A stretch of DNA of 64,000 nucleotides from the IMG/VR virus record IMGVR_UViG_3300033143_001219, positions 17,106 through 81,105 of that record. The stretch is one strand, 5' to 3'. Shown here one piece after another: positions 1 to 64,000 of the stretch; the first letter of the stretch is position 1, and every line of letters begins with the position of its first letter. The notes under the pieces are model-generated. The model was not told where the DNA came from, searched no databases, and saw only the letters and a list, made by a program, of their open reading frames with translations. The DNA is from a virus. Made by a program: the position numbers and the translations under genes.

Positions 1-1
1 T

Positions 2-1108
2 CTAGAATTACTAGATGTTTCAGATGATATTGATAATTTAATAGCTACAGAAGCATTAAAAGATCAATTTACACAAGATGAAACATTAAATCAATTATCT
101 ACTTTTGTAGATAAGATACCTACATATGATACCGTGGAAGTTAAAGAAGAATTAGCTAACATACTATTAGACCTTGAACAAAAAACAGAAACTTCAGAAG
201 AAATATTTTTAATGAATGATATATTCGTTATAGATAATGAAGAAGTTCACAGTAGAGTTACATTGGGATTAAACAATAATTTTGATGCAATTACAGGGGG
301 TCTATCTTTAACTGAATTAATCATGATAGGCGGACATAGAGGCTCTGGAAAAACTGTTGCTGCTTGTAACATTGCCGTTAACCAATATGAACAAGGAAAT
401 GTAGGACTATTTTTCTCTATCGAAATGCGATACAGAGAGATATTTAATAGATTTATATCTATATTATCCGATGTAGATAACAACAAATTAAGAAATATGC
501 GCTGTAATCTAGATGATTACATGAAGATTGCAAATACTAGAAGCAACATGTTTGTTGACAGTGAGGAAGTATTACAAGATTATATAAAACATAGAGACTA
601 TGAAAAATTTGAAATAGATTTAGTAAAGTCTAAACGACTGAAATCAGATAGCCAATTAATTATTGTAGATAATCAATCATTAACTATGGCTGATATTGAT
701 TTGAATATCACTAAGTTTAAAATGCAGTTTGGAGACAAGCTAAAGGTTGTTATAGTTGACTATGTAAATCAGATACAAACACCAGACATATTTGATTGGA
801 AAAATCAAATATCAATGTCTAAAGGATTAAAATCATTAGCTAGGAAGCATAACATTGTTATGGTTACACCGTATCAAACAGATACATCTGGTGAAGCTAG
901 ATTTGCAAAGGGATTACTAGATGCGGCAGACGTAGCTGCAAACTTAGAAGCCTCTGATGATTACATAACATTTACAAGTACAAAAACTAGGAATATTGCT
1001 CCATTTCAATTCAACTCTCCAATAAACTGGGATAGTTTTGCAATGTCATCAACGGATGCAGTGCTAGAAAGTGCAGATGGAGAGAAACCAGAAGATACTC
1101 CAATTTAA
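2..1108 (+). CDS. DnaB-like replicative helicase (5' truncated by window edge)
   Basis: Frame is open from position 2. Walker A GGHRGSGKT, FFSIEM, VIVDYVNQI and VTPYQ motifs; lies upstream of primase and polymerase as in T5. Confidence 0.9.
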   Translation, partial: LELLDVSDDIDNLIATEALKDQFTQDETLNQLSTFVDKIPTYDTVEVKEELANILLDLEQKTETSEEIFLMNDIFVIDNEEVHSRVTLGLNNNFDAITGGLSLTELIMIGGHRGSGKTVAACNIAVNQYEQGNVGLFFSIEMRYREIFNRFISILSDVDNNKLRNMRCNLDDYMKIANTRSNMFVDSEEVLQDYIKHRDYEKFEIDLVKSKRLKSDSQLIIVDNQSLTMADIDLNITKFKMQFGDKLKVVIVDYVNQIQTPDIFDWKNQISMSKGLKSLARKHNIVMVTPYQTDTSGEARFAKGLLDAADVAANLEASDDYITFTSTKTRNIAPFQFNSPINWDSFAMSSTDAVLESADGEKPEDTPI

Positions 1109-1122
1109 AAGGAAATTAAATT

Positions 1123-1596
1123 ATGTTTATTACACAAACAAAATATAGCAATATGAAAGATAGAATTACTAATCTTGAAGGTCAAGTAGAAGCACTTCAC
1201 GTAGATAAAGTATTAGAACGAGATAAAAAATTAGCAGAAATAGGTAATCTAGATGATAAAATAATTCACCTAGAAAAGTCAAAAAGAAAATTACAAAACG
1301 ATGTAGATGATAAAGTAGCTGAAAATAAAAGAGCTGAAGAGAATATAAAACATAAAGTTAAAATTGTAATGGAAAAGCATGACCTAGAAGTAGCTCAGAA
1401 GAAACAAGACCTTGTAGTAGAAAAGAATGATGAAGTTGCTAGCCTTAAAGATAAGTTTAGGGATAAGCGTGAGAAACAATTAGAATTACAAGGCAGTGAA
1501 ATGAAAGGTATGTATACTGAAATGATGAAAATCTTAACTAGTGTTCAAGGGACTATAACTGCCCCAACAGGTGCCCGTCATGGCAATAGCGACTAA
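1123..1596 (+). CDS. Coiled-coil hypothetical protein
   Basis: AAGGA RBS; K/E/L-rich heptad-like sequence. Confidence 0.7.
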   Translation: MFITQTKYSNMKDRITNLEGQVEALHVDKVLERDKKLAEIGNLDDKIIHLEKSKRKLQNDVDDKVAENKRAEENIKHKVKIVMEKHDLEVAQKKQDLVVEKNDEVASLKDKFRDKREKQLELQGSEMKGMYTEMMKILTSVQGTITAPTGARHGNSD

Positions 1597-1822
1597 TTAT
1601 CCACAACCTTATACAGGCGTAGGTGGAGGCGCGGGTACAAGTACATTTACAGGTACTACTTGGTATAATCATTACGCTTTTGATGTATATAATAATAGAT
1701 ATGTAGCAGAAAATAATATTATATTAGCTTATGACCCGGCAGCACCCGCAACTCCTAAGAAGAAAACTTTTGAAGAGAAAATGCAAAAAGAAGTTGATGA
1801 TTGGTTAAGTATATTTAATTAA
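1580..1822 (+). CDS. Hypothetical protein
   Basis: ORF overlaps the previous stop and fills the gap to primase; ATG at 1580 preferred over GTG at 1571. Confidence 0.55.
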   Translation: MAIATNYPQPYTGVGGGAGTSTFTGTTWYNHYAFDVYNNRYVAENNIILAYDPAAPATPKKKTFEEKMQKEVDDWLSIFN

Positions 1823-1834
1823 AGAGAAATTATA

Positions 1835-2710
1835 ATGGACGTTAGAACTTTATTAGAAGATAAAGGTATTGTATTTAAATCTCAAGGAAGAGATTATGTT
1901 ACTAAGTGCTTAAATCCAGAACATGAAGATAGTAATCCCTCTATGAGAATTGATAAGATCTCAGGATTGTTTGGCTGCTTTAGTTGTGGTTTTGGTGGTG
2001 ACATATTTGATTACTATAATATTAATAAAGAGAAGTTTATTGATATTAAAGTAGCTGAAGTAAAGGATAAAATACAAAATCTACTGGCACAAAAATCAAT
2101 TCCGATGCCATTAGATGCAATACCTTTCAAAGAAGATTTTAGGAATATTAAGGGAAGTACATATGAGTTATTTGGTGCTTTCACCACAGAATCCTTATAT
2201 GGTATGGAAGGTAGATTAGTATTTCCAATTAAGGATATTCAAGGAAATATAATAGCGTTTCAAGGAAGATATATGTACTCGGATTTAGACCCTAAGTACA
2301 AATTCTACCCAGAACATACTACAGTACAGTTTCACCCCATGATACCTAAGCCTATAGATAATAGTATTATTTTAGTTGAGGGTATATTTGATATGATAAA
2401 CTTATGGGATAAAGGATTGCATAATGCAGTTACTTCATTTGGTATTAGTTTAGGGACTGTTAAGAGGCATAAGAAGAAGGCTCTAGTTGCTAGTAGATTT
2501 AATGTATTTAAACTGCAAGGCATTGAGACTATATGGATAATGTATGATGGTGATAAACGTGGTAAAGATGCTGGTGAAGGTTTGAAAGAAACTTTACAGC
2601 AAGATAGAAAATTCTTTGTAGATACAATAGATTTACAAGAAGGAATGGACCCAGGTGAATTTACATTGGATGAAGTTAAAGGATTAAGAGTACAATTGTA
2701 TGGCGAATAA
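1835..2710 (+). CDS. DNA primase (DnaG-type)
   Basis: CHC2 zinc finger CLNPEH...CFSC; TOPRIM motifs LVEGIFD and YDGD. Confidence 0.93.
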   Translation: MDVRTLLEDKGIVFKSQGRDYVTKCLNPEHEDSNPSMRIDKISGLFGCFSCGFGGDIFDYYNINKEKFIDIKVAEVKDKIQNLLAQKSIPMPLDAIPFKEDFRNIKGSTYELFGAFTTESLYGMEGRLVFPIKDIQGNIIAFQGRYMYSDLDPKYKFYPEHTTVQFHPMIPKPIDNSIILVEGIFDMINLWDKGLHNAVTSFGISLGTVKRHKKKALVASRFNVFKLQGIETIWIMYDGDKRGKDAGEGLKETLQQDRKFFVDTIDLQEGMDPGEFTLDEVKGLRVQLYGE

Positions 2711-4895
2711 TATTGCAGTAGTAGAGAAGTACCCATCAAATTATAATTACGAGGCATTACTACCTTTTGATTTTGATAGATTATCTCTAGTAGATGAAAG
2801 AATGGATAAAGTACTAAAACGAGATATTACTTTAGATATTGACCTAGTTAAGGAAGAATATGAATATATAATACTTATTGGAAAGGAACCCAGTAAGTTT
2901 GTAGGTAACATATCTTCTGTCACAGAATATCAAGGATACTTGTTAGATGATAAGTTCTTAGCTTTAATGAACCCCGTAGCGGTAGCTTTGCGACCCTCAC
3001 TAAAAACAGCCTTTGATAAGTCTGTTAATGATATAATTATAACTATAACTAAGGGTGAACTAGTACTACAGAATGTAGATGTTACACCACTTGAAACTGA
3101 AAGTGATATATTAAAGTACTTAGATGAAGTTATTGAGTACAATCCTGAGTTTATTGCAATGGATACAGAAACCTCAGCATTATACCCTAGAGATGGGTAT
3201 GTACTAGGTATATCTATGACACACAGAGATAATCAAGGTGTATACATAGATAGTATGGTTGTATCGGATAAAGTAGTTGAAAAGCTACAATATATATGTA
3301 ATAAATTTAAAATAGTATTTCATAATGCTAAGTTTGATATCAAGATGCTTGCATATCATTTTGGATTAGTATTCCCAGACTGGGATGATACAATGCTTCT
3401 ACATTTTGATTTAGATGAAAATAGTCCACATGGATTAAAACATCTAGCTATTAAGTATACTAACTTAGGTGATTATGATGCTGAGTTAAACAAATTTAAA
3501 ATACAGTATTGTAAAGATCATAATATTAAAAGAGCAGACTTTACTTATGATTTAATACCTTTCCATATTATGTTTCCTTATGCAGCTAAAGATACAACCG
3601 CTACTTTTGAACTATATCAAAAGTTTATGCCACTTATTGCTAAAAATACTAGACTTAAGTATGTATACGATGATTTATTAGTAAAGGGTACTAAGTTTCT
3701 AATAGATGTTGAAGAGACTGGGATTCCTATCAATAAGGAACTTATAGAGTTTCATATTATAAGAGTAAGTGATGAAATAAAAGTATTAACAGCTTCATTA
3801 TATGAACATGATGAAATAAAGAAAGTAGAAGAAATTAAGAAGAAATTATTTAATGTTAATAGTACACATGATTTAAGAGCACTATTCTTTGATATATTAG
3901 ATATGCCTTATACTAAGCTGACTGATACAGGGCAGCCAAGTACAGATGCAGAAGTGTTAGAAGAACTATCTACTACACACCCTATTGCTAATATAATTAA
4001 TAAAATTAAGAAGCTTAAAAAGATTAAATCTACCTACCTAGAAAAGATGTTACAAGGTTGTGACATGGATGGTAGACTAAGAACAGGATTTAACTTACAT
4101 ATAACTACATCTGGGAGACTAAGTTCATCTGGAAAGATTAATGCTCAACAATTACCTAGAAAGGATAAGACACCTAAACTTTGTATAGAAGCTAAGGAAG
4201 GTTTCAGTATTGTGAGTCAGGATTTGAAAACAGCGGAAATGTATATTGCCGCAGTATTATCTGGAGATAAAAACTTACAGAAAGTATTTATAGATAAGCA
4301 AGATTATCACGGAACAATGGCAGTTATGAAGTTTGGGTTAACTTGTAAACCAAATGATGTTGCAAAGTTATTTCCAGATTTAAGACAAGCAGCTAAAACT
4401 GTTTCGTTTGAAATTCTATACAAACTAAATTATAGAGAGCCAGCATTAGAGAAGTTTAAAAGGCTTAAGCGCTGGTTACAAGAACAAGAAGAGTGGATTA
4501 AAGATAAAGGATATATCTATTCAGCCTTCGGTAGAAAACGCAGAGTATCTGACGTATTCTCACCAAATAGAAAAGAAGCACAACATCAAGTAAGAAGTGC
4601 AATTAACTTCTTAGTACAAAGCGTATCTAGTGATGTTAATCTATTGGCAGGAATTGAAATGCAAGAATGGATTGTAAAGAATGGATATACTGAACAAATG
4701 AAAATATTTGGTTTAGTACATGACTCAATCTTAGCAGAAGTTAAAAATGAATATATTGATATGTATTTAGAAAAACTGGCTTACTTTACCCAGATGGATA
4801 GAGGAGTTTCAATTCCAAACAGTCCTATAGGATTAGATATCGAGATTGGCAGTAGTTACGCATTTACTGATGAGAATTACAAATATGCAGCCTAA
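2700..4895 (+). CDS. pol: Family A DNA polymerase with 3'-5' exonuclease (T5-type)
   Basis: Exo motifs DTET, FHNAKFD, YAAKD; TTSGRLSS; motif A QDLKTAE; altered motif B RQAAKTVSFEILY; motif C LVHDS. Confidence 0.95.
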   Translation: MANNIAVVEKYPSNYNYEALLPFDFDRLSLVDERMDKVLKRDITLDIDLVKEEYEYIILIGKEPSKFVGNISSVTEYQGYLLDDKFLALMNPVAVALRPSLKTAFDKSVNDIIITITKGELVLQNVDVTPLETESDILKYLDEVIEYNPEFIAMDTETSALYPRDGYVLGISMTHRDNQGVYIDSMVVSDKVVEKLQYICNKFKIVFHNAKFDIKMLAYHFGLVFPDWDDTMLLHFDLDENSPHGLKHLAIKYTNLGDYDAELNKFKIQYCKDHNIKRADFTYDLIPFHIMFPYAAKDTTATFELYQKFMPLIAKNTRLKYVYDDLLVKGTKFLIDVEETGIPINKELIEFHIIRVSDEIKVLTASLYEHDEIKKVEEIKKKLFNVNSTHDLRALFFDILDMPYTKLTDTGQPSTDAEVLEELSTTHPIANIINKIKKLKKIKSTYLEKMLQGCDMDGRLRTGFNLHITTSGRLSSSGKINAQQLPRKDKTPKLCIEAKEGFSIVSQDLKTAEMYIAAVLSGDKNLQKVFIDKQDYHGTMAVMKFGLTCKPNDVAKLFPDLRQAAKTVSFEILYKLNYREPALEKFKRLKRWLQEQEEWIKDKGYIYSAFGRKRRVSDVFSPNRKEAQHQVRSAINFLVQSVSSDVNLLAGIEMQEWIVKNGYTEQMKIFGLVHDSILAEVKNEYIDMYLEKLAYFTQMDRGVSIPNSPIGLDIEIGSSYAFTDENYKYAA

Positions 4896-5388
4896 GACAT
4901 GGTCAGATATTAATTTTCCCATATTCGTTATAACACCAAATTATAAGAGAATATGGGATGAATTTAATGTTAAGTATATAGAAACCGAAAGTGGAACATA
5001 TGTACTTGACAATATGAACATGACTGGAGACACATTAGGCGAGCGAAGATTACAGATTAGAAACAGTTTGCGATACATCCCTCGCAAAGCATACTACAAT
5101 ATTACGCAGCTCATAAAAAGTAATAACAAGACGTATATCGACAACACAGGATGTGTATTTACTTATAAGAAAACAAGGATGGTTCCTTTAAAGTATTACA
5201 AAGTCATGGATGTAGTTAGCACGGAGGAGGGGTGTATCCTTTTAATTAAGGGTATAAACTTTAGAATTAGAACCCACTGTAGAGAAGCCTATAATATTAA
5301 TTATGTAGGTTTATTAATTGTAGCTAACAATTATATTCTCTATGATACAAGTGAAGTAAAGAAGAAGGATACAATTAGGAAAATATAA
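4885..5388 (+). CDS. Conserved T5-like hypothetical protein between polymerase and D10
   Basis: Syntenic position; ATG at 4885 overlaps the end of the polymerase gene. Confidence 0.7.
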   Translation: MQPKTWSDINFPIFVITPNYKRIWDEFNVKYIETESGTYVLDNMNMTGDTLGERRLQIRNSLRYIPRKAYYNITQLIKSNNKTYIDNTGCVFTYKKTRMVPLKYYKVMDVVSTEEGCILLIKGINFRIRTHCREAYNINYVGLLIVANNYILYDTSEVKKKDTIRKI

Positions 5389-5390
5389 GT

Positions 5391-6650
5391 ATGAAAGCAG
5401 TATTAAGTAACAGAATATATTTAACTAGGACTCCTGAGTTACACAATAGTTTAATTGAAGAACTAACATATAGATTGCCACCTAAGAAACCGGGCAATCC
5501 CTATGAAATAGAATGTGATGTAACTAGAATCAATAAAGATATACTAACAATACCCTCAGGTAGGTTAGACTTAATACCTAAAGATTACGAAGTAGTAGAT
5601 AAACGTACGTTGAATCCAACTACGTTTCCTGAGTTTAAATTTACACTAAGAGAATCCCAGCAAGAGATATATGATTTAGTAGATGATAATTGTATGATAA
5701 TTGCTAACCCTAGTTATGGTAAAACATTCACGGCTATTTCAATTGCTACAAAGCTAAAGCAGAAAACTTTAATCATAGTACATACTAAATTTCTATTAGA
5801 ACAATGGGTAGATGAAATAAATAAAACTTTAGGCATTAAAGCTGGTATAGTAGGTGTAGGTAAGTTTAAAATTGATTCTCCTATAGTTGTAGCATTATTT
5901 CAAACATTGCGAAATAAAGGCCACACCATAAGTAAAGAGTTTGGTACTGTAATAGTAGATGAAGTACATCATACACCAGCTAAAGTCTTTAAAGGTATTG
6001 TTGATAAGTTTAATGCACGATATAAAATAGGGCTAACAGCGACACCTTGGCGCAAAGATGGCAGACATGTAATGTTGGCAGATTACTTTGGAATGAAGGA
6101 ATACAACCCTAAAGACGAGAATGAATTAACACCTAGTGTGATAATGGTTGAGTCAGGCATTAAGTTTGATTCTTCACCTATGACCCCTTGGGCTAATAAA
6201 GTGAATGAATTAGTTAATAATACAAATTACTTAGAACTAGTACTAAATCTAGCACAAATTCAGGCTCAGCGTGGACACAAAGTGTTAGTAGTAGCTGATC
6301 GTACCGAATTTCTCGAGACTTGCGCCGACGTCCTAGATAATTCGATGTGCATTATAGGAAACACAGAAGACAGAGATTTCTTAGGTAGTGGAAAAGATAT
6401 ATGTTTTGGTTCTATTAAAATATTTGCAGAGGGTGTAAATATGCCACCTCTCAGTTGCTTAATAATAGCAAATCCACTTAACAATAGAGGCTTGCTAAAA
6501 CAGCTAATAGGTAGAATAGCGAGACCGTGTGAGGGGAAGAAAAACCCTGAAATAATAGATATTATACTAACTGGTAAGACTGGTAAAAATCAAGCAGCAC
6601 AAAGAATAAGCTATTATACAGAGAAAGGATATAAAATTAAATACATATGA
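5391..6650 (+). CDS. Superfamily 2 helicase (T5 D10-like)
   Basis: PSYGKT, DEVHH, GLTATP and QLIGRIAR motifs. Confidence 0.92.
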   Translation: MKAVLSNRIYLTRTPELHNSLIEELTYRLPPKKPGNPYEIECDVTRINKDILTIPSGRLDLIPKDYEVVDKRTLNPTTFPEFKFTLRESQQEIYDLVDDNCMIIANPSYGKTFTAISIATKLKQKTLIIVHTKFLLEQWVDEINKTLGIKAGIVGVGKFKIDSPIVVALFQTLRNKGHTISKEFGTVIVDEVHHTPAKVFKGIVDKFNARYKIGLTATPWRKDGRHVMLADYFGMKEYNPKDENELTPSVIMVESGIKFDSSPMTPWANKVNELVNNTNYLELVLNLAQIQAQRGHKVLVVADRTEFLETCADVLDNSMCIIGNTEDRDFLGSGKDICFGSIKIFAEGVNMPPLSCLIIANPLNNRGLLKQLIGRIARPCEGKKNPEIIDIILTGKTGKNQAAQRISYYTEKGYKIKYI

Positions 6651-7075
6651 TAAGATATAATTGGGAAGTAATTAAAAAGTATACAGAATGTAAACCCGAA
6701 TTAGTAATTGATTATTTTAAAAATATATATGTACTAAAAGGCGAAATGTATTCATACATGCAAGCAAATAAGTATGCTAGAAATATAGTTAGAAGTAAAG
6801 AAATTAAATCAAGTTATTTATTACATATAGATAGCTTAATTAAAAATGATGCTAAGGCAACACTCACAGAGCAGTTTATATACTTAGACTTAGCTAGTAT
6901 GAGGGATGCCTTTTCATTATTTAATAGCAAGGGTCGTAAACGCTATCTGCACGAATGGGAGATAGCGGGTAATTACGATATTAAAAAACTAGAAATAAAC
7001 AAATTGTTAAATATAAGTGACAAGAAAATTTATTTTATTTATGAAGAAGGAGATGACTATGGGAATGGCTTTTAA
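6647..7075 (+). CDS. Hypothetical protein (T5-like position between D10 and D11)
   Basis: ATGA overlap with the D10 stop; synteny. Confidence 0.65.
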   Translation: MIRYNWEVIKKYTECKPELVIDYFKNIYVLKGEMYSYMQANKYARNIVRSKEIKSSYLLHIDSLIKNDAKATLTEQFIYLDLASMRDAFSLFNSKGRKRYLHEWEIAGNYDIKKLEINKLLNISDKKIYFIYEEGDDYGNGF

Positions 7076-7733
7076 TGCCTCTAATGGCGCAGCAAAGAAA
7101 AGTGGTTTAGATTATATTAAATTAGAATTAGGTGAGAACAAATTTAGAATGGTAGGTGAGTTACTTGCCCGCTATTGCTATTGGAAGAAAATGGGTGATC
7201 ATAACATCCCTGTTGAATGCTTAGCATTTGATAGAGATAAGGAAAGGTTTACTAATGTAACTCAGGATTGGTTTAGACATTATTACCCAGATCAAAAATG
7301 TGTATGGTCTTACGTTATTCAAGTAATTGATAGCAAGGACGGTAAACTAAAGTTAATGGGATTAAAGAAAAAGTTATTTGACCAGATTATGGACTTAGCA
7401 AATGATTTAGGTGATCCTACTGACCCAATTAATGGTTGGGATGTTATTGTAGATAAAAAGAAAACAGGCCCTCACATCTTTAATATAGAGTACAAATTAA
7501 AAGAACGCTCTATTGAAAAACGTGAATTAACTGATGATGAGAAAGAGGCTATAAAAGATATCAAATCTATTGATGATTTAATACCCCGTCCAGATGCAGA
7601 AGAACAAAAAGCATTTATTGAACAAAATTGGGTTAATAAGCAAGAAGAAAATACTGATAGTGAAGCTATTGATGAATTTGATGCTGCCGAAAAACCTAAA
7701 AAGGATACTTTTGACGACGACATCCCGTTCTAA
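7059..7733 (+). CDS. Single-stranded DNA-binding protein (T5 D11-like)
   Basis: Acidic C-terminal tail FDDDIPF; LGDPTDP motif; AAGGAG RBS 6 nt before ATG at 7059. Confidence 0.85.
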   Translation: MGMAFNASNGAAKKSGLDYIKLELGENKFRMVGELLARYCYWKKMGDHNIPVECLAFDRDKERFTNVTQDWFRHYYPDQKCVWSYVIQVIDSKDGKLKLMGLKKKLFDQIMDLANDLGDPTDPINGWDVIVDKKKTGPHIFNIEYKLKERSIEKRELTDDEKEAIKDIKSIDDLIPRPDAEEQKAFIEQNWVNKQEENTDSEAIDEFDAAEKPKKDTFDDDIPF

Positions 7734-7756
7734 TAAAACCTAGCGTTTATTTATAG

Positions 7757-7787
7757 TGAGAGAGGCTAATAACCTCTCTCATTTTTT
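7757..7787 (+). terminator. Rho-independent terminator
   Basis: TGAGAGAGG-ctaataa-CCTCTCTCA followed by T6. Confidence 0.8.
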
Positions 7788-7838
7788 AACTTATGAAAAC
7801 TAAAACACAAAAAGATTTAAAACAACTTGGAAATACTT

Positions 7839-8789
7839 ATGAAAATACTCTTCTCCGCGGATCATCACATAAAATTAGGTCAAAAGAACGTGCCAAAAGA
7901 GTGGCAAAAGAAAAGATATAGTATGTTATGGAAGAAGCTACACGAGCTTGAGGCAGAGTGTGATATTCATATTATGGGTGGAGATATCTTTGATAAGATA
8001 CCTAATCCTGAAGAAATATCAATGTACTTTGAATTTATAGTTGGTTGTAATATACCTACATTTATATATGATGGAAATCATGAGGCACTTAAGAAAGGCC
8101 ACACATTCCTAAAATATCTAGAGCAAGCCAGTAATGATATAAATAATAATGTTCACATTATTGACGGTATATATGAAATTGGAGATATAGATATCATTCC
8201 TTATACATGCCTAAAAACTTTCAATCCTAAAGACTTCAATAATAAGATTCTATGCACACATGTTAGAGGTAATATTCCTCCCTATGTTATAGAAGAAGTT
8301 GATTTAGAAAAATTTGATGGTTGGGAAGTTGTGCTTGCAGGTGATCTACACTCTTATGAAAACAGTCAAGGTAATATACTATATCCAGGTAGTCCTTTAT
8401 CAATTACATTCCATAGAAATAAAATAGATAATGGAGTGATTATATTTGATACTGAAACAATGGAACATGAGTTTATACCTTTAGGCTTGCCACAATTACT
8501 AAGAAAAACAGTAGATAATAAAGACGATGTTATTCCCACGGAATATGATCATACTATCTACGAAATTACTGGTAACCTATTAGAGTTATCAGATATAGAT
8601 ACTACATCTGAATTTATAGATAAAAAAATAGTAAATAAGAAAAATGATAGTGTACTTAATCTAAAAGATATTACATTAGAGAAAGAGCTAGATTTATACT
8701 TAACAATTATTTTAAAGTTTTCAGCAGAAGAAGTAGTATCAGTACTAAAGGTTTTCAATGATTATACTAAAGAATTTGACATGGAGTAA
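7839..8789 (+). CDS. SbcD/Mre11-like metallophosphoesterase nuclease (T5 D12-like)
   Basis: ADHH, GGDIFD, GNHE, GDLH and YPGSP motifs. Confidence 0.92.
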   Translation: MKILFSADHHIKLGQKNVPKEWQKKRYSMLWKKLHELEAECDIHIMGGDIFDKIPNPEEISMYFEFIVGCNIPTFIYDGNHEALKKGHTFLKYLEQASNDINNNVHIIDGIYEIGDIDIIPYTCLKTFNPKDFNNKILCTHVRGNIPPYVIEEVDLEKFDGWEVVLAGDLHSYENSQGNILYPGSPLSITFHRNKIDNGVIIFDTETMEHEFIPLGLPQLLRKTVDNKDDVIPTEYDHTIYEITGNLLELSDIDTTSEFIDKKIVNKKNDSVLNLKDITLEKELDLYLTIILKFSAEEVVSVLKVFNDYTKEFDME

Positions 8790-10605
8790 CTGGTTCTCAT
8801 ATGGTGAAGATAACTATATAGATTTAGAAGAGACTCCATTAATGCAGATATCAGGTAAAAACGGTAGTGGTAAAAGTTCTATACCTTTAATAATAGAAGA
8901 AGTATTATATGGTAAAAATCATATAGGTAAGAGAAAGCAAACTTTAGTTAATAGATATATAAAAAATCCTATCCTTACAGCAGAATTAAACTTTTCAAGG
9001 GATGAGGTAGATTATAAAGTGAAAATTTCTCGAAAAAGCACCGTGAAAATACAATTTTTTCGTGAAAATGAGGATTTATCATCACATACATCAACCAATA
9101 CGTTCAAGTCAATACAAGAGGTTTTAGGTATTGATTTCAAAGTATTCGTTCAACTTATATACCAAAGTTCAAAAATTAACTTAGAGTTCTTAGAGGCTAC
9201 AGATACTAATAGGAAGAAATTCCTTATTAGCTTATTTAAGCTACATAAATACTTAGAGATACATGAAGTATTTAAGAAAGCTGAGAGTGGTATTAATAAT
9301 GAAGTATTAATACTATCAAGTAAGTTAAGTACTATTGAAGCTTGGATAACTAAGCATATTAATAAAGAGTTAATACATATAGATACCAAAGAACTACCAG
9401 AAGTTAATAAGGATGATATAGATAAATTAGCAGTATTTAAAGTTGAATTATTAAATATTAAAGATACCAATACAAAAATAAATAAAAATAATGAATATAA
9501 AAACTTATTAAAAACATTAGATTTAAGTGCTCTTTCTTATGTAGGTGAAGTACCAAATGATAAGGATAAGCATGAAGAGTACAGAAGATTAGGTCAACAT
9601 AAACTGACTGAAATTAAAACTAAAATTAAAACACATAAAAATAGTATTGATAAGGTAAAGAGATTTGAAGACAGGTGTCCTACTTGTGCTCAAGATATAA
9701 CAGAAGATTTTAAAAATAAACTGATACATACTGATCAACGTAATATATCAGACCTAGAGACTGACGCCTCTATAGTTAATAAAGCTATAAAAGATGTTGA
9801 AGATAAGTTAAAAAATTATCAGCAAATAGCTAATAAGGTAAAAGAACGTGAAAGGGTATCAGATGATTTCTCTACACTACAAAATTTAGTTGATAATTCA
9901 ATATTAAGTGATATAATGGTTGAGGGTGATATACTAAAAAATATAACTGCGCTAGAGACTAAACTTAGAAATATTACTGAAGATATTAAACGCATATCTA
10001 CTTTTAATAACAAAGCTGAAAGTAATAATTCGACTGTTAAAGTTATAACTGCACAGCTAGAAGAGTACAAATTACAAGCAGAAGATGTACGTGAACAATT
10101 ATATGAAATAGAAGAACAGAAAAATAAATTAGGCATACTTAAAAAGGCTTTTAGCACAAATGGACTGTTGAATTATAAATTGGATTATTTAATAAAAGAC
10201 TTAGAGTTACAAATTAACTCTTATTTACAAGAATTATCTTCAGGGAAATTCCAAATAGTATTTATATTACAGGAAGAAAAACTTAATATAGAGATATTGG
10301 ACGAAGGTGCATCTATAACTATTGAAGAACTATCAGCAGGTGAACTAGCACGTATCAATACAGCAACACTGTTAGCTATACGGAAGTTAATGTCTGCAAT
10401 ATCTTCAACAAAGCTTAATATCTTATTTTTAGATGAGGTAATGGGAGTTCTAGATGAAGAAGGCAAAGAAAAGCTAATAGAAGTATTACTGAAAGAGAAG
10501 GACTTAAATACGTTTTTAGTTAGTCATGAGTATTCACATCCATTAATCCCTAAGATAAATATAATAAAGGAAAATAAAATAAGTAGGATAGATAATGGTA
10601 GATAG
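8758..10605 (+). CDS. SbcC/Rad50-like SMC ATPase (T5 D13-like)
   Basis: GKNGSGKS, CPTC zinc hook, LSAGE signature, FLDE, VSH. Confidence 0.93.
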   Translation: MIILKNLTWSNWFSYGEDNYIDLEETPLMQISGKNGSGKSSIPLIIEEVLYGKNHIGKRKQTLVNRYIKNPILTAELNFSRDEVDYKVKISRKSTVKIQFFRENEDLSSHTSTNTFKSIQEVLGIDFKVFVQLIYQSSKINLEFLEATDTNRKKFLISLFKLHKYLEIHEVFKKAESGINNEVLILSSKLSTIEAWITKHINKELIHIDTKELPEVNKDDIDKLAVFKVELLNIKDTNTKINKNNEYKNLLKTLDLSALSYVGEVPNDKDKHEEYRRLGQHKLTEIKTKIKTHKNSIDKVKRFEDRCPTCAQDITEDFKNKLIHTDQRNISDLETDASIVNKAIKDVEDKLKNYQQIANKVKERERVSDDFSTLQNLVDNSILSDIMVEGDILKNITALETKLRNITEDIKRISTFNNKAESNNSTVKVITAQLEEYKLQAEDVREQLYEIEEQKNKLGILKKAFSTNGLLNYKLDYLIKDLELQINSYLQELSSGKFQIVFILQEEKLNIEILDEGASITIEELSAGELARINTATLLAIRKLMSAISSTKLNILFLDEVMGVLDEEGKEKLIEVLLKEKDLNTFLVSHEYSHPLIPKINIIKENKISRIDNGR

Positions 10606-11050
10606 TCGAGCAAAAGGTGCAAGAGCAGAATCTAAAGCTAAAGAGATACTTACTAAACATACAGGATTAAATTGGCAAAGAATACCTGCTTCAGGTGCAT
10701 TAGATGCAGTACATGGATTGAAGGGTGATTTATACATTCCTGATGAAAGTAATAAATATTGCATAGAAGTTAAGTCATATAAGGAGTCTGCAATTAATCA
10801 TTTATTGGTTAGTGGTGCTGGACTACCTTTACGAGACTGGATGGTTCAGGCAATAAGACAAGGTATACAGGTAAATAAAAAACCCTTACTAATATTTAAA
10901 CATGATAGAAGTAAATTTTATATTTGTAGTTGGGAAGAACCTGCTAATTTAGAAGTATATTTAATGTACTTTTATGATGGTGAGGAATTACCAGTATATA
11001 TAGCACTCCTAGAAGAGTGGCTAATACACGAAAAGGTAGAGTTTATATAA
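10595..11050 (+). CDS. Holliday-junction resolvase-like nuclease (T5 D14-like)
   Basis: SRAKGARAE, SGA, GDL and IEVK motifs of the PD-(D/E)xK family. Confidence 0.85.
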   Translation: MVDSRAKGARAESKAKEILTKHTGLNWQRIPASGALDAVHGLKGDLYIPDESNKYCIEVKSYKESAINHLLVSGAGLPLRDWMVQAIRQGIQVNKKPLLIFKHDRSKFYICSWEEPANLEVYLMYFYDGEELPVYIALLEEWLIHEKVEFI

Positions 11051-11874
11051 TGGGAACAGATTTTATAAAGAAAAATAGATACGAAAACTTGCTTATAATA
11101 GATGGATTAAATCTAGCATTTAGGTATAAGTTTGCAAATAAGAAAGATTTTGCACCCTTGTATGTAAAGACAGTACAATCCTTAGCTAAATCGTATGATG
11201 CTAGGAGAGTTGTTGTTCTAGGTGATGGAGGTTCCTCTTATAGAGAAGCTTTATACCCAGATTATAAAGCAAATCGTAAGGATCTTAGAGCAAAGCAAAC
11301 GCAACAAGAGGCTGATGATTTTCAAGATTTCTTAGAGGAGTTTGGTGTAGCATTTGAATTGTTAGGCTTACAGTACGATACTTTTAGATTTAAAGGTGTT
11401 GAAGCTGATGATATTGCAGCCTATCTTGTTAAATACTACAAGGATAGTTTTGAGCATACTTGGATGATTTCATCTGATAAAGATTGGGATTTGATGATTG
11501 CAGATAATGTTTCAAGATTCGCATATACAAGTAGGAAAGAAATCACATTAGATACATGGAATGACTTTTACGAGTATCAACCAGAACAACACATAAGTAT
11601 TAAAGTACTTATGGGTGATAAGGGAGATAATGTACCGGGTGTGGAAGGTATTGGTGAAAAACGCGCTAATACCATACTAAGAGATTATGAGACTGCTTAT
11701 GATGTGTATGCAAGCTTACCAATAGCTAGTAAATATAAGTATATACAGAACTTAAATAAATTTGGTGATCAATTATTAGTAAATTATGAGCTTATGGATT
11801 TGCTCACTTATTGTGAGGATGCCATAGGTAAAGAAAATATAGAAAAAATAGAAGAGGTATTTAATGGCGATTAG
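11050..11874 (+). CDS. Flap endonuclease / 5'-3' exonuclease (T5 D15-like)
   Basis: IDGLNLAFR, YKANR, EADD, SSDKD, GDKGDNVPGVEGIGEK. Confidence 0.95.
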   Translation: MGTDFIKKNRYENLLIIDGLNLAFRYKFANKKDFAPLYVKTVQSLAKSYDARRVVVLGDGGSSYREALYPDYKANRKDLRAKQTQQEADDFQDFLEEFGVAFELLGLQYDTFRFKGVEADDIAAYLVKYYKDSFEHTWMISSDKDWDLMIADNVSRFAYTSRKEITLDTWNDFYEYQPEQHISIKVLMGDKGDNVPGVEGIGEKRANTILRDYETAYDVYASLPIASKYKYIQNLNKFGDQLLVNYELMDLLTYCEDAIGKENIEKIEEVFNGD

Positions 11875-12295
11875 AATAGTTTTAGATAATGAAGATTGTG
11901 AGCCATATAAAGGCAATCGATGGGATGGTGGTTGGGACTTACGTTCAAACAATCCAGATATTACAATAGAACCCGGACAAAAGGTTAAGATATATACAGG
12001 TGTTAGAATGGAAATACCTGTAAGACACATAGGTATGGTAGTACCTAGAAGTGGTTTAGGATCTAAATATAGACTAACTTTAGCTAATACCGTGGGTGTA
12101 ATTGATTCAGACTACAGAGGTGAAATTATAGTTAACTTAGTTAACGGCGGTGATGAAGCTGTAGAAATCAATCAATTTGATAGATTTTGTCAAATACTAG
12201 TTGTACCAGTTAGAATAGATACTTTTAGAGTAGTAACTAAACTACAGGAAACTGGAAGAGGCGAACAAGGGTTCGGAAGTAGTGGAGTAGAATAA
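11864..12295 (+). CDS. dut: Trimeric dUTPase
   Basis: GWDL, PRSGLG, GVIDSDYRGE, RGEQGFGSSG. Confidence 0.95.
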   Translation: MAIRIVLDNEDCEPYKGNRWDGGWDLRSNNPDITIEPGQKVKIYTGVRMEIPVRHIGMVVPRSGLGSKYRLTLANTVGVIDSDYRGEIIVNLVNGGDEAVEINQFDRFCQILVVPVRIDTFRVVTKLQETGRGEQGFGSSGVE

Positions 12296-14335
12296 ATGCC
12301 AAGTACTAGAGCAGAGATTATAACAAGAAGAACATATAATAGACCTATTGACTTTGACGAAACAAGATTTGAAACTTGGGACGATACTATAGATAGAGTT
12401 GTTGGGCATCAAAGATGGTTATGGGAAAGAGCCTTAACACATAATAAACTTAAGAATATGCCTTTACATGATATCACGGAAGATATGCTAGAATGGGCAT
12501 ACTTAAATAGTGACCAAGAATATGAGTTAGAAGAGTTAAGAGAGGTCATGCTAGCACGTGAAGCTTTACCAAGTGGTAGAACACTTTGGTTAGGTGGTAC
12601 TGAAGTAGCAAAACGAAGAGAAGCTAGTCAATTTAACTGTGCACATTTAAATGTTGAAACAGTTTATGACGTTGTAGATTCTTTATGGTTATTATTACAA
12701 GGTACTGGTATTGGTGGTACTGCGAAAGTAGGTACTTTAACCGGTTTTAGAAAACCTATAAAAAATATACAAGTTATTAACTCTACTAGAACTGCTAAAG
12801 GCGGAAGATCTACTAATGAGGAACATTATATTAATGGTGTATGGACTATTTCAGTTGGTGATAGTGCTGAAGCCTGGGCTAAATCAATAGGTAAACTATT
12901 GGCAGGAAAATACCCAGCCCATACACTTATATTTGACTTCTCAGAAATAAGACCAGCAGGTGACAGATTAGCCGGATATGGTTGGATCTCTTCAGGAGAC
13001 GGACCTATATCTAGAGCGTATCCTAAAATTGCTGAGATACTTAATAAGAGAGCTGGTGGCCTACTTAGTAAGTTAGATATAATTGAAGTACTAAATCATC
13101 TGGGAACTGTCTTAAGTTCTAGACGATCTGCTGAAATTATGCTAATGGAGTATGGTAGTGATGAATGGTTAGAGTTTGCTAACTTTAAAGAGAAATGTTA
13201 TGAGGAAGGCTATATACATAGACAGCAATCTAATAACTCTTTAGTGTTTTATCAGAAACCTTCCAATGAACAACTGACAGAGATATTCGATAAGATGATA
13301 GCTGCTGGTGGTTCTGAACCCGGTTTTATTAATGGTCAAACTGCTAAAAACAGAGCTCCATGGTTCGCGGGAGTTAATCCTTGTGCAGAGATACTATTAG
13401 GTAACAAGTCATTTTGTAACTTAGTGGAGATTGATGTATCAAAATTTATTGGTAACAGCGCCGACCTTCATAAAGTAGCAACCCTTGTTGCAAGAGCAAA
13501 CTATAGACAGACTGTAGTTGATTTCAGGGATGGTGTGTTACAAGAAGCTTGGCATCTTAACAATGAATTCTTACGTTTATGTGGTACTGGTGTCACGGGT
13601 ATCGCGCAGCGCGATGATATGACAGAGTATGATTGGAAAGATTTACGTTACTCTGCAGTTACAGCTGCTAGAGGTATGGCGAATGAATTAGGTTTGCAAC
13701 ACCCAAAGAATGTAACCACAGTTAAGCCTAGTGGAACACTATCTAAAATAATGGATACTACAGAAGGCGTACATAAGCCAGCAGGTAAGTACTTATTTAA
13801 TTGGATTAACTTTAATGAGCTAGATCCCTTAGTTCAAAAATTAAAGGATGCAAATTATCGATCGTTGGTCAATCCTACTGATTCGACTGGTGTGTTAGTA
13901 TGCCTTCCAGTAAAATTTGAAAATGTAGATTTTACAACGAAAATAGTAACTAGATCTGACGGTTCTGAAGATGTTCTCGAAGTAACTGATGAATGTGCCA
14001 TAACGCAATTGGAAAGATATCGTAAGATTCAAACCCATTATTGTGACCAGAATGTAAGTAATACAATATATTACAATCCAGATGAAAAAGAAAAAATTGT
14101 GAATTGGCTGTTACAACATTGGGACGTATATGTAGGTGTTTCATTTCTGTTTAAGAATGACCCGACTGTAAGTGCTAAAGACCTAGGTTTTAGTTATTTA
14201 CCACAAGAGTATGTTACTAAAGTTAAATATGATGAATATGTTAAAGACATATTACCAGTTAATTTTGATAATACTGATTCTTTTGAAGAATTGGAAGAGG
14301 ACGACTGCCCACAGGGTGTTTGTCCTGTTAAATAA
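12296..14335 (+). CDS. nrdJ: Class II (adenosylcobalamin-dependent) ribonucleotide reductase
   Basis: RTYNR, PSGRTLW, FNC, NPCAEI, TTVKPSGT and C-terminal CPQGVCP; no beta-subunit gene adjacent. Confidence 0.9.
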   Translation: MPSTRAEIITRRTYNRPIDFDETRFETWDDTIDRVVGHQRWLWERALTHNKLKNMPLHDITEDMLEWAYLNSDQEYELEELREVMLAREALPSGRTLWLGGTEVAKRREASQFNCAHLNVETVYDVVDSLWLLLQGTGIGGTAKVGTLTGFRKPIKNIQVINSTRTAKGGRSTNEEHYINGVWTISVGDSAEAWAKSIGKLLAGKYPAHTLIFDFSEIRPAGDRLAGYGWISSGDGPISRAYPKIAEILNKRAGGLLSKLDIIEVLNHLGTVLSSRRSAEIMLMEYGSDEWLEFANFKEKCYEEGYIHRQQSNNSLVFYQKPSNEQLTEIFDKMIAAGGSEPGFINGQTAKNRAPWFAGVNPCAEILLGNKSFCNLVEIDVSKFIGNSADLHKVATLVARANYRQTVVDFRDGVLQEAWHLNNEFLRLCGTGVTGIAQRDDMTEYDWKDLRYSAVTAARGMANELGLQHPKNVTTVKPSGTLSKIMDTTEGVHKPAGKYLFNWINFNELDPLVQKLKDANYRSLVNPTDSTGVLVCLPVKFENVDFTTKIVTRSDGSEDVLEVTDECAITQLERYRKIQTHYCDQNVSNTIYYNPDEKEKIVNWLLQHWDVYVGVSFLFKNDPTVSAKDLGFSYLPQEYVTKVKYDEYVKDILPVNFDNTDSFEELEEDDCPQGVCPVK

Positions 14336-14345
14336 GGAGAAGTAA

Positions 14346-14537
14346 ATGACCACAACTGTTAAGGTAGAAGCACATTGTGATGACAATACAGAAGTTATTG
14401 TCAGTGTTACTGATTATAGTATTAATACTGATAATGCTAATTTTGAAGATGTAGTAATGCAAGATGGGGAATCTGTAGACTTTTATGTATATGATAATCG
14501 TGAAATTACAATAAAAGAAATAGAAAAGGAGAAGTAA
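14346..14537 (+). CDS. Hypothetical protein
   Basis: TAAGGAG RBS; 63 aa. Confidence 0.7.
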   Translation: MTTTVKVEAHCDDNTEVIVSVTDYSINTDNANFEDVVMQDGESVDFYVYDNREITIKEIEKEK

Positions 14538-14540
14538 GAA

Positions 14541-14789
14541 ATGGATGTTAAACTAGGAGATAGTGTAAAAGATATAGTTTCAGGTTTTATGGGTGTTATA
14601 GTATCTCAACATGACTACCTAAATGGCTGTACTAGATTTACTATACAACCAAGAGTTGATAAGGATGGAAAGTTACCTGAAACTCAAACTTTTGATTTTC
14701 CACAACTTGAGTTAGTTAAATTTGAAGTGGCAAAGAAAGATGATGGAATGACCGGTGGTCCTTCAAAGTATGAAGATACTACAAGGTAA
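14541..14789 (+). CDS. Hypothetical phage protein (SH3-like pattern)
   Basis: AAGGAG RBS; LGD.V.D...GF.G pattern. Confidence 0.7.
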   Translation: MDVKLGDSVKDIVSGFMGVIVSQHDYLNGCTRFTIQPRVDKDGKLPETQTFDFPQLELVKFEVAKKDDGMTGGPSKYEDTTR

Positions 14790-14791
14790 AT

Positions 14792-14823
14792 AAAAAGAAA
14801 AGGGGCTTGCGCCCCTTTTTTTT
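14792..14823. terminator. Bidirectional terminator between convergent early and late regions
   Basis: AAAAGGGGC-ttgc-GCCCCTTTT with an A-run upstream and a T-run downstream. Confidence 0.9.
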
Positions 14824-15400
14824 ATTTCTTAAATAAGTTAAATAATGGTTTAAAGTCTTCACCCAATGCAGCGCGTTTTTCCTTACCACGTTGATATGCT
14901 GAAATACCTAGTACCGCTAAAGGTACAGACCAAAATACTTGTAAAGATGCTATAGAGCTAATAATAGCTGGTGCCGTTGCAGGTACTGCTATCATAACAT
15001 ATATAAGTGCAACTGTCTGTATAAAGAAAGCCACCCCTGATATATACCCCCAGAAAGGTCTCCATCTACGTTGCCAAGCATCACCTGAAACAGCCTCTGT
15101 TCGCATAGTAGCATTTACTGATTCAACTTGAGAAGTTTCATGAGCTAACTCATTAGATCTACCTTGTATAATCAGTCTCTCAAGATCTACTTTATGTGTA
15201 TATTCTAATTCTTTTAGTTTAACAGCAGCTTGTGGATCTGCTTCAATTAGTCTAGCTAACTGCTCAGGACTATCATCTGGCTTTCCACCAAACATATTAG
15301 ATATTAAACTACCTATTGCAGCCCCACCAGGACCACCCACTGCACCACCTAAAATCGGTGCTATACTTGCTAGGCTTGAGCCTAAATCACTCCATTCCAT
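14822..15400 (-). CDS. Holin, 3TM (GTA-type) family
   Basis: APILGGAVGGPGG N-terminus, RRWRPFWGY motif, C-terminal TM helices; adjacent to endolysin. Confidence 0.8.
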   Translation of the reverse strand: MEWSDLGSSLASIAPILGGAVGGPGGAAIGSLISNMFGGKPDDSPEQLARLIEADPQAAVKLKELEYTHKVDLERLIIQGRSNELAHETSQVESVNATMRTEAVSGDAWQRRWRPFWGYISGVAFFIQTVALIYVMIAVPATAPAIISSIASLQVFWSVPLAVLGISAYQRGKEKRAALGEDFKPLFNLFKK

Positions 15401-15401
15401 A

Positions 15402-15818
15402 TTAATCTCCTACTATTTCAAAATGTACTAAGTCATCAAATTTATTATCGGTATAGTCATAATCTCTATCCCAATCACCACCCCACCTAATTGTAATCCC
15501 TTTCTTAGCAGCTTCATAAAAGATAATTGCTTTTAGTTCATAAAATTTAGTGCGTTCTTTCCATTCTGTAGCACCCCAATCTGTGGGAATTGGCCAAGGG
15601 GCCACATCCACTGCCATTGAGGGTATAGAATTATGTTTACTATTTGGCCAACTAACCTCTGAAAGGTTTTGGTCAAATTTAGCGTTTTGTTCTTCTTTTG
15701 TTCTGTGTCCTGTGATAATAGTACAATCATAATATTTAACGACTTCGCTTAATATATGAAGCCATCTAGCATCACAAGTACCTAATCTATCCCTAGATGT
15801 TCTTCCAAAATTTGGCAT
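15402..15818 (-). CDS. Endolysin, M15 L-Ala-D-Glu peptidase (T5 lys-like)
   Basis: GHRT, SKH, AVD, RWGGDW and DLVHFE motifs. Confidence 0.92.
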   Translation of the reverse strand: MPNFGRTSRDRLGTCDARWLHILSEVVKYYDCTIITGHRTKEEQNAKFDQNLSEVSWPNSKHNSIPSMAVDVAPWPIPTDWGATEWKERTKFYELKAIIFYEAAKKGITIRWGGDWDRDYDYTDNKFDDLVHFEIVGD

Positions 15819-16090
15819 TATCTTCCTCCGTGATGTTCTTTCTCATGTTCTCTAATATTTGAGCCACAATCAAGTAACTTAACAACTACTTTTGTTTCTG
15901 TAGGATTCCATCTTTCGTGATCCTGTTTAGCTGGAACAGCATCAACTTCTTCCTCAATGACTATAGTCTCTACTGGTGTAGTATCAGATAAATACGCCTG
16001 CATACCATTAGTACCAAATAAAGCTATTAAGAATAACCACATTTTATATGCGTCTACAAAAGCTTTAACTCTTTTATATAAGTTTTTCAT
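15818..16090 (-). CDS. Single-TM membrane protein (possible lysis accessory)
   Basis: Basic N-terminus then hydrophobic MWLFLIALFG; directly upstream of endolysin. Confidence 0.6.
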   Translation of the reverse strand: MKNLYKRVKAFVDAYKMWLFLIALFGTNGMQAYLSDTTPVETIVIEEEVDAVPAKQDHERWNPTETKVVVKLLDCGSNIREHEKEHHGGR

Positions 16091-16091
16091 A

Positions 16092-16451
16092 TTAATAGCT
16101 CCATGTATAGCCAATACCTATACCTATTTGTGTATCATTATTAACGTTACCCGCTGATATTGATGCACTAAATAACCCACAATCTCGACACTCTCTATGT
16201 GCTAATGCAGCGGAGACTGCTGATGAATCTCCATATACTGCGGCAGTTACAGACTTTTGATATGCATAAGTACCATAATCAAAGTGATGTTGACCTGCAG
16301 CTATTGCTATAGCAGACTGTATGTTATATTCATTATATATACTTGTACTAGTATTAGTAACTACAGATTCTTTTTCCTCATCGTGATGTGGATTATCTGC
16401 ATATATATTCATTGAAATAGCCATTATAGCTATCATAATTATCTTATTCAT
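16092..16451 (-). CDS. Secreted protein with YadA-like trimeric autotransporter anchor
   Basis: Signal peptide MNKIIMIAIMAISMNIYA; SAIAIAAG helix; four beta strands ending IGIGIGYTWSY. Confidence 0.6.
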   Translation of the reverse strand: MNKIIMIAIMAISMNIYADNPHHDEEKESVVTNTSTSIYNEYNIQSAIAIAAGQHHFDYGTYAYQKSVTAAVYGDSSAVSAALAHRECRDCGLFSASISAGNVNNDTQIGIGIGYTWSY

Positions 16452-16783
16452 CTTCTCTCCCAAAAAGTACAACTATCAGCATTTTTAGCTGTATGGTAAT
16501 GACCATATATACAGTGGAACAATTCATGTCCAGCTACACACATAGCTTTATCATCATATACATCTAATAATGGTAAAATGTAAATATAACATTTATTATT
16601 TTTAAAAACCGTTAATCCTTGTATTGGTATCTTTATGTTATATTTTTCTCTAAGTTCAGTAAAATCTTCTGTGATATTTACATCTATTCTTGGTTGCATA
16701 TTTTCCCAAGAGTGTATTGCTTTAGGTGATGAACATCCGAGTAACACCAATGCTATTAGTAATAATACTACCAGATTTTCCAT
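16448..16783 (-). CDS. Lipoprotein with zincin metallopeptidase motif
   Basis: Lipobox LLGC; GHELFHCIYGHYH (HExxH plus further His residues). Confidence 0.7.
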   Translation of the reverse strand: MENLVVLLLIALVLLGCSSPKAIHSWENMQPRIDVNITEDFTELREKYNIKIPIQGLTVFKNNKCYIYILPLLDVYDDKAMCVAGHELFHCIYGHYHTAKNADSCTFWERR

Positions 16784-17244
16784 TCAATTACAATACCCAG
16801 TGAATCATATGCATTATCGTCAGGATTTAAAGCACAACTGTGATGCGTGTACTTTAAGCCAATATTCATAACATCATCTGTTATCATGTTTTGAACAAAT
16901 CCAATGTTACTGGACAAACGGTTATTTATACCGCCCCCTTTACAAAATGGGCTAGGCCTTAATGTATTATCTATACCTACAAATACCGTTGCGCTGTCGA
17001 AATATGTTGTATCTGCCGCATTACTATTACCAGCATATAATATTCCCGCTAGAATAATGGGAACTATTAAGATTACTGATACTCCTTTCCATACTGAGGT
17101 TTTACCACCTTCCGCATGTACCCAGTTCTTCATAAACTGCTCCTTAGACCAGTTTGCTTTATAAAAGGCATACACTATTAGTGCGCCTAATAAAATCATT
17201 TCTAACCCTAGAAAGGTTAGTGCTTGTGCTATAAATATTTCCAT
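16768..17244 (-). CDS. Membrane/secreted protein with outer-membrane beta-strand C-terminus
   Basis: Two hydrophobic segments, SNA-A cleavage-like site, amphipathic strands, YTHHSCA, terminal GIVIEWKIW. Confidence 0.6.
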   Translation of the reverse strand: MEIFIAQALTFLGLEMILLGALIVYAFYKANWSKEQFMKNWVHAEGGKTSVWKGVSVILIVPIILAGILYAGNSNAADTTYFDSATVFVGIDNTLRPSPFCKGGGINNRLSSNIGFVQNMITDDVMNIGLKYTHHSCALNPDDNAYDSLGIVIEWKIW

Positions 17245-17254
17245 TTGTTTCTCC

Positions 17255-17608
17255 TTATAATTTTGCTTTAATTGCAGTTTTTAATTGTTGAACTGTTCTA
17301 CTAGGCAATCCTGCCTGAGTTCTAAGAATGTTAATTTCATCTAAAACGACTAAGGCGAAGGCTTTTAATGTTGAGTCAAAAACTAATTCTATATCTGCTT
17401 CAGCTGTTTTTTCTACATCAATTTCTATATCAATTGCAGCCTGATTAATGGTATCTAAACCATCATTAGTTGCATTTAGTCTCTCCGTTGTAGTATCAGG
17501 AGTATATCCTATCTGTAAACTTACCTGCGTAACTGAGTCCCAACGTAAATCATCATATTGAGAAAAAACTTCTATTTTCTTGGTTATTTTATTACATATT
17601 ACTTGCAT
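17255..17608 (-). CDS. Putative tail-fibre assembly/accessory protein
   Basis: Directly downstream of the long fibre gene, 1-nt overlap. Confidence 0.5.
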   Translation of the reverse strand: MQVICNKITKKIEVFSQYDDLRWDSVTQVSLQIGYTPDTTTERLNATNDGLDTINQAAIDIEIDVEKTAEADIELVFDSTLKAFALVVLDEINILRTQAGLPSRTVQQLKTAIKAKL

Positions 17609-19662
17609 TAATTCTTTCCTCTGAAATCAGTGTAACCTATAGAATTTATTGCTCCAGAAATACTAGCTGAGCTTGAAAAATAATAGTAAAGCCCATCTTG
17701 TTGTAGTGAGTAAAATACACTACAACCATAATCGTAGTTGTCTCTTGTTGGGCCTATAAGATATAGTGTACTTTCTAAATCTGAACGATAATATAGTGAT
17801 CCACCCCCCGTTGCACCACAAGTAGCATATCCCTGTATATGCGCCAAACAGTTTATACCTAGTGGTTTATACATATTTTCTACATAAGTACTAGATGTAA
17901 CAATAGAATTTGTAATTGTTTTATTATCTAGCCAAATAATAGTATCCCCATCTTGAACAAACGCATATATATTAGAACTACCATCCGTTCTTATTGAACC
18001 AATACGTCTATATGCTGTATATCCAGAAGGAATTCCAGCAGCACTAGTAGATAAATCAAAATATGCATCTATTACTCCATTTGAAACTTTCTTAATTAAA
18101 TGCGTATGATACCATGTATTAGGGGCTAGACCATTTTTCTTAACAGTATCTGCTACAGATACGTCTGTAGTAAATGCACTCTCTATTGTCATAGTAGTTG
18201 AATTAGTAACAACTGTTATCCTTCTACCTTCTACCTTATCATCAGAATATAGAACATCATTAACTGCAAATTCTGTATTAAAAGATGAACTAGAACCAGT
18301 TACCGCCGTACCTGAAGTAGTAAATGTACCTGTCTCAGTAGTTATTACAGCCATACCACCAGCATTAGTACCCACTGCCCAAGTAGCATCCAATTGTTTA
18401 ACCATAGTAGCAGATAATTCTGCAAATGTAGTATCGGATAAACCACACTCTCCAGCTGCTATATCTATATCTTTATTGGCATCTGTTGTATTATTTGATA
18501 AATTAAGTCCTGATATATAATTAAGAGGTACTTTAACAGCCGCAGCCTCCGTAGCTGCTGTATCGGCATATGCTGTAGTAGCTAATTTAGTACTGTTATC
18601 ATCTATTGTTTGAGTAGTTGCAGTAGTACCAGTTGGCAAACTAGGAGTTCCAGTAAATGTTGGACTAGCTAAGGGTGCATAATATATACCTTCGTTACCA
18701 TCTAATAAATCTGCATTTAAACCGGACCCTACACCATCATTACCAACATGCCATACTGCATTATTATTAACAAACATAGTACTTGCATTAATTGATCCAA
18801 CACCCTTAGGACCACCTGTAGGACTACCAATAACTAATCCACCTAAACTATCGAAGTATCCGCGTTGTGTATTTGTTGTATAAAATACAAGATCACTCGC
18901 GCTCTCTGTAATTAATTCAAGATTACCTGTGCCTTTATGGAGTATTTGTGAGGTTGCATTAGCACCAGTATTATTTCGTACAATTCTTAAGCCGTAGTCT
19001 GTATGTGTAACATCACTAATTAAGTCTATGTGGCTGGTACCATTACCTGATCTTCCTAAACCTACTTCTATTGCTACAGTTTCTGTGCTTGGGGCATTTC
19101 CTACAGTTATACCATTTAATGTCGTTCTTAGTTTTTCAGTGTCATCATGGTATAATCTTATATAGGGTGTAGGTCCACCAAGTATTATATTGTTTTTCTG
19201 TGTGTTACCACTATCTTGTGTTCTTAAATATGTATATTGGGATACTGTTAAATTATCTAAAAATAAATCACTAGTTACACCAGAATTTCTAATATACATA
19301 TTCCCAACAGTATTAGATATATAGCTATTAGTACCACTATGATATAAATACATATCACTATCAGTACCTAAATATATACGGTTATTATCCCCAAAAATTG
19401 CATTGTTACTAGCATCTAATGTTAAAGTTGTAGCTGTGGAATTATCATCTATACCAGTAGAAGTAAAATTAGTAATAGTACCAGACATAGCTCCACCAGC
19501 TAAACTTAATTTCAAGTTAATACTATCCAATAAATTAGCTTCACCATTCCTAGCTGTTTCTACTTCTGTATCTATAGCTTCACTTGCTACAATGAAATTA
19601 GATATTTGTACATCATATGTTGTAGATCCTAATGCTGGTATATATGCTGTATAATTAGCCAT
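17608..19662 (-). CDS. Tail fibre protein 3 (684 aa)
   Basis: Shared MANYxxYIPA anchor; VWHxGNDGxGSGLNADLLDG and ASPTFTGTP fibre motifs; NTWYH and YRRIGS distal domain. Confidence 0.85.
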   Translation of the reverse strand: MANYTAYIPALGSTTYDVQISNFIVASEAIDTEVETARNGEANLLDSINLKLSLAGGAMSGTITNFTSTGIDDNSTATTLTLDASNNAIFGDNNRIYLGTDSDMYLYHSGTNSYISNTVGNMYIRNSGVTSDLFLDNLTVSQYTYLRTQDSGNTQKNNIILGGPTPYIRLYHDDTEKLRTTLNGITVGNAPSTETVAIEVGLGRSGNGTSHIDLISDVTHTDYGLRIVRNNTGANATSQILHKGTGNLELITESASDLVFYTTNTQRGYFDSLGGLVIGSPTGGPKGVGSINASTMFVNNNAVWHVGNDGVGSGLNADLLDGNEGIYYAPLASPTFTGTPSLPTGTTATTQTIDDNSTKLATTAYADTAATEAAAVKVPLNYISGLNLSNNTTDANKDIDIAAGECGLSDTTFAELSATMVKQLDATWAVGTNAGGMAVITTETGTFTTSGTAVTGSSSSFNTEFAVNDVLYSDDKVEGRRITVVTNSTTMTIESAFTTDVSVADTVKKNGLAPNTWYHTHLIKKVSNGVIDAYFDLSTSAAGIPSGYTAYRRIGSIRTDGSSNIYAFVQDGDTIIWLDNKTITNSIVTSSTYVENMYKPLGINCLAHIQGYATCGATGGGSLYYRSDLESTLYLIGPTRDNYDYGCSVFYSLQQDGLYYYFSSSASISGAINSIGYTDFRGKN

Positions 19663-19681
19663 TTGTTGTTTTCTCCATTAC

Positions 19682-20554
19682 TTATGCAACTGATCCTTTA
19701 ACCTGATCTCCATTATTACCACCATCCCAAGTTATAGAATTACCATTTAAACTAACTGCGTTACCAGCTGAACCACCTGAGCCTCCAGCATTAGTAGGAC
19801 ATATAGCGCTACCACTAGAAGTACCAGAATTACCAGTAATACCATATTCACCGCCATCACCACCAGCACCCGTAGCACCATTTGCTACATTTGTTAATGC
19901 ACCACCCGTACCACCTACTGTTGTACCTGCTAACCCTACATTACCTCCAGAACCACCGGATCCACCAGTATCACCGGCCCCGCCACCACCGCCGCCACCA
20001 TCTGCTTCACCTGCATCTCCACAAGTTCCAGTACCACCATATGAATGACCACCACCGCCGCCGCCGCCACCACCACTAAATACATCACCATTTGTATTAT
20101 CTATAGTTAAATCTAGTGTAGTAGTTATGGCATCTCCACCGTTATTACCAACAGAGCCTATAGGAGTTCCAGAAGTACCACCAGCTCCACCATCACCACC
20201 AGCTCCAATTATTTGTCCATTATTAATAATAGTTATTATTGAGCCTGAGGGAAAGTTTCCAATTGTTAGTGCAGCATTTGTTGTAGATGTTGAACCTATA
20301 ATTACTGCACTGTTAATTATTAGTTCATACTGAATAACTGCTGTAGGAGAATCAAATAAAGTAAACATATTTTGATCATCTGCATTTGTTGTAATTGTAT
20401 AACTTTTTAATGCATGTGATTTATGACCCGCTGCTGCTCTTAAACTTTTTAACACAGTTTTCTCCTGTTTTATTGGTTGTTCTATTAGTTGTTCTATTGG
20501 TTTATTTTTTATACCAAATAGTCTTTTAAAAAACTTTATAATGTTATTAAGCAT
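19682..20554 (-). CDS. Glycine-rich receptor-binding adhesin (T-even gp38-like)
   Basis: IINNGQIIGAGGDGG, GGDAI and FSGGGGGGGGG poly-Gly motifs; located among fibre genes. Confidence 0.75.
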   Translation of the reverse strand: MLNNIIKFFKRLFGIKNKPIEQLIEQPIKQEKTVLKSLRAAAGHKSHALKSYTITTNADDQNMFTLFDSPTAVIQYELIINSAVIIGSTSTTNAALTIGNFPSGSIITIINNGQIIGAGGDGGAGGTSGTPIGSVGNNGGDAITTTLDLTIDNTNGDVFSGGGGGGGGGHSYGGTGTCGDAGEADGGGGGGGAGDTGGSGGSGGNVGLAGTTVGGTGGALTNVANGATGAGGDGGEYGITGNSGTSSGSAICPTNAGGSGGSAGNAVSLNGNSITWDGGNNGDQVKGSVA

Positions 20555-21527
20555 AATTCTGTCCAACTAAGTTTCCACGCCACTTTGTACCTCCATCATA
20601 GGTGAATACTGTTACTACATCTTCGTTACCTGATGTAGTGCCCCATGTTGGTAAAATACCTCCATCCCAATCAACAGATGCTGGAAATGCAGGTACTCTA
20701 TTACCGGTACCATCTTGAATTAATACAAAAGTAACTGTGGTACTTTTGCCTGTTATTGGTATATTTGAAAAAGATATTGTAGTATTTCCCCCCATAGTTA
20801 ACTGAAAAAGACTTCCAGTACTTAAATCCGCAGTATATGTAGTAGTTGGGGTAGCTGTAATACTAGTTTCAGTAATTAGTTTTGTATCTATAATAGAGAA
20901 AGTATTAGTAAGTGTAAAAGTATTAGTAACTCCAGTACCCGCAGCACTCAACGTTGCTCTAGCTGCTGTTGCACTAGTATCATCAATAAGACTTGCACCA
21001 AAGGTGCTAATTGTTGTACTGGCAGGTAAAGAAATAGAACCTAAATCAGTATCTAAACCCAGTGTAGTTAATACTGTATTAGCATCAGCATCATCAACAA
21101 CAGTAGCACCGAAGGCGCTAATTGTTGTATTGGCTGGTAACGCTAAGGTTTTAATATCTGCATCAACTTCTGAATCCATTAAAGCACCGGCAGTAGTTAC
21201 ATTAGTTGTATCTGTTACATCTGCTAAAGCTTCTATAGCATCTAACTTAGTGCCATCAATAGATATATCTCTACCATCTACGGTTCCCGAGACTATTATG
21301 TTACCTGCTGTTAGTGTAACACCCCCTGTCGAAATAGTTAAAGCCCCAGTCATAGTTCCACCTGATAGATTTAACTTTAAATTAATTCCATCTAATAAAG
21401 TAGATTCACCATTTCTAGCTGTTTCTACTTCTGTATCTATAGCCTCACTAATAGTAATGAAGTTAGATATTTGCGTTGGGTAATCTATAGCGCCCACAGC
21501 TGGTATATAAGCTGAATAATTAGCCAT
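20547..21527 (-). CDS. Tail fibre protein 2 (326 aa)
   Basis: Shared anchor; GTVDGRDISIDGTKLD; C-terminal LIQDGTGNR..FP.SV.W.GG domain. Confidence 0.82.
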   Translation of the reverse strand: MANYSAYIPAVGAIDYPTQISNFITISEAIDTEVETARNGESTLLDGINLKLNLSGGTMTGALTISTGGVTLTAGNIIVSGTVDGRDISIDGTKLDAIEALADVTDTTNVTTAGALMDSEVDADIKTLALPANTTISAFGATVVDDADANTVLTTLGLDTDLGSISLPASTTISTFGASLIDDTSATAARATLSAAGTGVTNTFTLTNTFSIIDTKLITETSITATPTTTYTADLSTGSLFQLTMGGNTTISFSNIPITGKSTTVTFVLIQDGTGNRVPAFPASVDWDGGILPTWGTTSGNEDVVTVFTYDGGTKWRGNLVGQNYA

Positions 21528-22615
21528 TACTCTATAACCTCCATTGCGAACCAGTTATACTGTCCACCAGTTTTTAGCCAAATAGCTGCCCCACCTGAAG
21601 TATCTAATGTTATACTTACTGTAAAATAGTCTGTATCCGTTACTTCTAAAATAGGTGATGTTAACTGTATACAAGCCTCCTGACTTAAAGGTGTATAATC
21701 AATCCTAGAATGAGGTGCCCCCGTATAATTACTTAATCCATTTTTAAGAATAAAATACTGCTCATCTGTTATAGTAGTTCTATCTGCATCAGACATGAAA
21801 ATTTGTGCAGTCATCCTAACTTTAGTTACACCTGTTGGTACATATAATCTATCTTTATTAGTAGTAAGATCATGTATAGTATCCGTATCATATTGTTCTA
21901 TATTATAAAGTACACTTGTAGCAGACTCATCATTTATTGTTAAAGTATTTGTAAGTCCTACCAAACATCCCCTAAAGGAAGGTAAAACAGCATCAGCATA
22001 AGCTGTAGTAGCTAATTTAGTACTATTATCAGCTGCCGATTGAGTAGTGCCTGTTGTACCTGTTGGTAAACTAGGAGTTCCAGTAAATGTTGGACTAGCT
22101 ATGGGGGCTTTGGCTGCTATAGTGCCTACACTAGTTACTGCGGCGTCATCATATGCATTAGTATCTGCTTCTAGTTCATATGCAGTTTTAATCTCTGCAC
22201 CTGTTTGATCTGCAGTTGCTAAAGTTTCAATATTACCTAATTTAGTTACAGCTGCATCATCATAAGCATTAGTATCTGCTTCTAGTTCATATGCAGTTTT
22301 AATCTCTGCACCTGTTTGATCTGCAGTAGCTGAAGCTTCTATAGCATCTAATTTTGTACCATCAGTTGCTATATCTCTACCATCTACTGTACCTGAGACT
22401 ATCATATTACCAGCGGATAGTGTTAAATTTCCAGCTGTAAGCGTAGCACCTCCTGTAGATATTATAAGAGCACCAGTCATAGTACCTCCAGCTAAATTTA
22501 ATTTATCTGTTTCTAAGGCTGATACATCCGTAGTTAATGCTGTAAAACAGTCGTTAATGCTTACAGGGTATGTAGTACTATTTACAGCAGGTATATATTG
22601 TGTATAATTTGCCAT
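21527..22615 (-). CDS. Tail fibre protein 1 (362 aa)
   Basis: Shared anchor; ATADQTGAEIK repeats; ASPTFTGTP; C1q/TNF-like beta-rich C-terminus. Confidence 0.82.
   Translation of the reverse strand: MANYTQYIPAVNSTTYPVSINDCFTALTTDVSALETDKLNLAGGTMTGALIISTGGATLTAGNLTLSAGNMIVSGTVDGRDIATDGTKLDAIEASATADQTGAEIKTAYELEADTNAYDDAAVTKLGNIETLATADQTGAEIKTAYELEADTNAYDDAAVTSVGTIAAKAPIASPTFTGTPSLPTGTTGTTQSAADNSTKLATTAYADAVLPSFRGCLVGLTNTLTINDESATSVLYNIEQYDTDTIHDLTTNKDRLYVPTGVTKVRMTAQIFMSDADRTTITDEQYFILKNGLSNYTGAPHSRIDYTPLSQEACIQLTSPILEVTDTDYFTVSITLDTSGGAAIWLKTGGQYNWFAMEVIE
22135..22330 (-). repeat. 111-bp-period tandem duplication in fibre 1
   Basis: ATADQTGAEIKTAYELEADTNAYDDAAVT occurs twice, 37 aa apart; GCATTAGTATCT starts at 22155 and 22266. 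Confidence 0.9.
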
Positions 22616-22618
22616 GTA

Positions 22619-24205
22619 TTAAACCTCTTCCATTATATATTTTGATTTGTAATAGTTTTGTGCAAATTCAGTAAATTTAGGTACTTTTGTCATTTTTACT
22701 ATTCCACTATAATCTTCTTTTTTATCATTTGATACATCTTCTGGAAATAAACTAACAAACATATCGCGCCTTAATCCAGCATTTCTTAATTCATGTTGTA
22801 AAGTTATTCTATCTGTTTCCGTAATAGTACCTAAGCTAAATTCAAACTTTCTGTAAGGAATAGATACGTCTGATCTTAGACTTCCGGAGTCTGTTCTATA
22901 TTGTTTAGTTGTTTCTTCCCATGTTAATGAATGGCCATAACCAATATTATATGTAGGTTGTATATACTTACCTACTATTAATCTACCAACCTCAAAATAT
23001 GAAATATTACTACCAGCACTAAATAATTCTATTTTAAAACCCCTAATACCGGTTTGAACTGTAGGTATCCACTCAACTATATTAGAGGGGGGGGAAAATT
23101 CTACAGTTATTTTATCTGATCCCCATGCTTCTACACCCCATAAAAATGATCCCCACTCCCATAAGCTAGTAGCTTCAGTTTCAGAAGTAACATTTAATAT
23201 ACCACTATCCCAAGCTAAGAAATCTGGTAATATTATACCATCAAAATTAGGTGTTGTGATTGTATTAGTAACAACAGGTATAGTAGTATATATAGGCAAT
23301 ATGTCCCCATCAAAGGAATGGCCTGAAATATCTTCTTCAACTGTAATCTCTGTTCTAGTAGATCCTCCATTATATGCTACACCCACTATGCTATATGTAA
23401 TATTAGAGGCTGTATTAGTATCTCCTGTTACAGTGATTGATGTAGCCCTATTTATTATAGCAGTTTGATCTCCTGTGATATAAAAAATATCATTTGTAGG
23501 ATCTGCATTATCTACACCGCCGGTTACAGCAAATGTTGTAACGTTTTCTGTAGCCCCACCAGTATCAACAGTATAGCTTGCATAAGGTGCTAAGCTACCA
23601 TCGAAAATAGCTCCACCTGTTTCTTCTTCTACAGTTATAAATGTATCTGGAGCACTATACGTAGAACTAACTACTGTATATATTCTGTTAGAAGTAGTTG
23701 TAGTATCCCCGGTATAATTAAACTTAGTTCCTAAAATATAGTCAGTAGTTACATCTGTAGCTACTTGAAATATATCTTGTGTAGGAGAAGTATTATTAGT
23801 ACCACCTGCACAAGAATGAATATATGAAGTATCCCCTATAACATCAAAATCAACACCAGCAATAAAAATACTTGCACGATTTCCTGCAATATAGAAATCA
23901 TCATTGGCACTCTCTGTGCCACCTGTATTAGTATATTCTGTATCTAAAATACTACTATTATATAGTGTTATTCTATATTGCATATCTATAACAAAGTTAT
24001 GTCTACCAATAACAATAGCTGAGACATCTTTAACACTTGAAAAGAACCCTTTTATTACTTGGTTAGTATTATCAACACTTCTAGTAATTTTTGATCTAGA
24101 AGACTCCTGTACATTAAATACAGGTAAATTAGTATCCATAGTAGGCTCTGCAGATATACTTGCAGTATTTATATAATTATCTATAATGAATCTTATTTTG
24201 CTCAT
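22619..24205 (-). CDS. Distal tail (Dit-like) / tail-tip protein with inserted repeated domains
   Basis: Conserved N-terminus and YFEVGRLIVG...RTDSGS C-terminus; three internal GG..D.F...GD repeats; follows the hub gene. Confidence 0.6.
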   Translation of the reverse strand: MSKIRFIIDNYINTASISAEPTMDTNLPVFNVQESSRSKITRSVDNTNQVIKGFFSSVKDVSAIVIGRHNFVIDMQYRITLYNSSILDTEYTNTGGTESANDDFYIAGNRASIFIAGVDFDVIGDTSYIHSCAGGTNNTSPTQDIFQVATDVTTDYILGTKFNYTGDTTTTSNRIYTVVSSTYSAPDTFITVEEETGGAIFDGSLAPYASYTVDTGGATENVTTFAVTGGVDNADPTNDIFYITGDQTAIINRATSITVTGDTNTASNITYSIVGVAYNGGSTRTEITVEEDISGHSFDGDILPIYTTIPVVTNTITTPNFDGIILPDFLAWDSGILNVTSETEATSLWEWGSFLWGVEAWGSDKITVEFSPPSNIVEWIPTVQTGIRGFKIELFSAGSNISYFEVGRLIVGKYIQPTYNIGYGHSLTWEETTKQYRTDSGSLRSDVSIPYRKFEFSLGTITETDRITLQHELRNAGLRRDMFVSLFPEDVSNDKKEDYSGIVKMTKVPKFTEFAQNYYKSKYIMEEV

Positions 24206-24206
24206 T

Positions 24207-26225
24207 TTATCCCCAAACCTCCAATATTACTCGTTTATCCGTTGGGTACTCTTCCAACCCTATTATTATTACTTTTTTACCTGGGTATGTAAAGTCATAC
24301 CTACTATTTAATACTGTTATAACATCCCCTATACTTAATGTAAATGGAGAAGCTACGGCTTCTATTTTATTTATATATCTTTTTTTGCTTCTTATTACTG
24401 ATCTTCTATTTGCTTCAGTATCTGCATCTGTACTTGAATATATTAAAGTACCAACTAAATCTGAATCTGTAAGTAAAGGATATTCAGTATTAGTTAATCC
24501 AGTATATTTAATAACATTACTGTACTCAGTAGTAAGCTGATCTAAGAAGTCTAAATTATCACTCTCTAATACCGAACCAGCTACAGCGGCTTTATCTTGT
24601 ACTGTCCAATTCTTCATATAACCTAGATTAATAGACTTCTCTGGCAGTTCTATACTAGTTATACTTAGACCCTTTTCAACAATTAAATCTTCAGTTAACG
24701 TTAAATTAGATGTTTCAAAAAGTGGATCTACAAATCTGAATATCTGTAATACACATAAGCGTTCAAATCTAATATACCCACCAACTGAGGCCATGACTTC
24801 TGTTATAACATTTAATACATTTGATTCATCTTTTATATAGATACCTAAACTATCTGTATTAGTAAAAGGTAGTGACCCTGTGGGACTGAATGTTTGTGGG
24901 CATATATCAGTATCAATAGTACTTACTACAGCTAAACTTGTTTTCTCTAGTGTTAAATATTCTACTATAAACGCTGCACTGTGTGAAATTATTCCCGGCA
25001 CAATAGCGTTACTGGTATATTGAGTTCTAGCTGCTTGTCCAGTAATATCACAAGTAATTTGTGTACTTTGATCATGTACTAATAAACGTATGCAACCAGC
25101 TTGTAAGTTTTCTTCATATTGTAATGCATCCACTGTTGGCGCCGTAGTACTTAACCAACCTTCATATGTATGCCCCGTTAACCATCCCGCTACTGTTGCA
25201 GTTTGATCTGTTGCATTAGTATTTACAGTCACGGTATCCGCATCTGTAAAACCTATAACGTATCTAGACTCATCTAAAGTTATATTTCTTATTACACCTC
25301 TAGAGTATGTGCCTGTAGTCCATGTTAAACCTGTGCAATCTATTACATTTCCTGTAATAGTTACACTTGTTAATGTTGTACCAGTACCATTTAAACTATT
25401 ATCAACTAACTTATCTAAATTAGCATCATTAATACCAGTTAACTTCACGCCATTAGCGCGCACTTCAGTTACTTCAGATATACCATAATTAGTATTATCT
25501 GGACATTCATGTATTTGATATACATGATTGTAAGAATCTACTAATACTGGTTCAATATTAAATACTTTACCTAAACATATAGGTACTAAAGTGTTCTCGG
25601 TACCTGAGGGTATAACACCTAAAGAGGTGTCAAAATCTAAATATGCTCCAGAAGTATCATATAACTTCTTGGAAAATATAGTAGGAAACTTATCATATAG
25701 TCCAACACTATTACCGTTTAAATAATCAACTGTAACACTTGTATAATAAAGTGTAGCTTCTTGCGTTGTTACATTTAAAACTTCTTTCTTATCTCGTATA
25801 TTTATAGCTAATAAGTGAGGTTCTGGCGCCGTTAGTGAATCTAATACGCCTTCTAAAATTAAAATAAATTGATTTCTAGTCCAGTTAGGATCACCTATAT
25901 ATATTTTAATAGTGTGACCTTCCCAAGAATTACTTATACCTAGCATATCATCATATTCACCTTCAGTATTAAGTAATGTAATATTACCAATAGACTTGGA
26001 TGAATTGATTTTAGTTGTTATTCTAGATACATCAAATACTATATCATCATATGATATACTAGATATTGAATCACCCAAAATATTTATGAAGCTTTCCCCA
26101 TATCTTTGAACATAGGGATAGCTACTAAAGTACTTTGTGTTTAAACTAGTTCCATCATGATAGGAAATATCTACTAAGACAATTTTATGATTATCTGCAT
26201 CTAGCCAATCTTGCTCAGTTGCCAT
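24207..26225 (-). CDS. Tail-tip/baseplate hub protein
   Basis: Follows the tape measure; PICLGKVFNIEPVLVD motif; C-terminal IGDVITV...IIG fold pattern. Confidence 0.7.
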   Translation of the reverse strand: MATEQDWLDADNHKIVLVDISYHDGTSLNTKYFSSYPYVQRYGESFINILGDSISSISYDDIVFDVSRITTKINSSKSIGNITLLNTEGEYDDMLGISNSWEGHTIKIYIGDPNWTRNQFILILEGVLDSLTAPEPHLLAINIRDKKEVLNVTTQEATLYYTSVTVDYLNGNSVGLYDKFPTIFSKKLYDTSGAYLDFDTSLGVIPSGTENTLVPICLGKVFNIEPVLVDSYNHVYQIHECPDNTNYGISEVTEVRANGVKLTGINDANLDKLVDNSLNGTGTTLTSVTITGNVIDCTGLTWTTGTYSRGVIRNITLDESRYVIGFTDADTVTVNTNATDQTATVAGWLTGHTYEGWLSTTAPTVDALQYEENLQAGCIRLLVHDQSTQITCDITGQAARTQYTSNAIVPGIISHSAAFIVEYLTLEKTSLAVVSTIDTDICPQTFSPTGSLPFTNTDSLGIYIKDESNVLNVITEVMASVGGYIRFERLCVLQIFRFVDPLFETSNLTLTEDLIVEKGLSITSIELPEKSINLGYMKNWTVQDKAAVAGSVLESDNLDFLDQLTTEYSNVIKYTGLTNTEYPLLTDSDLVGTLIYSSTDADTEANRRSVIRSKKRYINKIEAVASPFTLSIGDVITVLNSRYDFTYPGKKVIIIGLEEYPTDKRVILEVWG

Positions 26226-29200
26226 TTATACTATACCTTTTGTGCTCGCTGTTTTAGAAAAGCCTATACTAGTCCCAACATCTTTAGTTGCAACTCTAAG
26301 TTCTTCATTTTTATTAAGCATATCCTCATTTCCTGAAGCTACTACTTGAGTTAAAATACTAATTGCAGATACTATGTCAGAGTTGTCTCCACTGTTTGTA
26401 GATAGTGCATCTGCTGTACCATAAATAGAATCACCACTTCTAATAGATTTAGAAGTATCAGATGTTAATATTGTTTCACCTTTATGTATCATAGCTACTT
26501 GGTCATAACTGATTTCCTCAGCACCAGAAGCAAATGAATTCATTGCAAAGTTACCCATTGTATTATTTAACATTGTTAATTGAGTTAATATAGGATTCCA
26601 AGAATCATTATTAACTTGATCTAGCTTAACTAATATAGCATCTAGATTATTAACAACTGAAGGCATTAATGCCGTTAGCTCATTATTTAAGTTAATTGTA
26701 TTTTGTTCGTTTAAAGCTACAAGTATATCATCTAATGTTTGTAGTTGTGTTATTGTTTGTAGCTGAAGCTCAGTCAGTGAGTCTTCTAGTGAATTAATAG
26801 CAAGAGTTTCCTCAGATAACCCAATTTCAGCTAATAGATTTTGATCTATAGATTCTAAAGCACCTACAACATTATTAAATATAGCTTGGTATTCCGGACC
26901 AATTGCCCAGAATACGTTTGCTAATTCTAATAATGTAGAAGCACTTTGTAAAAGATCTCCTCTAGCAGCTTCCGCTAACTCAGTATCTTGAGACAATACA
27001 TTTTGAAGGTTCGTATCAAATTGTGTTTGAGCCTCAGCTAATTTTTGTGCATTTGTTAATGGCGATAAATCACCTACAAATAGGTCATCTAAGAAGTTAC
27101 CTATTTCTTCAGATAAGTCTTTAAGTGCAGATATTGAATCCATTATACTAGATTCTAAATCTTCTGCTGCTGCAACTTCTGCCTCATATCTTGCCATTAC
27201 TGCGTTTTGTAGTTCTTCAACTAAGTTGATTTGATCAGTAATAGTCTCACCACTACCAACAGTAATTTCTATAAATTTCTCTAATGTAGTTAAGAACTCA
27301 CTAGTATCAGATAAATCTGAAAATACTGAGAAGTTAATACCTTGTCCAATATTACCTAAGCTAGTTGCTAATTTATCAACTATCTTTGTAACACGAATAC
27401 TTTGGTATGATACTTCATTCCAACCTAAAGCTGATTGAAGCACAGTTAATATTGAACCATTAATTGAAAGCATAGTATCTTCAATTGAATCAACTATTCT
27501 TTGGTTATAATCTCTAATAATATCAAGGCGTAGTAAACCATAGTATGTTTCAACTAGTGACATTTCCGTACCTGTTTCCATAGCTTCTTTTACTGCATCT
27601 TCAAAGTCGAAACTTAATTGTAATAATTCTAACTCTTTACCCAGTAAACCAAATAAAGCTATTTGTCTTTCATATTGTTGGTTTAAATTATCAATACTAT
27701 CTTCTAACTCTACTATTGCTTGTTGTTGATCATCTAAAGCTGCGCCAAGTTGAATCATAGTAGCAAATAAATCTGCACCTGATGAATCTATCTCACCTGT
27801 TGCAACGTCAACGACTGTAGCGAAAGCATTTGTTTCTTGTCCTAATTCATATACTGCTCTTAGTGCTTCTGAAGTATTATCAGGACCTAGCGTAGCTAAT
27901 AAATCTAAATCACCTCTAGCTATTAATTCTTGACGTAAAATGTCAAAACCATTACCTACTGTATCAGTTGCTGTTGCTAAACTTATTTCAAGTAGTTCTG
28001 TTTCTGTAAATAAAGCATTAGAAAACTTATCAAATAATACATTAAATTCATCTAAATCTTTAAAGTTTCTTAAAAATGCTTCTTGCCAAGAGGCAACCAT
28101 TTCTAGCTTTAAAGCTTCAAGTGCTGAATTTATAGTAGTACTTAAATTACCTGTAGATACAATAAATGAAATATCTAAACCTAGTTTATTAAATGAATTT
28201 GATAACTGTATAGTTGTATTAGTTATTCTAATTAATGTATCTGATAACTCTTCACCAGCTCTTGCAAAATCAGTTATAAATGGTATTACCTTCGAAATTA
28301 CTGTATTACCCATATTAGAGAACCATGCTGCAATTGCATCACTTTGCTCTTGTACTGATTTATCTTTTAAACTAATTCTTAATGTATCTATACTTATAAT
28401 ACCTATATCTGAAAATAATGTTGTTAAATTAGTATCTACAGCGTTGCCAAATACTGTAAAAATACTTGTAATAGTATTAAGAGTATTTGCTAATGCAAAA
28501 CTAAGTGCGTTTTCTAATGTCTGTGGTAATGCTCTGTATAATGTTTCTAATCTTGTACTTGTTTTAGAAATTAAACCCCACCAATCATTTGTAGTTGTAG
28601 TTACTTGTGTAACCAATACTGCAGAAGCGTTTTCTAAATTAAATGACAGTTCACTACCTACTAATTGAATTGTAGCACCAAATTGAATACCAGAGTCTAC
28701 TAATGAATTAGTTATCTCTTGGGTACTGAAACCTATTTCTTTTAAGAAATCAGATATCCCTGCTTCAGCTAATCCTGAAGTTTCTGTTTTATTTATTAGT
28801 TCATTGATTTCAGAATAACTTTGCCCACTACCTGACTTTATAGCAAATTCTTGTTTTCCAAATACTTGACCAAAATTAGTAGCTGCTGAAGCCTCACCAA
28901 ATCCACCTAATTGAACTGCAAATACTCTAGCAACACCTAAAAATATATCACCTAAATTATTTATAGCTATTTGTAATTCTCTTTCTGCACTAAATAGTTC
29001 AGTGTTAGTTTTAACTAATTCATCTATAGAGTTTACTAATGAGTTAGAAATTAAATCAGTACCAACTAAGCCTTGTGATCCTATTGTTGCTGTGTAATCT
29101 TCACCAGCAGTTGCACTACCACTAACACCACCAAATGACATATTAGCTGCAGAAAGTATAGACGTAACTAATCCAGCCATTGCCGCTATTCTTGCAAAAG

Positions 29201-32200
29201 CTGAGTAAGGGTCACCTTTACCTTGTTCAAGTACTGCGACTACGGCGCTTATTATTGCTAACCCTTGTTGTACTGCTGCGAATGCTTCTGCTTGTTTAGA
29301 ACCCTCATCAAATGCTTTAGATAATGCACCTACAGCTTGACTAGCTAGTTGTAAATAATCTTGCATTTCTGCTTTATTCTTTCCAGAGAATTTCTCCCCA
29401 AAAGATTCAAACGCTAAGGCTAGTGAGAATATAGCTTCACTAACATTGTCTCCAGCTTCTTTAGCTATTTTAGTCATAGCTAATAAACCTGCAGTGAAAT
29501 TATTAATCTTGTCATTATCTAGAGCAGCGTATAATTCATTTATAGTTTCTCTAAAAGGATCTAAGTTATCTATTACAGATTTTATTTGTGAATTAATATT
29601 AGTTGCAAAATCAATATCATCTTTATCCTTTAATTCTTTTTCAATATCATCTGTATTAGTAACACCATTTTTCTTTAATTTAGCTATCACCTGCAATCTT
29701 TTAATCTGTGCCAGCTCTTGTTTAGTAGCTAAAGCACCCGCTTTTAGTATTTCGAAAGCATTAGCATTAGTAGCTTTTAATTGTAAAACCATTTCCGCAG
29801 TTAACTTCTTAATATTAACTAATCTACTTGCATCATTAGCGGCTATGTTTTTAGTTATTTGTTCTACAAGTTTCTGGGCTGTTGCATATGCCGTCGTTTC
29901 CTTAGTACCCTTTAGCGCAAGTTCTGCGGCTTTAGCAGTCGCTAGATTTGATTGTAGTTTTTGTTTAGTTATTATAAATTCTTTATCCACACGATCACTT
30001 AGTAGTACACCAAATTCACGCATATACTCTAACTCTGCTTTTTCAGATACAATTCTCTGCTGTATAATTTTGTTCTGTGCTATCAATGAGTCTACAGAAG
30101 GAAGGCTATTTTTAGATATAGCTATAGCGAAATCTTCTGCAGCTTTTGAAGAAGCTACCATACGCTCTGCTAATTCCAAAGCTTTTACTGATATACCTTC
30201 TATAGATATAGCAACATCAAGATAACCTTGATACAATTCTTCTCTAATTACTCTTGCTTGTTCTACAGACACACTTAAGCCTGCAGCAACTTCCTTAGTA
30301 GTTTTACCAAGTTCTTTCTGCAATACCTTAACTTGCTTTATATAATTAGCAGTAATTTTACTTCTATTCTCTAACAACTTATTATTTAACTGTTGTCTTA
30401 AACTTTCACCAGACTTTAAAGACTTCTCAAGTCCTGCAATATCTTTTTTAGGTGCCGTTTCTATTTCTTTTTTAGTATCTTTTATAGCTTGTTCTACAGC
30501 TTTTAAATCAAATCTAACTTGTGATGTAACAGTATTTACATACTTGTTCTCAGCATCTGTTAATTCATTTAATAACCTTAATCTTGTTTTTAGTCCCTTA
30601 CTTTCCTCAATATTAGAAACAGCATTTCTAGACCTTATATCTGCTATTTCTTTTTGGGCATTTACTATTGCTTGGAATCTTTTTTGTACCCTACCAAGTT
30701 GCTCAATTATGCCTGCAGATTGTTCTTTAAGTTTTGCATTAATTTCCTCTATACTACTTGAATACGATTGTATAAGAGATGTTAAAATCCCAAACTCCCT
30801 TTCTGTTTCTTTAGTTATAAATGATGTATAATCTTGGCCACCACCAGTAGCTAGTCCACCAGATGAAGCTCGTAGATCTTGCAACTTCTTTAATTCTTTC
30901 TTAGCATTTGTAAGATTTTTAGTATAATCATCTAAGTCAACTTTAATATTCGATATATTTTTAGCAATACCCGATAAACCTAGTTGACGTAAATCAAAAT
31001 TATTTAACTTTTCTATTGCTGATATTACTGTAAAAATATTCGTAGCATCTAGGTTGCGTAGTATAACATTTAAATTAAAGAAAGCTTTTTCAATACCAGT
31101 CAATGCTGGTAGCCCGTCGTTTAGTTGTGTTAAACCTTTACTAAGTTCATCCAGAGATTCTGTAATAACATTATTTAAGTCTAATGTTCCAGCAGCATCC
31201 TCTTGCTTAGCTCTTAATAATTTAAATAATTTTTCTGCAGCATATTCTGCTTCCTCGCCACTAAGTCTAGTTAGTTTATTGAATTGTTTAAGTATTCTAT
31301 TTGTATCTTCGCTAAACCCAAATTTATTCAATACCTTAGTAATTGTTACTAATTGGTCTTTTAATTCATCTAGATTTCCTAATGCGAATGCATCTAAGAA
31401 ATTATCTATGCTATCAAATCCACCACTTAAGTCAAGATCTTTTAATGTATTTTCTAAGTTAGCTGATAGTGTACCAAATGTATTAGATAATAATTTTGCT
31501 TTCTTTGCTATGTTATCTAAAGTATCTGGTAAATCTTTTAATTTTGAGTTATAGTATTCCGCACTTTTAGCTGCCGTTTTAAGTGCCTCTGTATTATCTT
31601 CTAATGTTTCACTAAAATCTACTAAAGATCCCTCATATATGAATCCTTTAATTGCCTCAAATGCTGAGGAAAGTAGTGACCATGCAAATACAACTTGCCC
31701 TATAATAGGTATCCATTTTAGAAAAGCCCCTCCAATACCACCTATAGTAGCACCTAATAAAGAGAATGCTCTAGTTAAACCTTTCGTAGTTAGTGCTAGA
31801 TACTTAAGTTCATCTCTCAATCCTGCAAAACCGTGCTGATAACCTGCTAATGCACCTGATATAGTTGCTGAGGAAATCGCACTAGTAAATGCTAGAACCT
31901 TAGTTTTTGCAAAGGCAAATGTTGTTGAAACACCTTGACCAAATTGTTGCAAGCTACTTTGAGCCTTTATAGCACCACCGCTTATTTTTTTTATTACAGA
32001 ATTTGTTTCGCCTAACTCTTCACGTAATTCATCTAAGTGAGTTTCATTAAATCCCTGTGATACTTTAGTACCATTTTCCAGAGCTCGTATAACTCCCTGT
32101 AATCCTTTCTTATAAGATTTTAAACCCCTCTCCGTATCAGTACCAAATTTAAATGCATCTTGAAAGTTTTTACCTACTCTGTTAGTTTTCTGCACTACCT

Positions 32201-33326
32201 TTTGTATACCTTCTACACCCCTAGCAAACTTAGTTAATTCTTTCCTAGCAGCTTCGCTGGTTCCCTTTATATTTTTAGCCCAGTTGACTTGAGTGGCTTC
32301 AGCTTTCTTTAATGCTGCGGAGGCTCTTTCTGTAGCACTTATTAATTTAGTTTCCATTACTTCTACAAAGTTAGATAACGCCGGAAATGCTTTTCTTAAT
32401 ATAGAAACTGAAAACAATACTATGGCGGCAGTTAGCGCAGCCACATTCTCAGTTAAAAAGGTTAATACCGGAGTAATAGGTACATTTATTATTTGTATTA
32501 ATGATGCCGAAATATTTTGGAATGATGAAGATAGTTGTGTAAATGCATTAACATCTACTTCAGAAAATTCACTAAATTTATCTTCACCTTGTTCTAGTAC
32601 AGCATTTACAACTGCTTGTTGTTTTTCAAAAGTAGTTAAGGCATTAGCTGACTTACCTAAAGCAGCGGCGTAATTTCTAGCTGCAGTATCTAATCTAAGT
32701 ATAATACCTAATTCATCTAATAGTTCCGGTTCAGCTTTTATGGCACCTTTAAATACACGATTTAAAGAGTCTGTCATATCTCTACCTAAAGCTACAGATG
32801 CGTTTCTAGCTACTTGAGTTAGGTTTTTAATAGTTTTATCATCAAAACCTGCAGACGCAGCTATACTAGCGCTTTCCAACGCTTCTTTCATAGTTATAGC
32901 ATTATTTGTAATTTCTTGCATACCTTCACTTAAGGTAACAAGAGATCTACCAGTTTGTACGGCTAAAGTTTCTGCAGAGTCTGTTAGAATTTTCAAGTCA
33001 GCGGCACGTTTAAGTGCGCCGAAAGCAGCTGTTAGTGCGAAGACGGTAGCTGCTACTGTTGCATAGGCGGGAACAAGAGTGCCTGTCATACCTTGAGCCA
33101 TTTTAGAAAATGACTTAGTTTGATTATTAGTAAGCTGACCTACACCTTTAGCTTTTTTAGAATACTTATCTTGTTTATTACTAACCTTATCAAATGATTC
33201 ACCAGTATCTTGTACTGTAGAACTCATACCCGTTAAATTACGGTTGAGATTTTGTATCTCTTTTGTAATGCCTTTAAATCCAGTTCCGATTAACTTTAAA
33301 ATATATTCTTGCTTAATTGCTGCCAT
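26226..33326 (-). CDS. Tape measure protein (2366 aa)
   Basis: T5 pb2-like N-terminus (FSKMAQGM..LVPAYA; KAEPELLDELGI); long helical Ala/Leu-rich body; FASG...MIHKGE C-terminal motif. Confidence 0.92.
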   Translation of the reverse strand: MAAIKQEYILKLIGTGFKGITKEIQNLNRNLTGMSSTVQDTGESFDKVSNKQDKYSKKAKGVGQLTNNQTKSFSKMAQGMTGTLVPAYATVAATVFALTAAFGALKRAADLKILTDSAETLAVQTGRSLVTLSEGMQEITNNAITMKEALESASIAASAGFDDKTIKNLTQVARNASVALGRDMTDSLNRVFKGAIKAEPELLDELGIILRLDTAARNYAAALGKSANALTTFEKQQAVVNAVLEQGEDKFSEFSEVDVNAFTQLSSSFQNISASLIQIINVPITPVLTFLTENVAALTAAIVLFSVSILRKAFPALSNFVEVMETKLISATERASAALKKAEATQVNWAKNIKGTSEAARKELTKFARGVEGIQKVVQKTNRVGKNFQDAFKFGTDTERGLKSYKKGLQGVIRALENGTKVSQGFNETHLDELREELGETNSVIKKISGGAIKAQSSLQQFGQGVSTTFAFAKTKVLAFTSAISSATISGALAGYQHGFAGLRDELKYLALTTKGLTRAFSLLGATIGGIGGAFLKWIPIIGQVVFAWSLLSSAFEAIKGFIYEGSLVDFSETLEDNTEALKTAAKSAEYYNSKLKDLPDTLDNIAKKAKLLSNTFGTLSANLENTLKDLDLSGGFDSIDNFLDAFALGNLDELKDQLVTITKVLNKFGFSEDTNRILKQFNKLTRLSGEEAEYAAEKLFKLLRAKQEDAAGTLDLNNVITESLDELSKGLTQLNDGLPALTGIEKAFFNLNVILRNLDATNIFTVISAIEKLNNFDLRQLGLSGIAKNISNIKVDLDDYTKNLTNAKKELKKLQDLRASSGGLATGGGQDYTSFITKETEREFGILTSLIQSYSSSIEEINAKLKEQSAGIIEQLGRVQKRFQAIVNAQKEIADIRSRNAVSNIEESKGLKTRLRLLNELTDAENKYVNTVTSQVRFDLKAVEQAIKDTKKEIETAPKKDIAGLEKSLKSGESLRQQLNNKLLENRSKITANYIKQVKVLQKELGKTTKEVAAGLSVSVEQARVIREELYQGYLDVAISIEGISVKALELAERMVASSKAAEDFAIAISKNSLPSVDSLIAQNKIIQQRIVSEKAELEYMREFGVLLSDRVDKEFIITKQKLQSNLATAKAAELALKGTKETTAYATAQKLVEQITKNIAANDASRLVNIKKLTAEMVLQLKATNANAFEILKAGALATKQELAQIKRLQVIAKLKKNGVTNTDDIEKELKDKDDIDFATNINSQIKSVIDNLDPFRETINELYAALDNDKINNFTAGLLAMTKIAKEAGDNVSEAIFSLALAFESFGEKFSGKNKAEMQDYLQLASQAVGALSKAFDEGSKQAEAFAAVQQGLAIISAVVAVLEQGKGDPYSAFARIAAMAGLVTSILSAANMSFGGVSGSATAGEDYTATIGSQGLVGTDLISNSLVNSIDELVKTNTELFSAERELQIAINNLGDIFLGVARVFAVQLGGFGEASAATNFGQVFGKQEFAIKSGSGQSYSEINELINKTETSGLAEAGISDFLKEIGFSTQEITNSLVDSGIQFGATIQLVGSELSFNLENASAVLVTQVTTTTNDWWGLISKTSTRLETLYRALPQTLENALSFALANTLNTITSIFTVFGNAVDTNLTTLFSDIGIISIDTLRISLKDKSVQEQSDAIAAWFSNMGNTVISKVIPFITDFARAGEELSDTLIRITNTTIQLSNSFNKLGLDISFIVSTGNLSTTINSALEALKLEMVASWQEAFLRNFKDLDEFNVLFDKFSNALFTETELLEISLATATDTVGNGFDILRQELIARGDLDLLATLGPDNTSEALRAVYELGQETNAFATVVDVATGEIDSSGADLFATMIQLGAALDDQQQAIVELEDSIDNLNQQYERQIALFGLLGKELELLQLSFDFEDAVKEAMETGTEMSLVETYYGLLRLDIIRDYNQRIVDSIEDTMLSINGSILTVLQSALGWNEVSYQSIRVTKIVDKLATSLGNIGQGINFSVFSDLSDTSEFLTTLEKFIEITVGSGETITDQINLVEELQNAVMARYEAEVAAAEDLESSIMDSISALKDLSEEIGNFLDDLFVGDLSPLTNAQKLAEAQTQFDTNLQNVLSQDTELAEAARGDLLQSASTLLELANVFWAIGPEYQAIFNNVVGALESIDQNLLAEIGLSEETLAINSLEDSLTELQLQTITQLQTLDDILVALNEQNTINLNNELTALMPSVVNNLDAILVKLDQVNNDSWNPILTQLTMLNNTMGNFAMNSFASGAEEISYDQVAMIHKGETILTSDTSKSIRSGDSIYGTADALSTNSGDNSDIVSAISILTQVVASGNEDMLNKNEELRVATKDVGTSIGFSKTASTKGIV

Positions 33327-33901
33327 TAAGGTACCTTGAATGTTTCTGTATTACCAGACGTTAATAATCCAGTATTTATTTTTAAATGATCTATATTTTT
33401 AGACCATTGTTTTTCTAATTCTCTAGCTTCTGAGCCTAGAGTAAATTCTCTCAGTAATATTATTTCCGGAATGCTACCGAAATGCTTAAATCTTATTGAG
33501 GGTTTATTACTAATACCAAATTTATATATGTCATAATCTGAAAAATATATTAAGTAAGTTGTACCTGATATACTGCTATTGAATGAACTATTACACATAG
33601 GACACCCATGACCACTTAATATTGTGCGTGGTGGTACTTTCCATTCAAAGCCACATGAATGCTTATGTAATATTTTAATATTTGCACCCAAATATAATTC
33701 AAGCACTAGTATATCGGTAGGTACTTGAGTTATATATTTAGCATGTGTTTTATTATAATTTGTACTATATAATTTAAATCTATTAGCTTGATGACTTACT
33801 GATATTGAAGTCCTTTTAAGCTCATTTCCTATTTCTTTATGAGTCCATCCTTTTTCTAAAGCTACACTCATAAAATCTATTTCATCTAATTCCCATTTCA
33901 T
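33326..33901 (-). CDS. Free-standing homing endonuclease (HTH + zinc ribbon + GIY-YIG-like)
   Basis: HSCGFEW...GCPMC zinc ribbon; YLIY...YKFGIS...R...E..W..NTETF; interrupts the chaperone-tape measure junction. Confidence 0.7.
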   Translation of the reverse strand: MKWELDEIDFMSVALEKGWTHKEIGNELKRTSISVSHQANRFKLYSTNYNKTHAKYITQVPTDILVLELYLGANIKILHKHSCGFEWKVPPRTILSGHGCPMCNSSFNSSISGTTYLIYFSDYDIYKFGISNKPSIRFKHFGSIPEIILLREFTLGSEARELEKQWSKNIDHLKINTGLLTSGNTETFKVP

Positions 33902-33968
33902 ATTTATCCCCAATAAGATAGGCTAGGGGATGTATTGGCATCCCCAAGGTGATCAAACCGTTTCGCCT

Positions 33969-34298
33969 TTATTTTTTACTATTCTTGTTTTTTCGTTGTT
34001 TATGTTTTTGTTCCGCAGCCCTCTGTGCCATAATTAATCTATCTATTAAAGTAATAAACTGAACTAGCTGAGCCTTGTTATCTACCTTATAAACTTCTTC
34101 TGCTAAATAAGGTAATAATATGTAGTCTTTACCCATATAGGTTCCACTCATACCCTCCCACTTGTCTGGGAGGATTGCGTGAATATTCATGGCTGTTTGA
34201 ACGATATGTGGAAAATCTTCAAAGTCGGCAGGCATCTCGTCATCTAGAGGTACTTTGCCTAACTGCTCACACATATCAATATACTTATTTTTAGTCAT
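33969..34298 (-). CDS. Tail assembly chaperone, C-terminal (GT) part reached by -1 frameshift
   Basis: LPDKWEGMSGTYMGKD T5-like motif; the -1 frame is open from the slippery site to this ATG. Confidence 0.8.
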   Translation of the reverse strand: MTKNKYIDMCEQLGKVPLDDEMPADFEDFPHIVQTAMNIHAILPDKWEGMSGTYMGKDYILLPYLAEEVYKVDNKAQLVQFITLIDRLIMAQRAAEQKHKQRKNKNSKK

Positions 34299-34342
34299 TT
34301 TAACACTAGAATTATTATAAAAATTCTTTAATTTAATTTCTA

Positions 34343-34759
34343 TTAATTCGAGCTGCTTTTCGAAAAATTTTCAACATCATCAAGTACCGAAGTAACCCAG
34401 TTGTCAAAGTCTACACCATTCTTCATTAGCATTTCTGCATTTGCTGTACTAAATTCTAATTCATCTTCCATATCATCGACAATAGATAAGTCTATTGGTA
34501 ACATAGTTTTTAAGTATTTATACTTAAGGCCTTCCCATCCATTAAGGATAGCTGCTATATATAACTCTTGAAACAAGTCATTATCGACTTCTTCCTTCAT
34601 TTGTCTTGTTTTTCTATCTAATTTTTGACTAGTACACTTATCTCTTATTTTCATTAATTCATCTTTAGTAAGATAAGATAATGTTACCACGAAGCCAGGC
34701 ATACCTGGGTAGTCTACTTCCGTAGTTGAAATTGGTACCATTAATTTTGATAAATCCAT
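34343..34759 (-). CDS. Tail assembly chaperone (G)
   Basis: Between tail tube and tape measure; GWEGL and FDNWV motifs; slippery heptamer near the 3' end. Confidence 0.85.
   Translation of the reverse strand: MDLSKLMVPISTTEVDYPGMPGFVVTLSYLTKDELMKIRDKCTSQKLDRKTRQMKEEVDNDLFQELYIAAILNGWEGLKYKYLKTMLPIDLSIVDDMEDELEFSTANAEMLMKNGVDFDNWVTSVLDDVENFSKSSSN
34364..34370 (-). other. Programmed -1 ribosomal frameshift site A AAT TTT
   Basis: X XXY YYZ heptamer in the correct phase; -1 frame continues FEKQLELIEIKLKNFYNNSSVKM into the next ORF. Confidence 0.85.
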
Positions 34760-34774
34760 TTTGTAAATCTCCTT

Positions 34775-34800
34775 AAAAGTGAGGGGGATTAATCCCCCTC
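34775..34800 (-). terminator. Terminator after the major tail gene
   Basis: Perfect palindrome GAGGGGGATTAATCCCCCTC followed by ACTTTT on the - strand. Confidence 0.75.
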
Positions 34801-34807
34801 TATATTA

Positions 34808-36211
34808 TTATGTTGCTGGTAAATATTGAACTGTTATTTCATTTGTATCTTCAAAACTAGCAATACCGTTACCAGTATCCCAAGGTTGAGCACTAAATGT
34901 AATTTCTGTTGTTAATACGTCTTCTACACCTGTACTAGGAATACCTATCTGTGCATAAGGTATATTGAAGTATACTCTTGGATTAGTAGTTGTAGTACCA
35001 CCCATTTGAAATGTTAACGTAAAGTTATTTGACACTTCATTGATCTTAACTAATAGATCTTGTAGTAACCCACCTGAACCTTCGGCACCAGTATTTAAGT
35101 ATGCTGTTAATGTACCTGAAGTTGATCTGCTTCCTGAAAAACCAGCTAAAGGTTGGTTAACCACTGCTAATTCTTCCGGTGTTAAATATGTGAAGTTATT
35201 TTCAATTGTTAGAGTTGCTCCAGTAATTGGAATTGTATAAGAAACAGCTGCATGTGACCCTGGTAAATGTAAATCAAGGACATCTGCTGCGTTCCACGCA
35301 GTAATATCATCTGCACCAGATACAGTTACTGTAGAGGCTGCACCAGTTGTATGTGAAATAATAGTTGCCCAAGAAGTTGTATCTGTATTATATATTCTAC
35401 CACCATCATATTCATTAGCAGTAACTATATTAATATCTGTAGTTATAACTTGAGATGCTGCAGAAGTAAAGGTTCCTGATTGCTCACCTGTACCTGCCAC
35501 ACCTTGATTATCAGTTAATACTAAAGTACTTAACTTATTACGTATAAATGATGCTGACGTTGTTGTAGGCATCGCTGTATAATCAGTTCCAGCAATCCAA
35601 GTTGCAACTTCTGTATCCATATTTTCACTTTCTGTAAGTGTTGATCCTTGTCCAGACCAGTTAATTGTTGCAATACCATCAATACTGAAATCAACTTCTG
35701 TAGTAGAGATATTAAAATCTTCTATTACATATGTTGTATTACCTAGATCAAATATTAGTGTTAAAGCTAATAATTCATTAGAATTAGATGTTTCTAATCC
35801 AAATGTCATATCTTCTGTACCTGCACCATTAGTTGAACTATAAGTAGATGGTGGTGTACCTGCACCTGCATCGTTACTATTAGTGAAACCTGTTGCAGTA
35901 CCTAAAGCACTAGACCATAGAATTTTTTCACCTGAATCTCCATATGTTGATGTTATAAATGATCTGATATATGTACTGAATGATACATCTACAGGATTAA
36001 GAGCAGTATTAAATGTTCTTGATCCACGTACTGGTGATGTACCAGCTTCGTTAATACTAATCTCTTGATTAGTTAAGTCTTGTGAGAAACTGTACCCGTC
36101 TAATACCTTTACTTCGAATGTATCTGCTGTAGATGCACTTCCTGCTTCTAAAGCAGTTCTAGTTAATGTAGATGCATACAGTTTCGTATCTCTTGCTAAA
36201 CTTCTAGCCAT
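34808..36211 (-). CDS. Major tail tube protein (T5 pb6-like)
   Basis: VLDGYSFSQ, RGSRTFNTALNP, VDFSIDGIATINWSG and NNFTYLTPEEL motifs. Confidence 0.9.
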   Translation of the reverse strand: MARSLARDTKLYASTLTRTALEAGSASTADTFEVKVLDGYSFSQDLTNQEISINEAGTSPVRGSRTFNTALNPVDVSFSTYIRSFITSTYGDSGEKILWSSALGTATGFTNSNDAGAGTPPSTYSSTNGAGTEDMTFGLETSNSNELLALTLIFDLGNTTYVIEDFNISTTEVDFSIDGIATINWSGQGSTLTESENMDTEVATWIAGTDYTAMPTTTSASFIRNKLSTLVLTDNQGVAGTGEQSGTFTSAASQVITTDINIVTANEYDGGRIYNTDTTSWATIISHTTGAASTVTVSGADDITAWNAADVLDLHLPGSHAAVSYTIPITGATLTIENNFTYLTPEELAVVNQPLAGFSGSRSTSGTLTAYLNTGAEGSGGLLQDLLVKINEVSNNFTLTFQMGGTTTTNPRVYFNIPYAQIGIPSTGVEDVLTTEITFSAQPWDTGNGIASFEDTNEITVQYLPAT

Positions 36212-36259
36212 TAGTTTATTCTCCTTAATATTTGTAGTTTAGATTTATTAGATTTTTAT

Positions 36260-36700
36260 CTAATTACTCTCTAAATCATACAATATTTTAATAGTCATCT
36301 CGCCTACGCCGATAGGTGCTAATAACCCTTCATCTGTGTTTATAGTTAATATTTGCATATCTTCTATCATTTTATTTGTATCATACTCTAGGGTGCCGAA
36401 CCCATCTATGATTCTTTCTATATCTTCTAGAATCCCTTCTAATTCTTCCTCTGGGTTTTCGCTTTTAACATATATTCTTATGTTTACTAAAAGGTTTGCC
36501 CATTTAAATGCTGATGGGAGGTAGTCTCTTGTTTCTTGTCCTGCTGTTAAAAATACAGTAGGGTAGTCATCTACCTCGTCCCAAAATTTTAATTTGTTGT
36601 AAACTCTACGTCTTAAGTCTGAATTATAGAGCCCTGCTCCATTCACTTCTTCAGAAATTGTGTTTACTAATGCAGTTACTATTTTTGTTCTATATGACAT
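36260..36700 (-). CDS. Tail terminator protein (T5 p142-like)
   Basis: KFWDEV...YP and TDEGLLAPIGVGE motifs; synteny. Confidence 0.85.
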   Translation of the reverse strand: MSYRTKIVTALVNTISEEVNGAGLYNSDLRRRVYNKLKFWDEVDDYPTVFLTAGQETRDYLPSAFKWANLLVNIRIYVKSENPEEELEGILEDIERIIDGFGTLEYDTNKMIEDMQILTINTDEGLLAPIGVGEMTIKILYDLESN

Positions 36701-37963
36701 TTATACTAACCCCAATGCTATGCCAGGAAACTTTCTCTTCATGATAGCTAATGCTAATTCTCTAATAGAACCCTCAATATATAAACTAGGGTTTCTTTTG
36801 AGTGTACCTAATCTATGACCGGGTGCAAATACTTCATAAGGATTTTTCTGATACGTATAAGTACCAGCTAATACTCCTGCTTTATTTCTTGTCAATGTAA
36901 GCATCTTTGCTGACTCAGCAAATCTACCTGTTTGATTTCTTAGTAATACCGGAGGATCATGTGGCTCTCCCATATTATCTTTAATTTGTTGAGATAGTGA
37001 TTCATTTATTAATGCCATTATACTAAATAATGGTAAATCCGCACCAGCTCCTAACTGTTTGAATGTTGGTAACTTTGGTAACTTTTTATTTTTAAGCTTA
37101 TCTCTAGCAGCTCTTACTTTCGTAGACCTTGCCTTTTTGATTTCAGTTTTACTTACATTCTTTCTATTCTGATTTCTACCTTTCTTACCTAGTATCGCGG
37201 TAGTTAACATATTCTGTACATCTTTTACAAAGTTTGGCGAAAAGCCAACATTTTGTATTCCTAGTTGTTGTGCTAACTCTTCCACTTTGTAAGTAGTCTT
37301 CAGTTCTTTTTCTACCATAGATACAACTAACTTAGACAATTTACCTTTATAAGCATTTATTGCAGTTGGCTTTACTTCTATGGAAATTTTGCCTCTACCA
37401 TTACTTAAACTAACATTTGTTTCTTTCAGTAGTTTAACTGATAATGACATATCATTTTCTGATAATGATATAAGCTCTGGTATTTCTTTTATGGTAGCTC
37501 CAGAACTGTTAAGATTTTTAATTTTACTTAGTACTACTTTAGCTTTACTTATAAGTACAGCTTGTCTTTTACTTATATTTCCTAAGTGTCTTAAGTTAGT
37601 TTCAAGTATATTCATTTTTAATAATGCTAATGATATATCACCCTTATCTAACATATCATCACTAAATATATTTCTAATATCTTGTAGATAAGCTAAGTTT
37701 TCTATACTACTGCCATCTACACTTTCATCTTTATTAGCTTTAACTATTTCTAAATTTATTATACTTATTAAGTAATCTTTTTCTTGTGCTAATAAATTCA
37801 TGTATTGCAAAGGTAAATCTTCTAAGATTCTACCTATTGATTTTGCTGTAACTGCGGATCTTTTCTTAGATGCAGTTTCAAATTGTTTTATTGATAAATG
37901 CACGGAATCAGAACTTGAGTTACCTAATACTTTGAAACTTTTAAAACTTTTAAATTTTATCAT
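36701..37963 (-). CDS. Tail completion protein (T5 p143-like), extended
   Basis: C-terminal TGRFAES...YTYQKNPYEVF...RNP..IEGSIRELA; synteny. Confidence 0.75.
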   Translation of the reverse strand: MIKFKSFKSFKVLGNSSSDSVHLSIKQFETASKKRSAVTAKSIGRILEDLPLQYMNLLAQEKDYLISIINLEIVKANKDESVDGSSIENLAYLQDIRNIFSDDMLDKGDISLALLKMNILETNLRHLGNISKRQAVLISKAKVVLSKIKNLNSSGATIKEIPELISLSENDMSLSVKLLKETNVSLSNGRGKISIEVKPTAINAYKGKLSKLVVSMVEKELKTTYKVEELAQQLGIQNVGFSPNFVKDVQNMLTTAILGKKGRNQNRKNVSKTEIKKARSTKVRAARDKLKNKKLPKLPTFKQLGAGADLPLFSIMALINESLSQQIKDNMGEPHDPPVLLRNQTGRFAESAKMLTLTRNKAGVLAGTYTYQKNPYEVFAPGHRLGTLKRNPSLYIEGSIRELALAIMKRKFPGIALGLV

Positions 37964-37965
37964 AA

Positions 37966-38541
37966 TTATAAATCAACAGACCTATAGTGATCTAGTACTC
38001 TTCTTATATGTGCAGGTAATCTAGCTGTGTTATCTGCCATAATTATATTTTCAACTGTAACGCCCGAAAAAGCTTTCTTAGCTGTATATTGTTCATCTAA
38101 AAAATACTCTACTAGATGCGCTGATGATAGTTTTAAATCTTCAGGTATTTTCTCATACCCTCCCTTATAAACTAACTCTACGCTGTTTGTTGGCACTACT
38201 GCGTCAACAAAACAATCAATAGTAGAAACTATTCGAGAATTCGCTGTATCTATTACATAGTGAGTATACTCGTCCAATGTAGTAGCATATGTTTCTCCGT
38301 TATCCGAAGAAGTCTTTAATGTAGTTACTGATACGATTGGGTATACAGATGGGTATATTTCAATATTTGTACCATCAAAGTATTCCGTTTTATCAGTTGT
38401 ATAATAATCAGTAAAAGACCTATTACAGTAACTAGATATAAATGAGTTTGTTGCTTTTATCACTTGCGTAATACCAGCATCTCTATCTGTACTTGTAATA
38501 TTTTTTATTGCTTTATACTCTTGTAATGTTAAAATTGCCAT
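37966..38541 (-). CDS. Head completion / head-tail adaptor (T5 p144-like)
   Basis: LTLQEYK, SYCNRSF, YKGGY..IPEDLK and PAHIRRVLDHYR motifs. Confidence 0.85.
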   Translation of the reverse strand: MAILTLQEYKAIKNITSTDRDAGITQVIKATNSFISSYCNRSFTDYYTTDKTEYFDGTNIEIYPSVYPIVSVTTLKTSSDNGETYATTLDEYTHYVIDTANSRIVSTIDCFVDAVVPTNSVELVYKGGYEKIPEDLKLSSAHLVEYFLDEQYTAKKAFSGVTVENIIMADNTARLPAHIRRVLDHYRSVDL

Positions 38542-38551
38542 TGTTATCCTT

Positions 38552-38583
38552 AAAAAGGGTGGGGGTGCAAAGCACCCCCTACC
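38552..38583 (-). terminator. Terminator after the capsid gene
   Basis: GGGGGTGC-ttt-GCACCCCC stem followed by a T-run on the - strand. Confidence 0.85.
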
Positions 38584-38646
38584 TAAGCCAAATTAAGCAG
38601 CTCAAAAGTAAACCTAAGAAGGTTCACTGTTATCTTATTATGTAGC

Positions 38647-40011
38647 TTATGATGCTGGGTAAATTAATGCTGAAGAGCTTTTAGCTCCTGGAATTAATTC
38701 ACTGAAAGCAAATCTACGTGTAGCAACTAAAAGATTCTTTTGGTTTGCAATATCACGGTCACGTTCAACCATCATACCACGTAACTCACCAAATAAGAAG
38801 TTAGCTGAATTTAATGCAACTGCAGCTACTGTTCCAACTGCTGGTACAGCAAACGAATCAGATACAACTACTGGCGAACCATTAACTGAACCAATTTGTC
38901 CACGTAAGATAGTAGCCTTATCACCAACTAAATCAGAAGTACGGAAATCCGGATCTTCTAATAAGTCATAATATGCACCTTCACTTACAATGTAAACTAC
39001 GTCACTAGGATTTAAACCATAAGGACCCATTTGTCTACGTGTAGATTGTAAATCCGCAACAGTAATTGGGTTATTACTACCAAATGTACCATCTTGTGTG
39101 AAGCTACTACCATTATCTGTTGCAAGTGTTGCAACACCACTAATTAATGCAAGACCAGTTTGACCTGCAATAGTTTCAACACCTGCGTTACCACGAAGTA
39201 ATTCAGTATCTGTTGTGCGAGCCATTCTACGAACGATAGCGTTACGTACAATTGGTGCAATTGCGATAATTGAATCTTCTTCTTCTTCATATCCTAAATA
39301 CTCTTTAGAAGCTAATTTCTCAGCTTTTAATAGATTATCTGCTGGAGTATGAGTTCTAGCAACACCAGATGAATCTCCATTAGTAGATTTATATGCTGTA
39401 TCTGCTACCCATGATGCGTGTCCTGCTTCTGGGTTATATGGGAAAACTAAAGTTCTAGAAGTCATTTTAACTCTGTTTGAGAACATTGGCTCTAAGATTA
39501 GTTTATCTTGCATATCTTGATATAAGTTAGTAGAGAATAAAGTCTCCCAATCACTACCATCACCAGCTCCACCGGAATCCATGCCACCTAAGTGATCACC
39601 AATTTTTTCGATGTATGCTTTATATGAATCTAATTCCACAATACTCTTGCCCATAATTTTAGATGTTAAAACGAACTTATCAATTTCGTCCTGTGCAACT
39701 TGCTTATTAGAACGATTATCATCAAAACGCATTTTAGATGTAGTTAAAGCAATAATTTCATCTTGCTTTTCTTTCAAATCAGTTTCTAATGCTTTTAATG
39801 ATTCCGCTATAGTTTGATCTTTAGCTTCAAGTCGTGCTTCAAGCTCTTTAACTAAACGTTCTGCGCCGGACGTACCAGCTTCAGCAGCAAGAGTAGCAAT
39901 TTCTGCTTTCTTCTTGTCTGCAGCTTCTTTTTCAGCAAATGCTTTTTCAATAGCCTTTGTTTCTAATTTTTTAACCTCTTCAGGTGTTAAATTAATTGTG
40001 TCTTTACTCAC
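38647..40011 (-). CDS. Major capsid protein from internal in-frame GTG (454 aa)
   Basis: AAAGGAG then AAATAACT then GTG at 40011, in frame, just after the protease domain and acidic linker. Confidence 0.7.
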   Translation of the reverse strand: MSKDTINLTPEEVKKLETKAIEKAFAEKEAADKKKAEIATLAAEAGTSGAERLVKELEARLEAKDQTIAESLKALETDLKEKQDEIIALTTSKMRFDDNRSNKQVAQDEIDKFVLTSKIMGKSIVELDSYKAYIEKIGDHLGGMDSGGAGDGSDWETLFSTNLYQDMQDKLILEPMFSNRVKMTSRTLVFPYNPEAGHASWVADTAYKSTNGDSSGVARTHTPADNLLKAEKLASKEYLGYEEEEDSIIAIAPIVRNAIVRRMARTTDTELLRGNAGVETIAGQTGLALISGVATLATDNGSSFTQDGTFGSNNPITVADLQSTRRQMGPYGLNPSDVVYIVSEGAYYDLLEDPDFRTSDLVGDKATILRGQIGSVNGSPVVVSDSFAVPAVGTVAAVALNSANFLFGELRGMMVERDRDIANQKNLLVATRRFAFSELIPGAKSSSALIYPAS

Positions 40012-40587
40012 AGTTATTTCTCCTTTGTTTACAGTAGTATCCAGATCTGTATCTGGTAACTGTATATTATCATTGTTGAATAAGTTTTTAAACTCATTAT
40101 ATTCTTCTTCATCTTTAAAAGATTTTTTCACAGAAAATATAGATTCGGCATTTGCTGGAATACTAACTACTGATAGTTCATATAGTTCGAGATCTTTTAT
40201 TACAAAGATATCGGTGTCAGTGTCATAGTCGGCATCTTTGACTCTAAACCCTACTGAAAAAGCTTTTAGTACTCCTTCTTTTACTAGGTTATAAACGTCA
40301 CCAGCAGACTTGCTGATTTCGGCTATAACTCGTAAACCTTTATTATTTACGCTATAATCTGTTACCTCTCCAATAGGTTTTTCGTGATTATGAAAAGCAA
40401 GAACAATAGGATTTAGTAGATAATTATCCATCCCACCCTTAGTCCATGCTTCTTCAAGTATTACATCACCTACCCTATCTTTGTTTGTAGTATTTGCGTA
40501 ACCTTCGATCGTGATAGTTTCTTTATCATCACTAACAGACTTAACTCTAAAAATAGAAGTTAGCTGCATATTTTTATTCATTTCCAT
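38647..40587 (-). CDS. Prohead protease fused in frame to HK97-fold major capsid protein
   Basis: N-terminal IEGYA, DRVGD, AFHNH, FSVGF and ELSVVSIPAN (HK97 protease); C-terminal coiled-coil delta domain and capsid motifs (LLRGN, GSVNGSPVVVSD). Confidence 0.92.
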   Translation of the reverse strand: MEMNKNMQLTSIFRVKSVSDDKETITIEGYANTTNKDRVGDVILEEAWTKGGMDNYLLNPIVLAFHNHEKPIGEVTDYSVNNKGLRVIAEISKSAGDVYNLVKEGVLKAFSVGFRVKDADYDTDTDIFVIKDLELYELSVVSIPANAESIFSVKKSFKDEEEYNEFKNLFNNDNIQLPDTDLDTTVNKGEITVSKDTINLTPEEVKKLETKAIEKAFAEKEAADKKKAEIATLAAEAGTSGAERLVKELEARLEAKDQTIAESLKALETDLKEKQDEIIALTTSKMRFDDNRSNKQVAQDEIDKFVLTSKIMGKSIVELDSYKAYIEKIGDHLGGMDSGGAGDGSDWETLFSTNLYQDMQDKLILEPMFSNRVKMTSRTLVFPYNPEAGHASWVADTAYKSTNGDSSGVARTHTPADNLLKAEKLASKEYLGYEEEEDSIIAIAPIVRNAIVRRMARTTDTELLRGNAGVETIAGQTGLALISGVATLATDNGSSFTQDGTFGSNNPITVADLQSTRRQMGPYGLNPSDVVYIVSEGAYYDLLEDPDFRTSDLVGDKATILRGQIGSVNGSPVVVSDSFAVPAVGTVAAVALNSANFLFGELRGMMVERDRDIANQKNLLVATRRFAFSELIPGAKSSSALIYPAS

Positions 40588-41770
40588 TATCGGAATCCTC
40601 TTTTTTAGGTGCTCCACCTTCTCCTGCATCTAAAGCTGATCCAGCTATGTTTGCGGGTAAGATTAAGTCATCTGCAAATTCAGAATCTGAATCTTCGTAG
40701 CGTAATTCCGCCCTAGCTTCATTTCTTGATATAATACCAGCGTTAACTAAAGTACTATAGTAATTTGCAGAATCTCTAAGTTCCGGTCTCAGTGCTAATA
40801 CATTTTGCGATATAGGTTTTATATCATAACCAAAGAAATATTCTAAACTTTGTATGGTCTTATTAACTAAGGGCATAACTGTGTTTATATAAAACATTCT
40901 TAAGTTTGGGTTTATATTTGCGTTGTTCCCAGAATCTAGTAATAGTGGAGGTACTCCTAAAGCTTTAAGTATTGCTTGCTCTTGTATTTTAATACTTTCC
41001 GAGAAATCAAGTTCTTTAAAGTTATACTTAGATAAGGATTCCACTGAGAAATCTCCATCTAATACCATAGGTCTCTTTCCACCCCTACGTGGGTTATATT
41101 TTGACATCCATTGGTGAACTATTCTATCCTTAACTCTCTGCGAAAGAGGATTAGGGGTTTTAAGAATAATACCCGGTATTGCTGAGTTGTCAAAAAAGTT
41201 CTTTTGAAAATCATTCATGCTCATTAATAGGTTAATATTTGATTTAGCGGAGTCTAATCTAGATTTTCCTTCGTAGATCGAATCTCCGGAATTATCTTTG
41301 ATATGTATTACTTCATTTGGTTTAAATGTAGTATTTCCATATCTAAATCCTTTTATGTATGTTTTTTTGTCCGTAATAATTTCAGTCTTCAAAGCTGGAA
41401 GATTGTACATAAATACACCATCATAGTATATAAACGCATCACCTTCTAGTATTAAATCTGTATATATATTCCTAAAGAATACATCTGCACTATGATACGG
41501 ATTAGGTCTAAATGTAAGTAACTGAGTTAGTTTCTTCTTTCGTATCCGTGTTTCTGAAGTAAACCAATCCTGTATTTCACCTACATCCATCTTGATATCA
41601 GCACATGCGTCTATAATTAAATCTACACCTCTACTGACAGTTCCAACTGTATTATAAGCCTTTTGATTATTATAATGATCTCTAGATGGAGATACTGTAT
41701 CTCCAAAATCATCTGATATTTCGGGCTGAGCTGGGTTAATTTTTTCTCTTATTTTATCCCATATATTCAT
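40574..41770 (-). CDS. Portal protein (HK97 family, T5 pb7-like)
   Basis: EKINPAQ, RPNP, EVIHIKD, LGVPP and NEAR motifs. Confidence 0.93.
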   Translation of the reverse strand: MNIWDKIREKINPAQPEISDDFGDTVSPSRDHYNNQKAYNTVGTVSRGVDLIIDACADIKMDVGEIQDWFTSETRIRKKKLTQLLTFRPNPYHSADVFFRNIYTDLILEGDAFIYYDGVFMYNLPALKTEIITDKKTYIKGFRYGNTTFKPNEVIHIKDNSGDSIYEGKSRLDSAKSNINLLMSMNDFQKNFFDNSAIPGIILKTPNPLSQRVKDRIVHQWMSKYNPRRGGKRPMVLDGDFSVESLSKYNFKELDFSESIKIQEQAILKALGVPPLLLDSGNNANINPNLRMFYINTVMPLVNKTIQSLEYFFGYDIKPISQNVLALRPELRDSANYYSTLVNAGIISRNEARAELRYEDSDSEFADDLILPANIAGSALDAGEGGAPKKEDSDNGNE

Positions 41771-41782
41771 GTGTTTACCCTT

Positions 41783-41809
41783 AAAGTAAGTAGCCCCTTT
41801 CGAGGCTAC
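41783..41809 (-). terminator. Terminator/hairpin after the 260-aa gene
   Basis: GTAGCCTC-GAAA-GGGGCTAC followed by TTACTTT. Confidence 0.65.
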
Positions 41810-41825
41810 CCATATCCATAAACTA

Positions 41826-42608
41826 TTAAGCTGATGGTAAGAACGCTAATGCTGTTCCTTGACCTTCTCTTAATAATTCCCAAGCTGCGCCGTCCCATCT
41901 AAATTCAGCACTCATACCTATTTCACCAGTAGTGAACAATGCTTCTACGGAAGCTGTTCCTGCGTCTGCTAAATGACCAACTAATGTTGGTGTGTCAGAA
42001 CCTGCTGCTGCTTTGATAACTACTAGTACTGTATCGCCTACACTATTTCCGTCGTCTACAACATAGTACTCTTTATCTTGCGTACTACCTGTAGTATCAA
42101 TTGAAGAGTATTTATAGTTACCAGATACAACTTTTGCTGCTCTACCTAAAGATGCAGTTACTGGTTGAGTTAAAGTTGTAATATCCGCTGTCCCACCTAA
42201 AGTTACTCCATTACCTCTAACTCCTGGGTAGAATGTTAACGTTAATGTAGCTGTTGTGAAATCACAACCTACTGCATCTACAGGATATAAATAACCCCAT
42301 GCACCAGTAGTTTCTGTTTCTGCTAAAACCTGAGCTTCTAAACTAGCTCCTGCTGTTGCTAAGTCAGTGATAGCTTGAAATAAATGTGGATCTGCTGCAG
42401 TACCTGCTGATGTTCCAGCAGCTTCTGATGCACCCGCTTGCGCTTCAAATACATAATCACCAATAATTACTGTTTCACCAGCTAAAGGGATATCTGTAAA
42501 TAAGATTGAACCTACTGCCAATCTACCTGCGGCACCTACAAATTCTTCTGTACCCATCATAGCATTATAAAGACGTGCTCTTGATTTGTTTTTACTAATA
42601 TTTTTCAT
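41826..42608 (-). CDS. Putative virion structural/decoration protein
   Basis: Ala/Gly/Thr-rich; strong AGGAG RBS; followed by its own hairpin; upstream of portal. Confidence 0.5.
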   Translation of the reverse strand: MKNISKNKSRARLYNAMMGTEEFVGAAGRLAVGSILFTDIPLAGETVIIGDYVFEAQAGASEAAGTSAGTAADPHLFQAITDLATAGASLEAQVLAETETTGAWGYLYPVDAVGCDFTTATLTLTFYPGVRGNGVTLGGTADITTLTQPVTASLGRAAKVVSGNYKYSSIDTTGSTQDKEYYVVDDGNSVGDTVLVVIKAAAGSDTPTLVGHLADAGTASVEALFTTGEIGMSAEFRWDGAAWELLREGQGTALAFLPSA

Positions 42609-42653
42609 TGTTTCTCCTAGTCCTTCTCTACGTTATTATAATTATTGTATAGA

Positions 42654-43025
42654 TTAGTTATTATATTTAAGTTTTTGTTTTTCGCACCAGCGTTCTTGCT
42701 TCGCAGCAGTACTTAATGCCGGTACTTTACCATAGACTTTATGAAGTCTATTCATGTGATGAAACTTACATAATGTAATAGTCTTATTATATATCTCATC
42801 ATGAAATTTTTCTTTAAAGACTTCACGATGTTCTAATATATCATCCACACTATTAATTGTGATTTTTTCATCTTTCTTCCACTTTAACCAAAGCAGAGTC
42901 ATTGAAAAGAAATGATGGAACTGTAATTCTTCTTCTGAGTTGCATATATAACAAGCATTTGCTTTCTTATATGCACCTTTAGCTAAGTCTCTTACATATT
43001 TTATCTCATCTCTTTTTAAATCCAT
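42654..43025 (-). CDS. HNH nicking endonuclease (T5-like, packaging-associated)
   Basis: KYVRD.AK..YKK...CYIC....LQFHH and TLCKFHH..LH motifs. Confidence 0.8.
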   Translation of the reverse strand: MDLKRDEIKYVRDLAKGAYKKANACYICNSEEELQFHHFFSMTLLWLKWKKDEKITINSVDDILEHREVFKEKFHDEIYNKTITLCKFHHMNRLHKVYGKVPALSTAAKQERWCEKQKLKYNN

Positions 43026-43027
43026 TT

Positions 43028-43405
43028 TTACTTTTCCTTATGTATATGTATACTGTCTTTACGTCTAGATTGTTCCCTATCTATTCTATATACTTTTCCA
43101 GATTGCTTATCAATTTTTCGTTCTAATTTATCAATTAAATCAATAAGTCTACCTAGACCTCCGTTATATTCAGCGGTGAGAGTTTCTAATTTAATAACTC
43201 TCTCTAATAAATCAGGTCTTTGTTTAAACTGGGCAACGTCACTTGTTAATGTTGCTGCCCACCAAACTGTAGATACTATATTAACTAGTAATAAACCTAT
43301 AATAGATAGTGATAAACTTTTTGTCTGATGCCAATGTATATCACCAACTATAACTCTTCTTTCTTTACCTTGATATAAGGGTGCTTCATTTTTATCTTTT
43401 GACAT
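43028..43405 (-). CDS. Single-TM coiled-coil membrane protein
   Basis: TM segment SLSIIGLLLVNIVSTVWWA followed by coiled coil. Confidence 0.6.
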   Translation of the reverse strand: MSKDKNEAPLYQGKERRVIVGDIHWHQTKSLSLSIIGLLLVNIVSTVWWAATLTSDVAQFKQRPDLLERVIKLETLTAEYNGGLGRLIDLIDKLERKIDKQSGKVYRIDREQSRRKDSIHIHKEK

Positions 43406-44521
43406 TTATTTTAGTCCTAAGTATTTTGGTAAACTTAGTGCAGCACTTTCTTCCCACACACGTGTGGATGTTACTTGGTCTGCTATTGTAGTTCCCGTAC
43501 TATTATCTGATATTTTCATTCCATCTCGTAAAGCTACTGTTCCATCCGTGTTTCCAGCTTGTAAAACACATAAACCCGATAACACATCTATACATACTAT
43601 AGAATTGGCATCTGTTATGCCTGTTACTTCAAAAGGTCCTGCGTGACCCCTTATTGCACAACTTGCATGTCCATTTACATCTAATACAGGTCTTAAAATA
43701 GACTCTGCTCTAATAGTAAATGATCTAACAATTGTAAATACTCCACCAAGCACATAAGGCCCAGCACCTGCATATCCAAGATTATGAGCCTCTCCCTGTA
43801 AACCTGTCACACCATCGGGGTGCAGATCAACATTTTCAAAACGCATAGTAGTTCCATTTAAATCACCCTTAATACATAGATTTTTAAATACTGTATTTGT
43901 AGTTGAGGAACCCGCAGTTAAGTCTAAAATTGTTGAATTAGAACTAACGGCTTGTACTACATAATTATCAATATTTTCTGCTGCACCTATAGTTAGGTTT
44001 CCAATAATATGTATTACTTTAATACCATAAATATTAGAAATAGCTTTCGTATCTGTTAAATTATTTGAAGGACTACTAGGAGTTCCTGCAGGATAATCAG
44101 TTCCAGATATTCCATTTGCAACATCTATTGTTATTACATCATTAAATGTACCATGATTTAAGAATATAGGATCAATGAAACCAGTAGTATTATTAGTATT
44201 AACACTTACTTGATTTTTTACCTCTACATCTCGAATATTAGTATTACCATTAATAATGTTAACGGAGTATAACCCATCTTCAAATTGTAGTTCATAATAA
44301 TCTTCATTAACTTCTGTAATACTTGGTGTGGAAGAAGTTGCTGATATACGTGAATATATTACAGGAGATACAATACCTTCTGGACTATCTGCATAATCTC
44401 TTAATAGTTGCCAAAATACATCTACTGTTAACTTGTATTTAGTACCTATATCCAATGTTAAATCAGATTTAGGTAATGTTATTAACCAAGGGGTAACTGT
44501 ATAATCAACACTAATTGCCAT
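43406..44521 (-). CDS. Putative virion protein with beta-helix-like C-terminus
   Basis: Starts MAISVD; FEDGLYSVNI..GNTNI.DV..NQVSV motif. Confidence 0.6.
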   Translation of the reverse strand: MAISVDYTVTPWLITLPKSDLTLDIGTKYKLTVDVFWQLLRDYADSPEGIVSPVIYSRISATSSTPSITEVNEDYYELQFEDGLYSVNIINGNTNIRDVEVKNQVSVNTNNTTGFIDPIFLNHGTFNDVITIDVANGISGTDYPAGTPSSPSNNLTDTKAISNIYGIKVIHIIGNLTIGAAENIDNYVVQAVSSNSTILDLTAGSSTTNTVFKNLCIKGDLNGTTMRFENVDLHPDGVTGLQGEAHNLGYAGAGPYVLGGVFTIVRSFTIRAESILRPVLDVNGHASCAIRGHAGPFEVTGITDANSIVCIDVLSGLCVLQAGNTDGTVALRDGMKISDNSTGTTIADQVTSTRVWEESAALSLPKYLGLK

Positions 44522-44720
44522 TTTCCGTACTTCCACCATTGAAGCTTTTAGTTAGCATTAGATTAATCTTATTATTCATTAGACCCAATTTTTCATCTTG
44601 AGTTCTAATTAATGCCTCTAAAAAGTCTACTTTTAATCTTAATTCATCCACAGCTTTTAAAGCCACCATAGTATTGCGCTTTACAACTTCTTCTCTTGCT
44701 TTTGCTATTGCATCATCCAT
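44511..44720 (-). CDS. Small coiled-coil hypothetical protein
   Basis: AAGGA RBS; tight packing with neighbours. Confidence 0.6.
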   Translation of the reverse strand: MDDAIAKAREEVVKRNTMVALKAVDELRLKVDFLEALIRTQDEKLGLMNNKINLMLTKSFNGGSTENGN

Positions 44721-44729
44721 ATTATTTCC

Positions 44730-46574
44730 TTATTCGTCTGAGATCATTACTGCCGTTGAACTATATCCTGTAGAACTAGATATTATTCCAGTTAATACAC
44801 CCTCTTGTAAGAATGGTGATGCACTTGATTTTCTAGTCCAACCAACTACAGGTTGATCAGATGCATAAACTCTAGATGTACTTATTTCACCATTTACATC
44901 TGTTAATCCAGTTAATGCTACAAATGTAGACTTAATTGTACCAGTTGGTGAAACCCCGGGTGTTGAATTCATAGTATATGTATATTCATTAGTATTAGTT
45001 ACTGTTATTTGCCAAACACCTCTATTAGCAGATACATCACCTTGTGTTATCTGTACATAATCATTAGTAGACATAGAATGTCCTGTATGTGCTACAGTAG
45101 CCGTAGTTCCTGAATTTGATATTGTTACAGTTGCATTATATGGAAAAGGTCCTGTACCATCGGAGGCTCTTAATAATACTCTAGCTGATTGTATACCTGT
45201 ACCTGTATTACTAGCAGCTTTAGCTAACACTGTTACTGTTCCTGATACTATGCTAGTTGTAGCACTAGTACCATTTAAATATGTTGGAGTTGATGCACCA
45301 TTAATTACGTTAATTGTTACTGCACCACCACTGTTATTGTATATAGTTGCATCAGTTGTACCAGTTGTACCATATCCACTCTCTGTATTTGCATCCCAAT
45401 TATAACTGCCAGCCGTTGTTATTGTTACAGCATGCCCAGTACCTGCTGAAGTAAATGATGTACCTGTTACATTAGACATACTAGCTGTAGTTATTGCTGA
45501 TGTTGCCGTACTACTATCTATAGTACATCCATCTAATGTTCCTGTTAATGTAATTAAATCACACTGATTAAAACTGCTTCCTGTTATATCATTAGCTATA
45601 GTAGAGGTCCCACCGGACTGGAATACTATACCACTCATTGTTTGCCCAGATGCTGTTGTTAGTGTATTAAAACCACCAAGTGAACCACCTGTCATTGTGA
45701 AAGCAGTAGCGCCGGATGCATCAAAATTAAAATCTACAGCTCCGGAATTATTAATTATTGAGTTAGTTAAAGTTACTGTTCCAGTAATATCACATTGATA
45801 AGTATAAGTACCACCTAATGTATCAGTAAATACAAGTGTTTCAGCAATAGATGTTTGAGCAGTACCACTAAATTCAATACTACCTTGAGAAAATATAATA
45901 CCATTAGATTCTGAAAGAATACCTATAGCTGTTGTACTATCAGCCACTTGAGACTCAGAAAATAATAAATCACTAGCTGTGGTTCCTTGAAATGTTAAAC
46001 CATCACCAACTTCCATCGCGTCAACAACAAAATTATCAAATCTAGCTGTTGTACCACCAACATCAGTAACAAAACCAATCTCAGTAATATCCCCTAAATC
46101 TGCAGCTGTTCCACTATTTTCACTCTCTGTAATTCCTGTAAATGCAGCCCATTTTTGAAAGCCACCAGAATAGTCATCACTACCAGCCACATTCCAGTAA
46201 GAAATATTTGTACCATCACCTAAATAAATCTGTAAACCACCATTGGCTTTTGTAAATGCAGAACCTGCCGCTAAAAACGCCGCCCAGATATAAATAATTC
46301 CATCAGGTATAGCAGTTGCTCCTGCTCCTGTAGTACCTGTAGTAAAATCAAATCCAGCTGTTTCAGTAAAAATTATAGCTACGCGTTGCTTATTAGTACG
46401 AGCAGCTCTAGCATCACTACCTTCAGCAACTAAATCAATAGTGCCTACGGAGGCAAGTAGAGTCGGTGCACCACCGGCTCCCTCTAGTTTAATAGCAGAC
46501 CAATTGGTTGCTGTATCAGCTGTATCTACCCTTGAAACAGTGTAGGTACCCCCCGTATTAATAGTAATAGCCAT
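44730..46574 (-). CDS. Putative virion fibre/spike protein (lectin-like + beta-helix)
   Basis: Thr/Gly/Ser-rich with beta-helix-like repeats. Confidence 0.6.
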   Translation of the reverse strand: MAITINTGGTYTVSRVDTADTATNWSAIKLEGAGGAPTLLASVGTIDLVAEGSDARAARTNKQRVAIIFTETAGFDFTTGTTGAGATAIPDGIIYIWAAFLAAGSAFTKANGGLQIYLGDGTNISYWNVAGSDDYSGGFQKWAAFTGITESENSGTAADLGDITEIGFVTDVGGTTARFDNFVVDAMEVGDGLTFQGTTASDLLFSESQVADSTTAIGILSESNGIIFSQGSIEFSGTAQTSIAETLVFTDTLGGTYTYQCDITGTVTLTNSIINNSGAVDFNFDASGATAFTMTGGSLGGFNTLTTASGQTMSGIVFQSGGTSTIANDITGSSFNQCDLITLTGTLDGCTIDSSTATSAITTASMSNVTGTSFTSAGTGHAVTITTAGSYNWDANTESGYGTTGTTDATIYNNSGGAVTINVINGASTPTYLNGTSATTSIVSGTVTVLAKAASNTGTGIQSARVLLRASDGTGPFPYNATVTISNSGTTATVAHTGHSMSTNDYVQITQGDVSANRGVWQITVTNTNEYTYTMNSTPGVSPTGTIKSTFVALTGLTDVNGEISTSRVYASDQPVVGWTRKSSASPFLQEGVLTGIISSSTGYSSTAVMISDE

Positions 46575-46577
46575 TTT

Positions 46578-48458
46578 TTAAGCATCCACTGTTCTAATCG
46601 CGTTAGATGAACCACCTGTATTTGTTAGTGTACCTGTAGTAATGTACTCCTTAATAGGAGTTCCACCACCGTCTCTAACTTTAATAACTAAAGTTCTATC
46701 TGCGTCATATACTCCAATAAATGAATGTGAAGTATTATATGTATAAGTATCTCCTGTTCCCGTGCCTGGGCCAGAAGCTGTAAATATTGTACCTGGGTCA
46801 CTATTTGCTGCACCAATTAAAGTGAAATCAGTAGTACCCGTAGTTTGGATTACATATGTTGTACCATTTACACAACCTGTAGCCACAACCGTTGTACCTA
46901 CAGATATTTGATCTAAGTATGAAATAAATACATTCTTAGGTGTACCTGAACCATCTGAAGGATCTGCAGAGAAATTCTCTGATGTAATTGTATATGTACT
47001 ACCAGTATAAGAAGTATAATCACATATACGGTACTTACCACTATTATTTTCTACTCGAATAGTTCCTGCGTTAGGAGTATCTGTAGGGATAGCTGTATCC
47101 ATTACAATGGACGTTACGGCTGCGCCGTTAAGTAATACGCTTTGTGTATCTTGATTATAATCTACTTCTGGGTTACCATCTGCATCTGTTGCAGTACCAT
47201 CCCAAGGACCAACAATAACATAATCTTCATTATGTATTAAACCACCAACTGTAAATGTTACATTATTTGGTGGTTGGTACGTAGCATCATCTAAGGCTTT
47301 TAGTAGATCACTGTTACTTAAATCAGCGTATTCAATACCAAAACCATATGCACCAATCAATGCTGAACCAGTAGAGTTACCACAGAATGGTGCATTAATA
47401 CTTCTTTCTGTTGCTCCAGATACAGCAAATACTGCTGCAGCCGCACCAGTAACATTACCAGTAGTTGGTGCTACACCCGTTAATACTTGTATCCATAGCT
47501 TAGTGGCAGCAGATGTACTATCTACTGCAAAAATTTGTCCTGAACCACCAGTCCATGTACAACTCTCAGGTTCTACAAATGTTCCTGATGATTGTGTACC
47601 ATCTAATTGATGGGTAATACCACGGAATACTTCACCATTTAATCCATATAGAGATTCAGTGCTACCATCTTCAGTTAAGTACTTCATACGCTCGTAGAAT
47701 TGATTAATTGTATAGGTATCACGATTCCATTCTGAATAGTAAAATTCATTAGTAGTATCATTGTTAACATCAATAGGTCTATAACCTTCTGTGTTTGTAA
47801 TTGTAGTCCATGTTGCAACGGTTGCTGATGCGGTTGCGTTGTTCAAATCATCTGAGTCAGCTAAGGCTAATACGTTATTACCTGACGCAGTTCCGTTAAT
47901 CTTGAACTCACCATAAGTATTTAAATACGTACGATTAGTACCAATAAGTCTACGACCATCAGTGTCTGTACCCGCATTAATTGTTTGAATTAAAAATCTA
48001 TGAGATATACCCGCTGTAGCGTCTGCATTTAGACCACCACCAGCTGCTAAATTCCACCAATCATCAGCAATTACTGCTCCGTTTTGTTGAATCTGAATGT
48101 ATACTGTTGAGTTACCAAAGTTTACAATACCATCCCAACGTGTTCCATCAGAACTTTGTACTATAGTACCATCATATAAATGTTCAATACCTGCAGCTGT
48201 AATAGTTACATCTGAAGTTAAAGTTATAATGTTATCTGTTGAACGTAATGATGGATTCAAGTTGATGATATCAATTTCATCATCACCAGTATATTCATCA
48301 TCATCGGCTAAACCTTGTAGCCATCTGTGTAATTCAATTACTGTAATATAGTTGGGTGTAGTTCCACCATAACGAATATGATCGTCACCAATATAATCAA
48401 TTGCACCACCGCCTGTTGCGTTACGTGTAAAGGTCCAATCTGCTGCTACAATAGCCAT
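46578..48458 (-). CDS. Putative virion structural protein
   Basis: TVIELHRWLQGLADD...PS.RSTDNIITL N-terminus; Thr/Gly-rich; AGGAG RBS. Confidence 0.6.
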   Translation of the reverse strand: MAIVAADWTFTRNATGGGAIDYIGDDHIRYGGTTPNYITVIELHRWLQGLADDDEYTGDDEIDIINLNPSLRSTDNIITLTSDVTITAAGIEHLYDGTIVQSSDGTRWDGIVNFGNSTVYIQIQQNGAVIADDWWNLAAGGGLNADATAGISHRFLIQTINAGTDTDGRRLIGTNRTYLNTYGEFKINGTASGNNVLALADSDDLNNATASATVATWTTITNTEGYRPIDVNNDTTNEFYYSEWNRDTYTINQFYERMKYLTEDGSTESLYGLNGEVFRGITHQLDGTQSSGTFVEPESCTWTGGSGQIFAVDSTSAATKLWIQVLTGVAPTTGNVTGAAAAVFAVSGATERSINAPFCGNSTGSALIGAYGFGIEYADLSNSDLLKALDDATYQPPNNVTFTVGGLIHNEDYVIVGPWDGTATDADGNPEVDYNQDTQSVLLNGAAVTSIVMDTAIPTDTPNAGTIRVENNSGKYRICDYTSYTGSTYTITSENFSADPSDGSGTPKNVFISYLDQISVGTTVVATGCVNGTTYVIQTTGTTDFTLIGAANSDPGTIFTASGPGTGTGDTYTYNTSHSFIGVYDADRTLVIKVRDGGGTPIKEYITTGTLTNTGGSSNAIRTVDA

Positions 48459-48470
48459 TTATTTATTCTC

Positions 48471-49346
48471 CTAATAATTATAAGTATATGTTAGTCTATC
48501 ATCCCAGACTTTATTAAAGGTGTCAGTTCCATCTGCCCATGTTTCAACTACATCATTATCCGATGCAGCTATAGTAATTTTTCGTATTCTCCATACGCTG
48601 GCACTATTTAAAGTGCCCGGTATTGCTTCTGCACGATATAACAAATTATCAGTTATAAAATCTACTCTTTTCTCGTACATTATTTCATCCTCTGCGGGTA
48701 GTCCTATTGGGCCTGCTATCCCTACTCTTCCTTCCGTACCAAAACTTATATGTATATCACTAACACCAATATTTGCTGTGGGACTTGGATTATTTGTAGA
48801 ACTTACTCGTTTTAATTTAATATGCATTGTATACGTATCATTGATTAAATATACAGCTCTATCTAACTCTACAGCTGCATGAGTATCTACAAAAGCAGTT
48901 GCTAGTAAAGGTAGATCATTTGCATATACTATTCCTGTATAGTCATACGAATGATCTGCATTATGTACTGTAATATGTATTTCCCAAGAAGTATCATAGC
49001 CACCAGTATTAGTTGCAACAGAGAAAAATGTTCCTTCAAATTTAGGGTTAACACCTCTATCAATATCTACAGGTATTGTCCACATCGTATATAATTCATC
49101 ATCTATACCAAAGGCTTCATATATAACATTTTCGTTAATACCAGTTGAGGTTTTAGATCCACCAGAACCACTACCAATAAATGCTAATGCTTCACTTGCT
49201 GTATTAAATCCAGTAGGTGGCCCAGCTGGGCCTTGCATACCCTCAGATATTACGTAAGTATAGTCAGCTGTATTATCAATATGATTAACAATGTTCTGGA
49301 TAACAATATCTGTTTTTAAATCTTTGTTTTCTATATAAGTTGCGAT
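48471..49346 (-). CDS. Putative virion protein with short collagen-like motifs; start uncertain (ATC at 49346 or ATG at 49238)
   Basis: QGPAGPP and AGPIGLP; C-terminal YRAEA.PG...WRIRKI...VWDDR; frame open upstream to 49364. Confidence 0.6.
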   Translation of the reverse strand: MATYIENKDLKTDIVIQNIVNHIDNTADYTYVISEGMQGPAGPPTGFNTASEALAFIGSGSGGSKTSTGINENVIYEAFGIDDELYTMWTIPVDIDRGVNPKFEGTFFSVATNTGGYDTSWEIHITVHNADHSYDYTGIVYANDLPLLATAFVDTHAAVELDRAVYLINDTYTMHIKLKRVSSTNNPSPTANIGVSDIHISFGTEGRVGIAGPIGLPAEDEIMYEKRVDFITDNLLYRAEAIPGTLNSASVWRIRKITIAASDNDVVETWADGTDTFNKVWDDRLTYTYNY

Positions 49347-49360
49347 ATTATGTACCCCTG

Positions 49361-52300
49361 TTAATCATGTGTAGTAATATATATTATCTTATATTTATCT
49401 TGTATATAAGTTATATCCTCTACTACAGTTGAATATAATGCGGGAATATAACCCGTTGCTGTTATTACGTCGTTATCTTCAACTACATTAAGTGTACCTA
49501 TTATATTATTTAATATAATACCAGCTGCTGTTGCTACATCATCTTCTTCAGTTTCATTAACTGTTCCTAAGTAATGTTGCGTACCCGCTGTAGTACTTGT
49601 ATCATCTATGTCTGTTGTATTAGCTGTACCAATAAATATTAATTCACCGGTCGCAGTACTTGTATCGTCTACATCTGTTACATCAACTGTACCTAAGTAA
49701 GTTTGTGTCCCTGCTGTAGCTGGTAGATCATTTTCTTCAGTTACATCAACTGTACCTAAGTAATGTTGTGTTCCTGCTGTACTTGATGTATCTTCTTCTT
49801 CAGTTACATCTAATGTACCAGAAGAACTATTAATAGATGTACCGGCTGCTGAGATTGTATCATCTACGTCAGTTGTATCTAATATAGCTAAATAAGCTAT
49901 TATACCATTTGCGTTAGTTACATCATCATTATCAGTTGTATCAGAAGTACCAGTAAATATTACTTCACCGGCTGTAGATGTTGTATCATCTACGTCAGTT
50001 ACGTCAACTGTACCTAAGTAAGTTTGTGTTCCTGCAGTTGTTGTTTCATCATCTTCTTCAAGTACATTTAGAGTGTTTATCTCTGAATGTATACCAACCG
50101 CAGTTATAGTATCATCAATATCTGTAGTATCTAATGCACCACTTGGTTGCATTATGCCAGATGATGCTATTGTATCGTCTACATCTGTCTCAACTAATGT
50201 ACCAGTAAATATTACTTCACTAGCTGTTGCTGTTGTATCATCTACATCTGTTACATCAACTGTACCTAAGTAATGCTGTGTACCTGCAGTTGCAGTTGTA
50301 TCATCTACGTCTGTTACATCAACTGTACCTAAGTAATTTTGAGTACCAGCCGTAGTACTTGTATCGTCTACATCTGTAGTATTTGCTGTACCAGTGAATA
50401 TTTGTTCACCAGCTGTAGTAGATGTATCATCAACATCTGTTGTATTTAGTGTTCCTAAATAAGTTTGTGTTCCTGCTGTAGTGCTTGTATCGTCTACGTC
50501 AGTTACATCAACTGTACCATTGGTATTATCTAGTGCACTACCAGTAGCAGAGATTGTATCATCTACATCTGTAGTATCTGACGTACCTAAGTAAGTTTGT
50601 GTACCTGCTGTAGTAGATGTATCGTCTACGTCAGTTACATTAACTATACCAGATGGTTGCATTAGTCCAGATGCAGAGATTGTATCGTCTACGTCTGTTT
50701 CTACTAATGTACCTGCGTACGTTGATTTACCCACTGCAGTTGTAGTATCATCCACATCTGTAGTATTAGAAGTACCTAAATAATGCTGCGTACCTGCTGT
50801 TGCTGTTGTATCGTCTACATCCGTTGTATTAGATGTACCTGTTGTTATTTGTTCTCCAGATGCCGCGATTATATCGTCAACATCTGTTGTATTTAGTGTC
50901 CCAGTAAATATTAATTCACCAGCTGTAGCACTTGTATCGTCTACGTCTGTTGTATTAGCTGTACCAATAAATATTACTTCACCGGCTGCAGTACTTGTAT
51001 CATCTACATCTGTAGTATCAGAAGTACCTAAGTAAGTCTGAGTACCTGCTGTAGTTGTTACATCATCAACATCCGTTGTATTAGCTGTACCAGTGAATAT
51101 TTGTTCACCAGCTGTAGTACTTGTATCGTCTACATCAGTTACATCAACTGTACCTGTAGGAGCTGCTGCTGCTCCAGCTTTTATTTCTACGGCTACTACA
51201 CCACAATCATAAGAGCTATCCCATGTTATATCTACAGTAGTATCGTTATCATCTCGCCATTGTGTTTGAAGACCAGATGTATAAGAACCATCATCAAAAC
51301 CATCTTCTGTAATTTCAGTAAAACCAGTGCCCGGTGTAGCTGAAGGTGGCGTACCATCTCCCGCGTAAAGTTGACCAAATGCACCATATGTAGCATTATT
51401 TGCGCTGCCGAAAGCAGCTAATGTTGCAGTAATTGATGCTGTTACACCTACGGTATTAACAGCACTTTGTACTATTGCAGCGGAACCATTAGTTCCACCA
51501 GTATCTACACCTGTAAATTCACTTAGAGACCATTGACAATCATCCATAGTCTCTGCATATGTGATTGTAATCGTACCAGTAGAGGGTGACGCTCCCATTG
51601 CTCTGAATAAAAATACAGATGAATAACTTGTATCTGTATCTGCCTCAGCAATTAAAACCCATGTTAACCCATTACCAGAAATAGAAGGAACTGCAGGAGC
51701 TCCACCGCCACCAGTATTTGAACCATGAACGGCTAATAATTGTAAATAATCACCTGTTGGTGAAACAGAAGCGGTTGTAAAACCTGTTCCGTTTGTCTGA
51801 GATTCAGCATTAGTTAATAATGCTTGAGTAACACTAGTAGTAGAATGTGTTCCCGCACCTGCTAATGTATCATTTACATCAGTTGTATTAGATGTACCTA
51901 ATATCCCATCTGGAAAGAATTCTGCTAATAAATTATAACCAGTACCAGTTCTGGTACCATCAAATCCGTTATCAGATAAGTCTACCTCTGTAGCGTTATC
52001 CCCTCTGAATCGTAAGTCTAACTCCGCATCAGAACGCACTATTGTTATGTGCTTTCCTTCTGCTAATGTTGTTAGATCAGTGTTACTAAGAGAATCATTA
52101 GTAAGTATAAATACTTCACCAACTGTATTACCAAAATATCTTGTAGTATTACCATCTGGTCTTCTACCAATATTTAAGGTAGGGAATGTATTCGCTGTAT
52201 TAGCATTATTGCTAAAAGAATTATCAGCACCAGATACTGTATCACCTTCTGGTATCCAATAACCATAAGTCGTAGTACCAATTCGCTGAATAACTAATAA

Positions 52301-53347
52301 ATGGTCTGTATTATCTATACCAGTAGTTACATCACCAACACCAGCATAAACTAACTGATTTACTTCTGTACCTGTTATACCATTATAACGTACAATTATT
52401 TCTCTAAAATTAGAAGTCTCACCAAAAAATATATGGAAAGAGTTAGAAGTACCGATAGTTCCAGCAGAAAATATGTACTGGTAATCCATTGTAGTAAGTA
52501 AGCCTTCTGGCATTCTTACCCACATACCCACACACCAATCAGCATCTGGTAGTACTAAACTAGTTGTTGCTACATCTACATCAAAATATCTTGAATTATT
52601 ATCTGCACCAAAGTTTAAAGCTGTTGATGGTAACGATGTGCCTGCGGCACTGATTGTATCATCTACATCTGTTACATCAACTGTACCAGTAAATGAAGTT
52701 GCACCAGCTTTTATCTCTACGGAAACACCGGCTACATCTTGTGGATCACCAGTTGTTGCCCAATTAATTAAGTTATCATTTGACTTATATGCTGTGTGAA
52801 GAGCTACTTCAGCCGGAGATTCAATGAGATCCGCATGAATAGTTGTAAAACCTGTTGGTACTACAACTGGATCATTAACATTAATACCACAACAAGAGTA
52901 TGCATAGTTGTCAACACTACCAAAAGTAGCTAAATCTATGTCTACGTTGTCTGCACTTGCTGTATTAGTAGTACTTTGTACTACTGCGCCGGAACCATTA
53001 GTTCCTGTTGTATCTACACCAGTAAATTCTGTTACTGATACAATGTAACCATCTTGGCTAGAAGCAAAGTTTACTGTTACTGCGCCAGATGTAGGTGATG
53101 ATCCCATTGCACGGTATACTGATACCTTACCTTCGAATGTGTCACCTGTATATGCTTGACTATCTACTAGTACCCATGTTAACCCATTACCTGTTACAGA
53201 TGATGGTGATGAAGCAACAGTGGCATGTGTTGTTGTTACAGTCGCTAGTACTAGTGCGTCACCTGTTGGTGTAATAGAAGAAGTTGAAAAACTTGTTCCA
53301 GACGACTCTTCTAGTAATAATGTTAATGCTGTATTAGCAATTGCCAT
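49361..53347 (-). CDS. 1328-aa repeat-rich virion fibre protein (duplicated beta domain + LamG-like domain + acidic repeats)
   Basis: Two homologous ~215-aa domains (GNGLTWVL...FTGVDT.GTNGS.A.VQS) flank a LamG-like domain; C-terminal 21-aa repeats. Confidence 0.75.
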   Translation of the reverse strand: MAIANTALTLLLEESSGTSFSTSSITPTGDALVLATVTTTHATVASSPSSVTGNGLTWVLVDSQAYTGDTFEGKVSVYRAMGSSPTSGAVTVNFASSQDGYIVSVTEFTGVDTTGTNGSGAVVQSTTNTASADNVDIDLATFGSVDNYAYSCCGINVNDPVVVPTGFTTIHADLIESPAEVALHTAYKSNDNLINWATTGDPQDVAGVSVEIKAGATSFTGTVDVTDVDDTISAAGTSLPSTALNFGADNNSRYFDVDVATTSLVLPDADWCVGMWVRMPEGLLTTMDYQYIFSAGTIGTSNSFHIFFGETSNFREIIVRYNGITGTEVNQLVYAGVGDVTTGIDNTDHLLVIQRIGTTTYGYWIPEGDTVSGADNSFSNNANTANTFPTLNIGRRPDGNTTRYFGNTVGEVFILTNDSLSNTDLTTLAEGKHITIVRSDAELDLRFRGDNATEVDLSDNGFDGTRTGTGYNLLAEFFPDGILGTSNTTDVNDTLAGAGTHSTTSVTQALLTNAESQTNGTGFTTASVSPTGDYLQLLAVHGSNTGGGGAPAVPSISGNGLTWVLIAEADTDTSYSSVFLFRAMGASPSTGTITITYAETMDDCQWSLSEFTGVDTGGTNGSAAIVQSAVNTVGVTASITATLAAFGSANNATYGAFGQLYAGDGTPPSATPGTGFTEITEDGFDDGSYTSGLQTQWRDDNDTTVDITWDSSYDCGVVAVEIKAGAAAAPTGTVDVTDVDDTSTTAGEQIFTGTANTTDVDDVTTTAGTQTYLGTSDTTDVDDTSTAAGEVIFIGTANTTDVDDTSATAGELIFTGTLNTTDVDDIIAASGEQITTGTSNTTDVDDTTATAGTQHYLGTSNTTDVDDTTTAVGKSTYAGTLVETDVDDTISASGLMQPSGIVNVTDVDDTSTTAGTQTYLGTSDTTDVDDTISATGSALDNTNGTVDVTDVDDTSTTAGTQTYLGTLNTTDVDDTSTTAGEQIFTGTANTTDVDDTSTTAGTQNYLGTVDVTDVDDTTATAGTQHYLGTVDVTDVDDTTATASEVIFTGTLVETDVDDTIASSGIMQPSGALDTTDIDDTITAVGIHSEINTLNVLEEDDETTTAGTQTYLGTVDVTDVDDTTSTAGEVIFTGTSDTTDNDDVTNANGIIAYLAILDTTDVDDTISAAGTSINSSSGTLDVTEEEDTSSTAGTQHYLGTVDVTEENDLPATAGTQTYLGTVDVTDVDDTSTATGELIFIGTANTTDIDDTSTTAGTQHYLGTVNETEEDDVATAAGIILNNIIGTLNVVEDNDVITATGYIPALYSTVVEDITYIQDKYKIIYITTHD
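49450..51155 (-). repeat. About 27 tandem 63-bp (21-aa) repeats GTxxxTDVDDTxxxAG
   Basis: Counted from the translation; two further single copies act as inter-domain linkers. Confidence 0.92.
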
Positions 53348-53351
53348 AGTT

Positions 53352-53810
53352 TTACACCAGTGTTATAGAGGTTATGACATCCTGTAAAAGCGTATTAAGT
53401 GTACTTACTGGTGCGGCACCTGTATTAAAGTTATTATAAGTTTTGTTGTATGCAGCATCATATTGATATACACTCCAATAAGTGTTTGTTCCTAATACTG
53501 TCAATATGTGATTTAGCACAGCTTTCATTTTAACAACTAAAGCTGCAATCTCTGTGTCTATAGCATAATTATTATCATCATATTGTGATTTAGCTTCCGC
53601 TATTACATCTGCCCTTATTGATATTCTTTCAAAAAAGGTTATTATGCTTGAGTAGTGGTCAATTAATTTTTCGAGTTGGATAACGGATATTGTAGCATTG
53701 TTATTAATGACATTAATTGCAAAATTAGCATCATTAATAACTTGTTTAGCTTTTCCGTCTAACTCTAGAATGGCGCTGTCTAGCCGTTCATTATTGACTA
53801 ATACGGCCAT
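53352..53810 (-). CDS. Hypothetical protein
   Basis: Coupled by 1-nt overlap to the upstream gene; helical. Confidence 0.6.
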   Translation of the reverse strand: MAVLVNNERLDSAILELDGKAKQVINDANFAINVINNNATISVIQLEKLIDHYSSIITFFERISIRADVIAEAKSQYDDNNYAIDTEIAALVVKMKAVLNHILTVLGTNTYWSVYQYDAAYNKTYNNFNTGAAPVSTLNTLLQDVITSITLV

Positions 53811-54226
53811 TACGCGTTACCGATTGTGATATCGAATTGAGTAATAGAAACTGTTGCACCGATAACGATGGAAACAGTATTTAAATTTAGATCTGAACCA
53901 GATGTACCAACATCTCCGTCCATAATGTGAGTTCCAGCTGACTGAGTTAATACTCTGAACCATGTTGCTGTTCCAGTAGCGTCTGCTGCTGAGTCGTCTG
54001 TGATTGCTGCACCTACGATTACGCCAGATGCTGCTGCTGCGAATGATGCAGCTGAGAATGTTAGTGTTGCTAACAGAACCTGTGTAGTTACTGCACCACC
54101 AGTAGCAGGACGACCTGTACCAGTACTATCATAGATTTCTATGATTGCTGCTGTTCCCGCATCCATCTCTGTTGTGATTGCGTCTGCTTTTGCGTTACGT
54201 ACTGCTACGCTATATCCTAATGCCAT
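53810..54226 (-). CDS. Small Ala/Thr/Gly-rich beta-sandwich virion protein (putative fibre subunit)
   Basis: MAL.YS.AVRNA..DA, LLATLT, ADATGTATWFR and DG.VGTSGSDLNL pattern; AGAGGA RBS. Confidence 0.65.
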   Translation of the reverse strand: MALGYSVAVRNAKADAITTEMDAGTAAIIEIYDSTGTGRPATGGAVTTQVLLATLTFSAASFAAAASGVIVGAAITDDSAADATGTATWFRVLTQSAGTHIMDGDVGTSGSDLNLNTVSIVIGATVSITQFDITIGNA

Positions 54227-54276
54227 TTTGTATTCCTCTTTTTATTTATATTTTAAAATTGATAATCTAGTATAGA

Positions 54277-54639
54277 TTATCTTGTAACTCCACCGATTAT
54301 AGAGACTACGCCTTCTATAAGTCTGTTTACATCATCTGGATCACCAGCATTATATAATTCTAAATCATAAACGCCTGTTTCTATTGATAATGCATCTGTA
54401 TCCGTTGCACCTATAATTAAATCTATTCTTCCAGTTTCCGCACCATCTTCTAGTAATATTCTACTATTTGTAGTAGTTAATTCTAGTACGAAGCCTACAT
54501 CACCTATTTGTTCGCGAATATGCATTCTGGCTGATAAGCCTGCTAATGATATTGCTGTTTTTGTGCTATCACGCCAAATGAATGTTTTGTAATATTTAGC
54601 ACCTTTCTCTATTGTTAAGTTGATTTTAGCTGCTGGCAT
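54277..54639 (-). CDS. BppU-N/p132-like adaptor protein
   Basis: NLTIEKGA, ARMHIR, GVYDLEL and RLIEG...VTR pattern. Confidence 0.55.
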   Translation of the reverse strand: MPAAKINLTIEKGAKYYKTFIWRDSTKTAISLAGLSARMHIREQIGDVGFVLELTTTNSRILLEDGAETGRIDLIIGATDTDALSIETGVYDLELYNAGDPDDVNRLIEGVVSIIGGVTR

Positions 54640-54643
54640 TTGA

Positions 54644-54985
54644 CTACCTCGCTAGTAACATGCAATCTAGGTCCGTTGTACCATCTCCTGCAGTAACATT
54701 TGGTCTATAGTAAAGTGCTATGTCTCTTACTGTTAAGAAGCCCGCTGCTGTTAGTGAGATTGCTGATCCTGTGCTATCTAGTAGTGTTGTCCACGCAGTG
54801 CCATCAAGGCTGCCTTCTAGTACAATAGTACCACCTGCGCCGAACGTTCCAGATACCTGAACAGTAGCAAATCTGTTGCTACTATTTGTATAAATATCAC
54901 CAGTATCGCCGTTTAACATAGTTGACCATGTTAATACAATATCTCGATTACTCTGTTTCTTCGTTGTTGCTACAATTACTGCCAT
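54644..54985 (-). CDS. Small jelly-roll-like virion protein
   Basis: VQVSGTFGAGGTIVLEGSLDG..W motif. Confidence 0.5.
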   Translation of the reverse strand: MAVIVATTKKQSNRDIVLTWSTMLNGDTGDIYTNSSNRFATVQVSGTFGAGGTIVLEGSLDGTAWTTLLDSTGSAISLTAAGFLTVRDIALYYRPNVTAGDGTTDLDCMLLAR

Positions 54986-54987
54986 TT

Positions 54988-56280
54988 TTAACTCCCTATT
55001 GTATCTACATTATATGAATGTGTATACATTGCATATCTTAATGCGTCTGGTAAATGTGAATGTAAGTGACTAGGTCTTTCATTAAGTAAGCCTATTTTAT
55101 CATCCCATACATAATTATCTAATGCGTTTAGTAGTTCAGTACAGGACTTATCTATATATAACCTGTCATGTTCTATCATACTACTAACATACCCAACTCC
55201 ATCCAATACTGACTTCTTAGCATTTACTGTTGTTATATCGTAATCGTATGCTAAATCATATCGTGTTTGTTGTGCTGCTGAATCAATATATATAAAGTCT
55301 ATATCATACTCATCTATTAGTTCTTGCAATGCTTTAGCATAATCAGAAGTCGCTGCTTCCTTATGGTAATATTCGCCTAGTGCGTACCAGTCATGCCCGT
55401 CTGTTGCAAGGACAACGATTGCTGTTGGATCTCTGAAACCCATATCCATACCAGCTATTACATCTAATATTTCTAGTTTTGAGACATCAATATCAACAAC
55501 GTTAGCTTTATTAATGTTCCAGATCTGACCTTGCATCGCAATGAAGTCGCCTTCATATTCTTGTGCAAACTCTGCTGTACTCATTGACTTTCTAGCGTCT
55601 TCTATATCTTCTGGGTTAGATCTTGGATTATCTGCGTATGTACTGTGTATAGACGCCCATTTAGGGTACTTGTCACTAAACCCGCGTTTGTAGAAATCAT
55701 AGAACCAGTTCTTACCACGAGGAGTAGATATAAAGATACATTTACTATTTGGTTTATCTAGTGTTGGTCGTAGTTGAATGTTGAAAGCTTTTTCACCATC
55801 GTTGTTTAATGCACACTCATCGAATATGATTAAATCGTAGCTACGTCCTACTACACTATCCACTTGCGTAACAGAACCAACTCTTATAGTAGATTCATTA
55901 GCAAGCTCAATTATCTTGTCTTTAGCGTTACTTTTAGTAAGTTCAATATCAAACGTATTTATTAATTTACGTTGTATGTCCCAGCTTACAGCCGAAAGGC
56001 TGTAGTTTGGGGCTATAACCAGTATATTCATACCGGGAACTAAAGTAACTAAATGACCAATTATATTAGATATTAAACTCTTACCTGTACGTCTAGCTAG
56101 TACAGCGGTTACAAATCTATATCTTGGGTCTTGAATTGCGTTTATAAGTGCTATTTGTGGGGGTACTGGTGTAATTCCAAGTAGTTCTACGTATTTCTCA
56201 ATAGGTAGTTTAATAAATCGTTCTTCTTGTGTAAACTCAGTTAGCTCCGTGCCACTAATGTCTTCCCTGCTTATATCCAT
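54988..56280 (-). CDS. terL: Terminase large subunit
   Basis: ARRTGKS Walker A, LIIFDE Walker B, FISTPRG, GMDMG and DALRYA. Confidence 0.95.
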   Translation of the reverse strand: MDISREDISGTELTEFTQEERFIKLPIEKYVELLGITPVPPQIALINAIQDPRYRFVTAVLARRTGKSLISNIIGHLVTLVPGMNILVIAPNYSLSAVSWDIQRKLINTFDIELTKSNAKDKIIELANESTIRVGSVTQVDSVVGRSYDLIIFDECALNNDGEKAFNIQLRPTLDKPNSKCIFISTPRGKNWFYDFYKRGFSDKYPKWASIHSTYADNPRSNPEDIEDARKSMSTAEFAQEYEGDFIAMQGQIWNINKANVVDIDVSKLEILDVIAGMDMGFRDPTAIVVLATDGHDWYALGEYYHKEAATSDYAKALQELIDEYDIDFIYIDSAAQQTRYDLAYDYDITTVNAKKSVLDGVGYVSSMIEHDRLYIDKSCTELLNALDNYVWDDKIGLLNERPSHLHSHLPDALRYAMYTHSYNVDTIGS

Positions 56281-56282
56281 AT

Positions 56283-56756
56283 TTAGCCTTCATCATCCCC
56301 TGTTAAATTCTTAAGAAGGTTAGTATAATTCTGGCCAAATTCAGCTTTAATGTTATTTTGTACGTTAGTTTGATTTAGCACGGGGGTAGCTTTATTTTCT
56401 GCTTGTATCACTTTAACTTCGTCCATACGCATTTTATGCACCATGACAAGTAAATCAGCGATATCCTTAGTAGATGACATCTCAGCTTCCTCTAATTCTT
56501 CTAGTTTTTTCTCAATAATATCAGTCATTGCCTGCGCAATCTTACCGCGATTAAAGTACCCCTGCTCTAAAAATACAGTATCAATATACTTTTTAGCTTC
56601 GCGTTTATTTAAGTATTGAATTACTTTTTCACGAGGCATACGCAGTTGATTTGATGTAGCACCTATATCATTGGTCATCAAATAATTATTTACTACTACT
56701 AACACTTCTGGTGCAAGCTTAACTCCTTCTTCAGCACTTAATAAATCCGTACCCAT
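56283..56756 (-). CDS. terS: Terminase small subunit (T5-like)
   Basis: N-terminal HTH, YIDTVFLEQGY.NR and SSTKDIADLL motifs; upstream of terL. Confidence 0.8.
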   Translation of the reverse strand: MGTDLLSAEEGVKLAPEVLVVVNNYLMTNDIGATSNQLRMPREKVIQYLNKREAKKYIDTVFLEQGYFNRGKIAQAMTDIIEKKLEELEEAEMSSTKDIADLLVMVHKMRMDEVKVIQAENKATPVLNQTNVQNNIKAEFGQNYTNLLKNLTGDDEG

Positions 56757-56781
56757 TACATATTTCTCCTATTATTTTATT

Positions 56782-56810
56782 ATTATATCAAAAAAATTGC
56801 TGTATGTCTA
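56782..56810 (-). promoter_or_regulatory. Sigma-70 promoter for the late operon
   Basis: TAGACA-17-TATAAT upstream of the AGGAG RBS of terS. Confidence 0.8.
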
Positions 56811-56893
56811 GCCTAAAAGTTAAAAATTTTACATATCTAAATTTATATTGTTACAAAGTTTCAAATATCGATCAAGCAACTAAAAAATAATAC

Positions 56894-56922
56894 TTGACAT
56901 TCTAGTTAAATGCGAGTATAAT
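56894..56922 (+). promoter_or_regulatory. Consensus sigma-70 promoter with A-rich UP element
   Basis: TTGACA-17-TATAAT preceded by AAAAAATAA. Confidence 0.9.
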
Positions 56923-56963
56923 TACTTAAATAATTAGAGAAATAATATAAAAAGGAGAAGGTA

Positions 56964-57107
56964 ATGGGTTTTAATTTAGTGGCATTTTTTGAAGAGTTAA
57001 ACTTAATAATAAATAATACGGAGTATAGTGAAGCTGAAAGACTAGAAGCTATAGCAGCAGAAGTTACGTGGCAACAAAAATATGCTTTGCAATGTGGTCA
57101 GATATGA
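56964..57107 (+). CDS. Hypothetical protein (47 aa, not in ORF track)
   Basis: AAAGGAG RBS; MGFNLVAFFEEL...; first gene after the promoter. Confidence 0.7.
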   Translation: MGFNLVAFFEELNLIINNTEYSEAERLEAIAAEVTWQQKYALQCGQI

Positions 57108-57283
57108 GTAAAATAACAGTAGCAGATCATGGATTTGAAAAGGGTGATATTCTTGAGGTTAAAGTACATAATAGCTTCTGGAAGGTTTTATGGCACTGGG
57201 TAGCAAGAAAGGATTTAAAGAGAAGTACTAAATATACAATAACAAATGTAACTAATACAGAGTTTACTATAGATTATGCTTAG
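57104..57283 (+). CDS. Hypothetical protein
   Basis: ATGA overlap with the previous ORF. Confidence 0.6.
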   Translation: MSKITVADHGFEKGDILEVKVHNSFWKVLWHWVARKDLKRSTKYTITNVTNTEFTIDYA

Positions 57284-57614
57284 CGCTTATTTTGTGCCAT
57301 TAAAAGAAGACGTACCAGGTTATGGTGGACATATTATGTTTCTGCAGACTATGCATGGTAGAACAGATATATTTAGAGGTAGTACATATCCTGAAGCTAA
57401 ACCTTCACAGTCTAGAATAGGTATGCTTGATATGGACGTTGATGAGAAATTAATAACTCAATGGTGTTACGCTCATTTTAAACCTTGTGCAAAACATCCT
57501 GCTATTTATAAAGTTAATTTAGAAACTATGCAACGAGAGCTATATATGGATGATTATATTGAAGATTTTGTAACTAAACACTATGATGAAATTGTGGAGA
57601 GATTAAATGCTTAA
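57276..57614 (+). CDS. Hypothetical protein
   Basis: Overlapping operon arrangement. Confidence 0.65.
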   Translation: MLSAYFVPLKEDVPGYGGHIMFLQTMHGRTDIFRGSTYPEAKPSQSRIGMLDMDVDEKLITQWCYAHFKPCAKHPAIYKVNLETMQRELYMDDYIEDFVTKHYDEIVERLNA

Positions 57615-57849
57615 ACAATTCTTAGGATTAAAAGGTAGCTGGAAATGGGCATGTAGACAAATGGCTGCTGGATATATTGTGAAGCCAAAAAATATTACAG
57701 GTGTTGTAAAATATAAAGTAGATACTGAAGGACAACGTAGAATATTATTTACCTTTAGTAAGGTAATATCAAAAAGTACAAAATGGGAAAATGCAATTAT
57801 ATTCTTATCAGATTTTGAAATAGAGTGGGAGTTAGTTGAGGGATTATGA
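57607..57849 (+). CDS. Hypothetical protein, possibly Tad2/DUF2829-like
   Basis: W.WA..M..G..V N-terminus and W......D...EWELV C-terminus. Confidence 0.45.
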   Translation: MLKQFLGLKGSWKWACRQMAAGYIVKPKNITGVVKYKVDTEGQRRILFTFSKVISKSTKWENAIIFLSDFEIEWELVEGL

Positions 57850-58232
57850 AAATACTAAGTAAAGGAACAGATGGTGGGGATAAGTCAAACGTAGTAGGTT
57901 ATTGGCTAGTAGAGATTAAACCATTATTCTCTATAGTACTATTACGATTTGGGAAGGGTTCGAGAGAGTGTTACCATAATCATGCGTTTCACGCATTAAC
58001 ATGGTTCCTTAAGGGCGAAGTAGATGAACATCACACGGATGGGAGAATAATAAATTGGAAACCTTCTCTAAAACCAAAAATAACTAAAAAGGACTGCTTC
58101 CACAAAGTATATGCGTTGGAAACGACTTGGGCTATTAGTTTTAGAGGACCTTGGGATAAAACGTGGAAAGAATATAATCCTACAACTGAGAAAGAAACTA
58201 CATTAACAAATGGAAGGGTGGTAGTAAAATGA
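57846..58232 (+). CDS. Cupin-fold protein
   Basis: YHNHAF...LKG...E and FHKV motifs. Confidence 0.65.
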   Translation: MKILSKGTDGGDKSNVVGYWLVEIKPLFSIVLLRFGKGSRECYHNHAFHALTWFLKGEVDEHHTDGRIINWKPSLKPKITKKDCFHKVYALETTWAISFRGPWDKTWKEYNPTTEKETTLTNGRVVVK

Positions 58233-58414
58233 GTTATATGAGTCAAGATGAAATGAAAAAACTAGATAAGTTATTAACTTATAAAGATTGTATTAATGAT
58301 ACATTAAGTTGCTGGAGAGCCACAAGAATTAATGGTGCTTCTGCAAGTTTAGCTTGTGATGGTAATATTAGTATCCCATTATTAAAAGCATTTGATAAGG
58401 TAAGGGAATTATGA
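58229..58414 (+). CDS. Hypothetical protein
   Basis: ATGA coupling. Confidence 0.55.
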   Translation: MSYMSQDEMKKLDKLLTYKDCINDTLSCWRATRINGASASLACDGNISIPLLKAFDKVREL

Positions 58415-58695
58415 AACGTGAAAATATAATACTAACAGTGATAGTAATTATTATAGCATTATTTATATACAAGGTAGGGAAGAGTTATAATGACTTTCAA
58501 GTAAAGTTTAGTAAGGCAGAAATTATTAATGCTGAATATATACTTTTAGAACATGACTCAACACATAATTGCAAGACAGTTAGTATTAAAGGCATTATGA
58601 AAGATGGGATTATATCAAACAAAGAATATGATAAGTTTAAAAAAGATTGTAAACTTGCTCAAAGTCAAGAGATTAAGGGTAGGTTAAAATGGTAA
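58411..58695 (+). CDS. Membrane-anchored hypothetical protein
   Basis: N-terminal TM helix; Cys pair. Confidence 0.6.
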   Translation: MKRENIILTVIVIIIALFIYKVGKSYNDFQVKFSKAEIINAEYILLEHDSTHNCKTVSIKGIMKDGIISNKEYDKFKKDCKLAQSQEIKGRLKW

Positions 58696-59033
58696 GAACT
58701 AAAATAAGAATAATAGGTAATAAAAAATATTGTATATATTGTGCAGAACCTTCGAAGAGAGATTCAGATGGTTCACAACATAATAATGACTATATTGAGT
58801 TTGATGTTTGTAATTGTTATGGTGCTAAGAAGGCAGTGGACATTAAGCAGGAAATTGATGGTAGATGGATGGATATTGAGGATCTGCCTAAGATACATAA
58901 GTATAAACTTGATAAAATGCAATTTGATATAGAATTAAAAGAATTACGCGATAAGTGGGGCGTTGAAACACCTAAGAACCCATATGAGGGTGATGTTGAG
59001 TCTGCTCCAAATAAGAAGACAAGGATAAAATAA
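58689..59033 (+). CDS. Hypothetical zinc-binding protein
   Basis: CIYC...CNC. Confidence 0.6.
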   Translation: MVRTKIRIIGNKKYCIYCAEPSKRDSDGSQHNNDYIEFDVCNCYGAKKAVDIKQEIDGRWMDIEDLPKIHKYKLDKMQFDIELKELRDKWGVETPKNPYEGDVESAPNKKTRIK

Positions 59034-59377
59034 TGGATCCAAAAATAAAGCACAGTGTAATTGCAATAGAGAAATTAACTTCACGCATTGAGTTTAGGGA
59101 GATTGATTTACAATTCAAAGAAAAAATTACATTAGATAATGAATATAAATTATTAGAATTTATTAAACCTTTTATTAAATCACAATACTATAATAGGTAT
59201 AAGAATGCTTCTAGTTATATAGAATCTGTTATACATCTTCCATACGTGAGAAATGAAGTTATTAAAAACTTAGAAAATAGACTGGGCTGGGAAACTAAAG
59301 AGGTTACTCTATTACAAAAGAAAATTAAATTACATAATAAATTGCCTTGGTGGAAAAGATTGAAGAGGATTAAATAA
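59033..59377 (+). CDS. Hypothetical protein
   Basis: TAATG coupling; C-terminal LPWWKRL. Confidence 0.6.
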   Translation: MDPKIKHSVIAIEKLTSRIEFREIDLQFKEKITLDNEYKLLEFIKPFIKSQYYNRYKNASSYIESVIHLPYVRNEVIKNLENRLGWETKEVTLLQKKIKLHNKLPWWKRLKRIK

Positions 59378-59550
59378 TGGAACACATTAAAGAAATAGTA
59401 TTATTAACTGTAGCTAAAGTAGATATACTTAAAATTAAAGCGGATCACTATACTTGGAGTGCTTTATTATCTAATACTGATCGTGAATCTTTAGAGTCTA
59501 CTTTAGCTAATATTAATAATTTATTAAAGGAATTAAGTGATGAATCATAG
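59377..59550 (+). CDS. Hypothetical protein (57 aa, not in ORF track)
   Basis: GAGG RBS and TAATG coupling; fills the gap. Confidence 0.55.
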   Translation: MEHIKEIVLLTVAKVDILKIKADHYTWSALLSNTDRESLESTLANINNLLKELSDES

Positions 59551-59893
59551 TAAGAAAATAGAATGGATGCACAAGTATGCAGCAGACCATAACGTAGTAT
59601 TAACATTAGAAGGTGAGTGTGGATTCGGTCGTGAATGCGTAGGCATTTTACTGAATGAGTCTTATCCGGACTACCCAGAAGAAGTTTGGGTACCTGATGA
59701 CGCATATCATAAACATGCTTGCGTTGCTGTATTAGGGCGCGGGGAAGATGCCGAGAATCAATTATATTTGTGGTTACAATGGTTTAATAAACATAAGTAT
59801 ATACCAGTTGAAACTAAATTAGAAAATCCTCCTGATGACTATATTAGTTTAATGTTTGGTCGCGATAGTCATAAGGATATGGTAAAACAATGA
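59537..59893 (+). CDS. Hypothetical protein
   Basis: AAGGA RBS; LEGECGFGRECVGI and AYHKH motifs. Confidence 0.65.
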   Translation: MMNHSKKIEWMHKYAADHNVVLTLEGECGFGRECVGILLNESYPDYPEEVWVPDDAYHKHACVAVLGRGEDAENQLYLWLQWFNKHKYIPVETKLENPPDDYISLMFGRDSHKDMVKQ

Positions 59894-60078
59894 GATTTGA
59901 AATATATAGTATGAAAGGGGGATTTACTGCGGAAGCGTGTGATACTGAAAGTGCTGAAGCATATAAAGTAACAGGTGTAGGTAAGACAATCAGTCTCGCG
60001 GTTGATGATGCACTTGTTGAACTTGGGAGGTTTAAGACAAAATGTTTAAAATTAAACGATTCTTCTGCTTGCATTTAA
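59890..60078 (+). CDS. Hypothetical protein
   Basis: ATGA coupling. Confidence 0.5.
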   Translation: MRFEIYSMKGGFTAEACDTESAEAYKVTGVGKTISLAVDDALVELGRFKTKCLKLNDSSACI

Positions 60079-60191
60079 ATTGGACTAGTAGTTATCAACT
60101 TATGTATGGTTATAGATTCTATAGGTGTTGTGATTGTGGGAAATTAAAAGAATTTAATGTATATAATCCGCCAATTAACTACGACTCCTGA
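60042..60191 (+). CDS. Small zinc-ribbon protein (49 aa, not in ORF track)
   Basis: GGGAGG RBS; FFCLH...CCDCGK. Confidence 0.5.
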   Translation: MFKIKRFFCLHLNWTSSYQLMYGYRFYRCCDCGKLKEFNVYNPPINYDS

Positions 60192-60313
60192 TAGGCACCT
60201 TGTAGCGAAACTCAGTTTCTTTGGATACCGTACGTGCGGAGGGGTGTAGAGAGGGAGGGTTAGACTGAGTCTAATAACCGCCCCCTACCATAGTCTCCTT
60301 TTATTGTCAACCC

Positions 60314-60751
60314 CTAAATAAATGCATTGTTGGCATGGTTTTTGAATGCAAAATTCTGTTCTGATATATTCGTGTCACGAATAACCACACTCATAAGAGG
60401 GCAATTATTATCATGCTCGGTTCCGAAGGCTGCGTGACATATCTCATGGAATACAACGTGACGAATGGCATCAGCTTTCATTGTCAACGTGGTCGCTGGA
60501 ATCCAGATAATGCAATCACGAATTCTAGCTGTTCCGAGAACTCCCGCTTGAATGCAATCGGTAATTCTCACATCAATGCGCGGCAACTCTGCCAGCTTCT
60601 TAGCTTCATAGATGAAGCCCATCACAATACGGCGCAGCTTATACGTGTCGCTATTCATATCTCGGTTATGGTGACGTGATGCAGTTTTATTTTTCATCTT
60701 CAAAAATCCTTGCCCCCGAAGGGGCTGTTGATTACTTCGTAACTTCGTCAA
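60314..60751 (-). CDS. SprT-like zincin metalloprotease
   Basis: VVFHEICHAAFGTEH...CPLM (HExxH with Met-turn-like motif); start uncertain. Confidence 0.7.
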   Translation of the reverse strand: MTKLRSNQQPLRGQGFLKMKNKTASRHHNRDMNSDTYKLRRIVMGFIYEAKKLAELPRIDVRITDCIQAGVLGTARIRDCIIWIPATTLTMKADAIRHVVFHEICHAAFGTEHDNNCPLMSVVIRDTNISEQNFAFKNHANNAFI

Positions 60752-60926
60752 AATATTCAGAGGCAGCGGTCAAATCTTGATTGAAATAATGACCCCAATA
60801 GCAGCTGGCTTTGGTATCACCTTCAAAGATTGAATAAGACCAAACAACATACTGACCGTTGAACTTGGCTAATACTTTGCCCTTCATTGCTTCGAAAACT
60901 TTCGCACCATTTTGTAACTCTAACAT
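60732..60926 (-). CDS. Hypothetical pre-early protein
   Basis: AAACGGGAG RBS; YWGHYF motif. Confidence 0.7.
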   Translation of the reverse strand: MLELQNGAKVFEAMKGKVLAKFNGQYVVWSYSIFEGDTKASCYWGHYFNQDLTAASEYFDEVTK

Positions 60927-60958
60927 TTTACTTCTCCCGTTTGTTAATTTCTATATTA

Positions 60959-60986
60959 ATTATAGCAGCTGATCCCCATTTGTCTA
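60959..60986 (-). promoter_or_regulatory. Sigma-70 promoter (extended -10)
   Basis: TAGACA-16-TATAAT with TGn. Confidence 0.7.
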
Positions 60987-61231
60987 CCACCTCAGTGAAA
61001 ATAAACCATTTATTTATGGTCAATTATTGACCACATCTATATTAGCATATTAGAATATTATAATATGCTTGCGCCAATTTTACCATACCAACCCCCTACT
61101 TGTCAATACCTATATATGGGTATTGACAAATAAACTTGGCACGAGGATTGCATGCCACCTATGCAAGACGCATGCCACATTAGAATATTATAATATACTA
61201 CTAGACAAGCAAGATGCGTGCCAACAGATGC

Positions 61232-61244
61232 TAAGTCATTGATT
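61232..61244 (-). promoter_or_regulatory. IHF binding site
   Basis: AATCAATGACTTA matches WATCAANNNNTTR, directly upstream of the sigma-54 box at 61208-61224. Confidence 0.65.
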
Positions 61245-61366
61245 TATAAGGCTATCTTTGTGTGCCACGAACTCACCCTAACATAGGCAATCATAAAGGG
61301 TACTCCAAGTGGGCTGAGACAGGCTGACAAGAGCTTAGGATTGATAAAAACTTGGCACGGTTTGTG

Positions 61367-61384
61367 AATGAGAACGATTCGCAT
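61367..61384. promoter_or_regulatory. Fur-box-like site
   Basis: TGAGAAC-G-ATTCGCA, 5/7 + 5/7 match to the 7-1-7 TGATAAT-N-ATTATCA. Confidence 0.4.
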
Positions 61385-61576
61385 CAAGAATCGTGCCAAC
61401 AGCATATGATTATATTATTATATTCTAATATAGATCTTCATTAGAATATTATTATATTAGACTATTCTAATATGCTTGGTATATTAGAATATGGGTATAT
61501 TAGAATATGCTAATATTGCGCCGTACCCTATATAAGCAAATGCTAATATACTAATATACCGTTCGTCGGATAGGTG

Positions 61577-61604
61577 TTGACACTGGGGGCTAATTTGCTA
61601 TAAT
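61577..61604 (+). promoter_or_regulatory. Sigma-70 promoter (extended -10)
   Basis: TTGACA-16-TATAAT with TGn, upstream of the AAACGGGAG RBS. Confidence 0.85.
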
Positions 61605-61630
61605 TACTACATTGAAACGGGAGATACAAA

Positions 61631-61720
61631 ATGTTAAACAAATTATTTATTCTTATTATTTTAGTCGGCGTTCCTTTATGGTTTGGCCTTTCTTCATTTG
61701 CTCACTTAGCGGGGTTATAA
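61631..61720 (+). CDS. 29-aa hydrophobic peptide
   Basis: MLNKLFILIILVGVPLWFGLSSFAHLAGL; promoter and RBS directly upstream. Confidence 0.65.
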   Translation: MLNKLFILIILVGVPLWFGLSSFAHLAGL

Positions 61721-61723
61721 AAA

Positions 61724-61870
61724 ATGCTTAATTTAATTACACTAAACGCTCTTATCTATACGCTGTTGAGCTTTCAAGCTAACCTATACGGCATGGATAG
61801 ATTAACCGTACTTTTTGTGTGTGTTACCATGTGTTTTGTTATTCCTATGGTTTTGATGGAGGAAAAATGA
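61724..61870 (+). CDS. 48-aa two-TM peptide
   Basis: MLNLITLNALIYTLLSF...LFVCVTMCFVIPMVLMEEK. Confidence 0.6.
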   Translation: MLNLITLNALIYTLLSFQANLYGMDRLTVLFVCVTMCFVIPMVLMEEK

Positions 61871-61956
61871 AATACTTACATTTACTATCAGCATTACTAA
61901 CGGGTTCAGCCTTTGCCATTATCACTTATTTAATTTGTTTATCTAATCAATTTTAA
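61867..61956 (+). CDS. 29-aa hydrophobic peptide
   Basis: GGAGG RBS and ATGA coupling; MKYLHLLSALLTGSAFAIITYLICLSNQF. Confidence 0.6.
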   Translation: MKYLHLLSALLTGSAFAIITYLICLSNQF

Positions 61957-61981
61957 TAACCTTATAAAACCCTCCCGTTTT

Positions 61982-62006
61982 AGCCCTACGAAATGTAGGG
62001 TTTTTT
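61982..62006 (+). terminator. Rho-independent terminator
   Basis: CCCTAC-gaaat-GTAGGG followed by T6. Confidence 0.8.
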
Positions 62007-62236
62007 AATTTCGGGTATATTAGAATATTCTAATATTCTAATATTGCGCCTTTCGCGATATAAGCATATTATAATATACTAATATGCTCTACCCCAGGTT
62101 CATTAGAATATTAGCATATGCTAATATGCGCCGATTATACACCTCACAAATACTTTCTGTCAATACCCACAAAGAGATATATACAAATGCTTGCCATGCG
62201 CTATAATTATTACAACTTAAACGGGAGATTCAAAAA

Positions 62237-62410
62237 ATGCATACTAAAGACACGAAACGGGTTTTGATCACTGGTCGCGATTCTGCGGGCGAAATTGTGA
62301 ATTTGCTTGAAATCAAACGCACGTCGTCTGTCGGTTTTCGGATTCACAAAAAAATGCATATTAATTCGATGCGGAATTATTGCGCGACGGTTACTTGCGA
62401 AAAACTTTAA
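62237..62410 (+). CDS. Hypothetical protein (57 aa, not in ORF track)
   Basis: AAACGGGAG RBS; TATAAT at 62202; terminator directly after. Confidence 0.65.
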   Translation: MHTKDTKRVLITGRDSAGEIVNLLEIKRTSSVGFRIHKKMHINSMRNYCATVTCEKL

Positions 62411-62415
62411 AAGGT

Positions 62416-62440
62416 AAAACCCGCGAAAGTGGGTTTTTTT
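62416..62440 (+). terminator. Rho-independent terminator
   Basis: AAAACCCGC-GAAA-GTGGGTTTTTTT. Confidence 0.85.
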
Positions 62441-62505
62441 AATTTCGGGTATATTAGAATATTATAATATACTAATTTGCGCCGATCCGGTAAGACGCTA
62501 CTCTA

Positions 62506-62534
62506 ATTATAACACAAAAAATCCATGCTGTCAA
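62506..62534 (-). promoter_or_regulatory. Consensus sigma-70 promoter with no downstream ORF
   Basis: TTGACA-17-TATAAT on the - strand; related copies at 61077-61106, 62134-62163 and 62587-62616. Confidence 0.7.
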
Positions 62535-62886
62535 CACTTATTTTCAGGTCGAATATTAGAATATTAGCATATGCTAATTTGCGCCGATTATATCACACCC
62601 ATCCCCTACTTGTCAATACCCATTAAGAGATATTGACAAATTAGTTGGCACGAAGTTTGCACCGACGCGAATATTAGAATATTATAATATACTAATATAC
62701 TAATATAGGTCTGGAGTATATTAGAATACAGTTATATTCTAATATTAGTAAGTTAGTATATCGTTATAAACTAATGGAGAATTGGCACGATTCTTGGTGG
62801 GCAAAAAACGTGCCAAAATATTAAGTTTGCATCTCGTTATAAAATAATGTTAAAATATCCGCAAGGAAAAAAAGGGGTATAGGATT

Positions 62887-63312
62887 ATGAAAAGCACAAA
62901 ATTTTTGGACACAATCGCGCTATGTAATAGTGAAGGTTTTGGTGGCGTGGATTATTACAGCAAAGGCGAAAATATAGCTGAGTTTCTTAATGAATATGAA
63001 ATAGAAACGGCTGGAATTGTAACAACAAAAGTGAAGGGCAAAATTGCGGGCTTCGTTTTATGGTATATAGAAAATAATGCTATTAATATATGTAGACGCG
63101 CAGTATATGAAAAATATCAGGGTTTAGGGTTAGGCGTTAAACTTACTAAACAGACTATGAAAATCGGGTTATCATTTGGCGCGCATTTTGAGACATACGC
63201 TAGTAACTGGAATTTAGCTAGTATAAATAGTTCTATAAAATGCGGTTGTTATATTACTAAAATAGGGAAGGATTATACATGCCTTTCAAATAAAAAACGG
63301 GTTAAAAAATGA
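62887..63312 (+). CDS. GNAT-family acetyltransferase
   Basis: AVYEKYQGLGLG acetyl-CoA motif A; N.ASINS..KCG motif B. Confidence 0.8.
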   Translation: MKSTKFLDTIALCNSEGFGGVDYYSKGENIAEFLNEYEIETAGIVTTKVKGKIAGFVLWYIENNAINICRRAVYEKYQGLGLGVKLTKQTMKIGLSFGAHFETYASNWNLASINSSIKCGCYITKIGKDYTCLSNKKRVKK

Positions 63313-63518
63313 AATGGCTGGAATATATAGGCGTACTACTGGCGGGTATTGGGTTTTCACTGTTATCTATTGGTATCTTAAAAATCGGTTTTATATTAGG
63401 CTTTATATCATGCCTGTTATTAATAACCTTTTTTAAACACAATAAATTAAATGGGCTTTTAGCCTTGCAAACTTTCTTTTTGTTTGTTAATGTATTTGGA
63501 ATATATAACAACTTTTAA
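63309..63518 (+). CDS. Small multi-TM membrane protein
   Basis: Three hydrophobic segments; ATGA coupling. Confidence 0.65.
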   Translation: MKWLEYIGVLLAGIGFSLLSIGILKIGFILGFISCLLLITFFKHNKLNGLLALQTFFLFVNVFGIYNNF

Positions 63519-63527
63519 GGGCTTATT

Positions 63528-64000
63528 ATGATAAAGAAAATTAAAATATATGATCTGGATGGAACACTTATAAATTCATTACATAGGTATAGAATAAATG
63601 CGCGTGGGCGTATCGACCTTGCACACTGGCGAAAAAATGACACTAGAAAAAATGTTTTAGATAATGACACTTTTCTCGATTTATATAAATGGCTGCGGGT
63701 AGATTTAGAACGTGCGGATACTTATGTAATTTTTGCAACTGCTAGGGCGTGTACTTATAACGACCACAACTATGAATTTTTAAAAAAACATAATATTATG
63801 CCTGACTTGTTTATTCATAGACAAGGCGAGAGCGACCAAAGAGGCGGGGCAGAATTAAAGATAGCAGCCATTAAGCCGCTATTAAATTTAAAACAATTTC
63901 AAAATGCCACTATACATATATTTGAGGATAATATACAATATTTACATGATATGGTTATATCATTAAAGGGTGACTTTTCAAAAGGTCGCAAGGTTGTAGG
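63528..64000 (+). CDS. HAD-superfamily phosphatase (3' truncated by window edge)
   Basis: IYDLDGTL motif I, ATAR motif II, K and FEDN motif IV; frame open to the window end. Confidence 0.8.
   Translation, partial: MIKKIKIYDLDGTLINSLHRYRINARGRIDLAHWRKNDTRKNVLDNDTFLDLYKWLRVDLERADTYVIFATARACTYNDHNYEFLKKHNIMPDLFIHRQGESDQRGGAELKIAAIKPLLNLKQFQNATIHIFEDNIQYLHDMVISLKGDFSKGRKVV

Follow-up and report, generated by a model that had tools for sequence, protein, structure and literature searches.

The window analysed here is a 64,000-nucleotide stretch of viral DNA, corresponding to positions 17,106 to 81,105 of the IMG/VR record IMGVR_UViG_3300033143_001219, a contig of 81,105 bp that is 72% complete. 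The part of the window described below contained a T5-type end motif, short genes with their promoters, and a series of 17-bp boxes (numbered 0 to 8) resembling the −24/−12 elements recognised by sigma-54 (RpoN). The features, in window coordinates, were as follows.

60229–60241 (+): predicted physical left end and start of the terminal repeat, inferred from the offset of the end motif in T5 and in Vibrio phage phi3
60268–60283 (+): T5-type end motif, AGTCTAATAACCGCCC
60314–60926 (−): two leftward ORFs, one encoding 145 aa that include HEICH and the other 64 aa, with a sigma-70 promoter at 60986–60959
60330–60346 (+): box 0, TTGGCATGGTTTTTGAA, sigma-54-type, inside the 3′ end of the 145-aa ORF
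61136–61152 (+): box 1, TTGGCACGAGGATTGCA, full consensus match
61162–61178 (−): box 2, GTGGCATGCGTCTTGCA, convergent with box 1, gap of 9 nt
61208–61224 (−): box 3, TTGGCACGCATCTTGCT
61232–61245 (−): IHF-consensus-like 14-mer, AAATCAATGACTTA, with exact copies in relatives
61352–61368 (+): box 4, TTGGCACGGTTTGTGAA, with a weak −12 element
61369–61383: Fur-box-like palindrome of 7-1-7 form, TGAGAACGATTCGCA, flanked by boxes 4 and 5
61383–61399 (−): box 5, TTGGCACGATTCTTGAT, convergent with box 4, gap of 14 nt
61577–62437 (+): two promoter/mini-ORF/terminator cassettes, with consensus sigma-70 promoters and terminators
62645–62661 (+): box 6, TTGGCACGAAGTTTGCA, full consensus match
62782–62816: boxes 7 (+) and 8 (−), an abutted convergent pair with an offset of 19 nt and a gap of 1 nt
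62887–63998 (+): pre-early-type operon, for a 141-aa protein, a 69-aa membrane protein and dmp (5′-deoxynucleotidase)

Strong sigma-70 promoters drive the mini-ORF cassettes on the plus strand (61577–61604 and 62180–62207, with terminators at 61982–62002 and 62416–62437) and the leftward ORFs on the minus strand (60986–60959). The dmp gene is cut by the contig end. The 141-aa protein, a putative GNAT by our reading of its sequence, belonged to no PHROGs family, and a search for its relatives in IMG/VR found none. The only sigma-70 candidate for the GNAT–dmp operon was a weak one, TTGCAT-N18-TAAAAT at 62827–62857, which lay below the threshold of the promoter scan and was read by eye. Searches of the surrounding DNA gave no match in INPHARED for 60950–62880 by blastn with near or distant settings, and nothing meaningful in Rfam for 60500–63200. 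For 60900–63900, neither a sequencing run nor an RNA data set containing this DNA was listed.

A sequence-only reading of this DNA had listed eight of the 17-mers as sigma-54 boxes. All eight were found at the coordinates and on the strands that it gave, as were the three convergent pairs with their gaps of 9, 14 and 1 nt, and box 0 was absent from its list. The spacing of a sigma-54 site, in which exactly 10 bp separate the GG of the −24 element from the GC of the −12 element, was observed: GG-N10-GC was present in five boxes, and two boxes matched YTGGCACGr-N3-TTGCW perfectly. A full −12 TTGC was seen in five of the eight listed boxes (61136+, 61162−, 61208−, 62645+ and 62800−), the variants being TTGA in 61383−, TTGG in 62782+ and TTGT in 61352+; the last is shifted by one base, which makes this box the weakest. 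Boxes 1 and 6 stood back to back with leftward sigma-70 promoters, 30 nt upstream of the promoter 61106–61077 and 29 nt upstream of the consensus promoter 62616–62587, respectively. Boxes 7 and 8 lay directly upstream of the GNAT/membrane protein/dmp operon, which box 62782+ faces at a distance of 77 nt from the GNAT gene by the predicted start site. Boxes 61136+, 61352+, 62645+ and all four minus-strand boxes faced repeats or each other, and most boxes appear to have no gene to serve. The earlier statement that the neighbouring genes have sigma-70 promoters of their own held for the cassettes and the leftward ORFs; it was only partly true for box 62782+, since the sigma-70 candidate of the GNAT–dmp operon is weak.

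The boxes were strongly enriched and clustered. The heptamer TGGCACG occurred 9 times in the window for 1.8 expected, a number reached or exceeded in 0 of 100 shuffles, and seven of the nine copies fell within 61137–62815. The pattern TGGCAY-N5-TTG also occurred 9 times, for 1.0 expected, with seven occurrences inside the box region. When the whole contig of 81,105 bp was scanned with a cut-off of at least 11 of the 13 consensus positions, all sites fell between contig positions 77435 and 79921, corresponding to 60330–62816 of the window. All nine boxes of the 81-kb contig were thus packed into 2.5 kb, in a region rich in repeats.

Clusters of the same box are kept in relatives with 46–81% TerL identity. 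In the T5-like clade, among sites conditioned on TGGCAY only, TTG was located at +11 in 72 of 329 cases as compared to 3–9 at the offsets 7–16, and TTGC was located at +11 in 60 cases against 0–3 elsewhere. The unconditioned positions also fitted the consensus, with a T before TGG and, after TGGCAY, a G, a purine and a T-rich stretch. The sequence-only reading had staked its assignment on the −12 spacing being kept in relatives, and it is kept; because both this spacing and the flanking consensus are conserved in diverged relatives, the boxes are of the sigma-54 type. In the four records G000, G001, G002 and G005, all boxes were located in one stretch of 2.5–7.5 kb around the dmp operon (2.5–5 kb in the three large records and 7.5 kb in G005), and a reversed-pattern control gave 0. 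In G002, a complete genome of 91.6 kb, two inverted banks bracket the dmp operon, and array B places five boxes ahead of the A2-like/dmp operon. The layouts observed included tandem banks of five boxes at 26–28 bp, convergent pairs 1–3 nt apart and triple pairs at 43 bp. Early promoters in G001 and G005 (three cases) were preceded by pairs offset by 18 or 19 nt, and pairs stood ahead of dmp or A2-like genes in L110, L116, L138, L139 and G005. Between the pair and the following −35 element lay anything from 9 to 32 nt, a variation that gives no indication of a fixed contact with the sigma-70 polymerase.

The abutted convergent pair was found in 38 IMG/VR contigs, whereas a search of 596 Gb of prokaryote genomes yielded it in only 5 contigs, all short and from MAGs, and it is essentially a phage-specific element. 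The motif of the box was unchanged across carriers with 37–61% GC and terminases 20–29% identical. No box was present in T5, Sugarland, Slocum, phiR2-01, KEY and AAS21, which are Demerecviridae with a homologous TerL, and approximately 700 kb of enterobacterial T5-like genomes gave 0 boxes, the chance expectation being about 0–0.2 per 100 kb. Cultured Vibrio phages are among the carriers. In Vibrio phage D419 (OZ195672), all six boxes lie within 4 kb beside the A2-A1-dmp operon, box 107168+ pointing into A2; Vibrio phage phi3 (NC_028895) has two boxes per terminal repeat, one of them beside DnaA boxes. These clusters, unannotated in the records, resemble that of the window in having the same box, with one convergent pair among them, and in lying in the pre-early region by A2-A1-dmp; they differ from it in having fewer boxes and in the presence of A1, A2 and the T5 gene order. 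The Vibrio hosts of these cultured carriers use RpoN.

T5 and phi3 have the end motif found at 60268–60283 at their physical left ends, where it starts 27 and 39 nt from base 1, respectively. T5 has no copies of it other than those at 27–42 and at the corresponding offset of its right terminal repeat. Near the left end predicted for the window, ACGTGCGGAGGGG at 60232 resembles the opening bases of the phi3 record, ACGTGAGGGTGGG. The location of the motif places the boxes 0.1–2.6 kb inside the predicted first-entering end, the region of the eight listed earlier being 0.9–2.6 kb from it, and the box region presumably lies within the terminal repeat, the boundaries of which are predicted from the motif. 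In relatives, boxes touch the end motif or are within 4–47 nt of it, and in G002 and L085 a box faces the predicted DNA end within 10–20 bp. A conserved motif, AGTCT-NN-TAACCGCC, is a better candidate than the boxes for terminase recognition. To judge from these genomes, the boxes are a conserved feature of the predicted leading end in a whole uncultured T5-related clade, their position being linked with those of the end motif and the pre-early promoters.

The enhancer-binding AAA+ activator domain PF00158 had no match in G000, G001, G002 (complete), G003 and G005, nor did the sigma-54 DNA-binding domain PF04552 in the same five records. No activator gene was thus recognised, either in the complete G002 or in the 72%-complete contig. 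A homologue of T5 A1 was found in none of the related records, the complete G002 included. A2-like paralogues were present in G001, G002, G004 and G005, and neither A1 nor A2 was seen in G000, whose contig stops inside dmp. In T5-like carriers the A2-like DNA-binding paralogues flank the arrays, and in carriers that are not T5-like, no A2-like gene was found in the loci of roughly 4–14 kb around the pair. The boxes did not follow the terminase: they are lacking in six phages with a homologous TerL and present with TerL proteins that are 20–29% identical. TerS or an A2-like protein was judged unlikely as the binder, since neither co-varies with the boxes. A hairpin or cruciform formed by the convergent pairs was rejected, as the complementarity of the pair arms at the N4 positions (0.358) was that expected by chance (0.357); the pair is thus better seen as two protein sites than as a hairpin.

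We propose, tentatively and with somewhat less than even confidence, that the boxes are high-affinity cis-acting docking sites for host sigma-54 and not ordinary phage promoters. In this model, a distant T5 relative would offer host sigma-54 a place to dock in the non-coding DNA of the genome end that enters first and that is probably a terminal repeat. The docked form would be free sigma-54 or an RNA polymerase holoenzyme whose closed complex does not initiate. Docking would load, in cis, a stable nucleoprotein complex of the host next to the end motif and to the strong pre-early promoters of the sigma-70 type, and the local role of this complex may be to hold, cap or pause the entering DNA, or to insulate the early promoters. 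We infer that sigma-54 is the binder and that its complexes are non-initiating. The invariance of the motif across diverse carriers, with which no phage candidate co-varies, is evidence for a universal host factor; the conserved position beside the end motif and the early promoters points to a role in cis rather than to a free-floating sponge; and the multiplicity and geometry of the boxes, which are unlike those of promoters, argue against ordinary promoters. Occupation of many sites by a sigma-54 holoenzyme that remains transcriptionally inactive has been documented (PMC4591121). Against docking count the findings that intragenic sigma-54 complexes in E. coli are not transcription roadblocks (PMC4591121), that with boxes abutted or at 26–28 bp the holoenzyme could not occupy all of them simultaneously, that box 62782+ and array B of G002 are at promoter-like distances from pre-early operons, and that T5 and five enterobacterial relatives manage without boxes. 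A more specific version, in which closed sigma-54 RNA polymerase complexes would act as a brake or anchor setting how much DNA enters first, the boxes of G002 and L085 capping the free end, is in our opinion unlikely.

The boxes may instead be genuine enhancer-dependent sigma-54 promoters, fired by a host activator (already active or triggered by infection) or by an unrecognised phage one, a possibility that we consider serious although somewhat improbable. Their output would be extra or conditional pre-early transcription, together with short non-coding or antisense RNAs from the boxes in opposite orientation. The perfect match of boxes to the promoter consensus would be explained, as would the boxes that precede pre-early genes in the same orientation (62782+, array B of G002, L110, L116, L138, L139, G005 and 107168+ of D419). 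A conserved IHF-consensus site is found nearby, AAATCAATGACTTA being exact in G002, G005 (three copies) and L132, and an IHF site is the usual partner of sigma-54 promoters. However, no activator gene was found in the complete relative or in the partial ones, and about half of the boxes have no target, face one another or, in the case of G002 and L085, point outwards past the predicted end of the DNA. Abutted convergent pairs and banks at 26–28 bp are not known promoter layouts, and the pair is nearly absent from bacteria. The boxes are moreover confined to one region, with none ahead of other gene blocks, and most neighbouring units already have strong sigma-70 promoters. Some E. coli sigma-54 sites do drive mRNAs with long 5′ UTRs (PMC4591121), which speaks for promoters. 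The absence of an activator and of genes to serve would also suit a sponge acting in trans, in which hundreds of replicated copies of 9–12 strong sites titrate the small sigma-54 pool and shut down sigma-54 regulons such as Psp, Rtc RNA repair, flagella and nitrogen control. The 26–28-bp banks would, given the footprint of free sigma-54, let it pack closely, a location in the terminal repeat would double the dose, and decoy roles of non-canonical sites have been considered in E. coli (PMC4591121). A sponge could work from any position, but that of the boxes, by the end motif and early promoters, is kept in many relatives, and a single entering genome would bring only about 10 sites, so that the effect would come late. 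As sigma-54 regulons are also not known to take part in defence against such phages, and as close T5 relatives lack boxes although their hosts have sigma-54, we regard the sponge as doubtful indeed.

A phage-encoded DNA-binding protein (A2-like, TerS or another regulator) could also be what the sites serve, their likeness to sigma-54 sites being coincidental. The inverted and tandem, iteron-like layouts are typical of sites for regulators, terminases (cosB-like, with IHF) and replication initiators, the boxes are near the terminase genes and the end motif, and A2-like paralogues flank the arrays in T5-like carriers. This explanation is nevertheless quite unlikely, slightly less so than the sponge: the motif equals the sigma-54 consensus at 13 positions and remains invariant despite the divergence of the terminases (20–29% identity) and of the GC content (37–61%), TerS/TerL homologues are present in the six box-free phages, as is A2 in T5 at least, the loci around the pair in other carrier lineages yielded no A2-like gene, and the phages encode no recognisable sigma-54 DNA-binding domain. 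It is very unlikely that the boxes have no selected function and arose as side effects of the amplification of repeats in non-coding DNA that is rich in them. The region is indeed filled with repeats, and the banks of G002 are perfect tandem copies that may have arisen by slippage, but boxes with different spacers recur in relatives sharing no alignable DNA and conservation is limited to the consensus positions. Chance would give about 0–0.2 boxes per 100 kb, and there were 0 in the approximately 700 kb of enterobacterial T5-like DNA and 0 in the reversed controls.

The sigma-54 sites mapped in E. coli by ChIP-seq have the same 17-bp recognition sequence with fixed spacing, can be occupied without initiation and in many cases have no obvious gene (PMC4591121). 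Here, by contrast, 9–12 near-consensus sites are gathered in 2.5–5 kb of phage non-coding DNA (7.5 kb in G005), and the abutted convergent pairs or 26–28-bp banks, the adjacent end motif and the lack of a recognised activator gene distinguish them from bacterial sites. Another close parallel is T5, whose left-terminal-repeat regions and injection stop signal (iss) contain DnaA boxes paired within modules that mirror each other (Davison, bioRxiv 10.1101/866236). Both cases involve non-coding, repeat-rich DNA on the first-entering end (a predicted one in the window), paired sites for what would be a ubiquitous host DNA-binding protein, and mirror-image banks around pre-early genes (in G002), and both raise the question of what in the host halts the DNA on its way in or keeps hold of it. 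They differ in the host factor to which the sites point, sigma-54 here and DnaA there, and T5 has no sigma-54 box. Paired DnaA boxes like those of the iss were not seen in the window, the DnaA box TTATNCACA being absent from 60,000–64,000. The sequence-only reading had compared the boxes with the stop signal in the T5 terminal repeat. As to placement, the end motif does put them at the predicted first-entering end, but on the proximal side, between this end and the dmp operon, whereas the iss is distal, beyond the pre-early genes; any distal counterpart of array A in G002 would fall outside the contig, which ends within dmp. As a general part of the T5 injection stop the boxes must be discarded, because T5 and five enterobacterial T5-like phages are box-free. 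Furthermore, the complete relative G002 has no detectable A1, and the two-step entry is that of T5. In phage lambda, cosB (TerS R sites and IHF), like other terminase recognition arrays, is similar in its inverted and direct repeats of an approximately 16-bp box, its IHF-type site and its location near the end and the terminase genes; it differs in that the occurrence of our boxes does not follow that of the terminase, T5-type phages with a homologous terminase being devoid of them.

Sigma-54 promoters are familiar from textbooks, but we know of no role described for them in lytic phage genomes, nor of any arrays of them without an activator. A literature search on sigma-54 arrays, decoys or promoters in phage genomes, and on Demerecviridae and RpoN, found no description. 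If sigma-54 binds the boxes, they would represent a new phage use of a host transcription factor, be it a nucleoprotein device in cis, a sponge or a hidden class of promoters with an unrecognised activator. To our knowledge, the host factor behind the T5-type pause in DNA entry has been an open question for more than 50 years, and sigma-54 is a concrete candidate for it. The brake or anchor, if real, would name the pause factor in a lineage where sigma-54 boxes replace DnaA boxes. The cultured Vibrio phages (the D419 group and phi3) are carriers in which experiments are feasible. The one connection that the literature search did give is that Salmonella rpoN and himA mutants resist the T5-like phage Aji_GE, which was explained by the authors as an indirect effect involving glutamine and RpoS (PMC8744999).

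The Fur-box-like palindrome at 61369–61383 has similar counterparts near boxes in at least 11 other phage loci, the search giving 25 hits compared to 3–6 in shuffles.

The sequence-only reading had described eight head-to-head sigma-54-type boxes (-24/-12 sites, consensus YTGGCACG-N4-TTGCW) between positions 61136 and 62816, and all eight 17-mers were found at the positions and on the strands claimed, with the three convergent pairs separated by 9, 14 and 1 nt. The window has nine copies of the heptamer TGGCACG where 1.8 were expected; 0 of 100 shuffles had as many, and seven of the nine copies lay inside 61137-62815. The pattern TGGCAY-N5-TTG was also present nine times, with 1.0 expected. 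When the whole contig was scored against the consensus, sites matching 11 or more of the 13 positions were confined to 60330-62816 and included a ninth box missing from the original list. The full TTGC at -12 was present in five of the eight listed boxes; variant elements were TTGA in box 61383- and TTGG in box 62782+ (boxes are named by start and strand), and the weakest box was 61352+. The ninth box and the neighbouring sigma-70 promoters are as follows; two rho-independent terminators also lie in the box region.

60330-60346, ninth box, TTGGCATGGTTTTTGAA
60986-60959, minus strand, consensus sigma-70 promoter, gene downstream
61577-61604, plus strand, consensus sigma-70 promoter, gene downstream
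62180-62207, plus strand, consensus sigma-70 promoter, gene downstream
61077-61106, 62134-62163, 62506-62534 and 62587-62616, minus strand, leftward consensus or near-consensus sigma-70 promoters (TTGACA-N17/18-TATAAT), no ORF behind

Relatives picked by TerL from IMG/VR shared no alignable DNA with the box region and carried the same boxes in comparable locations. Scans of whole records found 10 boxes in G001 (78 kb), all inside 4.7 kb, 12 in the complete 91.6-kb genome G002, all inside 2.9 kb, and seven in G005, or eight with one that has a variant -12 element; the reversed-pattern control gave 0 in every record scanned. In a spacing test conditioned on TGGCAY alone over the whole clade, 72 of the 329 unique occurrences had TTG at +11, compared to 3-9 at other offsets (7-16), and 60 had TTGC, compared to 0-3. 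The -12 spacing, on which the sequence-only reading had staked its assignment, is conserved, and the unconditioned positions reproduced the sigma-54 consensus as published (a T preceding TGG, G and a purine following TGGCAY, a run rich in T, C at -12). These two observations together indicate that the motif is sigma-54-type and more than TGGCAC alone.

This phage is distantly related to T5. The source contig (81,105 bp, completeness estimated at 72%), whose final 64 kb make up the window, encodes a large terminase subunit (54988-56280, minus strand) with approximately 48% identity to cultured Demerecviridae TerL, and its end cuts an ORF (63528-63998) for a 5'-deoxynucleotidase of the dmp type that shares 32-33% identity with those of T5, Klebsiella and Vibrio. 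The box-region DNA had no blastn match in the cultured-phage collection. A conserved end motif, (T)AGTCT-NN-TAACCGCC, is common to the uncultured clade, Vibrio phage D419, T5 and Vibrio phage phi3. T5 (NC_005859) has just two copies, at 27-42 and at the matching position of the right terminal repeat (111558-111573); phi3 (NC_028895) has one at 39-54 and one equally placed in the right repeat (108408-108423), with four additional copies approximately 100 bp apart just outside this repeat. Being 27-39 nt from the record start in both, the motif marks the physical left end of T5-type genomes, and it probably belongs to the terminase recognition or cutting site. The window copy, at 60268-60283, is preceded at 60232 by ACGTGCGGAGGGG, a sequence similar to the opening bases of the phi3 record, so the left end is predicted at about 60229-60241, which would put the boxes 0.1-2.6 kb inward of it. 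In T5 the left end is the first part of the DNA to enter the cell (Davison, 10.1101/866236); homology to the T5-type end motif thus supports the earlier assumption of a terminal region that would enter first. The boxes nearest the end motif were arranged as follows.

G002, outward box abutting the motif on the end side, inward five-box bank 4 nt away on the other side
L085, outward box abutting the motif on the end side, inward single box about 77 nt away, past two Fur-like palindromes
L106 and L122, pairs 4-6 nt after the motif
L010 (closest relative, 81% TerL identity), pair 27 nt after the motif
L011, box 37 nt after the motif
G005, pair 40 nt after the motif
Window, box 47 nt after the motif

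Adjoining the predicted end, a 145-aa ORF (60314-60751, minus strand) carries a HEICH zinc-metallopeptidase-type motif and matched no family in a PHROGs search; its G001 counterpart has 101 aa and HEMIH.

Two layouts stand out. In G002, two five-box tandem banks with periods of 28 and 26 bp, each with one extra box in opposite orientation, face from either side into a four-gene operon (A2-like protein, membrane protein, exonuclease-like protein, dmp). A distal bank of this kind is not visible in the window because the contig ends within dmp. The other layout is an abutted convergent pair with a 19-nt offset (TGGCAYG-N4-TTGC-N3-GCAA-N4-CRTGCCA), found at 62782-62816, in G001 and in G005 (two pairs at 19 nt, one at 18 nt), in each case with the -35 of an early sigma-70 promoter 9-30 nt further downstream. 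The exact pattern was present in 38 IMG/VR contigs (37-61% GC), some of which carry tandem runs of two or three pairs, and in 596 Gb of prokaryote genomes only in five short MAG contigs; the abutted paired form is essentially phage-specific. A hairpin reading was rejected: complementarity at the four variable positions of the arms was 0.358 versus 0.357 for shuffled partners, with fully complementary arms in one of 37 pairs, which points to selection on two protein sites. In L116 (4740-4780) and, in mirror image, L138, dmp appears to begin only a few bases from the start site predicted for a TTGACA-N17-TACGAT promoter that immediately follows a convergent pair, and the dmp mRNA may be leaderless.

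It has been proposed that host DnaA, bound to paired DnaA boxes in mirror-image modules of the terminal repeat of T5, halts injection (Davison, 10.1101/866236). The two inverted banks around pre-early genes in G002 are a structural counterpart of these modules, with putative sites for another host factor. In layout the arrays resemble the T5 repeat regions, two-step entry and an injection-stop role being putative here. In contrast to T5, the box region of the window (60,000-64,000) has no DnaA boxes, and T5 itself lacks sigma-54 boxes; no A1 homologue was detectable in G002. The boxes are not a T5-wide feature, with 0 in approximately 700 kb of six enterobacterial Demerecviridae (T5, Sugarland, Slocum, phiR2-01, KEY, AAS21), all of which have homologous TerS/TerL. 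Among cultured phages, each terminal repeat of phi3 contains two boxes, both in gaps between coding sequences and one beside DnaA boxes, and D419 (114 kb; A2, A1 and dmp present) has six, including one convergent pair, all in 103219-107182 beside the A2 operon. About 280 similar Vibrio isolates match the end-motif stretch, and the Vibrio carriers offer an experimental system for boxes that are conserved, phage-specific in paired form and directly testable. Full-text literature searches turned up no account of arrays of sigma-54 boxes in the genomes of phages.

No PF00158 (enhancer-binding ATPase) or PF04552 (sigma-54 DNA-binding domain) protein was encoded in any record searched, complete G002 included. 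The terminases of other pair carriers were only 20-29% identical; because the motif stays identical to the sigma-54 consensus across such different phages, a universal host factor would be the best explanation, and the binder is probably sigma-54, free or as holoenzyme. Recognition by a phage protein is improbable. Related to A2 (G005_118 versus T5 A2, E = 2e-4 in a small database), DNA-binding paralogues of 111-139 aa with a common VRSKL motif flank the arrays in T5-like carriers, two or three per genome (G001 20229-20645; L087 4983-5384 and 7907-8326; G005 15725-16060 and 16906-17262). Such genes were not found in the loci of roughly 4-14 kb around the pair in other carrier lineages, and T5 has A2 and 0 boxes; the boxes thus co-vary with neither the terminase nor A2.

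Weighing these points and those below, we tentatively favour a cis-acting role, in which non-initiating sigma-54 complexes would dock on the leading-end DNA and might serve as an entry brake or anchor, as an end cap, or as insulation of strong early promoters. A transcription roadblock is somewhat less likely, since intragenic sigma-54 complexes do not block transcription in E. coli (PMC4591121). Next comes the rather unlikely reading of the boxes as real activator-dependent promoters. Some are co-directional with pre-early operons (62782+, G002 array B, D419 107168+), pairs precede dmp or A2-like genes in L110, L116, L138 and L139, and 62782+ may have a promoter role because the operon downstream (putative GNAT protein, membrane protein, dmp) has only a weak sigma-70 candidate, spotted by eye. 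An exact 14-mer fitting the IHF consensus WATCAANNNNTTR, AAATCAATGACTTA, is also kept nearby in diverged relatives (window 61232-61245, minus strand; G002 55565; G005 13789, 15491 and 16153; L132 4167); it may instead be a transcript start, since a leftward sigma-70 promoter stands immediately upstream of it in G005. Against promoters, neither the complete relative nor the partial contigs had a recognisable activator gene, about half of the boxes point at repeats, one another or the DNA end, abutted pairs and 26-28-bp banks are non-promoter layouts, and boxes are absent elsewhere in the genomes. A trans-acting sponge for sigma-54 ranks slightly below a phage-protein site; the conserved position beside the end motif and early promoters speaks against a pure sponge. 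Boxes without function are highly improbable. The original interpretation is partly supported, in that the boxes appear sigma-54-type, conserved, terminal and activator-less, while decoy or roadblock would be putative functions.

Other elements accompany the boxes. A 20-bp palindrome of the ATATTAGAATATTCTAATAT type has approximately 15 copies in 61030-62760, and each of the four ORF-less leftward promoters runs into clusters of it. In relatives its place is taken by another palindrome specific to the phage; L087 has about 14 copies of CGTCAAAAAATTGACG in 5640-5870. Such promoters and palindromes may be phage regulator operators or short RNA genes. A Fur-box-like 7-1-7 palindrome, TGAGAAT-N-ATTCTCA, lies at 61369-61383 and is often extended to GCGAATGAGAAT-N-ATTCTCATTCGC. 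It gave 25 matches versus 3-6 in shuffles and, in several lineages of phages, is found together with boxes and the end motif (L087 6085-6155; L085, L107, L122 with four copies, L124, L127, L129, L132, L137, L139, L142). In the control region of the relative L024, 441-560 and 2521-2660 each show a consensus sigma-70 promoter and, after it, a common start GAAAGTAGCG, GC-rich DNA, hairpins and a terminator; both lack an ORF and are candidate small RNAs.
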